A stretch of 64,000 bases of DNA from Diadema antillarum (taxonomy: Eukaryota): contig NW_027271973.1 in assembly GCF_040938485.1 (NCBI RefSeq), positions 124,001-188,000 on the forward strand. The letters are read 5' to 3'. A program made the translations under genes and the position numbers. The notes under the pieces are model-generated. The model searched no databases and was not told the DNA's origin. It was given only the letters and a program-made list of their open reading frames with translations. Shown piece after piece: positions 1 through 64,000 of this stretch. Numbering within the stretch: the first letter of the stretch is position 1; every line of letters begins with the position of its first letter.

Positions 1-13585: not shown

Positions 13586-14527
13586 GGCTTCACCGACTGT
13601 GTTATGCATGCACAGCAGTGCACCCCGGCCCTTCTGATTTGGCGATGCCGACGCACTGGAATACTGCCAATCGTGACAAAAACAGAAAATTACGACCGGT
13701 AGGGAAATAGTAACCCGGGTTACACGGCGCTAAATACGTCCCATCACATATAACTCGAGAGTTAGTTTCGAAGTTGACACTTTCAGATAGTCCATTAAAA
13801 AGAGGAATGTCTGTTCTTTCGTCGCCGGTCAGGTCATCTGTGATACTACATAGTAAGCACGTTGTTATGTTTATCTTCTGTGTGTGTATTGTACAAACGT
13901 ATTTCGGGCGGGGGCTCTGTTGGCTCGATTCCCCCGTTGTTGACACCACACCACCACACACCATAACAGTCGGAGCGGAGCTTCCGATCACGCCATCTCT
14001 CGAGTGGGGAGTCGCACTCAAACCACACACACACACACACACGCAGGGCTTCGTCCAGTGTTATGAATGAGGGTGCGGTCATGCATAACGCCCGCGCGAT
14101 TTTTCTCCGTATTCGCCTGGTCTGCTTTGAAGACCCAACCTTCCCAAGATTTTACTCTTTGCAGGATGAGTAATCAAGCCATTTGCATCGAACGACTGAA
14201 AAGGTCTAGTGACGTAGAATCGTCAAACCTCACGGATATTGTAAACAGATTTTCCGCTATGGTATGTTGAGGTCGACTTTCATGAATCAAACAGGAACAG
14301 GGAAAATATTCGTGAAAGTCACACCAGACATACTAAAGGGTGTGTACAGTTCTGGTCGAGGTGAAGATATAGCTTTTAACGTTTTGCGAGATATTCAGAA
14401 ACCACTCTAGGAGATGTCAAAGAGCATGCAGTTCTAAGGGGTATCAAAAGTTTATTTGATGAAAATCGGTTTTGAAATGGCTGAGATATCCAAAAACAAG
14501 GTGAAACAAAGAGATCCTAATAAAAGG

Positions 14528-15278
14528 TGTGGCAGCAGTCCCCAGGTTGCTGCCATGGCAACAGTTACTCTCCCTGGCGGTATTGTTAGATGCGCGTATT
14601 GCCCTAGAATACGCTAGGCGGTATGCTTTGATTATTGTATGCGCGCAGGCGCTTCCCTTTGATCTTGTAATGGTAACCAAATAGTAGAATGATTTTATAC
14701 GCTCAGATCAGTTTCACGTCTGTATAGCTACTACAAAAAAAACATCGAAGGTACATTCAGCAACGAAATCTTTAAAGGAAAAGGAATAAAAGTCAACGAA
14801 CCATAAACAAGCTGCTTATATTATGTGATATAATGTTCACCAAAGAGGTAAGCAATTTAAATATGATTGTATTAAGTCTTATAACACAATTTATATGTGA
14901 TTCTTATGATTATAGTATTTTATATGTTTGTACATAGAGGTTAAGATTTAACAATGAATATATTGTGAAGAGTGATCGAATTAGTATTGATGTTACTCTT
15001 TAGCAAATGTGAGATTGAAAGCACTGTGATCTATAGATGTATATAATTTTAGTGATTATTGTATAAATGCATAATTTTAGTGTGAAACATTCATTAGACA
15101 TATATGAATGACAAAGCAATTTTATTGTAATTTGTGAAACTGAATTAGATCTTATTGTATATTTTACTTATACAATTTTCTTTACAGTTTCACGGGTACG
15201 ACCGTTGAGAATAAATATCTGACCGATTCCAACTACGTCCCGTTTGTCAACTGGTAATTTATCGCATGGGCAGCTACA
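14528..15278 (+). repeat. 5' LTR of the BEL element
   Basis: TGTGGCAGC...GCAGCTACA. Contains an Inr-like TCAGTT (14708-14713), a GT-AG segment (14848-15187) and AATAAA (15210-15215). Confidence 0.95.
14549..14562. promoter_or_regulatory. RFX X-box-like palindrome in LTR U3 (also at 22336-22349)
   Basis: GCTGCCATGGCAAC, a 13/14 match to the X-box palindrome GTTGCCATGGCAAC. Confidence 0.4.
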
Positions 15279-15296
15279 GTGAAACTCTTTGAACAT
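15279..15296 (+). promoter_or_regulatory. Primer-binding-site position, non-canonical (GTGAAACTCTTTGAACAT)
   Basis: Directly follows the 5' LTR and does not begin with TGG (the complement of tRNA CCA). It is complementary to the LTR's own spliced junction (see findings). Confidence 0.7.
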
Positions 15297-16104
15297 CGTT
15301 CCTGTTCAACGACAAGTCGATGATCGTCATACCAATCTGATGAGCCATTCGATGTCAACCAGCGCATTCGTCCCATCGGCGTTCACCACATCGTAAAGTC
15401 GGGTGCAACGCAGGGAATTAGGCAACTGATTGACGGCTTGAATTCGTGGTAGAGGTCTTCGAACAAGTGTCATCGGAACTGAACTTGAACTTTGAACTTC
15501 GATACATGAATGCTGATACTTCCAGTGCTGATATAGACTATAAGACAGCTCAGCCCATCATCGATTCCTCATCCGTGACTTCTGTAACAGTCTCCTGGTT
15601 GTGGATACATCGTGATCGTGCGGTATTGATATTGTAATCTCGTACAAGCTGTATTAGATATTAAAGTACAGTTTATTTCGCTCTGTAGGAAGAGAACTAG
15701 AGCAAGAAAGGAGTGCGTGATATAAATCATATGTAACTAGACTATATAGCTTTGTAAGGACAGTGAATGTGATTGAGCTATATAATTTGAACTAGATATA
15801 GAGCTATATATATAGACTTACTCGAATTCAGAAGTGAATATCGCGTATTAACTATATCCTTAGTGTTATACACGTGATATACTATCTGGACAGAATGTGA
15901 TGTGTATTTACTCTTCGTAAAGAAAAATTGTATTCGCTATAGTACAATATTTCAAATCTGTGTTACGAAAGAAAACATTTTCTTTCTCTTTGCCTAGAAA
16001 TGAAGCGAAGTAAGTGAAAATTAGACACTGTTGACATGGTTGATGTATAATAACGATCTCATAGAACTGTTGACGTTAATGCAAAGAGTGTGTTATTTGT
16101 CAAT

Positions 16105-19100
16105 ATGGAAGAGTATCAAAGTAATACTACCGATGGTCTTGAAGATAACGTAAATACAAGCACTAAGAAAGAAACAATCGATAGCATGTCTGCCAAAAAT
16201 GTGCGGCGTTCTACCCGTACAAAGAAACTTACAGAAAAGGCTAGACAGAACAAAGTAGAAGAGTTAGAAGAACAATTCTATTCAGAACATTTTGACATTC
16301 TAACAGTCTTGAAGGACTCTGAGAAAATGCTGTCCTCAGTTTCCGTAAACTGCGATGACCTGTCAGAAAGAAAATCTGACATCTCTGCTAGATTCGGTTC
16401 ACTGCAACAAGTAGCAGATGAGCTAGAAGAAGTTCTAGGGGAAAGGGATGAAGAGATAGCTAAGAATTTAGACAAGCTCTCCCCAATTGTTGTTGATATG
16501 ATTTCGAAAATCGTAACCACTGTTTCTAAGAAGCAATTCGATACTAAGGAACCATCTATCACAAGGAAGTCGACTGGTTCCAAGATCTCGAAAGCATCTA
16601 CAATCTCGTCGAAGAGGTTGGTTGTTGCAGCTGAGACTGCAGCTCTGCAAGAGAAACTTGCTGCACAAAAGCGTCAGAACGAACGTCGGAAGGAGTTAGA
16701 GCGTCTTGAGTTGGAAGAAGATGCTCGTAGGAAGGAAGCTTCTTTTAAGATGGCGCAATTACGCAGAGAACTCGAGGAAGAACGTCTAGAAGGTCAACTG
16801 AAGGCACAAGAGGCAATGATGAGAGTGTATGAAGAGGACGATACTGCATCCTCCATCACAGTGAGATCATCTAAGCAGCTGGTTGGATCATCTCAGAAGG
16901 AAAAAAGTGCAACAATCGTGAAAGAAATGTCACGGGAGAAAAGCATTCCTAGAGCTGATGATCATCCACTCCCTTCAAACCAGAAGTCGTCGAAGACAGA
17001 GGCCCTAAATCCTGAGTCACCAGTCTTCTATCCAGCTTCCTATCGCTCAGATGCCAAGGAAAGTGATGCTCTTACCGAGGCGCTTGCTCGAGCAATGACG
17101 CTTACCAGACTGCCTATTCCTGAGCCTCCTGTATTCATGGGTGATCCTCTACAGTACCCTGACTGGCTGTCAGCCTTCACAACTTTAATCGAATGTCGAG
17201 GAATCCCAGCTGGTGAAAGAATTCACTACCTCAGAAGATACCTTGGAGGATCTGCTAGAGATGCTGTCAGTGGCTTCTTCTTGCTGAGGTCAGAGAATGC
17301 CTTCGATCAGGCCAAGGCGGTGCTTGAGAAACGCTTTGGTAACCCCTTCACGATTTCAGAAGCCTTTCGATCTAAACTTGATGCATGGCCAAGAATCGCC
17401 AATAAGGACCACAACGGTCTCCAAAATCTCTCAGACTTCCTGCGACAATGTCTGGTGGCCTCTTCAGAAATCAAAGACTTGCAGATCTTGAACGACATGC
17501 GAGAGATTGGCAAGATTTGCACGAAACTTCCTGACTACATCGTACACAGGTGGAATCGCACAGTAGCGACGCTCAAGAAGAGCAGTGGACGATATCCATC
17601 CTTTGAAGAATTTGTCTTGTTTCTGACAGAGGAAGCTGACATCGCAAACGATCCTTACGTGACGTATGAGACTGCAAAGACTGGAAAAGACCGAAACCAA
17701 CACGTCAGTCAGACACAGGAAGTAAACAAGAAGCCTGCAAATCGGCAGCAAAGGATGACTTATTCGACAGCTAGCAAGCCAAATGTGGCCAAGAAAAGCT
17801 GCATCTTCTGCGAAAGACAGAACCATGGCTTAGAAGAATGCCGGGAATTCAGTAGGAAACCAGTGGAGCAGAAAAGAGAGTTTGTGAAGAAGGAAGGACT
17901 GTGCTATGGGTGTCTTAGCAAAGGCCATATGTCGAAGCAATGTCCAAAGAGGAGTGAATGCAAAATATGCAGTAAGCGTCATCCAACCTGTATGCACGAC
18001 GACACATTCAAACAGTCAACTGCAGCAGGAAAACGAGAAAACAAGGAAGAACAAGAAACGCAGTCTACCAAGGCCAAGGAGACTCCCAAAGAAAAAGAAG
18101 CAAATTGCCACAAAGCCATATCAGGTACAGACGCTTCTCTCACATCAATGGTTCTGCCGGTATACCTGTCAAGTCTGGACAGTCCCGAGAAAGAGATACT
18201 GGTCTACGCTCTGTTAGACACAATGTCAGACACAACCTTCATTGCAGATGGTGTTGGAGAAGAACTGCAGGTACCATCACATGCTGCTACATTGAGGTTG
18301 ACAACTATGACAGACAACTGTACGAATATTCCATGTAGGAGATATGAGAACCTTGTAGTTCGTGGTTTCAAGTCGGCCGAAAAGATACCACTTCCTGCTG
18401 CATACTCCAGGAACTCAATTCCACTTGATGAAGCTCACATCCCTACACCAGAGACAGCACTCCAGTGGCCTCACCTAAACAGTCTCGCAGACCAACTCGC
18501 ACCAAAGCAAGACTGCCCTGTAGGTCTGCTCATTGGATACAATTGCGCTCGAGCTCTCGCCCCAAAGAACTGTATCTCTGGAAAGAATGATGAGCCCTTC
18601 GCAGTAGAAACAGAATTAGGATGGAGCATTGTTGGTGGCTCTCAGACGTACTCTACAGACAACTTTGATGCATTCGGGCAATCATATCGTACTGTCAGCA
18701 TGAAGGTAGAAGCTCCTATTTTGACTGACAGTCAATCAGACGTGAAGTATGTCTACAAGACACAGCTAAAAGATGTCACGACTGCAGACTTCCTTCAGAT
18801 GATGGAAAAGGACTTTCATGAAATCGAAGGAACAGATGTAATGTCTCAGGATGACAAGAAATTTCTGCAGATCGTCAGAGATGGAATCAACCAAAGGGAT
18901 GATGGATACTATGAAATGCCCCTCCCCTTCAAGAATGGTGAACCCACTCTACCAAACAATCGACAAGCTGCCATGAGTCGACTCAAGGGATTGAAGAGTC
19001 AGTTCCAGAAACGACCTCAGTACAAAGAACACTACATGACATTCATGAACGAAATTCTTCAGCGAGGTGATGCAGAAAAGGTTCCTGCGGAAGAATTGTC

Positions 19101-22100
19101 AGTTGAGAACAAGTGGTACATACCACATCATGGGGTATATCACCCAAAGAAGCCGAACAAAGTGAGAGTCGTTTTCGACTGCAGTGCTCGTTACCAAGGA
19201 ACCAGTCTAAACGATCATCTCCTACAGGGCCCCGACCTCATCAACCCTCTGATTGGAGTCCTGTGTAGATTTCGCCAAGGACCCATTGCTTTCACGTGCG
19301 ATGTGGAAAAGATGTACCATCAGTTCCGCGTCATGAGACAGCATCAGAACTACCTTCGTTTCTTGTGGTGGGAAGATGGAGATCTTTCCAAGACTCCAGT
19401 GGACTATCGAATGAAGGTCCATCTCTTCGGCGCCACTTCCTCCCCAGGATGTGCCAACTTTGGACTAAAGCAAATCGCGAAGGACCATAAGGAGCTCAGC
19501 ATGGAAGCTGCTGACTTTCTTACAAGAAACTTCTACGTCGATGACGGTCTAAAGTGTGAATCTTCTGAAGCAGAAGCCATTGACCTCATTCAGAAGACAG
19601 TGAGCATGTGTGCCAAAGGTAACTTGCGTTTGCACAAGTTTGTTAGCAACAGTCCAGAAGTCACAAGCAGTATCCCTGAGTCTGAACGTGCTGCTGTTGC
19701 CAAGACTAGTCTTGAACTCGGCCAGCAAGACGCTACGCCCATTGAACGAGCACTCGGCCTACACTGGTGCATCGACTCTGATGAGTTCTGTTTCAGACTT
19801 ACCCTCAAAGACCGTCCCTTGACAAGACGTGGGATTCTTGCAACAGTTGCCTCCGTCTACGATCCTCTCGGTTTGATTGCACCCTTGGTTCTAGTTGGGA
19901 GACAGATTCTCCAGGAGATGTGTAGAAGCAAGATGGACTGGGATCATCCTGTTCCTGACGAGCTCCGTCCACGATGGGAAAAGTGGAGACAGGAGATGTT
20001 GAAACTCGACAAAGTGAAAATCCCCCGTTGCTTCCAACCACAAGACTTTGGAACTCCCAAGGAAGTTCAGCTGCACCACTTCTCAGATGCATCATTGACA
20101 GGATATGGTCAGTGTTCCTACGTGCGTCTAAAGAATGAAAGCGGTCGCGTCCATTGCTCCTTGGTTATGGCAAAGGCACGAGTATGTCCTCTAAAGCCAA
20201 CAACGATCCCAAGACTAGAACTCCAAGCAGCTACTTGTTCAGTGAAAATTGCCAATATCCTGGACAATGAACTCGATTATAGTTCTGCCACACACCACTT
20301 CTGGACCGACTCACAAGTTGTTCTTGGCTACATACACAATGAGACAAAGCGCTTCCACATGTACGTTGCCAATCGCGTCGAACGCATCCGTCAGACCTCG
20401 CGTCCAGAACAATGGAACTATGTAGCCAGTGCAGAAAATCCTGCAGATCATGCATCTAGAGGATTGACGACAGAAGAAATGCTGGCATCAAACTGGCTCA
20501 CAGGACCCAAGTTTCTTTGGGAGAATGAGATTCCTCCTCAAGATGTTACTGCAGAAGTCTCTCCGGATGATGTTGAAGTGAAATCTGCCACTGTTCACGC
20601 AACACAAGCAAAGACTTTCACGTCCTTCGAAGAAAGGCTGACTCGGTTCTCCAGCCTTGAAAATGCACTGAAAGCAGTGGCAGTAATAGTAAAGTGCTCT
20701 TACAGGAAAAGGGGTCTGAGCATTGACGAAGTAGAAGCCAAACAAGTAGCAGAGAGGAATCTCATCTGCGCAATCCAGAAGGAAGCCTTTCGTGAAGAAA
20801 GAAAGCAACTCGACAAATCAGATTCCCTAGCCACTTCGAAGTCCAACTCACTGAGACAGCTTGACCCGTTCCTAGATGACCACGATCTGCTACGGGTGGG
20901 AGGTCGGTTGAAGAAGGCAGAAATGATGTATGGTGAAAAACATCCTGTCATCCTACCAAAGGATAGCCACCTCTCTAAACTTGTCGCCTTACACTACCAT
21001 CGAAGAACGGCACATCAAGGAAGGAATCTAACCATCAATGCTATTCGCTCTGGTGGTTATTGGATCACTGGTTGCAGACGCATTGTCTCTTCTCTTATCA
21101 GCAAGTGTGTTCACTGCATCAGATTCCGAGGCAAGCCAAGAGGACAGATGAAAGCCAATCTACCACAAGACAGAGTAGAACCTTCACCTCCTTTCACATA
21201 CTGTGGACTCGACTGTTTTGGTCCCTTCACCATCAAGGAAGGGAGAAAGGAGTTGAAGCGATATGGACTCATTCTTACCTGCATGTCAATGAGGGCTGTA
21301 CACATAGAAGTGCTAGATGACATGTCTACTGACGCATTCCTCAATAGTTTGAGATGTTTCATTGCAATCCGAGGAAACGTTCGCCTCATTCGTTGTGACC
21401 AAGGATCAAATTTCATGGGTGCAAAGCACGAACTAAAAAAGGGCCTTTCTGAACTGGATGAAAATCAAATAGCTACCCAGTTACTGAAGATCAACTGTGA
21501 GTTCAGGATGAACCCGCCGGCTTCGAGCCATATGGGAGGAGTCTGGGAGCGGCAAATCAGGAATGTCAGGAACGTCCTGAATGGTATACTTGATCCGTCG
21601 GGCACTCTACTCTCAACTTCTTCTCTGCGAACGTTCCTGTATGAAGCGATGGCAATCATCAACAGTAGACCTCTGACCGTCGAAGATCTGGAGTGTCCAG
21701 ACGGCCCACTCCCATTGACTCCCAATCATGTCCTGACAATGAAATCAGGTCTCGTATTACCCCCTCCAGGACAATTCGTGAAAGAAGATCTCTATCTCCG
21801 AAAGAGGTGGAGGCGTGTCCAACACTTAGTCAACCTCTTTTGGGCACGCTGGAAGAAAGAGTATCTTCACACCCTACAAGCAAGAAAGACTTCGTCACAG
21901 CCACAGCCAAACATTGAAGCAAACGACATTGTCATCTTGCAAAACGAGAGTCTCTGCAGAACGGACTGGAGAATTGCCAAGGTCATTGAGACCATCTCCA
22001 GTGATGATGGTTTGGTTCGAAGAGCGACTCTCCTCATGGCAACTCCAGATCTAGACGAGCAAGGCAAACCACTCCACAAAAGAAGTGTAATCGAACGACC

Positions 22101-22140
22101 TGTTCACAAACTGATCGTTCTCATCAAAAGCTCAGAATAG
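16105..22140 (+). CDS. BEL/Pao Gag-Pol polyprotein (2011 aa from the first ATG): Gag, three Zn knuckles, protease, RT, RNase H, integrase
   Basis: Zn knuckles CIFCERQNHGLEEC, CYGCLSKGHMSKQC and CKICSKRHPTCMH. Protease ALLDTMSDTTFI. RT WYIPHHGV..KVRVVFDC and FYVDDG. RNase H HFSDAS, PRLELQAA, WTDSQ and NPADHASRG. Integrase HQG..CVHC, GLDCFGP, RCDQGSNF and GGVWERQIR. C-terminal RWRRVQHLVNLFWARWKKEYL. The PR-RT-RH-IN order and these motifs are typical of BEL/Pao. Confidence 0.96.
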   Translation: MEEYQSNTTDGLEDNVNTSTKKETIDSMSAKNVRRSTRTKKLTEKARQNKVEELEEQFYSEHFDILTVLKDSEKMLSSVSVNCDDLSERKSDISARFGSLQQVADELEEVLGERDEEIAKNLDKLSPIVVDMISKIVTTVSKKQFDTKEPSITRKSTGSKISKASTISSKRLVVAAETAALQEKLAAQKRQNERRKELERLELEEDARRKEASFKMAQLRRELEEERLEGQLKAQEAMMRVYEEDDTASSITVRSSKQLVGSSQKEKSATIVKEMSREKSIPRADDHPLPSNQKSSKTEALNPESPVFYPASYRSDAKESDALTEALARAMTLTRLPIPEPPVFMGDPLQYPDWLSAFTTLIECRGIPAGERIHYLRRYLGGSARDAVSGFFLLRSENAFDQAKAVLEKRFGNPFTISEAFRSKLDAWPRIANKDHNGLQNLSDFLRQCLVASSEIKDLQILNDMREIGKICTKLPDYIVHRWNRTVATLKKSSGRYPSFEEFVLFLTEEADIANDPYVTYETAKTGKDRNQHVSQTQEVNKKPANRQQRMTYSTASKPNVAKKSCIFCERQNHGLEECREFSRKPVEQKREFVKKEGLCYGCLSKGHMSKQCPKRSECKICSKRHPTCMHDDTFKQSTAAGKRENKEEQETQSTKAKETPKEKEANCHKAISGTDASLTSMVLPVYLSSLDSPEKEILVYALLDTMSDTTFIADGVGEELQVPSHAATLRLTTMTDNCTNIPCRRYENLVVRGFKSAEKIPLPAAYSRNSIPLDEAHIPTPETALQWPHLNSLADQLAPKQDCPVGLLIGYNCARALAPKNCISGKNDEPFAVETELGWSIVGGSQTYSTDNFDAFGQSYRTVSMKVEAPILTDSQSDVKYVYKTQLKDVTTADFLQMMEKDFHEIEGTDVMSQDDKKFLQIVRDGINQRDDGYYEMPLPFKNGEPTLPNNRQAAMSRLKGLKSQFQKRPQYKEHYMTFMNEILQRGDAEKVPAEELSVENKWYIPHHGVYHPKKPNKVRVVFDCSARYQGTSLNDHLLQGPDLINPLIGVLCRFRQGPIAFTCDVEKMYHQFRVMRQHQNYLRFLWWEDGDLSKTPVDYRMKVHLFGATSSPGCANFGLKQIAKDHKELSMEAADFLTRNFYVDDGLKCESSEAEAIDLIQKTVSMCAKGNLRLHKFVSNSPEVTSSIPESERAAVAKTSLELGQQDATPIERALGLHWCIDSDEFCFRLTLKDRPLTRRGILATVASVYDPLGLIAPLVLVGRQILQEMCRSKMDWDHPVPDELRPRWEKWRQEMLKLDKVKIPRCFQPQDFGTPKEVQLHHFSDASLTGYGQCSYVRLKNESGRVHCSLVMAKARVCPLKPTTIPRLELQAATCSVKIANILDNELDYSSATHHFWTDSQVVLGYIHNETKRFHMYVANRVERIRQTSRPEQWNYVASAENPADHASRGLTTEEMLASNWLTGPKFLWENEIPPQDVTAEVSPDDVEVKSATVHATQAKTFTSFEERLTRFSSLENALKAVAVIVKCSYRKRGLSIDEVEAKQVAERNLICAIQKEAFREERKQLDKSDSLATSKSNSLRQLDPFLDDHDLLRVGGRLKKAEMMYGEKHPVILPKDSHLSKLVALHYHRRTAHQGRNLTINAIRSGGYWITGCRRIVSSLISKCVHCIRFRGKPRGQMKANLPQDRVEPSPPFTYCGLDCFGPFTIKEGRKELKRYGLILTCMSMRAVHIEVLDDMSTDAFLNSLRCFIAIRGNVRLIRCDQGSNFMGAKHELKKGLSELDENQIATQLLKINCEFRMNPPASSHMGGVWERQIRNVRNVLNGILDPSGTLLSTSSLRTFLYEAMAIINSRPLTVEDLECPDGPLPLTPNHVLTMKSGLVLPPPGQFVKEDLYLRKRWRRVQHLVNLFWARWKKEYLHTLQARKTSSQPQPNIEANDIVILQNESLCRTDWRIAKVIETISSDDGLVRRATLLMATPDLDEQGKPLHKRSVIERPVHKLIVLIKSSE

Positions 22141-22314
22141 TTACTGACTATGTTATATTTTTTGAAGGTTTTCACAGTACTTTGCTGTGGCATATTGATT
22201 ATTATTGTGATATACTTCGCTATTGGTTTGGTATCAAACCTTTGTTTACACAAAATTAAATGTATAATAAAGTGATTAATGTGAAATAAAATCATAGATG
22301 ATTTTGGGTGGGAG

Positions 22315-23065
22315 TGTGGCAGCAGTCCCCAGGTTGCTGCCATGGCAACAGTTACTCTCCCTGGCGGTATTGTTAGATGCGCGTATTGCCCTAGAATACG
22401 CTAGGCGGTATGCTTTGATTATTGTATGCGCGCAGGCGCTTCCCTTTGATCTTGTAATGGTAACCAAATAGTAGAATGATTTTATACGCTCAGATCAGTT
22501 TCACGTCTGTATAGCTACTACAAAAAAAACATCGAAGGTACATTCAGCAACGAAATCTTTAAAGGAAAAGGAATAAAAGTCAACGAACCATAAACAAGCT
22601 GCTTATATTATGTGATATAATGTTCACCAAAGAGGTAAGCAATTTAAATATGATTGTATTAAGTCTTATAACACAATTTATATGTGATTCTTATGATTAT
22701 AGTATTTTATATGTTTGTACATAGAGGTTAAGATTTAACAATGAATATATTGTGAAGAGTGATCGAATTAGTATTGATGTTACTCTTTAGCAAATGTGAG
22801 ATTGAAAGCACTGTGATCTATAGATGTATATAATTTTAGTGATTATTGTATAAATGCATAATTTTAGTGTGAAACATTCATTAGACATATATGAATGACA
22901 AAGCAATTTTATTGTAATTTGTGAAACTGAATTAGATCTTATTGTATATTTTACTTATACAATTTTCTTTACAGTTTCACGGGTACGACCGTTGAGAATA
23001 AATATCTGACCGATTCCAACTACGTCCCGTTTGTCAACTGGTAATTTATCGCATGGGCAGCTACA
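22315..23065 (+). repeat. 3' LTR of the BEL element
   Basis: Direct repeat of 14528-15278 at offset 7787, preceded by the polypurine tract. Confidence 0.95.
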
Positions 23066-24744
23066 AAAGGCGTGGCCTATGTAGTCTTTTATCATTATCA
23101 CTTTTTTGGGGGGATATCTCAGCCATTTGAAAACCAATTTTCATCAAATAAACGTCGAATCCTTCTTAAGATTACATGCTCTTTCATATTTCATAAGAGG
23201 TTTCTCATTATCTCACTTAGAAATGTAAAAAACATGAATTCCCACCTCAACCAGTACTGCACAGCCAGCCCCTTTAAAGTGAATAATATAGTTCCTGTTT
23301 TCATATTTTCTCGTGAACAATGTCCATGTAACAGTCGCTTCACAATAATTTCCGCCATACGCATACGGCCTTGTGTACAATTTATTCACAAAGTTTGATT
23401 TTTTTAAATGTTTACGTGAATATTGATTTCTTTTTTAAAATACACTGGGAAATAGAATATAACTCAGGTAAATCTATAGGGGATAGACAGATATGATATG
23501 GTCTATATTTGCCTTGGACCGATTATGCTATCATGGTGTAGATTAACAGTGGACATAGGCCTTAAGAGGCAAGTTGAAGAATCCATTGAGATTGATGAAT
23601 ATGCCTATAACTGACTGGAGTAATGGAGCGGTGTATCTCCCGATATAAACGGATAAGAAAGTTACAGATGAATAATCTTACTTGAATATCAATCTTTGTG
23701 CGATAGAGGAATGAAAAGTCTATAGTGACAGACAGACATGTTCCGTTAGAAAAGAGAGCTCAGTCTTTTTACATTGGCGATTTTGTTTAATATTCTTCCT
23801 GTGGATATTGGTGCTTTCAAGGTAGAACTGAATCAAATTATCCCATAATATCTCAGTGTACAAAAAGTTACTTTACTTTTGTAAAAAGAGATCACGATGC
23901 AATATTACATGTTGAAACTAAAATTGTTTTGCTCTCTTAGACCTCATTAGAGCGTGTGGTTTTGTGGTGGGGGGGGGGGTCTGGCAGTCTGTGGGGAATG
24001 TTAACGAAGATGCTCTAAGAAACTATACTTTTTAAGTGTCTTATTACAGCCAATAATATCTTCATTGCATTATATTCTCAGTGATGGTAATAAATATGAT
24101 GCTGTCAGTGATGTGTAATTCGATATAAATAGATTCATGCAGTGATATATGGATATTTTATATGCATGTGTTTCCTTTTTTATTTTTGAAGGTTTTATCT
24201 GTTTTGGTAGGGTTTCAGGGCAATAATATTTCTGTTGTCATACACGGGACCAAGCATTCATATTCTCTGGTGCCGGAAATTCAACAGACTTTGACATTTT
24301 TTTATTCATACAAAACCTATACATTGTTTCTTGTTGTTTCGTTTTCGTTTTGTCCTTATGTGCACGCGCTTTACTTCGGACAGAAAAAAAAAATGATTTT
24401 ACTATAACCATGGAGCTACTAACAGTAGCTCCATGCTATAACACAGAGGTTTCCATAGCTGTTGGAGCTATAAAGGGTGTCAGTGTATACTATCACAATC
24501 ATACTTGTCTACGAGTGTTATATACATCATGCAACAATATATAGCTTGTGGTATATCTAGGAAAACTATCAACGTGTGTGGTTGTTTTCTTACATGATTT
24601 ATTGTAATCATTTCGGCCGCGGAAACAATAATCGTAAATGCATGGTCCAATTCAGTGAAATGAAGAGTGTGCACGTTGAAACACTTGATTCAGTTATATA
24701 GGGTATGACATCAAGTTAACAATAATTGTGACGTAATGATACCA

Positions 24745-24939
24745 CAGTTACAGTTCGCTATTCCGAATTAGGTTCGTTATTCCGAAGGTTAACATCTGGA
24801 GTTTCGTCGATCCGAATGGTATTTTTAAAAAGAAAGAAAAGAAAAGAAAAAACTTCATTATTACTTAGGTTTGTTTTATAGGACGTTCTTTTATTTCATT
24901 TTGGATTAACGAACCTTCGGTATATAACAAACATCACCC
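24745..24939. mobile_element. Fragment of a MITE with TTCGTTATTCCGAAGG internal repeats
   Basis: Same repeat units as 44794-45078, arranged as inverted arms. Confidence 0.5.
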
Positions 24940-26459
24940 GTACAATATAGACAATTGTTACTTTATATAGCACTCATTATTTTAGGGGGAAACACGCTTT
25001 TACCTTGATGACATCATGGCACCACTGAAATCTTCTCGACCAACAATGATCCTTCAATCAGTATATTGTTGTTTCACATTCTATCGAAGGGTATGATAAA
25101 GATTATGTCAAACATGATCTTTCCGCATAATATTGATTTTGTGTGTAGTTATTACTGGCTGTTTTTTAGTAACCTCGTGCGGTTTGTGTCCTCTGCGTTG
25201 TGACTGAAAGGCAGAATGAAAACTTAAATGAGATCTGCCTTTGAATTTAAACAGCAGTAACATTTAAAGGACTGCAATTTCTATGGGTTTTGCCGATCAT
25301 AAATCTGAACTGTAATAACTAGCCGTATATTTGCAAATTGTTCAGTCGCAAGCATGCAATGTGTTAGCCTTTAAGAGTGGGGTGACATCAGATGACTGGA
25401 TTACACAAAACTGTCGTTGGAAAAAAAAGATTGTAATTATTATACAGGGAACATGCGATGTACTGAGGTACATGTGTGTCTGGAGAACTTCCCATGGAGA
25501 ACTATGAGATACAAGACTTATGTTATTAAAAAAGAGGCATCGACGCGCCATTGACGTCATCCAAAAAGATTTGGCAGTGCCCCACCTCCAACCCGCAACA
25601 CCACCCCATCCCACCTCCCAAAAGAAAAAATATCAACAGCCAAAATACGCTCATTACTCCATACAAGAGAGAAAGAGAGAATGCATGTCGTTCTACAGAA
25701 ACATATAAATACATAAACAAAATTAGTGCCCGCGTGGGTGTGGCACGTGCGTGTGTGTATATGGGGGGGGGGGGGGAAAGCCGGGGGGGGGGGGGTAGAA
25801 AACTTGAAAATGATCTCTAAAATACTTCTGAGGTCTAGAGATGTACTTGGCACTCAAAATTCTTGTATGAATAGTAATTAAAATGGTTAAAGAGGTTGAG
25901 GCGAAGTTGTAGGCCTATGTGTACATCCTATCACAAAACATTTCTTTTCCAATCCAGATACGTCATAATGATTTTCCCCAAATTTGGAATGCCTCAAGTT
26001 TTTGATATCTTTATCATGACGAACTATAAACAGGATGGATGAAACTATGTTTGTTTTTGTCAGGCCCACCTCAGTGCTCTTCGATGAACAATCTCATAAC
26101 TACAGTATTTTTTTTTAATGAATCTATAGTGATGTAAGAAACTGAGAGTTACAAAGAAAACGATCTAACAGTTCAATATCTTAAAACAAGGCATCGACAC
26201 ACACAAAAAAAGATCAATCAACAAATGCATTGAAACTAATATAGAAAGATTGTACTTGGCGGAGAAATCACTAGTCATGATGGGATATGGAAACTTTGAA
26301 AAAAAAAACAGACTACATGTACATGTACTACAATAGTAATACCAATGAGGTCCTGGGCGAGCACCTCCTTGGTACAGTAGTACAATGTGTATGTACTGCA
26401 TGTCGCAGCAAACATGAGACAACAATCAACGTAGAGGGCGTTAAGCTACTTTGACATCA

Positions 26460-26700
26460 GCGTGGATTTACACCCAAGAGGTTGCCCCTGCGAGAAATGC
26501 TCCGGTCTCTTTTTCTCCAAGGACTTAGGGTAAGGGTTATGATAGGGTTTTAGGTTTAGTCTGATGTGAGGATTAGGATTGGGGTTATGTTCGTGGGTAG
26601 AATTTACGTTTGGCTTAGCGTGCAGATACTGTATTTCATGAGAGCTATTGTCGCAGGAGCACGTTGTCATGGAACCGTGGACATTGTACATGTACAAAGT
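26460..26700. repeat. Interspersed repeat with a degenerate TTAGGG-like core
   Basis: TTAGGG-TAAGGG-TTATGA-TAGGG-TTTTAGG-TTTAGT run at about 26525-26590, flanked by TGCGAGAAATGCTCC and TCGCAGGAGCACG segments. Family not determined. Confidence 0.35.
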
Positions 26701-27367
26701 TCTGGGTGTCTGTATCATTTGGAGAACATGCAAGACTTGCAAATTAATTGTACTATCTACTGGATGGAGACTGCTTCTTGTTGTTTTAATCATTTTGTAA
26801 TCCAAAGAATGCCTGGCAGGAATTAAAATTTTCACCTAAGTTTTCTTTGTATTGTCAAAATCACACAAGTCAAAAAATCGCCTAGGTCAATGAAAAATTA
26901 TAGTCTAATGGTATTTCTCAAGGTGATTTCTCAGCTACATCAAACATTAGTCACATTTTTTTTTTTTCACTGTGCTTTTTATTTTTCTTGTCAATATCTT
27001 CACATATTCTTAAGAGTGCAATCAAGTCAAGAGTAATTTTTATAAGACAGCAATACAAAACATTTGCACTGAAAGAAATCTTGTATGACTTCTCCGAGGA
27101 ATGATTTATGAATGACTGCTGTCAACAAAATGTTTCTCAAGATTCAGGAGAAACAACTCACAGCAAAAAGTCCCATAAAGTTTGCATTTCACTCTGATGA
27201 TTCCAGTGTCCAAACATCTGACCCTTGCGATAGATTTTTCTTCAGTCCATGTCATCAAGAAGCTGGTTGAGTTGGGCCTTCAAGAGTCTCATTCCTGCTG
27301 CTGCAGAAAATATCTAGTGCTTTTAGAAGTGGGATGTTTTCTCCCGATGTAAACAAAGCAGTGATCC

Positions 27368-27472
27368 CTATTCCCAGCCATCATCGGCAAACACATCTCG
27401 TTGCCTGGCGCTGTATCTCCTCTTGAAGTCGTCATCGAAGAGCTCAAGGTCATGTTCGTCTCTGATCACACC
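27368..27472 (-). CDS. MNS1: MNS1 terminal coding exon
   Basis: Acceptor CTCGTAG; GVIRDEHDLELFDDDFKRRYSARQRDVFADDGWE then TAG. Resembles the MNS1 C-terminus GVFKKEDDIDLLGEEFRK. AATAAA on the minus strand at 26978-26983. Confidence 0.88.
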   Translation of the reverse strand, partial: GVIRDEHDLELFDDDFKRRYSARQRDVFADDGWE

Positions 27473-28545
27473 CTACGAGTGGGAGCAAAGAAATAGATGT
27501 AAGAGATGACAAGGATTAAATGGTATCTTATTCAAATAACAACAATGACAACGACAACAACAACAACAACCAAAACAACAACAACACCAAAGAAACAGGA
27601 CAAGCAATGCTTTACTAAGCAATCCTAAAGACTAGGTGGTGACCACAGTTTGGGCAAAATGTAACCTAAGCACATTCTGCAAAAGAAATTATGCTAATTT
27701 ATGGAGACACAGACAAAATACACAATCACAAACAAATAAACAAACCCAGAAGAATAGCTCTATGATAACTGCTGGGGATATGATACAATACACAAATTTA
27801 CCACAGCTTTTTGAGGGATTGATAAAGCAAAAGACAAAACAACCAAAATAGATGCAATACTTAACAGAGCAAGACTCCTTTCCTATGTACAGCTGTCAGT
27901 TATTTGTCTCACATTCAACAGAAATACACATGGTTCTCTCCAAACATGGAAACTACTCTGAAGCTGACAACAAACTTTTCCTCACTTTTTTGCACGTTAT
28001 GCAATTTGTCCCAATAATTGTCTCTTTCAGAAAGCTTCAATACCCATCTCACATCAACTTCTGTATACATCATGACACCTATGAACTTTCCATGCAACTA
28101 TTCATGAGAATAAGAGTTAGAGGCCACATACATTAAATCTCCTTACATTAAGCCCATTTAGGAACTGATGACAAGATAATATTGACAGCTTGTATATCAA
28201 ACAATAGCCTCTTCAAAATATTGGAGATCAGCATAGGACCAATAAAGTCCATGTTAAAGTAAATCTATAGTTTGATATTGTTCAATAGATAATGCAAAAA
28301 ATAAATACAGGTTTCTCAACCGAATTTTCATCTCTTCGTAATAACGCAAACCATTTAGCCCTGTGTCGTGACTGCCTCCTTCTTTAGTTGTAATGTGCAG
28401 GGACAACCCATTCCCTGCACATCCTCAAACAAAGAGCCACACTTTTTAGTGGCACTAAGAATAAGACATTCTCAAAGTCGACACTTCATGCATGCTTTTG
28501 ATATGATAAACACCAGTTCATAAACTCTATGGCACAAGGGGTTAA

Positions 28546-28973
28546 AGAGGCATTCCAGACGATTTCCAAAATTTCACATCATGGAGTACATACATGGACA
28601 GTTCTATGTATAGATATGTGGAATTTATTGTGGTCCTTGAGCAGAGAACAGTGTTGATGACATAGGAACCTCACATATTCAGAAATGCAGCAGTGTAATT
28701 CAATTACAATACCACTTGCTTAACAATTTCACCTGTGTAGAATCTGTGCATGCCTTCGTCTTTTGTTCTACTTCCTTGAGCCCCAATTCATGCATTCTTA
28801 TGGTGAGGTTGCCAAGTCATCGTCCTTGTTCATTGCAATTTGTTATAAATTTTGAAAACATTCTTTCTTATTCCTCATCCTAATCACTAAGAATTCTGAA
28901 ACTCTGTACTCAGTGTAACTAATTCATAGTTGTTCAAAATGTAAAAGTCTGAAAAATCATCTGGAGGTCTCCT
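28546..28973. mobile_element. Kolobok-like MITE in MNS1 last intron
   Basis: TTAA at 28542-28545 and 28974-28977. Imperfect TIRs AGAGGCATTCCAGACGATTT / AAATCATCTGGAGGTCTCCT. Confidence 0.55.
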
Positions 28974-29016
28974 TTAAGCGAACGGTGACCCCAAAGCCCA
29001 AAATGTTGCTGCTCAC

Positions 29017-29277
29017 CTTGGGTAGGTATCCCAGGAGCTTGGAGGCGTGTTCCTTCAGCAGCCTCTGCCTCTCCTCCTCGATGATCTGCATGCGGAGGCG
29101 CTCCAGGTTCTCCGCCTCCTCCCGCTCCGCCCTCTCACGCTCCTTGTCCGCTGCAAACTGGGCCCGGCGGGCCTGGAGGAGCTCCTCCACTTTGCGCTTG
29201 TGCTCCAGCTGCTTCATGCGACGGCGCTGGGCATTCATCTGCTCGATGCGGTCATCCTCTTCGAATTTGGCCAGCAT
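29017..29277 (-). CDS. MNS1: MNS1 coding exon
   Basis: 261 nt, phase 0/0, AG and GTGAGC. MLAKFEEDDRIEQMNAQRRRMKQLEHKR...LLKEHASKLLGYLPK is a hallmark MNS1 sequence. Confidence 0.95.
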
Positions 29278-29991
29278 CTGGTAGAAAAAAAGATACAGAG
29301 AGAGAGATTAGTGACAAGCCGTAAACACAGGCGGAGTGGCACACTGAAGACACAGCCCTTTGGGAACCTAGCCACTTCTAGAGGATTGGAAGTGAGTCCT
29401 GATTTCTTCCCATATGTCATCTCATTCTTCATGACCATATCTATCAAACAGAGGAAATATATTCCCATATCTTCCTATGACACATTGGCACATGGTACAT
29501 TGGTTAACCAACTCAGTATAAATCACCCACATGATTCAAAATTTATCATCCGTAGGGGGCTCAGATTACATCACTCACATGTCCATTGCTTGAATATCCC
29601 ATTTCAGTTTGATGCAACTCTGTACAAGTGCATACAGTCCCACAGATGAACATCTTACCACATTAAAACATGACTATGCATATTAGATAACTTCAAAATA
29701 CAATCCTCATAAACTGATTGATTAATTGCGGCCAATTTAGGCCATTTCTTCGGCAAAATGAAACACAAAAACATATAATAGTGCCGTTTACAATGAGAGC
29801 CAGGCAGCCTAGAAAGCATCTTCTGCTTGTATTAGGTTGCCTACTCAGGAAAAAACCATACTATATAATTCCGTGTGAAGTCAAGTAGAATCATAGTATC
29901 GACAAATTACATTAATCTTAAATGGGGGGGGGGGGGGGAAGGGGCTTATCAAAATAAGCCATGACGACTGACAGAAGATGGCCACACCCAC

Positions 29992-30222
29992 CTGTCTCTT
30001 GAACTCCTCCTCCTCTGCCAGTTCGGCCTGCCTCCTCATCTCCTTCAGCCTGAGCTGCTCCGAGTAGGTCTTCTGGAGCTCCAGGCGCTGGCGGATCTGG
30101 CGCTCGATCTCGGCCATCTCCCGCTGGCGCTGGGTCTCCTCCTGCTCCTCCAGGTAGAGCTCCTGCCTGACACGCTCCATCTCCTCCTCCATGGCACGCT
30201 TCCTGGCAATCTCCTCGCTCAG
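29992..30222 (-). CDS. MNS1: MNS1 coding exon
   Basis: 231 nt, phase 0/0, GTGCAG acceptor and GTGGGT donor. LSEEIARKRAMEEEMERVRQELYLEEQEE... coiled coil. Confidence 0.92.
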
Positions 30223-30941
30223 CTGCACAGTGAACAAGATTGCAATGACACTCAACATTACTGCTTACCATAACACAAGGCAGTATTGCATAAATCACAT
30301 CAATAACTGTATAAGCTGCTATTTTTTCACGAGGTTATATCCCGATGGAATCCCATTTTCTTTGCTCATTTTTCCACTAATACGAAGTAAAAGGTTATAA
30401 TTTTCATTAATTTTGCAAAAACACATAAAAATGCCGCTATTAGCTGGGGTAACCACAGGCTCAGTGTCAATCTGGGAAAACAACATCTCGCGAAAATGTC
30501 CAGAACTCCTCATTTTGTGAAAATATCTGTACGCAAAAATAAGAGGTTATACAGTATACTGTATGTTCACAAGCAGTATATTGTAAACAAGCAATTACAG
30601 CTGCAAGCTTTTCAAGCTGAAATGTTGGAGTGAACTGTACAACTACTTCTACAATAATACAGTATTTGCATTCACTTTGCTCAGATATAGATTACATAGA
30701 TTTAAATTACCAAAACTGAACATTACTTTTGCTTGACACAATTCTACGTATTTATAAGTAATTCTACCAATAAAGTTCAACTACACTGGTTAGTTTAGTC
30801 AGGAGTTGAACCATGTCAAAGGAAAGAAGAAACATGTAGAAATTTACGTCATACATTTCAAAGACTAAAACAAGCTGGGTAGTTGAAGTCAGGAGTAAAA
30901 CCCTGTCCGAAATAAAGAAGAAATGAGCAACTATCACTTAC

Positions 30942-31158
30942 ATTCTCCTGGACTTTGGCCTTGGCTTCCTCTTGCACTCGTCTGTTTTCCATGCGCTCCT
31001 CCTCCCGCTGCTGCTGCATGCTGGCAAACTGCAGAATTCTCATGTTCTCTTCCTCCATCTTCTGTCGCTCCAAGTCCTTCCACTTCTGGCGGGCTTGGGA
31101 GTCCTCCTTGATGTAGCGCTTGGTGGCCTGCTGCTTCTCCAGGTAAATCTCCCTCTCT
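30942..31158 (-). CDS. MNS1: MNS1 coding exon
   Basis: 217 nt, phase 2/0, GTAAGT donor. EREIYLEKQQATKRYIKE...MEEENMRILQFASMQQQREEERM. Confidence 0.92.
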
Positions 31159-31667
31159 CTGTCGTATGGGAACGAATGTACATCAATCTTCATTATGTAA
31201 CACAACATAAAAGGCAGGTAACTCTGGGATGATTAACTTTTGCTGTTAAAGGTAAGTCTTTGTTAAGTTTTCATCTAAATAGTAACGGAATCACAAATAC
31301 AATTACAATAGAAACTGCATTCAGGCATATCAAAGAGGGTTCGGATCTTGCATATGTAGTATAATTCCACTTGAAAAATAATAATAATTGCATGTACGGT
31401 ATGTGCATGACCCCTTTTCATAAAACTACACAATTCAAAATGAATATTATTGCTTTTAATGGAAGCTTTATATAAGTGAACACAGACATACATGTAACTC
31501 TGGAGGGTGTCATATCTATATCTTTCACAGATCAACAGCCAGAGTCACCATAATTTCACAAGCCCTACATAAAAATAAAAATGCAAATCAAATCACTATT
31601 CTATCTCCGAAAAAAAGACAAAAAAAACTGAATCATTCTGAGAGAAAAGATCTTTCATACTCCTCAC

Positions 31668-31897
31668 CTCTCATCTTCCTCGTGGATCTTGCGCACAATC
31701 TCGTCGATCATGAGCTTCTCCTTGAGGAACTCTTCGTAGTCCTCCAGCTTGCGCCTCTCCTGTTCTTCCAGCTGCTTCTCAAGCTCCTGTTGGTATCGCA
31801 CACTCTCCTGGTAGCGCTCCTTCAGCTTGCGCTGCTCCTCCATCTCGGCCCTGGCCGACTCGTCCTTCATGCGGCGTGCAATCTCTGCATCACGGGC
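31668..31897 (-). CDS. MNS1: MNS1 coding exon
   Basis: 230 nt, phase 0/2. ARDAEIARRM...FLKEKLMIDEIVRKIHEEDE matches the MNS1 motif LLKEKLMIDEIVRKIYEED. Confidence 0.95.
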
Positions 31898-32440
31898 CTG
31901 ATGAAGCAAGTACGATAAACCACAGGTAACCACTGGTAATCACATTAATCTCTGTCGTGGGACCTTCCGTAGTAGGGCACAAGAACCTTCTCCATAAATG
32001 TCCCGATTGATTAAAAGTTACAAAAATTACCTCATGAAGATTCTAACAATTCAAATCAAGAACTCCCTCTGCTATTTCTAAGTATACCTCTCTTTATACC
32101 TATTCATGAAGCATGTACTGAGGTGACAAAACAAAAAATCTAAGGCCTCATAATAACATAATTGTCATAGGAAGACAAATTTAAAGTCCAGTATAGTGAG
32201 GTATAACATTTTATCACTTTATAACAGTATGATATGCAAACTGCACATGGCATAAAGTGCATCAATAAAAAATGAAGGAATCAGATGCACTGTGGGTAAT
32301 AAAACGGAATCAGTATAATATACGACAAGCAACCTTTAAGACAGGCTGTATGAAAGTGAATAAAGACAAGAGCGGAAAGGAAGGAGGAAATGACCACATA
32401 ATGGTGAAAGAGGATTATGGAAAGTCAAAGCTCTGCTCAC

Positions 32441-32671
32441 CGTTTTCTCGTACTTGCTGGCCTCCTTCTCTGCAATCTGTGCCGCCCGCTCCCTGCTCAT
32501 GTAGGCCGCACGCAGTTGGGCCTCCAGCTCGCGCAGCTCCAAGCTGTTCTCGCGGATCTGCTGTCTGACTTTTTCGTCCCTCAGCGTGGCCAGCTTGAGC
32601 TGCTGCAGTTGATTGGCCATGCGCTCCTCCTGCTCCATCTGCTGCTCCTTCTGGATTCTCTCTTGCTGAGC
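32441..32671 (-). CDS. MNS1: MNS1 coding exon
   Basis: 231 nt, phase 0/0. LRDEKVRQQIRENSLELRELEAQLRAAYMSRERAAQIAEKEASKYE matches MNS1. Confidence 0.95.
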
Positions 32672-33377
32672 CTGGGTAATTCAACAGCAATTTAATATAG
32701 TAAAGCAACTTGAAGCAGGGTTTTGGTACTGTTTTCGTCATACTTAACAAGGCACTTCCTACGTACAAGACATGTATCACTTTCAACGATCACTGGTAAA
32801 AACAAACAAAAAGAAATGTATTTCTAAATGAATACACAAATATCCAACACAATCAATTTTTGAAATTGTTCATCTGTACATGATTGAATTTTGACATCTC
32901 TACACATATAATAGTAAAATACATTATATCTCCATCTCCGTGAGTCTTTTACTACAACTAATTGCCTTAAAGAAAACATTACTCTTTTTATCAGACTGCT
33001 TATATCCACATTGTTACTTTTAAAAGCAAACCAGTCCTTCTATGAAATTAAACAAATTTATTTGATGAAATTTATTCTAAACAAGCAAACTTGTAACCAC
33101 ACTTGAATGTATGTCCACTTGGCAAGTTCATATCTGCAGTGACTCAATTGCCCTCTGATTAATTTGATGTATTAACTATCATATACCCTTCTTCACTGCC
33201 AAGTGTCTGGCAAAGCATCACATACAGTGCAATTTATGGAAATTTAGCTGCAAAAAACTGTGAAGCTGTAACTCTGCCCAGTTTGCAGGAACTACCAGCA
33301 GTCTGTATCACTCCTGAGTTGTGTTCAGTGAGGCTGGTGAACTTTTGCTTATAATCATTTCAAGCCTGTCTCTGTAC

Positions 33378-33599
33378 CTTGGTGATGGACTCAGCCATGA
33401 CCCTCTCCTGCTCCTCTTGTTGGAGGCGGCGAATGAAGCGCTTGTTCTCCACCCGCTCCTCACTGGCCATGTTAGCCTCCAGAACCTTCTCCTTGGACAG
33501 CCGCTTGAGGTGGTCTTCCCGAACATCCTCCTTGTGCCGTGCCTGCACCATCATGCGCTCCTGGCTGGCATGCGTCAAGTTCTGTCTTCGTACAGTTGT
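33378..33599 (-). CDS. MNS1: MNS1 coding exon 2; start codon lies on an upstream exon
   Basis: 222 nt, phase 0/0, CCTGCAG acceptor and GTACAG donor. TTVRRQNLTHASQERMM...ENKRFIRRLQQEEQERVMAESITK. The seven mapped exons total 498 aa, close to the roughly 495 aa of vertebrate MNS1. Confidence 0.9.
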
Positions 33600-33699
33600 C
33601 TGCAGGACAAAGCAGAGTTAGATGGAGACACTAGTATAGTGCTAGTAGTTACCCGTATGTATCTGCTAGTTACTAGTAGTAGACCCTAGAATCTTTTAA

Positions 33700-33771
33700 C
33701 CTGTTCGATACTGAATTCTGAAACCCCCATAGACTTAGTACACAGGCCACCAGGTTCCCGTATCGAACGGG
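33700..33771. mobile_element. 72-bp piggyBac-like mini-MITE
   Basis: TTAA|CCTGTTCGATAC ... GTATCGAACGGG|TAAA: inverted termini with TTAA-like flanks. Confidence 0.55.
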
Positions 33772-33873
33772 TAAACAATAAGAAGCAAGAGTCGTATAGA
33801 GCTCTAACACTTAGTTAGATAGAATCTCTTAGAACATACTACATAGATTCTGGTAAACTGAGGAGGGACTTAC

Positions 33874-33891
33874 CTTTGTGATAGACTGCAT
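33874..33891 (-). CDS. MNS1: Candidate MNS1 first coding exon (MQSITK)
   Basis: ATG at 33891, in-frame stop upstream, strong GTAAGT donor at 33873, phase 0. An alternative is ACAACA-ATG-TCG at 34215-34220. Confidence 0.45.
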
Positions 33892-35077
33892 AGATATCTA
33901 GCCCTACCAAGATTTGAATAGAAAGAAGAGTTTGCATGAGTGTAGTAGGTGGGGCTTTCAATCAATTTCTTTTCCTTTACCTTTACCGAAGATACTGGAA
34001 GATTGTTGTGTAGCAACAGTCAAGCTTCCAGGTCTATCCTCATCTATCATCAGCCCACTTATTGATGGGTGGTTTCTTGTCCAGTTCAAAAGAAGGCTTT
34101 TGATATTATCAATGACGAGTGCTCCTGCCAGAAGTTCTGGCACCGACTGGCAAGAGGCTTTAGCTTAACTTGACATTTCTGTCTTATAAGTTGTGACTTT
34201 GAAGTTCAAATAACCGACATTGTTGTGGGCGATGTTGATATCTAGACCTCGGTCTAGATCTAACGTCAATTACTATTAAGTCGCCACTACCTTAAAGTAG
34301 CCAGACATTCACATCGCAAGTAACCCGCGCCGCGATCGGAGATTAGCTTGGGCGACGGATTTTTATCACTCTCAAAATGCATTCGTAAATCACCTTTTTC
34401 CTCTGTAAAAACAAAAAAATGTAATTCATTTTATGTATTTTACCATATATCTAACAGGTGACAAAACCATTTTTAATGGGGGGATGTTTTTGATTTAGAA
34501 TGGATTTCAGGTGGCAGATTAATAGTTTTACAAACGCGATGGTGCACAATGCATCCTACATTGAAATGTGTGTATTAACACACACGCTAATGATATGTGG
34601 TGCACTATTGGCAGCGAACTAATTCAGTGCCTATCGTTAGTTCGCCAACCCGGAAGTGCATAGGAAATACACACAAGTGGCGACTATACTGTAATTGACG
34701 TTAGATTCTATTCAACCAAGTAATAATCATCCTTATCTTCTTCAGTTTTCTTTGACCGAAAAATCGGTCTGTATCTGTCCGTCGGGGAATGTTCCGCGGA
34801 GACTGCGTCTGGCTTCGCGGATCCCCTCCGTCTACGGAGGACAGCGTCCTCCGGACAGACGGATCTTTCTTTCTGTCTAACGTTACAGTTTATGATGGGA
34901 TAGGGTTCTACTTGAAAATACTCTCCAGTACACAGAACATCTAACATTCTACTACTAGACTAGACAGTCTAGATATAGTCATTCTACCATGCCAACATCA
35001 AATTGATATGCACTTGACTGAGCTGAGTGGGGCGTCATAAATAAACATTTCACTGCAAAATTACAATTTAACGTTAA

Positions 35078-35652
35078 AGGACAAGTTCACCTTCATAAAC
35101 ATAAGGATTGAGAAAATGCAACAATATTAGTAGAACACATCAGTGAAAGTTTGAGGAAAATTGGACAATCGATGCAAAAGTTATGAATTTTTAAAATTTT
35201 TGTGTTGGAACCGCTGGATGAGGAGACTACTACAGCTTGTGAGTCATATGCGTACAACAGTATAAAGAAAATGTAAAAGAAAATTCAACATATTTTCACT
35301 TTTTTCGCATAATAAAAGAGCACTTGACTTGCCTCTTTCTAAAGGCAGGGGGAATAATATTACCCATAACATTTGTCGGTAACACGTCAGGGGAATGTGT
35401 ACTTTTTTCAAAAGATGGAATTTTGTGAAATTCTCTTTATAATTTCCTTATATTGTTGTACCAGTACGCATGTGACATCTAAGTTATTCATACACTGCAG
35501 TAGTCTTCTCATCCAGCGGGTACTGCACAAAAACTTCAAAAATTCATAACTTTTGAACAGATTGTCTGATTTTCCTCAAACTTTCAATGATGTGTTCTAC
35601 TAATATTGCTACATTCTCTCAATCCTTATCTTTATGAAGGTGAACTTGTCCT
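35078..35652. mobile_element. Kolobok-like MITE, family B
   Basis: TTAA TSD (35074-35077, 35653-35656). Near-perfect TIRs AGGACAAGTTCACCTTCATAAA. A close inverted copy lies at 58324-58893. Confidence 0.85.
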
Positions 35653-37074
35653 TTAATGATTCTCGTCAGCTGGATGCACGCAGGTCGCAGGCTTGTTACA
35701 TTTCACACGCGATGACCATATTCTTACCATTTTCTGCTAATTGCTTCCGATCCGATTCTGAATGTAGTAAGACGAGACAGCCTCCTAATTTAGCTTTTGT
35801 CTTTGAATTTAATACACACTGCTGTTTCTATCAACTGGCCGCCAGTCAGTTTGAGACTGGGCTGATGAGAGTCACACAAGGAACGTTCCACGTAACACGG
35901 CTGCGCTTCCGCAACACCTGCAGAGAAGTGGTGGTAGCTCCTCCAGAAGATTTCTCTCTGCTGATAAGTTTTCCGATAAATTGCAGTTTAATTTCTGGTT
36001 TCCCACGATTGAAAGTTCCAGCTGCTTATGTCGAGGACTCCACAATACTATAGACCAGATAGAAAAGTCTGCTTCTTTTCCGGTGACAACCTAGCCAGCA
36101 TGTCTGCAAGAGTTGTATTTACAGTAGCGCTGCCGGTATGCCATGTATTTCATGCAATTTCGCTGCGTAAGTTTCATCACAATGTCATACACACAGTACA
36201 CGGCACACATTGGAAGCCATACGGTATGCACGTACTGTGCTGAACTGTGCGGGAGCCCTGCATCTTGTTATGTGTCGTCAAGACAGCAGCAACGTGATTT
36301 TGCACGCATGAATCTCGCGGTAAACGAGATTTGTTGAGGACTACCTTCGAGACAAGACAACGTCCCTATTATACACATATAGCGTCTGCGTGGCTGCATG
36401 ATCACAAGTTGTAGTTATCCGATATTGTTTATATTTTTCTCCTGATTCCGCTGTCTTTTTCATGAAAACCTCTTTGATCAATCATAATAATTGCGGGTTT
36501 TTTTCCAATCATTTTATTGCATACTATGTAGTTGCCTCAGTCTATTTCAGTGGTTTGGGAAGCTGCACCTAAATTCATCTGTTCTTCTCCCCTTCTTTCT
36601 CCCTGTCCTTCTCCCTCCCCCCTCTCTCTCTCTCTCTTCCCCTCTTTCTCTCTCTCTCCTTGTTTCTCAATCTTAGGATACCGAAATAACTCTTTATTAA
36701 AATTATGTTCTTCCTCTTCGGTTTATTTTGGGGCGGGAGGAGATATTTGACATAGTGATATACATAGACCTATATCACAATATATACTTACATGTATATC
36801 TCCCCCTTTCTTTTTCCTTCCCCCACTGATCTTCCCATCAGTTAAACATCTGCCTTTTAAGATGTATTGCGTTTTGATTCCTTGATAAGGAACAAAATAA
36901 AGTAAGACTTTATCAGTATCACGACATTTTACACAAAGAGGAATGAAAAAAAAAATAAAGGGCGCTTTATCTTTGCCCTATAAGTTTGCAAATTACATGA
37001 AGTTTTCAATTCTTAACAAACTCACAAATATCATCCCTTTCAATAGTTTTGAATCGATCATTTCCTTTTCTGAT

Positions 37075-38180
37075 TCAACTTTCAACTTTCAACTTTATTT
37101 TCACCTCCATCAAAATGAACAAAGAAATTATGTACATTGCATATACACGGGATATTTGTGATACAGAACAAAATTTGAAAAGGTACATAAGATAATTATG
37201 AAAATGAAAAGTAGATGCGATTACATCTTTGTTAAATACATAAAGCGTATAATACAAGTCAACTAAGGATGAGGATGGAAGTGGAGGGTCCCACTAAGAA
37301 GCAAAGCTTGTACGATATGGGACCCTCGGAAAATACACAAAACATCAATATAAAACACAATAAACGAACCGATGTCAACTGACATCGAAATGATTGGGAA
37401 GAGGAAAAAGATAGAAAAGGAAAGGAAAAAAAAAGAGGAAAAAAAGAGAGGAAAAAAAAGGAGAAAAAAGAGGGAACTACAGCATGTGCCATCGTGGACC
37501 CAAGCAATCTGGATTTCATAATGTATAATAAGTGATGAAATACAAGCTGGATTGAATGTAATACAAAACATTTTTTATACGTAGTTATGTTGGTAAGAAT
37601 GCATGAGAAAAAAAAACATAGTTATATTTAGAACACAGACAGGGACATACTTAGGAGGACTTATGTAAAAAAGAATGATGACTTGACTGAGATGATAAAG
37701 GGAAACTAACTCTGTTGGATGTTGTAAAATTTCAATAAAAATATGATTTTGATTTATTCTTGAAGGAATTCAGAGATTGAGCTGTTGTAATGTTACTGGG
37801 AAGTGAATTCCAGTACTTTGGCCCGTCGTAAATAAATGTGTTTTGAGCCAACAAAGTTCTCAGAAATGGCAAATGGAAATCATTTGATCGCCGTGTTGGA
37901 TAATTATGAACGGACTGATTTCTTTGAAACATTGTTTCAAATATATTTGGGAGAGTATTTTTATTATAATTATACATAAATTGTCCTAGATTAAACAAAT
38001 ACAAATCATTAATTTTCAATATTTTATGCTCATAAAATAGTGGGTCAGTATGGGACAAAAATGCAGTATGACATATAACACGGAGTGATTTCTTTTGCAA
38101 TAAAAGTAATTTATCTAAGAATGTTTTATATGTATTTCCCCACGCGAGAATACCGTAACTTAAATATGAATATAATACGA
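37075..38180 (-). mobile_element. 5'-truncated non-LTR retrotransposon of the CR1/L2 group (Crack-like): ORF2 C-terminus and 3' UTR
   Basis: YLSYGILAWGNTYKTFLDKLLLLQKKSLRVICHTAFLSHTDPLFYEHKILKINDLY...GPKYWNSLP is a typical post-RT tail. 3' UTR hairpin GAGGGTCCCA/TGGGACCCTC. AATAAA plus an (AAGTTG)n tail near 37075-37100. Confidence 0.8.
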
Positions 38181-38409
38181 GCAGGGACGACAGGGACGAC
38201 AAAGGAAAACTGCTGAGGAAAACTGCTGAGACCGTCATGCTTGTCAAGCTATATGCCGGATGGCAATCACCTGGATTTGTTTGTTTGTTCTGGCATGATA
38301 CGATGGTATATATTGAAAACGCCCCGTCATCACACTTGCTGTATTCAGAATGAAGGCTCATTGTTTACATTTTTTTTTATTATCGTAGTCTATATTAGAT
38401 TATGCAATT

Positions 38410-38610
38410 GGAATGATTCCATGGCTATGTATGCTAAGAATTCCTCACCACCATTAGTTGTCTGTTCTGCACATTTCAATGATCTATCTTTGAATCGTCC
38501 TTCCTCTCTCCAATCCAGTCTTCTTCCTTTTATTGACCTTCCGTCCCGTTCTTCTATAATTTGTATTTGTAATGGTCTTGTTCTTACCAATTATAGCTGT
38601 GTCTACTAGT
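38410..38610 (-). mobile_element. Degenerate RTE-type LINE 3' remnant
   Basis: One frame gives LQIQIIEERDGRSIKGRRLDW...AYIAM, resembling the RTE C-terminal L..I.EG...G.R.RGR....W motif; heavily decayed. Confidence 0.35.
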
Positions 38611-39194
38611 TCATGTACCTCATACAAAGTCTCTAGACCATGCATGGGGGGGGGGGGGGTGATACCCGATCCACACCCCACCCCCATGTCTCCTTATCGT
38701 TGATGCCATTATTCACAACTATAATGTATCCATCATCATGAACAAACAGCACAGCTATACAAAAGATGTGAATATATCAGAAATAAAGATATAAATTATT
38801 ATCTTGCCATTCCTCTTTATAAAAACAAACAAACAAAAGTTTGACAACAGTCATCTTCAAACTCTGACGAAGGTGCTGTATAGTTCAAAATGACCCATTG
38901 ATCTCCTCATAAAGGATGGTATACCTTTACAAACATGGATATACAGTATACGCATTATCATTATATAAAATAATTTATATAATATAACATGGTATATAAT
39001 ACATTATTATATACCATGTTTGTATTATAAACATGGCTCGACTCTAACTATTTTTTTTTTCTGGTAACCCATTCTCACTATAGGCACTAAAGTCATTTAA
39101 TTTGAAATGTTGGTAGCTTGATGAAGACGTGTATTAATGCCAAGTAAAAGGAAACATAACAATCTATTTTTACTTTTAGTTGGCCGATTATAGG

Positions 39195-39642
39195 CAGGGC
39201 TCGACACTAACGGTGGCCCGGTGGCCCGGGGCCACCAAAAATGAAAGTCGGGCCACCAAATTTAAAAAAAGGGCAAATTTGGTGGCCCGCCTCGGGCCAC
39301 CAAAATATTTTGAAAAGTATGTCAATAAATTCATAACTTTTTGCGCCGGAAATTAGCAGTTAAATTTGTTCAAAGGATGGATAAAAAGGACTGAATGAAT
39401 GCCTGAGAGTGAGTGTTGCAAGTTTGTTGAAGTTTATTTATGAGTAGATATGTCCAACTTCTGATTCTTACTATCATAAATCTTAAATATTTGACTCATT
39501 ATAAAAAAAAAGGACTTTTAATGTTTTTTATTGTTGTTTTTTCGGGACACCAAATTTTTCTCTCGGGCCACCAAAAACTTGCAATTTAGGATTTTGGTGG
39601 CCCCATCGGGCCACCAAACAAAAAAGTTAGTGTCGAGCCATG
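39195..39642. mobile_element. hAT-like MITE with GGGCCACC subterminal repeats
   Basis: TIRs CAGGGCTCGACACTAAC / GTTAGTGTCGAGCCATG. TSD TTATAGG(C) at 39188 and 39643. A paralogous empty site lies near 40355-40380. Confidence 0.75.
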
Positions 39643-41385
39643 TTATAGGCCATCAAAAGTTCAGTTATCTTTGAACTCGAAATTGCTGTATAGTTCAATG
39701 ACCCATTGATCTCCTCTTTCTAGGAAAGACTGGTATATGTCAATAAAGTGATTAGTGCAATCAACTTGTAATGAATCATACCCTCATCTCTCCAGCGGTG
39801 AGGTAGCTGAAGATCATAATGGTACATTTAGGTTGGAGATATTGCTCTAGAATTGTGGTAGAAAGTCAAACAGAATATGGAACATAATAAAGAGAGGGAA
39901 AAAGTGATAAGGTTATGGATTTCTAAGTGCAATGCTACTCCTTATATTGAAATTAGACTTCCTGGCTATAATACCAGAGGATAACCGTGCAAGCAAACAT
40001 AAAAAAAAAAAAAAAAAAAAACTTAGTCAAAATCAAATCGATAAGAAATAATTCGATAATGTTATGTTTTCAACAGTTAGATTGGTGACAATTTAATCTC
40101 AATACAAATTTTAGGTGAAGATGTTGTCAAGTCCAGTTAACCGGCAAATACCTGTACATATGCATTATATCATATATGTTATACATGTTTGTATATGTAA
40201 ACTGTGCTCGACTTTTTTTTTTCTGGTGCACATGGCCCGTTCTCTTCATGGGCAGTAAAGTCATTTAATTTGAAATGTTGGTAGCCTGCTATGAAGAAGA
40301 CGTGTATAGTGGTGCCAAATGAAAGGAAACGCTATCTATATTTTGACTTTTAGTTGCCCGATTAAGCCATCAAAAAGTGGCCTGCATGGTTTGTATGCCC
40401 TGGACCATCGGGCCACCGGGCCACAGAGAACCCCGAGTCCTATATAGTGTACATCGGGAGGGAAAGAAACTAATGTAGAGAAGAGGTGAAAGAATGATTT
40501 ACATTTTAGCACATTATCTAAATGTATACAACATTCACTATACAATGCNNNNNNNNNNNNNNNNNNNNNNNNNNNNNNNNNNNNNNNNNNNNNNNNNNNN
40601 NNNNNNNNNNNNNNNNNNNNNNNNNNNNNNNNNNNNNNNNNNNNNNNNNNNNNNNNNNNNNNNNNNNNNNNNNNNNNNNNNNNNNNNNNNNNNNNNNNNN
40701 NNNNNNNNNNNNNNNNNNNNNNTTTTGACGCACGTGACTATACTGGACCACGAATCCACATACTCCGCCATGTTTCTGGCCATTTTTCCTGTGTGACCTC
40801 TACACAGACCTACTCCCATACCTCTTATCCTCTATATAGCTATTTTTTTTTTTTTGTCAGTTTGTATTAGGTGAAGTTCCATTGCCTCATACCCTGCAAA
40901 AATATGCTGATTTTTATGGTTCTAAATTTCCATACGGTTTAATTCATTCACATGTTTTGGCTCGTCATAAAACTTCTCCGCGGTTAACCTGATCTGTCCA
41001 GGAAATGCTATTCATTTTTTTTTCTTGCCCCTTCTCAGATCATGAATGCAATGCAAGACCAGCATATTCTCGTATTGTTCATCAGATTATTCTCTATATA
41101 TATTTTATTTTTCTCTATAGTACAGTAATATGATCTCTCTTTTCCCTTCAGGGAACTTTCATTATACCTGACGATCTATCTTCTCTTGTCTGGGTAGTTA
41201 CAGTCATAAAATGAATGGAAAATATATAATAAGAAGACCACATTTGCAGCAACTTCACATTCTCCGTTTCATGATGTTACAACATCACATGTAAAAAGCT
41301 ATATGCGTTTTATCTCTTGACTGGATTTTTTTATTTTCGTTTCAATAATTTTCTCCCAGTTATAGTATGGTATTAATAGATATCT

Positions 41386-41554
41386 GGGGACCGTTTCATG
41401 AAAGTTGTCAGCGCTGACAAATTGTCAGTCTCTGACAATCACCATGGTAACAGTCAGTGACCAGAGCTTCTCAGCCAATCAAATCCACAGATTTTGCTGA
41501 AATTGTCAGAGACTGACAACTTGTCAGCGCTGACTAAATTGATGAAACACCCCC
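41386..41554. mobile_element. Palindromic PIF/Harbinger-like MITE
   Basis: GGGGACCGTTTCATGAAA ... TTGATGAAACACCCCC termini; inverted TTGTCAGCGCTGACAA arms. Confidence 0.6.
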
Positions 41555-42068
41555 TACTTCATAATTCCCCTATCTGATTTTATCCTGTGACCTGAGGCTG
41601 AACAGGCTTGTTTTTACGTACTATAGGCCCCATCTATCTCTCGTACTATGACCAACGCCCAACTCTAAACAGACCTTTGTGTTTATACTGAGACAGACTG
41701 GTACAATCCGATTAACTTTCAGCCAATCTATATGCTTTGCATGATTTTGGTATTTCAGAAATGTATGTTTTCTGTGCTATTTTCGTGAAAAATGTGTACA
41801 TAAATCAAATTTAGATTTAAAAGTTGAAATGCATGACTCGGATGAGAGAATCTGTCTTCCTCGAGTGATGTAATCTCTTTCCTAACTATACTCAATTGAA
41901 TGCCATTTGCGATTCATATAATAGTGCCCATTGCTAAAAAAAAATCCCCCAAAACAATGCTCATTATCACTCATTGAACAATGAAAATTTGATTGATTAA
42001 ACGCGCAAAATATACAGATAGATTATGGAAATGGAAGTATTACATTTTGAGCTGTTTGTTTGCTTGGG

Positions 42069-42070
<2 letters not shown>

Positions 42071-42121
<51 letters not shown>

Positions 42122-42124
42122 TGT
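42071..42124. repeat. (GT)n microsatellite
   Basis: Dinucleotide run with one interruption. Confidence 0.95.
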
Positions 42125-43362
42125 TTTCCTGCAAACTCTGATATCGTCATAATCACATTTCAAATAAGATGACAATGCTAATGAATTTGATAATAATGAT
42201 ACTACAGCTACTGCTACTACTACTATCAAATACTTATACATACTATATTATTGTTATTGTAATGATTATAATAATACTGAATATAATAATTATTATATAC
42301 TTGTACTGCGCCATCGATCTATATATTGATGTGTGACCTATACTGGGGCGCAGAGGGGCACAACGATATACGCTAGTGCGAATTACTTGTGTACATTAAT
42401 AGAGTGGAAAGGAAATGGAGAGATAGAAATATATCCAGCCAATATGTTACCTATAACAAGTGGTATCTGGTCTGTATACATCATAAATATATAGCTTCTC
42501 AGCCAGAACTTTCCCCTCTATTATGAAGACACCATTACCACAAGTTCATTTGTTTCTTTAAGGTACGTCAAAACAAAAAACATACTGCGAGACAGTGGGA
42601 GATGCATGAAGATAATTATTTCATCATCTCCTAAAAATTGAACATATAACTTTGGTCACTGCGAGCAAGGGTCTTTGAAGAAAAACAAAGCTTAGATCAG
42701 AAATTTTTAATACCTTTTTTTTTTCTTTTGGCGGGGGGGGGGGGGGGGGAGATGAAAATTTCACTTTTCCATCTGTTTAATGTATATTTGTTAATCGAAG
42801 TCAACTTTAATTGCACTTTTACTATGCCCGGACTTTAATCAGCATTTCTTGGCGTGCTTGCTTTCACATAGATAAGCCCTGCTTAAATGGGATGCGATAC
42901 GCGGTCAAAGTAAGAACAAAAAAAAAAATCGAATAAAAAAAGCAGTAAACAAACTAAGCATGTACCCGCTCTGGCCAGCCATAAAATATAATGCAAAGTC
43001 ATTCACAGTTTCACATCAAAACCCCTTCCTCCGTGAACTCGTCAGTACAATTCAGCCTATAACGGGCTTTGTGCGGGCAGAATACGGTTGTTTTACGAAG
43101 TAAAGTTTGTATCTCAAAGATAACGGTACCTGCATAAAGTTGATTTGGTTGAATCGCTAAGTGCACGATCATGGCAGAATAAAACTGACTGAACCGCCGT
43201 CGAGTAAGTCTCTTTCTGGGTTACTCCACGTGTTTCCGGATAAGCACGTTGCTCTTTCTCATCTTCAAGGAGTGAAAAGCCCGGCTGCATGCGGGAGAGC
43301 TTCCAGCAGCATTGCTGTTGCGTTCTAACTGGGGCTGGAGACTGGGTCCATGGCATGCTACG

Positions 43363-43383
43363 ATTGGCAGCATGACGTCAGTT
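43363..43383. promoter_or_regulatory. CCAAT box (ATTGG), full CRE (TGACGTCA) and overlapping Inr-like TCAGTT
   Basis: ATTGG at 43363-43367, TGACGTCA at 43373-43380, TCAGTT at 43378-43383, within a CpG-richer patch. A GTAAGC donor follows at 43503. Confidence 0.35.
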
Positions 43384-44793
43384 TTTCATCCACAAATGTG
43401 ATGATTAGAGGCGCTGATTACTTTCCACGAGTGTATGGTCTAATAGTGGAGCTAGAACAAATATGACTGTTGTGGCAGCAGTGAAAGCAACGTCTTTGTG
43501 TGGTAAGCGATCGGTTATTTTCTAACCCAATATTACCGCTAAGACTTAGTAATACAAGCACAGCATCATTAAGTATACCGGTATAATTTTATGTCGAATG
43601 ACAATGTATGATTTTCATATTCATTCCTTGTTCACAATGATTCTGAAAGCCTGTTCAGTGATGGATCTTGTCTAAATAAATAAGAAATATTATTTCTCAA
43701 ACTCAGTATAAGCAATGACAATAAGCGAGTCTGCATTATTATACTTCAAAATAATTTTCCTGGCAGTACAGATTTAATTACATGAAGTGGTCCTATTGAG
43801 GGAGCAAAATAAAGCGACCGAGCGAGGGATTGGGGTAGGGGTCTGAGCACTGATCTCCCCTCTAGAGGGGAGATCAGTGGGTCGGAGAAGGAGGGTGATG
43901 TACGCCCCCCTCTGAGGGTAAGGGGAATTTTGATAAAATCAAGTTTACAGTTGAATTGTAGGTACAACTTTTAAAACCCCGCGAGGGTGCAGTGTTCTTG
44001 TATAAGCATTCAAAATTAGTTTCTTAACTTCTCAAGGGGACCTCAAATCTTTAGAGAATGTTTTCATGTCATGTGTGTGAGTGTGCGTGCGTCTGTGTGT
44101 GTATGTGTGTGATTGTGTACCTTGTGACGTCATCCCTTCCCCTTTTACTGGTATGTATATAGGCCTACTTTATCTTACTATCTCTGCTGATGAGAATGAT
44201 GATAATCCGTGATATTAACAGTGATGATGAGAATGACAATGACAATGATAGCAAATGACTTGACAAAAAATAATGTGACAAACCGTGGATGTGGTCCATT
44301 TTTCCTTTCTGACAATAGTTCGTGGGGTGTATGACCTTGTATCTGTGTGATACATGTATAGTATCTGATTCATGTACCTTGATTTGTGTAAGTCGCGTAT
44401 TATGTTCCATGTATTTCAGTGATGTCCCGCATGTAAAACTGTAGGGCACCTTTGGAAAGCAGTTTTGTACAACAGAATAGGCCAACCCTGCAATATGATA
44501 GAGAAAACAAACAAATAAATGAATAAATAATTGAATAAAATCATGAACAAATAGATAAATAAAGATACCCCAAGATGTGAACTCAAACCATAAGGGTTAA
44601 AGAATAAGCTAACGTATTCCTTCAACAGAAGTCAATGTTAATTTATTATAGTTGTTTATTCTTTCAATGTAGATTTCTGCTGCTGTCTATTATATTATGG
44701 TGATGTTATTATGCCGGGTTATAGCCTCCACACCTATACGAATCACTCTTAGATTGATATTCATAGGGAGGTATCTCTTCTACCTCCCCGCAT

Positions 44794-45078
44794 GGGGTGC
44801 TGTTCGTTATTCCGAAGGTTCGCTATTCCGAAGGTTCGTTGTTCCGAAGGGTCGTTAATCCGAAACACGCAAATTCCCTATACCTAGAGGTTCGTTAATC
44901 CGAAAATGAAAAAGGGTTCGTTAATCCGAAAATTTGTGGCGTTATTCCGAAGGTTCGTTATTCCGAAGATCGGTTAATCCGAAAATGAAATTCGAAACAA
45001 TGAACCTTCGGAATAACGAATCTTAGGAATAAAGAGCATTCGGAATAACGGACCTTCAGAATAACGAGCTGTAACCCC
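44794..45078. mobile_element. Palindromic MITE with internal TTCGTTATTCCGAAGG tandem units
   Basis: GGGGTGCTGTTCGTTATTCCGAA ... TTCAGAATAACGAGCTGTAACCCC, with units in opposite orientation in the two arms. Confidence 0.7.
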
Positions 45079-46175
45079 TGCATGGTAGGCGCAGGGAGGT
45101 GGGAAAAGATACCCCAGCGCTGACAGTGACCTGTTCATACAGCTTTACCAAGGTAGATGCAGAAAGCGCGCAAACAAAATTACTCTGTAAAGTATGAGCA
45201 CACCTAGCACAATTCAAACACAAAACCTTATAACTATGTTAAACACTAAAAGTATTATCCATCCTAATTTTGTGCTTAAACATCCATATCTTTATGAATG
45301 AACAAGATTGACAGTTAACTTGAGTTACTTTCAATGGGAGCGAATCCATCTAAAATGGTGCTTAAACCGAATCCATCTAAAAACTAAAACCGAAACTATA
45401 GTTTGAATAGTACAAATACATTTCAATATGAGCCTATATATTTCTGATGTGTTTAAGCACATCGTTACTATACGAGAGTAATATATATAGGTGATGTCAT
45501 CTTTCGAAAATTCAGTGCTAGGGTTGTCCAGAGCGGAGACCGTCAGAGTGTAATATGTCCTTGTTTGTTAATCATAATGATAAATAATTGCTGTGCCTTG
45601 TCTTTTGTGATTGCCTCTGTCTACTTTCCTTTTATTTAGTTAGAAGTAATATGAGTAAAAATAAGCTTATGCTCAATTCACGCACGAAGACCACAGTCTT
45701 GACAATGATAAGCAAACTTGGGAATTCAGGTGGTTCGTCGTCAATGACGCAAGATCCAAATATTATGGCGACTTACGTAACTTCGACATGTTACACTGTT
45801 CAAACATCGTAATCATCAGATCATGTTACCCCACAAGCCATGCCGATAAGTACAATGTGAAATGAGATCACATCCGCTCGTCTCTGGTATCAGTGCTTGC
45901 TGTGCGTAAAGATGTTCATAATCCCCGCTATAAAACAATTAAGATAACAGGTAGCGAAGTCTCATTTAAAGATAAGCTGACGTCGGAGGAATTCAAGAGA
46001 ATTTTATTATTCCACATCAAAATGATTTTGCTGATAGTCAAGGAGTAGAATACATGCGTGTGTGTGTGTTTGTGTTTGTGTATGTGTGTGTGTGTTATCT
46101 ACGTCATCCACACGTTTCTATTGAGATATACAAATTCTTGACGTAAAAGACGAGGATTCAGTACCAACAGAATAC

Positions 46176-46520
46176 GGGTGCACGTCACGAGACCGACACC
46201 CACGAGTCATACATCCAACGAGTCATACAGCTCACAAGTCATACAGCCCATGAGTTATACAGCTCACTAGTCATACAGCCCATTAGTTCGACACTAAGCT
46301 AACAAGGCCCACGAGACCGACACATTAAGCCCCGTGTTGTATCTGTCGAACTCGTGGGCTGTTTTAACCTAGTGTCGAACTCATGGGCTTTATTTGCCTA
46401 TACACAGTGTCGAACTCATGGGCTGTATGACTCGTGAGCTGTATTATTCATGGACCTGTTTTCGATATCGAACTCGTGGGCTGTATGACTCGTGGGTGTC
46501 GGTCTAGTGGGATGACCCCC
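46176..46520. mobile_element. Palindromic MITE with 16-bp CCCACGAGTCATACAG units
   Basis: Inverted ends ..AGACCGACACCCACGAG / CTCGTGGGTGTCGGTCT.., with tandem units mirrored in both arms. Confidence 0.7.
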
Positions 46521-46999
46521 AGGATACTACATCAATCCACATAATCTTTATTCACATAATGGATCCAAATATTATGTCATCGTTTGTTTGCAAAGATATT
46601 CGCGATTCATAGTGGTAAATGTGAATGGACGCAACACGATCAGGATGGTCTCAAACTCCCTAGAAGGAGAGATTCGCCTTTCTTTATTCCCGAATACATA
46701 TTCTTCTCTGAGAAAATGCTATAGTATACCCATTTTCGATGAGTTAAAACATATGTTGCCCATAAATGCGTCATTTTTCTAATTTTTCAGTACGTAATAT
46801 TAACATGATACTTACACATGCTAAGTTCTAAACAGTAGACAATAAAATAAACGATGACCACTGTGCACAATGACAACTGTCCACTGAGGATTTGCAGACC
46901 CTAATCACCAGGAAGGATGGGGATGATGACGTGTCCTAAGAATGGACGCAAATGTTATTCTTACAGACAGGCTCTTACAGAAGAATTCCACACCAAAAA

Positions 47000-47515
47000 T
47001 GAATAAACTTCATTCAAAAGACAGAGAACAATATTCCCTACCGAATGATAGAAATGACAAAAATCGGTTAAGAAACACCGGAGATATGACATTTTGAAAT
47101 TTCATGTTTTTCCGGAAAAAAAAATTCTTGACCAGTCTTTATGAATATTCAAATGAGCGATTTGATGATGTCATACCCTCACAATATTTCATGTATGTTA
47201 TATATGAAATTTGGGGGAAAATATTTTTTAGCTGATACAAATAAAAGCATGTTCCCATCAGAGTAAACATTTGTTCTTTTTATATTTATACAGCTGAAAT
47301 AATAATATGAGATTTTTGTCCCATATGAAATGAATAAGAAATTGTAAGAGCACGACATCGTCAACTTGCTGATTTGAATATTCATAAGGTATGCATTTTC
47401 AAGAAATGTTTTTCCGAAAAAATATGAAATTTCAAAATGTCACATCTTAGTCTGATTTTTTGTCATTTTTGTATCGTTCTGCAGGAAATATTTTTTCCTT
47501 TCTTTTAAGTTTATC
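47000..47515. mobile_element. Degenerate palindromic MITE
   Basis: Inverted arms GACATTTTGAAATTTCAT / ATGAAATTTCAAAATGTC and TATGAATATTCAAAT / ATTTGAATATTCATA; ends uncertain. Confidence 0.5.
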
Positions 47516-47548
47516 TATTTTGGGGATGGATTTCCTTTTTTAATTTAT

Positions 47549-47930
47549 TGATTGGCGTCCTGAAGGGAAAGGAAGACGTGGCAGACCCAAGCAGATATGG
47601 AGAAGAACAGCACGAGGGTGAAATGATATCAGATCACATACAGTCCTGGGCTTCTCTCCAGAGGATGGCCAGCAACAGAGACAGGTGGAGGGCTTTCGTC
47701 GCTGGCCCTACACGCCGAGNNNNNNNNNNNNNNNNNNNNNNNNNNNNNNNNNNNNNNNNNNNNNNNNNNNNNNNNNNNNNNNNNNNNNNNNNNNNNNNNN
47801 NNNNNNNNNNNNNNNNNNNNNNNNNNNNNNNNNNNNNNNNNNNNNNNNNNNNNNNNNNNNNNNNGGGCACCATAAGGGTTGAACTGACCTGACTGACCTG
47901 ACCTGACCTGACTCTGACCTGGCCTGACTG
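47549..47930 (+). mobile_element. 3' end of an RTE-type LINE spanning an assembly gap
   Basis: DWRPEGKGRRGRPKQIWRRTA and (other frame) SWASLQRMASNRDRWRAFVA, the RTE C-terminal motif. A (GACCT)n tail follows the gap. Confidence 0.65.
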
Positions 47931-49155
47931 TGCGCAATGAAAGCTAAAGGACGGTTTGAACAAAAATATGAAGTCAGATTTCCTTATGAAGCGAACCGAA
48001 AAGCAGGTCCAAATACTATAATTGCGCAGCAGTCAGTGAATTAAAAAAACAACAACTAAAACTGATCAACGCAGCAACTAAAAGACTACAAAGGCGTCAG
48101 TGAATATTGATAGTTACAATCTAGTTTCCAAATTAATGTTTTCCTTGAGCTTACCTATGCGTGATAAGAAAAATTGTATCTTCATTTATGTTTTGAAGAT
48201 GTTGAGATGTGTTAGCATGTTAGTGTGTGTGTATGTGTGTGTGTGTGCCTGCGTATGTGTTTTCATACATTCACGTTCCATTTTTTTTTCTTTCAGTTAC
48301 GTTGTTCACTCCTGAGGGACGTGCACAGTTCATGCCATCAGCTTTTATAGTATATGATCCTCTGAGAAAAATAAATCGCATACTTTTCAACCGGTGCAAT
48401 AAGCACATGGGGGTTATCCTTGACATTGATCTTTGACTCAACCACGAACATTATCCCTAGCAATNNNNNNNNNNNNNNNNNNNNNNNNNNNNNNNNNNNN
48501 NNNNNNNNNNNNNNNNNNNNNNNNNNNNNNNNNNNNNNNNNNNNNNNNNNNNNNNNNNNNNNNNNNNNNNNNNNNNNNNNNNNNNNNNNNNNNNNNNNNN
48601 NNNNNNNNNNNNNNNNNNNNCTAGAAGACGTCCCAAGGACCCTGAAAGAAAGCCGCATTTATGTTTCAGACAATAAAGATAAGAGCAGATCCGCGCGAAA
48701 TCTCCAGCCTCCCCCCCCCCCCCAAGAAATGAATGATAAAATGTTACTTCAGAATCTTGTAGTGTACGGAAACAAACAGTACCCGTAACAATCGTCGATA
48801 TGGGAAATGATAACCCTGTAATTGGCGTATCTACTGGTACAAATTTCTCATTCAATTAAAAATGTTTATTACTTTTTGTTTCTGCAGTTTCAGAGTTTTT
48901 ACAATAGATTGTAAAGGCTTTTTAATAAATGATATTTCTCATCATGAATGCAAATTTGTGAATACATTCCTATCATTGTGAATATTCTAAAGACGAGTTT
49001 CATATGACCAGAGAGAAATGTAAGTAAAACCTTGAGTCTTATTACAATTCACAAATGTGAGCCCACACTTGCTTTCCCTTCTTATTAGGCATGCGGGTTC
49101 CGGTTAACAAGTCTACGTTGCAGAAGAGGTAACTCTTGTGAGTTCGCTGTTACAG

Positions 49156-49504
49156 AGATGTCTTCCAGCCCAGAGCTGTCCGAAGTCGGATGCACCACCG
49201 GACACGGGAGGGAGTATCTCTGTCCACGACCGGGCGTCGATCCCGCCGACCACACGGCCTGCTGTCAGCTAACGGGATCGGTTGCTTTCACTTGCTGTGC
49301 GCCAACCCGAGTCATCACCCCCGATCCCGTGGGTGAAGGCGGGAGCTATCTACCGGTCACTGTGACCCCTGATGTCAGACAAACCGGAAACCAAGGAGCT
49401 ATCACACTGGACACTGCAGAAACAGGGGGCACGTCCGGATTCTATTTTAGTTCGTACACCACCAGCACGATTGTGCCGCCGATAGATTCCGACCCACAAT
49501 GCTG
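49156..49504 (+). CDS. Exon of a single-pass membrane protein: six-Cys Shisa-like domain (C-x9-C-x12-CC-x9-CC) and Ser/Thr/Pro-rich stalk
   Basis: GTTACAG acceptor (49155), GTAGGT donor (49505). GCTTGHGREYLCPRPGVDPADHTACCQLTGSVAFTCC. The phase-2 end matches the next exon (TG|T = Cys). Confidence 0.65.
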
Positions 49505-50326
49505 GTAGGTATTTTAATCATGGTTTACAGTGTTGCTAAGTGCTCCTCCCCTATTTTCTCTACCTTAAAGGTCAACAGCTCAGACATTGTTTGCTCCTTG
49601 CATTTAGCAATGAGCCAACATGTCTTTTTCCTTTCGTTTAAATTGTGCATATTCATAATAGTTCACTTTGCTTCACTTAGAAAACCCAATAGCCTGTGAT
49701 ACAAAGACGGATGAAACCATGTAGGCCCTATAACGTTTGACATTATTCCTTCAAATATTGCTATAAGTGTGGCTTCTTAATTTAAAAAAAAAACCTCAAA
49801 AAGAATGTAGAGAAAAAGAAAATGACATTTCAACAGGTTCAAGCAAAGTCGGATATGATTATAGGATGTTGAAGTTTCACACATTTTCGTGAAACAGTGA
49901 CATCGTTAATTCACAACAACGTACTTTAGCCAAGGATGATAATTATGTCATATCATTTCTATGACTCTCCCGATGTATATATACTGTTCATAAAAACCGA
50001 TTACTTTTGTCAATGATACAGCTATTATGAACTTCACCAACAGGTATTGCACAAAGTCGTCTGTGGTTATAAAGTGAAACTCCAGAACGCTTTAATGCGA
50101 CTGGCATAGTATTTTCTTCTTTTATATCTTTCCCTTATTTCTATCCATCCTATAATGATCATGCAGTAAACTATCCATCAATATAAAATCATGATAGGTA
50201 ATGGAGTGTCAGGTTGGAAAACCTGAAGGAAAATTCAATCTCAGTGTTGTGCATGGTTGTAAAATTATAGTAATTCATATTTTTTCACCCTCTCTCCTGG
50301 CTCATCTTTCTTATCTTGTTCGAAAG

Positions 50327-50945
50327 TGCGTGGTTGAGCTTCGTCGCCATCTTCATTGGCGCGTGTGTGCTTGCCTGGTTCCTCATCACCGCCCTTGTCG
50401 TGTGCTACCAAGTAATGACGAGGAGGAATTCGACCACCGTTCTTCCCCGGTGGGTGTCGAGGTGTAGAGAAGGAGCCTCCCAGGACAACGGGACACGCAG
50501 GTACATTAGCTACCAGCCAATTGTCCACTACGACTTGGCCAAAGTCCCCATCGTTACAGACTGTGAACGGAGGTCGAGCTCGGGATCGTCGGTTACGGAA
50601 TACCTTATGGAGCATGCGCCCATGCCAGTTTGTCCGACCATGGAGCTAAAACCTAAGTGGGAGAACAACGATGAGGGCGCCCCTGCATCCTCTTCTGACA
50701 ACACCAATGCTTTGTGGGAATACTTCCCCGAAGAGTTCGAAAGACGGTTTAACAGGTCGACCGAGGTCGGCAATGATGCGGACGCTGGCTATTCTGAGAG
50801 CAGTATCGATGACGATGATGACGATGTCAGAATGTACAATGAACCCAGGTGGGAAGATTGTTTCAACAGTGACCTCACCGACGGCTCCTTTGTCCAGCCC
50901 GATGACGACAACGTCAGCCTGACAGATGAACACGATGAAACGTGA
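50327..50945 (+). CDS. Terminal exon of the same protein: transmembrane helix and acidic cytoplasmic tail
   Basis: A long pyrimidine tract and AG at 50325-50326. CAWLSFVAIFIGACVLAWFLITALVVCY followed by the stop-transfer MTRR, an acidic tail and TGA at 50943-50945. Confidence 0.7.
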
Positions 50946-51589
50946 AAAGGGTTATGCATGATATTCGCCGCTATAGAAACTGAGTTAATGTATTCAGAGT
51001 TTGTGATAAGTTGCAAGAGGACATTAACATGATACACTGATTATTCTTCAGCCATACCTTGGCAAACTAGAATGCAAAGTAAGATGCGTTTTCCACCCTA
51101 CAAAAAATAAGATGACAAGAAACAAACAAACGAACAACGAAACGATGAGCAAAAATAGACATGTTCCATATTGCCTTCTCAAAACTATTCTGCGAAAATA
51201 AACTGAAAGCAGTATGACTCTACATAAATAGGTATACATGTAGTTCATGGTTGGTGGTTGTGCTGAAGAAAACACATCTATAATGGTATAGAATCACTAC
51301 ATGATAATAATCACAATGTCCTATTTGGCAAGAATGCCGTCACACTATTTACGGTCATGTTATATTTAAGATTTTGTGAAACTCGATCCGTTTTTATTGC
51401 AGTCGAAAGACCCACAGCAAAGGAAGCAAAGAAAATGTGCGGGTGTGGTCTGAAGTAGAGTTCTGCAACAGCAATTGTCGCAACACTCAAGGAACTTTTA
51501 TACTGACAAAGCGGTTGCGATCTATGGAAATTTGCAAATGAGTCGGGGTGGGGCTGATTTGAACAAGACAAATAAAATGAAATATTTAA

Positions 51590-51971
51590 AGGGAATGTAT
51601 AGTTTTGGTTGACACCTAAATTTCAGGTTTCTAACATTTTTTTGGTAAGATAATGAGAAACCCTTTATAAAATATGAAAGAGCATGTAATTCATGAGGAA
51701 TTCAACGTTTATTTGATGAAAATTGGTTTTGAAATGGCTGAGATATCCAAAACAGAGCAATTCTAATAAGTGGGGGACCCACACTTTATTATGATCGCTT
51801 TGTTTTCCTTTGTTTTTGGATGTTTCCGTCATTCCGAACCCGATTTTCATCAAATAAACTTTGAATTCCTTTTAAAATGGCATGCTCTGTACTATTTCAT
51901 AAGTGTTTTCGTGATATTTTTCAAAAAGTTAAAAGCCCAATTCTCATCTCCACCAATACTGTACTATCCCT
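51590..51971 (-). mobile_element. Kolobok-like MITE, family A (inverted copy of 440-820)
   Basis: TTAA at 51586-51589 and 51972-51975. The reverse complement aligns along the whole length of 440-820. Confidence 0.8.
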
Positions 51972-54900
51972 TTAAATGAAAGTATGAATATTCAACTACG
52001 AATGAAAATTGAACAACTCGAAATTGACGATGCGTACGCCATTAAAGAAATTTTATGAGTTTTCCTCTTGGCAGTATGCTTTAGTAGCATCATCAACGCG
52101 ATTTCCATGAATCGAAAAGTATACAATAAGCTGGCTTTTTGCCATTCCAGCTTCATTCATCTGCATCGTGAAATTTCCATTTATGGGCCAAGAACTTTCT
52201 GTCGTACTTCTCTATTTATGTGTTAGTGTGTGTGTGTATCTTTTTCTGTCCTCCTCAGACCCACATACTTTATTATATGTGTTTAATTACCTCCATCAGG
52301 TTTCGTATACTCTAACTGAAATCTTATAAAAGTTTGCGTCAATGTTGTGCCACAATGGCAGTATGTGGTGGTCGCAAATCATTTTTTTTTTTAATGGGGA
52401 AGTATAACATAGGATCCCTCTCATACTTTTTTTTCAGTGCGTTTCATTCACTGCGTTCACGCTTATGTTCCGTATGTCATTATTCCTTCTAATTCCAGGC
52501 TTTATACACCACTGTGCAATGTTTTTGTCTATATCAATAAAGTAAATCATGACATTCATGATATAGTGTGAAGAAATAAAACATTGTCTATCTGAATCGC
52601 TGTCTGAGTATAATACATAATGCTAAATTGACGACTATGTTTTATTCTAATCATCCATCTTTAAAAGCGCAATTCCATACCCTGCTCAAGTTGGCCTTCA
52701 TACATAGTGAATAGCAGCACCAGATGGGACCTGCATCATAAATTTGAAACTAAAATAAGAAAGTTACAAAATCAAGCTTTACATGTTATCATCAATCAGT
52801 GGTAATAGTCGGCACTCAGGGCCTATATACTCATATCAATATTGACAGTGGCGATGACGTCATCATTTTACAAATCTCCCATAATGACTATCCACAAACC
52901 TTTAGGCCTACTTAATTTCCTTGTTTTTGACATGAAGTGAAACAGAAACCATCATCGCCTCACATGACTGTATGAATAACGATATTCTGGTATTAATCTT
53001 TTTGTAAAAGTACAGACCAAGAATATGATTTTGATAACAACTTCTTTTTATACAATCACCAAAGAGAGGGTTGTGAAATGATGACATCATAATTGTCTTA
53101 ATATTTGCTATTCGTAGGTGAAAAATATGCGAAACGTCAAGATTCCATAACTTTCGTTTGTAATATCCAATTTGGATGAATCTTCTATTATTGTGTTCAT
53201 GCAATGGTCCCTTTAACATTGAAGATACCTCGGCCATGGTGTGGGGACGGCGCCTTTAGATTGATCAAGGAGTTATCAAACAACTCTTGGATTGATATGA
53301 TATACAGTAGCTCCATTTATACAGTGAGATAGACTTGTTGGAATTTTGTTGTTGTTTTTTAATGGTTTTTACGCCATTGGTCCCGCTACCTGATTTTCCG
53401 TCTATCCATTTGCTTCAATAAACTCCATGTATCAACCATAATTGGGGAAATTTACAAGTTTTCGGACAGGGGTTTAGAGCCAAAACCTCCAATAATACCG
53501 ATGTAAATAATAAAGATGAAATTAAAAGCAACACTTGGAGGAGTTAAAGAATACTACGTCAGTAACAAAAAGTCGACCGAACGAAATGAGACTGAAGAAA
53601 CAGATGTGAAACAAAATAATGCAAATACTCTACGGATCTACACCACTTTAGATGTGACTCATCAAAACGGATCACTTTGCCATGGACCACTGTGTACAAA
53701 AAATGACGCACCACACAGTATGATAATAAAATCACCTTTAGTCATTATGACGCTTCGAAAATGTACAACAAATCCGCAGACAACGCCAAGAATACATTTA
53801 AGGAGTTCAAATCCCAGGTCACTAATCAATGTAGCTGTAGAGATGCTTCTGTAACTTTAGACAAGATTACATTTTGTATAATAATCTCATGACACTTTTG
53901 AAAGCGAATTAGCGGGGACCCATTCCCATTGATGACGACTTCGTGTCGTCAACATTGAATATCAGCCAGGAGCGAAGATCGTCGATCCTCAGTCTGCCTG
54001 ACGTCATTGACATATTCCTCAGTAATCACGACCTACGACTCCTCNNNNNNNNNNNNNNNNNNNNNNNNNNNNNNNNNNNNNNNNNNNNNNNNNNNNNNNN
54101 NNNNNNNNNNNNNNNNNNNNNNNNNNNNNNNNNNNNNNNNNNNNNNNNNNNNNNNNNNNNNNNNNNNNNNNNNNNNNNNNNNNNNNNNNNNNNNNNNNNN
54201 NNNNNNNNNNNNNNNNNNNNNNNNNNNNNNNNNNNNNCACGCTCTAGCAGCCAACAGCAAACTCGTGAGCTAGCTGTGGCAAAATCTTCGTTTAGCCATT
54301 GTTTCCTTCCCGTGTCCTTTGAGTAATACATGCTTGATTCACGTCTTCGTGTAGCCTTTGATTTGTGTGTTGATCGGGTGCTATCACATGACCTTGAGGT
54401 ATAGACATTGATCATCATACTTTTTTCGGCTGTTGTTGGCTTTTTACCAAGTTCGGGGCCATCAAGTTCGTATGACCGTCTTGTGTCAGCTTCAAGAAAG
54501 TGTGATATGCTCAAACTGCGCAAGAATGCTTTTCGACACCCATTTGTTGGGGAAGATTTCCTCCGAATATCGGCCTTTACCCTTCATATTTTGAACATCG
54601 CGTGTCCTCCTCAAATCATTCGTATGCTCAGTGAAAACAGTCCTAAGAAAATAATTATACAAAGTCCGCGCACCCCCACAAAGAAGTCCAAAGTTCATAG
54701 TAAATATAATAATAGGATAGACCACCCTCCCTGGATAGACGGCACGTTATCTTTAGTGCACTTTCCAGGGTCTTGTGTTTAAAGGGTCACAGAGGGTTAA
54801 CATCACTCAAATATTGTCAGCAGATTATTCAACCAGGAATTTGATCTCCAATCTGAATAGATTTCATTTGTTTACCCTCGCAGCTATACCGCAGTGCTTG

Positions 54901-55065
54901 TACTAGGACCCAATTCACTTTGCTTAATAATTCCGCTCATGCTGCGAATGGAAATACAGTTGATAGTTGCTGTATTACATCGCGTAAAAACGCAAGTTCA
55001 CCTCTGTTTCATAAGACTCGATTTGTTGGAATTAAAGTGAAATCCGTGGTCTACATCTGATCATC

Positions 55066-55622
55066 ATGCCTTCTGCTAATCAGTTCGCCGTATTGTTCCA
55101 GGCGGCTTTGGCCATCTGCTGTATAGTCATAGCAGGCTATGTAGCGCTCCCTTACAAACTTGGCTTCCCACCGAACCTCTCCGGAGGCGATCGTCTGGTC
55201 TTCGCATTCCGCTGCCTGTCGTTCTCTGCTCTCCCTCTATTCGTCTGTGTGAACAGAGTAGGCTCTCAGCGATTTGCCAACATGGAACACTAGGTGCTCA
55301 TCCCACGGCCCCTGTGGCCCCGTCCATGACGACCTTCGTGACCTATCAGAGGATCCTCCAGAATACCGTGGAGCAAACCCTCCTGCATGTCTTAGCTGTC
55401 TTGGGGATGGCCTCTTGTCTGGAGGTTGACCGGCTGCAGTTGGTACCGCTCCTCGTCTTGCTCTTTGTTGTTGGTCGCACCTTTTTCTTCGTGGGATACG
55501 TCGTCAAACCGATTCTCCGAGGATTTGGTTTCGCCTTGACCTCCATCCCTACCATGCTCGGGATACTGTACTCCGTGCACAACGTCGCCTGGCAAGTCTA
55601 CAACGGCCAGAAGACGCCATAA
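55066..55622 (+). pseudogene. TMEM79/MAPEG-like paralog 1 with a single 1-nt frameshift (pseudogene or assembly error)
   Basis: Collinear with 60086-60643, but reads ATGGAACAC where the paralog reads ATGGAAACAC (about 55286), giving TAG at 55291-55293. No other lesion seen. Confidence 0.7.
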
Positions 55623-56310
55623 TGTGACAGCTCAGAGGAACGAAATGTGCAAGCAATTCATGGCTTTAATCCAACGGATTGACCTTAGTAAAGAGATATG
55701 AAAGACTTGAAACGAGGAAGAAGATTTCTGGAGAGAGCTAGCGATGATTCTTTATATGCAGAAACATAGGGTATGCTCAGTCTTCTTTGTAGTGATAGGC
55801 GAGTACTGAAAAACTTTCAGTAACGACTTACAGATTTGAGTAATATGTAATAGAATAATTAATGCAAATTCAATTGTAATGAAGCATCATTTTCAGAGTA
55901 TGAACAGTTTGTATTTAGTTTGCGAGTGAAATGGAAACTAAAAAAGCCATTGTGATGTAGGTTTCATCCATTAATTATATGCTTATGCGTTATCAGTATT
56001 GGAAGGTGCTGTAGGCGTCCTGCTTAATACTTTTTGACCGTAAATCACAGCCATGAAGCATTATCATTACCACTTACCCAGTTTAAAAAGAATTGACTCT
56101 ATTTCTTTCTTTCTTTCTTTTTTAAAACATGTCGTAAGAATCAAACACTAATGTTCGATTTGTTGAAGAAAAGGTAATCATTCGTATTTCTTGGTTGTAT
56201 AAACAAGTGAGTGCATTACATTTATGAATACGTCTACCAATGGCGTCTTAATTCAGGAAGACATAATTTTCACAGACAGCTTTTGCTTTGTTTTAGGCCT
56301 ATTTGTTTAC

Positions 56311-57988
56311 TTTTTATACCCCCGCCACACTTAGTGTGAAGGGGTATATAGGAATCACCGTGATGTTGGTCGGGCGGTCGGGCGGTCGGTCTGTTGCAAA
56401 ATCTTGCTTTGCGAACTCCTTCTACAGTTTTGAAGCAATTTAAATGAAACTTAGGGTAAATGATGATATTGAGGTTTTGTGTGTGTGTGTCGGACAATGC
56501 GTTGCCATGGTAACCACAATTTAACCAAAACCTTAAGGATGGAACTACTTCCATAGTATTTCAGCAATCAATTTCAAATTTGGTATCTATGATGATCTAT
56601 AGGTGTAGTTATGCAAGACACTCTTTGTGTTTGTATTTGACGAAGCGTTGCCATGGTAACCGCATGTTTTCTTCGAAATCCTGTGGAGTGAACAACTTCT
56701 ACAGTTTTGAAGCAATTTAAATGAAACTTGGGGTAAATGATATTGAGGTATAGATGTGTAAGACATGGTTTTTTGTGTGTGTTTGTCGGAGAATGCGTTG
56801 CCATGGTAACCACAATTTTACCAAAACCTTGTGGAGGGAACTACTTCCATAGTATTTAAGCAATCAATTTCAAAATTGGTATCTATGATGATCTATAGGT
56901 GTAGTTATGCAAGGCACTCTTTGTGTTTGTACTTGACGAAGCGTTGCCATGGTAACCGCATGTTTTCTTCGAAATCCTGTGGACTGAACAACTTCCACAG
57001 TTTTGAAGCAATTGCAATCAAATTTAGTAGGCATTGTGGCCTTGAGGCATAGATGTGGAACACATAATTTTTGGGTTTGTCAGACAAAGCATTGCCATGG
57101 TAACCATAATATTACCAAAACCTTGTGGATGGAATAACTTCCCCATCATTCAAGCAATTAAGGTCAAATCTAGTATGTATGATGATCGGGAGGTGTAGTT
57201 ATGCAAGCCAATGTGTTAATATAAGAAAAATGTGTTGCCATGGTAACAACTCATTTTTGTATCGAATTGAACCATTTAATCTATGAAGGTGAAATTTAGT
57301 GTGTATGATGCTCTTTATGTGTAGTTTTGCAAAATGTCCTTTGTATTTGTATCGGACAATGTGTTGCCATGGTAAGCGCATTTTTTTTATATCCTGTGGA
57401 GTGAACTTCTTCCACAGTTTTCAAGCAATTGAAACCAAATTTGGTAGGCATTATGGCCCTGAGGTATAGATGTGGAACACATAATTTTTGTGTTTGCCAC
57501 ACAAACCGTTGCCATGGTAACCATAATTTTACCAAAAGCTTGCAGATCGAATAACTCTTCCATCATTCAAGCAATTAAAGTCAAATTTAGTATGTATCAT
57601 AATCTAAAAGTGTAGTTTTGCAAGACACCAATGTGTTAGTATATATAAGGAAAATGTATTGCCATTGTAACCACTCATTTTTGTATCAAAATAAACAATT
57701 CAAGCTGTGAAGGTCAAATTTGGTGTGTATGATGGTCTTTAAGTGTAGTTATGCAAAATGTCCCTTGTGTTTGTATCAGACAATGCATTGCCATGGTAAC
57801 CACACTTTTTACCCAAACCTTGTGGAACCAACTGTTACCATAGCACTCGCAACTGTGGTCACAATTTGTTTGTATGATAACTCGACAAGTGCACAAACTT
57901 GGTATTAACGTCATTGCCCTCATGACATCACACACTATAAATCAACACTCGGGGCGGGGGTATTAATCACCTTCAGTGATAATTCTAG
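56311..57988 (+). mobile_element. Helentron/HINE-like element with a 130-150-bp satellite array
   Basis: 5' T-run and hairpin TATACCCC..CACAC-TTA-GTGTG..GGGGTATA (56315-56348). (GGTCGGGC)n microsatellite. Subterminal IR ATACCCCCGCC (56316) / GGCGGGGGTAT (57953). 3' hairpin ATCAC-CTTCA-GTGAT, then CTAG and a T-run. Absent from the paralogous unit. Confidence 0.85.
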
Positions 57989-58323
57989 TTTTTACTGTTA
58001 TTGCTGTTTTGCCTGTGTCCATGTTTGGAGATCTAAATTCAGTGATTTTAAGACAAAATGCTCATAATTATTTCGCTTTACGATTAGCTATGTTTTTTTT
58101 TTTGTTACTGTTGTTGTTGGAAGTAATCTCCTATTTTAAATGTGGAAAGAAATAAAGGAGAGTCCCATGCTCTTGGTCAATCAATTTTTCTGTTCATGTA
58201 ATGTTCTAGGACGTTTTATTCAATCAGTGTAATTAATGAATTCAGTTATAAATTCAAGAATACGGCTAAGATAGCACCATGCAGATGGCATATAATAATC
58301 CTTTGCGCTTCAAGGGCCCTTAA

Positions 58324-58893
58324 AGGACAAGTTCACCTTCATAAACATACGGATTGAGAGAATGTAGCAATATTAGTAGAACACATCATTGAAAGTTTGA
58401 GGAAAATCAGACAATCCGTTCAAAAGTTATGAATTTTTGAAGTTTTTGTGCAGTACCCGCTGGATGAGAAAACTACTGCAGTGTATGAATAACTTAGATG
58501 TCACATGCGTACAACAATATAAGGAAAATATAAAGAGAATTTCACAAAATTCCATCTTTTGAAAAAAAGTACACATTCCCCTGACTCGTAACCGATAAAT
58601 GTTATGGGTAATATTATTCCCCGTGCCTTTAGAAAGAGGCAAGTCAATTGCTCTTTTATCATGCGAAAAAAGTGAAAATATGTTGAATTTTCTTTCATAT
58701 TTTCTTTATACTGTTGTACGCATATGACTCACAAGCTGTAGTAGTCTCCTCATCCAGCGGTTCCAACACAAAAATTTAAAAAAATCATAACTTTTGCATC
58801 GATTGTCCAATTTTCCTCAAACTTTCACTGATGTGTTCTACTAATATTGTTGCATTTTCTCAATCCTTATGTTTATGAAGGTGAACTTGTCCT
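58324..58893. mobile_element. Kolobok-like MITE, family B (inverted copy of 35078-35652)
   Basis: TTAA TSD (58320-58323, 58894-58897) and 22-bp TIRs. Absent at the paralogous site near 61770. Confidence 0.85.
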
Positions 58894-59391
58894 TTAAAAA
58901 GGGGGCCCTGGACACCCCCCCCCCCCCTCCCCCAGCAAATATTAAGTATAGGGACTTCGGGTTCGTGATGTGCACTGTGCACGTATTAAACACAGCATCG
59001 CAGACCAGTGTCCTTTGAGTACATGCTTGATTCACATCTTCGTGTAACCTTTAATTTTTGTGTTGTTCAGGTGCCATCACATGACCTTGAGGTATAGACA
59101 TTGATCATCATACTTGCTTCGGCTGTTGTTGGCTTTTTACCAAGTTTGGGGCCATCAAGTTCGTATGAGTATGACCATTTTGTGTCAGTTTCAAGACAGT
59201 GTGACACACGACTTTCGCACATACGTAACTATATAGGTCATTAGAACTACGCTCAACTACGCAAGAATGTTTTTCGGCACCATTGTGGGGGAAGTTTTCC
59301 TTCGAATACCGGCCTCGGTTTATACCGTTTATATTTTAAACACCGTGTGTCCTCCTCAAATCATTCGTATGCTCAGTGAAAACAGTCCTAA

Positions 59392-59684
59392 AGCAAGGTT
59401 CCCACTTAGCCGAGTTGGAGTCTCGAGTTGTGCCGAGCTGCGCGAGTTTGAGTTCAGCACGAGTTACTTCGAGTTAGGGAAATTTTTGAACATGTTCAAA
59501 AATTTTGGAACCACTCGCGAGTTCACGGGGAGTTTTGCAGATTCACTACGAGTTACGCGAGTTGTCGGGAGTTACCCGAGTTATACATGAAGAGCTTTAC
59601 GCGAGTTATCGCAAGTGCCGGGAGGCAACTTGCCACAACTCGCCAAAGTTCGGCACTGTAACTCGGCTAAGTGGGAACCCTGCT
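59392..59684. mobile_element. PIF/Harbinger-like MITE about 400 bp upstream of TMEM79-like paralog 2
   Basis: TAA TSD (59389-59391, 59685-59687). TIRs AGCAAGGTTCCCACTTAGCCGAGTT / AACTCGGCTAAGTGGGAACCCTGCT. The empty site in unit 1 lies near 54642. Confidence 0.85.
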
Positions 59685-60085
59685 TAAATTAATTCTACAA
59701 AGTCCGCGCACACCACAAACAAGTCCAAAGTTCATATAAGATAGGCCTGGCACGTCATCTTTAGTGCATAATGGTTCGCTCTTTCCAGGGTCTTTTGTGT
59801 TTAATGGTCACTGAGGGTTAACATCACTCAAATATTGTCAGCAGATTATTCAACCAGGAATTTTATCTCCAATCTGAATAGATCTCATTTGCTCACCCTC
59901 GCAGCTGTACCGTACTATAGGACCCAATTCACTTTGCTTAATTCATTCCGCTCATGCTGCGAATGGAAGTAGTTGATTTAGTTGCTGTATTGGGGTACAT
60001 CGAGTAAAAACGCAAATCCAGCTGTGTTTGAAAGACTATATATTTTCACTTGTTGGAATTAAAGTGAAATCAGCGGTCTATCGCC

Positions 60086-60643
60086 ATGCCTTCTGCGAAT
60101 CAGTTATTCGTCTATTTCCAGGTGTCCATGGCATTATGCTGTATAGTCATCACAGGCTATGTAGCGCTCCCTTACAAACTTGGCTTCCCACCGAACCTCT
60201 CCGGAGGCGATCGTCTGGTTTTCGCATTCCGTTGCCTGTCGTTCTCCGCTCTCCCTCTACTCTACTGTGTGAACAAAGTAGGCTCTCAGCGATTCGTCAA
60301 CATGGAAACACTAGGTGCCCATCCCACGGCCCCTGTGGCCTCGTCCATGACAACCTTCGTGACCTACCAGAGGATCCTCCAGAATACCCTGGAGCAAACA
60401 CTCGGGCATGTCTTAGCTGTCCTGGGGATGGCCTCTTGTCTGGAGGTTGACCGGCTGCAGTTGGTACCGCTCCTCGTCTTCCTTTTTGTCGTTGGTCGGA
60501 CCTTTTTCTTTGTGGGATACATCGTCAAACCGATTCTCCGAGGATTTGGTTTCGCCCTAACCTTCATCTCTACCACGCTCGGGATATTGTACTCCGTGCA
60601 CAACGTCGCCTGGCAAGTCTACAACGGCCAGAAGACGCCATAA
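60086..60643 (+). CDS. TMEM79 (mattrin)-like / MAPEG-superfamily membrane protein, 185 aa, intronless
   Basis: Several hydrophobic helices. RLVFAFRC, QNTLEQ and LQLVPLLVFLFVVGRTFFFVGY..PILRGFGFALTF resemble TMEM79 RLIYTLRC and LKLLPLLTGLFAVSRLIYW..RSFRGFGYGLTF (recalled from memory). Orthology not established. Confidence 0.75.
   Translation: MPSANQLFVYFQVSMALCCIVITGYVALPYKLGFPPNLSGGDRLVFAFRCLSFSALPLLYCVNKVGSQRFVNMETLGAHPTAPVASSMTTFVTYQRILQNTLEQTLGHVLAVLGMASCLEVDRLQLVPLLVFLFVVGRTFFFVGYIVKPILRGFGFALTFISTTLGILYSVHNVAWQVYNGQKTP

Positions 60644-64000: not shown

What the first reader, a model, noticed from the sequence alone, without database searches (positions are those of the whole stretch)
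14833..15296. Candidate splicing-dependent self-priming: removing the LTR intron creates the exact complement of the BEL primer-binding site
Seen in sequence: the bases after the 5' LTR are GTGAAACTCTTTGAACAT (15279-15296), with no TGG start, so they do not look like a tRNA PBS. Joining the donor at 14847|14848 (CAAAGAG|GTAAGC) to the acceptor at 15187|15188 (TTTCTTTACAG|TTTCAC) gives ATGTT-CAC-CAAAGAG|TTTCAC. This is a perfect 13-nt reverse complement of 15279-15291, extending to 18 bp with one 3-nt bulge, and its 3' end abuts the LTR boundary exactly. Unspliced RNA gives only 8 bp (AGTTTCAC). The five extra contiguous bases supplied by the upstream exon have roughly a 1-in-1000 chance of matching. 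Established knowledge: Tf1/sushi-group Ty3 elements self-prime by annealing their RNA 5' end to the PBS, followed by cleavage by RT RNase H. Inference: here the primer is built by the spliceosome, either in cis (cleavage after C15193) or in trans from a short spliced LTR transcript. In the cis model, strong-stop DNA covers only 15194-15278 and the intron is recovered from an unspliced 3' LTR, which would explain why it persists. I am not aware of this being described for BEL/Pao, but I could not search the literature.
Basis: partly seen in the sequence, partly recalled or inferred. Interest (0 to 1): 0.92.

Follow-up and report, generated by a model that had tools for sequence, protein, structure and literature searches.

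The report
Spliced LTR RNA primes reverse transcription
A young BEL/Pao retrotransposon in a sea-urchin genome has an intron inside its LTR, and removing it creates the exact complement of the primer-binding site, so the element most likely starts reverse transcription with a spliced piece of its own RNA rather than a host tRNA, a design shared by relatives in fish, starfish, urchins and a snail.

Summary
The element (LTRs 14528-15278 and 22315-23065, identical; TSD AAAGG; Pao-type polyprotein) has no tRNA-type PBS. Joining 14847 to 15188 gives a 13-nt perfect complement of 15279-15291, or 18 nt with a 3-nt bulge, ending exactly at the LTR boundary.

1. The genome holds LTR copies that lack exactly 14848-15187, so this GT..AG segment is probably spliced in vivo and spliced RNA is reverse-transcribed.
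2. Some copies look like by-products of this priming. One recent copy with intron-containing LTRs has a PBS carrying an extra GTG, which makes it the perfect 21-nt complement of the spliced junction. Three aberrant insertions, two of them with target-site duplications, join U5 to the complement of the spliced junction.
3. Nine relatives (three more urchin or urchin-like elements, Patiria, Littorina, Carassius, Amia, two metagenomic) have an LTR intron at the same place. In all ten, junction and PBS pair over 10 anchored positions, with compensatory changes, including all four Watson-Crick pair types at one exon-1 position. The unspliced acceptor mismatches in all ten.

No RNA data were available. 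The transcription start, the cleavage step and cis versus trans priming remain inferred. I found no description of this in the literature I could search. Other first readers of this scan flagged similar BEL elements elsewhere in this genome.

The parts
14523..14527 (+). Left target-site duplication AAAGG (right copy at 23066-23070)
14528..15278 (+). 5' LTR, 751 bp, TG..CA, identical to the 3' LTR
14833..14847 (+). End of LTR exon 1, the 5' part of the proposed primer. ATGTT forms the distal arm, CAC the bulge, and CAAAGAG the proximal arm up to the donor.
14848..15187 (+). LTR intron, 340 nt, GTAAGC...TTTCTTTACAG, 77% A+T. It is precisely absent from six LTRs elsewhere in the genome.
15188..15193 (+). 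First 6 nt of LTR exon 2 (TTTCAC), the 3' end of the proposed primer. C15193 pairs with G15279. The inferred cut is between C15193 and G15194.
   Evidence: inference from the LTR boundary
15194..15278 (+). Template of the inferred 85-nt minus-strand strong-stop DNA. It contains AATAAA at 15210-15215, the functional R (15194 to the poly(A) site) and U5.
   Evidence: inference
15279..15296 (+). Primer-binding site GTGAAACTCTTTGAACAT, complementary to the spliced exon1-exon2 junction and to no tRNA 3' end
16090..22140 (+). Single open gag-pol reading frame (2016 aa): DUF1759 gag region, Peptidase_A17 (Pao), Integrase_H2C2, DUF5641
22306..22314 (+). Polypurine tract GGGTGGGAG abutting the 3' LTR
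22315..23065 (+). 3' LTR carrying the same intron (22635-22974). In the model it is the source of U3, exon 1 and the intron for both progeny LTRs.

Best explanation
This is a BEL/Pao LTR retrotransposon that primes its own minus-strand DNA synthesis with a piece of its own spliced RNA. I mark each step as shown or inferred.

1. RNA polymerase II starts in the 5' LTR somewhere upstream of 14833. The start site is inferred and unknown.
2. The spliceosome removes 14848-15187 and joins ...AUGUUCACCAAAGAG to UUUCACGGG.... Intron-less retro-copies show this indirectly.
3. The junction folds back over 85 nt onto the PBS at 15279-15296, forming 13 bp, a 3-nt bulge and 5 bp. This is computed and supported by covariation.
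4. The RNA is cut between C15193 and G15194, giving a 3'-OH paired to the first base after the LTR. This is inferred from the LTR boundary. By analogy with Tf1 the cut would be made by the element's RNase H.
5. RT extends this end and makes an 85-nt strong-stop DNA (15278 back to 15194).
6. That DNA transfers to the short R (15194 to the poly(A) site after AATAAA 15210-15215) at the 3' end of the RNA. RT then copies the 3' LTR's exon-2 start, intron, exon 1 and U3. Both new LTRs therefore inherit the splicing state of the RNA's 3' LTR. The intron survives if that copy is unspliced and is lost from both LTRs if it was spliced.
7. The plus strand, primed at GGGTGGGAG, copies the LTR and then part of the RNA primer, which regenerates the PBS.
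For: (a) The complementarity ends exactly at the LTR/PBS boundary and is not chance.

(b) The segment is a real intron. Six LTRs in the genome carry TGTTCACCAAAGAG directly joined to TTTCACGG, and 31 keep the donor (sequences). Where the second LTR of an element was seen (C480, C95), it was intron-less as well. The same 340-nt skip with GT..AG ends appears in contigs of three public runs of unknown kind.

(c) The PBS can be inherited from the primer. Twelve places carry the 18-nt PBS. The element at C316 has 100% identical intron-containing LTRs and TSD TACCC, and its PBS reads GTGAAACTCTTTG-GTG-AACAT. That is the perfect 21-nt complement of the spliced junction, bulge included.

(d) Three aberrant insertions preserve the joint. 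C1728 (TSD TTGGG) is a full intron-containing LTR, then GTGAAA, then the reverse complement of exon 1 back to LTR position 1. C95 (TSD CCAAG) has exon 1 joined to TTTCAC and then to the reverse complement of the last 19 nt of U5. C574, from a diverged subfamily, has the same joint but no evident TSD.

(e) Ten related elements were compared: this one, Lytechinus, S. purpuratus, Patiria, Littorina, Carassius, Amia and three metagenomic contigs, one of them urchin-like, at 50-83% protein identity to this one. All have a GT..YAG intron of 157-1492 nt at the equivalent LTR position, and AATAAA 19-56 nt after the acceptor. Anchored positions 1-10 of junction versus PBS are paired in 10/10. Exon-1 position -3 is G:C in 10/10, whereas the intron's -3 pyrimidine mismatches in 10/10. 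Exon-1 position -4 shows A:T, C:G, G:C and T:A and is always paired. Exon 2 covaries with the PBS as well (TTTCAC/GTGAAA, TTTTAC/GTAAAA, TTATAC/GTATAA, TTCTCAC/GTGAGAA). In nine of the ten elements the junction matches its own PBS better than any other element's; the Lytechinus row fails the strict test because of its terminal G.U pair.

(f) The minimum-free-energy fold of the spliced leader contains the junction-PBS helix in 7 of 10 elements.
Against: There is no direct RNA evidence. The only runs found are of unknown kind and are probably DNA, so the joint seen there may simply reflect the intron-less genomic copies. The transcription start is unknown, so I cannot say whether the primer is the extreme 5' end of the RNA, as in Tf1, or lies at the end of a longer first exon. 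The cut after C15193 is inferred, not observed. The C1728 and C95 joints could also arise through the 7-nt CAAAGAG/CTCTTTG microhomology without a spliced primer. Only the C316 PBS variant and the covariation specifically require the spliced junction. It is unexplained how the 5' copy of the intron would be spliced while the 3' copy in the same RNA is retained. It is also unexplained why intron-less copies, which carry the primer sequence ready-made, have not replaced the intron-containing ones. In Lytechinus the primer's last base would form a G.U pair. In 3 of 10 elements the MFE fold prefers other pairings.
Confidence: 0.8

Rival explanations
1. Unspliced, Tf1-like self-priming. The 8-nt AGTTTCAC serves as primer and splicing is irrelevant. 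It would be either the copy at 14710, which sits in a TCAGTT initiator-like motif and could be the RNA 5' end, or the copy at the unspliced acceptor (15186).
For: AGTTTCAC occurs twice in the LTR and pairs with PBS positions 1-8. A contiguous anchored 8-mer is itself uncommon in shuffles, about 1%. The 10-mer CAGTTTCACG is identical at both sites.
Against: In all ten relatives the intron's -3 pyrimidine mismatches the PBS, while the exon-1 base pairs. Position -4 covaries through four pair types only in the spliced register. The C316 PBS variant carries the complement of exon-1 bases 14836-14840, not of intron bases. The upstream 14710 copy has no counterpart in the Lytechinus, S. purpuratus, Littorina, Patiria or Carassius LTRs.
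Confidence: 0.07
2. A host RNA is the primer, and the match to the LTR junction is incidental. The candidate would be a tRNA, a tRNA fragment cut in the anticodon loop as for copia, or another small RNA ending in ...GAGUUUCAC.
For: The first 9-10 nt of the PBS (GTGAAA(A)CTC) are similar in several hosts, as might be expected for a conserved host primer. ICTV describes Belpaoviridae as tRNA-primed (PMC8742986).
Against: The PBS has no TGG. Genome matches to the 13-mer outside the element are at chance level: 37 against 36 for the control, and 26 against 37. None of the 30 fetched places lies in a tRNA, and Rfam finds nothing in the LTR or leader. The PBS differs between elements (GTATAA.., GTGAGAA.., GTAAAA..), and each time the element's own exon 2 and exon-1 end change to match. 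A common host RNA cannot explain that. I did not scan the host's full tRNA set.
Confidence: 0.04
3. The junction-PBS pairing is real and selected but serves another purpose, and minus-strand priming happens by an unknown route. Possible purposes are control of the 5' LTR poly(A) site, packaging, dimerisation, or marking spliced RNA.
For: The helix encloses the AATAAA signal and poly(A) region of the 5' LTR, a geometry that could occlude polyadenylation. There is no biochemical proof of priming.
Against: In all ten elements the pairing begins at the very first base after the LTR, the defining position of a minus-strand primer. The C316 PBS conversion and the joints of U5 to the junction complement are what copying of a primer produces. 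No other candidate PBS or primer exists.
Confidence: 0.07
4. The 340-bp segment is an insertion, not an intron. The short LTRs are ancestral and the complementarity belongs only to them.
For: Short and long LTR forms coexist. The 2-nt AG ambiguity at the joint could be read as a tiny duplication.
Against: Relatives whose LTRs otherwise do not align carry an intervening segment at the same junction. Its length ranges from 157 to 1492 nt, and it always has a GT donor, a pyrimidine tract and YAG. Independent insertions would not do this. Intron-containing copies are the majority and include the youngest elements, with identical LTRs.
Confidence: 0.02

Closest known systems
Tf1/sushi-group self-priming (Ty3/gypsy; S. 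pombe Tf1)
   Same: There is no tRNA. The element's own RNA upstream in the LTR folds back onto the PBS. A cut in that RNA, made by RNase H in Tf1, creates the primer. Strong-stop DNA is short, and the bases of the primer are regained from the 3' LTR. This description of Tf1 is from my own knowledge; only passing mentions of self-priming turned up.
   Different: The complementary sequence does not exist in the DNA or the primary transcript; it is assembled across an exon-exon junction. The duplex is 13+5 bp with a bulge, against 11 bp in Tf1. The element belongs to BEL/Pao, not Ty3/gypsy. Whether the primer is the extreme 5' end of the RNA is unknown.
Canonical Belpaoviridae (BEL/Pao) replication as summarised by ICTV
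   Same: The polyprotein domains, TG..CA LTRs, 5-bp TSD and PPT match.
   Different: [quoted passage not shown] This element and nine relatives have no such PBS.
Drosophila copia priming by an internal fragment of initiator tRNA-Met
   Same: The PBS does not begin with TGG, and the primer 3' end is made by cleaving a longer RNA (own knowledge).
   Different: In copia the primer is a host tRNA. Here it is element-encoded and covaries with the element's PBS.
Inheritance of the PBS from the primer in retroviruses (plus-strand strong-stop DNA copies the primer's 3' 18 nt)
   Same: The C316 copy, whose PBS has gained the 3 bulged bases of the junction, is the analogue of a retroviral PBS being rewritten to match the tRNA that was used (the retroviral rule is from my own knowledge).
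   Different: The copied primer is a spliced segment of the element's own RNA.
Splice donors inside R of retroviral LTRs (HTLV-1/BLV, foamy viruses)
   Same: A functional 5' splice site lies within the LTR (own knowledge; an HTLV-1 splice-site paper appeared).
   Different: In those viruses the acceptor lies far downstream and splicing makes subgenomic mRNAs. Here donor and acceptor are both inside the LTR, and the product is the primer.

Membership tests
BEL/Pao (Belpaoviridae) LTR retrotransposon | Pao-type aspartic peptidase (Peptidase_A17) within a gag-pol polyprotein with integrase | tested here: met
   PF05380 E 4.8e-49 (aa 1245-1408), DUF1759 (349-489), Integrase_H2C2 (1627-1680), DUF5641 (1905-2011). 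In one search the closest proteins all carry PF05380.
BEL/Pao (Belpaoviridae) LTR retrotransposon | LTRs ending TG..CA, short target-site duplication, PPT before the 3' LTR | tested here: met
   751-bp identical LTRs and TSD AAAGG. Nine other copies have matching 5-bp TSDs. The PPT is GGGTGGGAG.
BEL/Pao (Belpaoviridae) LTR retrotransposon | [quoted passage not shown] | tested here: not met
   There is no TGG. Matches to the PBS complement outside the element are at chance level and not in tRNAs. The host's full tRNA set was not scanned.
Self-priming LTR retrotransposon (Tf1-like mechanism) | PBS complementary to the element's own RNA from the 5' LTR, anchored at the first base after the LTR | tested here: met
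   The feature is met only for the spliced RNA: 13 nt against 8 nt for the unspliced.
Self-priming LTR retrotransposon (Tf1-like mechanism) | The complementary bases are the first bases of the transcript | not testable with these tools
   The transcription start is unknown and no raw RNA reads were available. TATA-like motifs 38-62 nt upstream of the donor hint at a short first exon, which is inference only.
Self-priming LTR retrotransposon (Tf1-like mechanism) | Endonucleolytic cut of the RNA creates the primer 3'-OH | not testable with these tools
   The position is inferred from the LTR end. The primer's last base pairs with the first base after the LTR in 10/10 elements, and the next RNA base is G in 9/10.
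Self-priming LTR retrotransposon (Tf1-like mechanism) | Membership of the Tf1/sushi clade of Ty3/gypsy | tested here: not met
   The polyprotein is Pao-type. The element works like Tf1 but is not a member of that clade.
Spliceosomal intron | GT donor, pyrimidine tract and YAG acceptor, conserved in position among relatives | tested here: met
   ten of ten elements, with introns of 157-1492 nt and higher A+T than the flanks.
Spliceosomal intron | Precise removal in vivo | tested here: inconclusive
   Removal is shown indirectly. Six genomic LTRs lack exactly the segment, and the joint is seen in contigs of three runs of unknown kind. No run on record as RNA was found.

The most novel reading that the evidence does not exclude
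A whole clade of BEL/Pao retrotransposons, found in teleost and holostean fish, sea urchins, a sea star and a gastropod, uses the host spliceosome to assemble its reverse-transcription primer. The LTR intron splits the primer sequence, so only RNA that has been spliced at its 5' end can start DNA synthesis. The intron itself is passed on through the unspliced 3' LTR. Splicing would then act as an obligatory licensing step for retrotransposition, and the family-level textbook statement that Belpaoviridae are tRNA-primed would be wrong for this clade.
Probability: 0.7. Interest if true: 0.92.

Novelty: new variant of a known kind. Interest (0 to 1): 0.88.

Why it matters
Every LTR retroelement needs a primer for minus-strand synthesis. 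The known solutions are a host tRNA 3' end, a tRNA fragment (copia), and the element's own unspliced 5' end (Tf1 group). A primer that exists only after pre-mRNA splicing would be a fourth solution, and the first direct mechanistic dependence of reverse-transcription initiation on the spliceosome.

It would explain why an intron is conserved inside the LTRs of a widespread animal retrotransposon clade. It also predicts how intron-less copies arise.

There is a practical consequence for annotation. Pipelines that classify LTR elements by tRNA-PBS matching will miss or misjudge these elements. LTR aligners will see two length classes of one family.

The genomic by-products found here (a rewritten PBS, snap-back insertions) give a sequence-only way to test priming models in other families.

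Tried and rejected
RNA evidence. Their size and contig count look like low-coverage DNA. They show the 340-nt GT..AG skip at depths comparable to the intron-containing form, but this cannot be called RNA splicing, and contig depths are unreliable.

Host tRNA. The window has no tRNA. Two genome-wide pattern counts for the primer 13-mer outside element contexts were at control level. ARAGORN on 30 such places found nothing overlapping them. A full tRNA catalogue of the 1.75-Gb genome was not possible.

Rfam gave no meaningful match on 14300-16200.

Other BEL families of the same genome. I used relatives from public assemblies instead.

Two relatives gave no clean test. The Priapulus locus L081 is full of N runs. 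L083 has a rearranged LTR (see the notes in passing).

Transcription start. An alignment of the region upstream of the donor in four urchin elements shows only a weakly conserved T/A-rich motif followed by GCTGC. I did not build on it.

The L036 insertion ends exactly at the donor G, then snaps back by a 4-nt microhomology. I considered it as evidence for a free exon-1 intermediate but rejected it as too weak.

Literature. Seven full-text searches (two further calls failed on term format) and five papers read gave no description of self-priming or LTR introns in BEL/Pao. One look-up (PMC353769) is not held. Subscription papers, for example Frame et al. 2001 on Suzu, could not be read, so prior description cannot be excluded.

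Full report
**What is there**

The finding lies in the 5' LTR and leader of a complete LTR retrotransposon. The LTRs are 14528-15278 and 22315-23065. They are 751 bp, 100% identical, TG..CA, and flanked by the 5-bp duplication AAAGG. GGGTGGGAG precedes the 3' LTR. A single 2016-codon frame (16090-22140) carries DUF1759, Peptidase_A17 (Pao), an integrase zinc-binding domain and DUF5641, so the element is BEL/Pao. The best protein match, at 99%, is annotated Diadema setosum, so the host is a diadematid sea urchin.

**The observation**

The PBS position reads GTGAAACTCTTTGAACAT and has no TGG. Joining CAAAGAG|GTAAGC (14847|14848) to TTTCTTTACAG|TTTCAC (15187|15188) gives ATGTT-CAC-CAAAGAG-TTTCAC. 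This is 13 contiguous complementary bases, ending at the first base after the LTR, plus 5 more after a 3-nt bulge. Unspliced sequence gives 8 nt (AGTTTCAC), at 15186 and also at 14710. In 2000 dinucleotide-preserving shuffles of the LTR, allowing any GT..AG pair, an anchored match of 13 never occurred.

**The segment behaves as an intron**

A search of the element's own genome with LTR plus leader found many full copies at 97-100% identity. It also found LTRs in which query bases 1-320 are joined directly to 659 onward, that is, exactly without 14848-15187. Pattern counts give 31 LTRs with the intact donor and 6 with the spliced junction followed by normal exon 2. For the two intron-less elements whose second LTR was seen (C480 and C95), both LTRs are intron-less. 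The 85-89% subfamily also has intron-less LTRs. Contigs of three public runs show the same 340-nt skip with GT..AG ends. The runs are of unknown kind and probably DNA, so this adds nothing beyond the genomic copies.

**Copies that look like by-products of the priming reaction**

Twelve places carry the normal 18-nt PBS. Four carry CTACA-GTGAAACTCTTTG-GTG-AACAT.

- **C316.** This is an otherwise normal element. Its two 743-bp LTRs contain the intron and are 100% identical, and its TSD is TACCC. Its PBS has the extra GTG and then continues into the normal leader. The result is the perfect 21-nt complement of the spliced junction, including the three bases that normally bulge. In retroviruses the plus strand copies the primer, so a progeny PBS can take the primer's sequence. 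By that rule, the primer of this insertion contained exon-1 bases joined to TTTCAC.
- **C1728 (TSD TTGGG).** It is a full intron-containing LTR, then GTGAAA, then the reverse complement of exon 1 and U3 back to LTR position 1. This is what is expected if plus-strand strong-stop DNA ran on into the spliced primer and snapped back.
- **C95 (TSD CCAAG).** It has exon 1 joined to TTTCAC, then the reverse complement of the last 19 nt of U5, then internal sequence and an intron-less 3' LTR.
- **C574.** It belongs to the diverged subfamily. It is a complex snap-back with the same joint and no evident TSD.

The C1728 and C95 joints could also form through the 7-nt CAAAGAG/CTCTTTG overlap alone. The C316 variant cannot.

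**Comparative test**

I fetched relatives through their proteins and the contigs that encode them.

| Locus | Source | Protein identity to this element |
|---|---|---|
| L073 | Lytechinus variegatus | 81% |
| L075 | urchin-like metagenomic contig | 83% |
| L074 | S. purpuratus | 69% |
| L076 | Littorina saxatilis | 64% |
| L077 | marine metagenomic contig | 64% |
| L080 | metagenomic contig | 57% |
| L079 | Carassius gibelio | 52% |
| L082 | Amia ocellicauda | 51% |
| L078 | Patiria miniata | 50% |

Where both LTRs were present, I fixed their ends from LTR pairs and TSDs. All nine, like the Diadema element, have the following features:

- a GT..YAG intron of 157-1492 nt inside the LTR;
- an exon 1 ending in GAG or GAA;
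- an exon 2 beginning TT..AC (TT..AT in Lytechinus);
- AATAAA 19-56 nt after the acceptor;
- 89-244 nt from the acceptor to the LTR end.

In every case the spliced junction is complementary to the bases that follow the LTR. Anchored positions 1-10 are paired in 10 of 10 elements, with one terminal G.U in Lytechinus.

The pairing covaries. Exon 2 and PBS change together: TTTCAC/GTGAAA, TTTTCAC/GTGAAAA, TTTTAC/GTAAAA, TTATAC/GTATAA and TTCTCAC/GTGAGAA. The fourth base from the end of exon 1 pairs as A:T, C:G, G:C or T:A in different elements. The third base from the end is G:C in all ten, whereas the intron's own -3 pyrimidine mismatches in all ten. In nine of the ten, the junction matches its own PBS better than any other element's under strict anchored matching. 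Lytechinus fails only because of its terminal G.U. Carassius, Amia and Diadema share the architecture of a distal 5-bp arm, a 3-nt bulge and a 12-13-bp arm. The MFE fold of the spliced leader contains the helix in 7 of 10.

**Mechanism**

The steps are given under Best explanation, each marked as shown or inferred. In short, the 5' LTR transcript is spliced and the junction folds back 85 nt onto the PBS. A cut between C15193 and G15194 then leaves a 3'-OH opposite the first base after the LTR. RT makes an 85-nt strong-stop DNA, which transfers through the short R (15194 to the poly(A) site). RT then copies the 3' LTR of the RNA, including its intron if that copy is unspliced.

The model accounts for four observations:

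- the U5 end falls at 15278;
- both LTRs of an element share one intron state;
- intron-less elements arise at a modest rate;
- the PBS is occasionally rewritten to the junction's exact complement.

Four things are not shown. These are the RNA junction itself, the start site, the nuclease, and whether the primer acts in cis or comes from a second, spliced RNA. How the 3' intron escapes splicing is also unexplained.

**Rivals**

- A host tRNA or small RNA is very unlikely. There is no TGG, genome matches to the primer 13-mer are at chance level, there are no tRNAs at those matches, and Rfam finds nothing. Above all, the PBS and the element's own exons change together.
- Priming by the unspliced 8-mer is contradicted by the -3 mismatch, the -4 covariation and the C316 variant. 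The 14710 copy is not conserved in other species.
- A purely structural role for the helix does not explain the exact anchoring or the C316 and snap-back copies.

**What is known**

The ICTV profile of Belpaoviridae states that replication is primed by a host tRNA, through a PBS complementary to tRNA-Arg or tRNA-Gly (PMC8742986). Surveys of BEL/Pao elements that I could read do not discuss the PBS, introns or self-priming. Full-text searches for LTR introns or self-priming in this group found nothing relevant. The closest known mechanism is Tf1-type self-priming. The new element is that the primer sequence is split by an intron and exists only after splicing. Other first readers of this scan noted similar geometry in other BEL elements of this genome. 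I did not test those loci.

**Limits**

A functional assay that would alter the element is referred.

Noticed in passing
window 14709-14718 and 15184-15193: The 10-mer CAGTTTCACG occurs twice in the LTR. The upstream copy lies in a TCAGTT initiator-like motif. It is kept in the diverged Diadema subfamily but has no counterpart in the LTRs of other species. Its role is unknown; it could be an alternative start, an alternative acceptor or chance.
   Followed up: partly
L083:2779-3201 and L083:10777-11022 (ENA assembly contig, relative at 53% identity): Both LTRs of this relative end in a roughly 400-bp near-perfect palindrome. A primer-like TGTGTTTCTAC is joined to the reverse complement of U5, and the PBS (AGTAGAAACACA) is its complement. 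It looks like a snap-back priming product that became part of a replicating element. The TSD is GCAAC.
   Followed up: partly
L036:986-1340 (G000 C384): This insertion consists of LTR bases 1-320, ending exactly at the donor G, followed by the reverse complement of LTR 44-1. It has TSD CTCGG and a 4-nt AGAG/CTCT microhomology at the turn.
   Followed up: partly
L038:1189-2414 (G000 C176): One copy has about 1.2 kb of foreign DNA inserted inside the LTR intron, with a duplicated AAGTCTTATAAAC-like stretch at the joints.
   Followed up: no
window 14400-14533: The element sits next to or inside a very high-copy short repeat. Contig depths there are in the millions, against about 100-300 for the element, and many loose ends are A-rich, which suggests a SINE-like family.
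   Followed up: no
L004/L015 vs L005/L016, and L008/L027 vs L009/L019: Pairs of copies on different contigs share the same TSD (ATCTC, AATGG) and flanks. They are probably the same insertion assembled twice as haplotigs, so copy counts from the assembly are inflated.
   Followed up: partly
window 55060-55585 and 60080-60606: Two direct repeats of about 530 bp, 88-93% identical and 5.0 kb apart, suggest an older LTR-type element without a long ORF.
   Followed up: no
window 6698-7893: A tandem array with a period of about 320-338 bp (4 copies, 65-93% identity).
   Followed up: no
L076:2589-3687 (Littorina): The exon-1 end and donor are duplicated about 55 nt apart (GGCCAACGAG|GTAATG and GGCCAACGAA|GTATGT), giving two candidate donors.
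   Followed up: no
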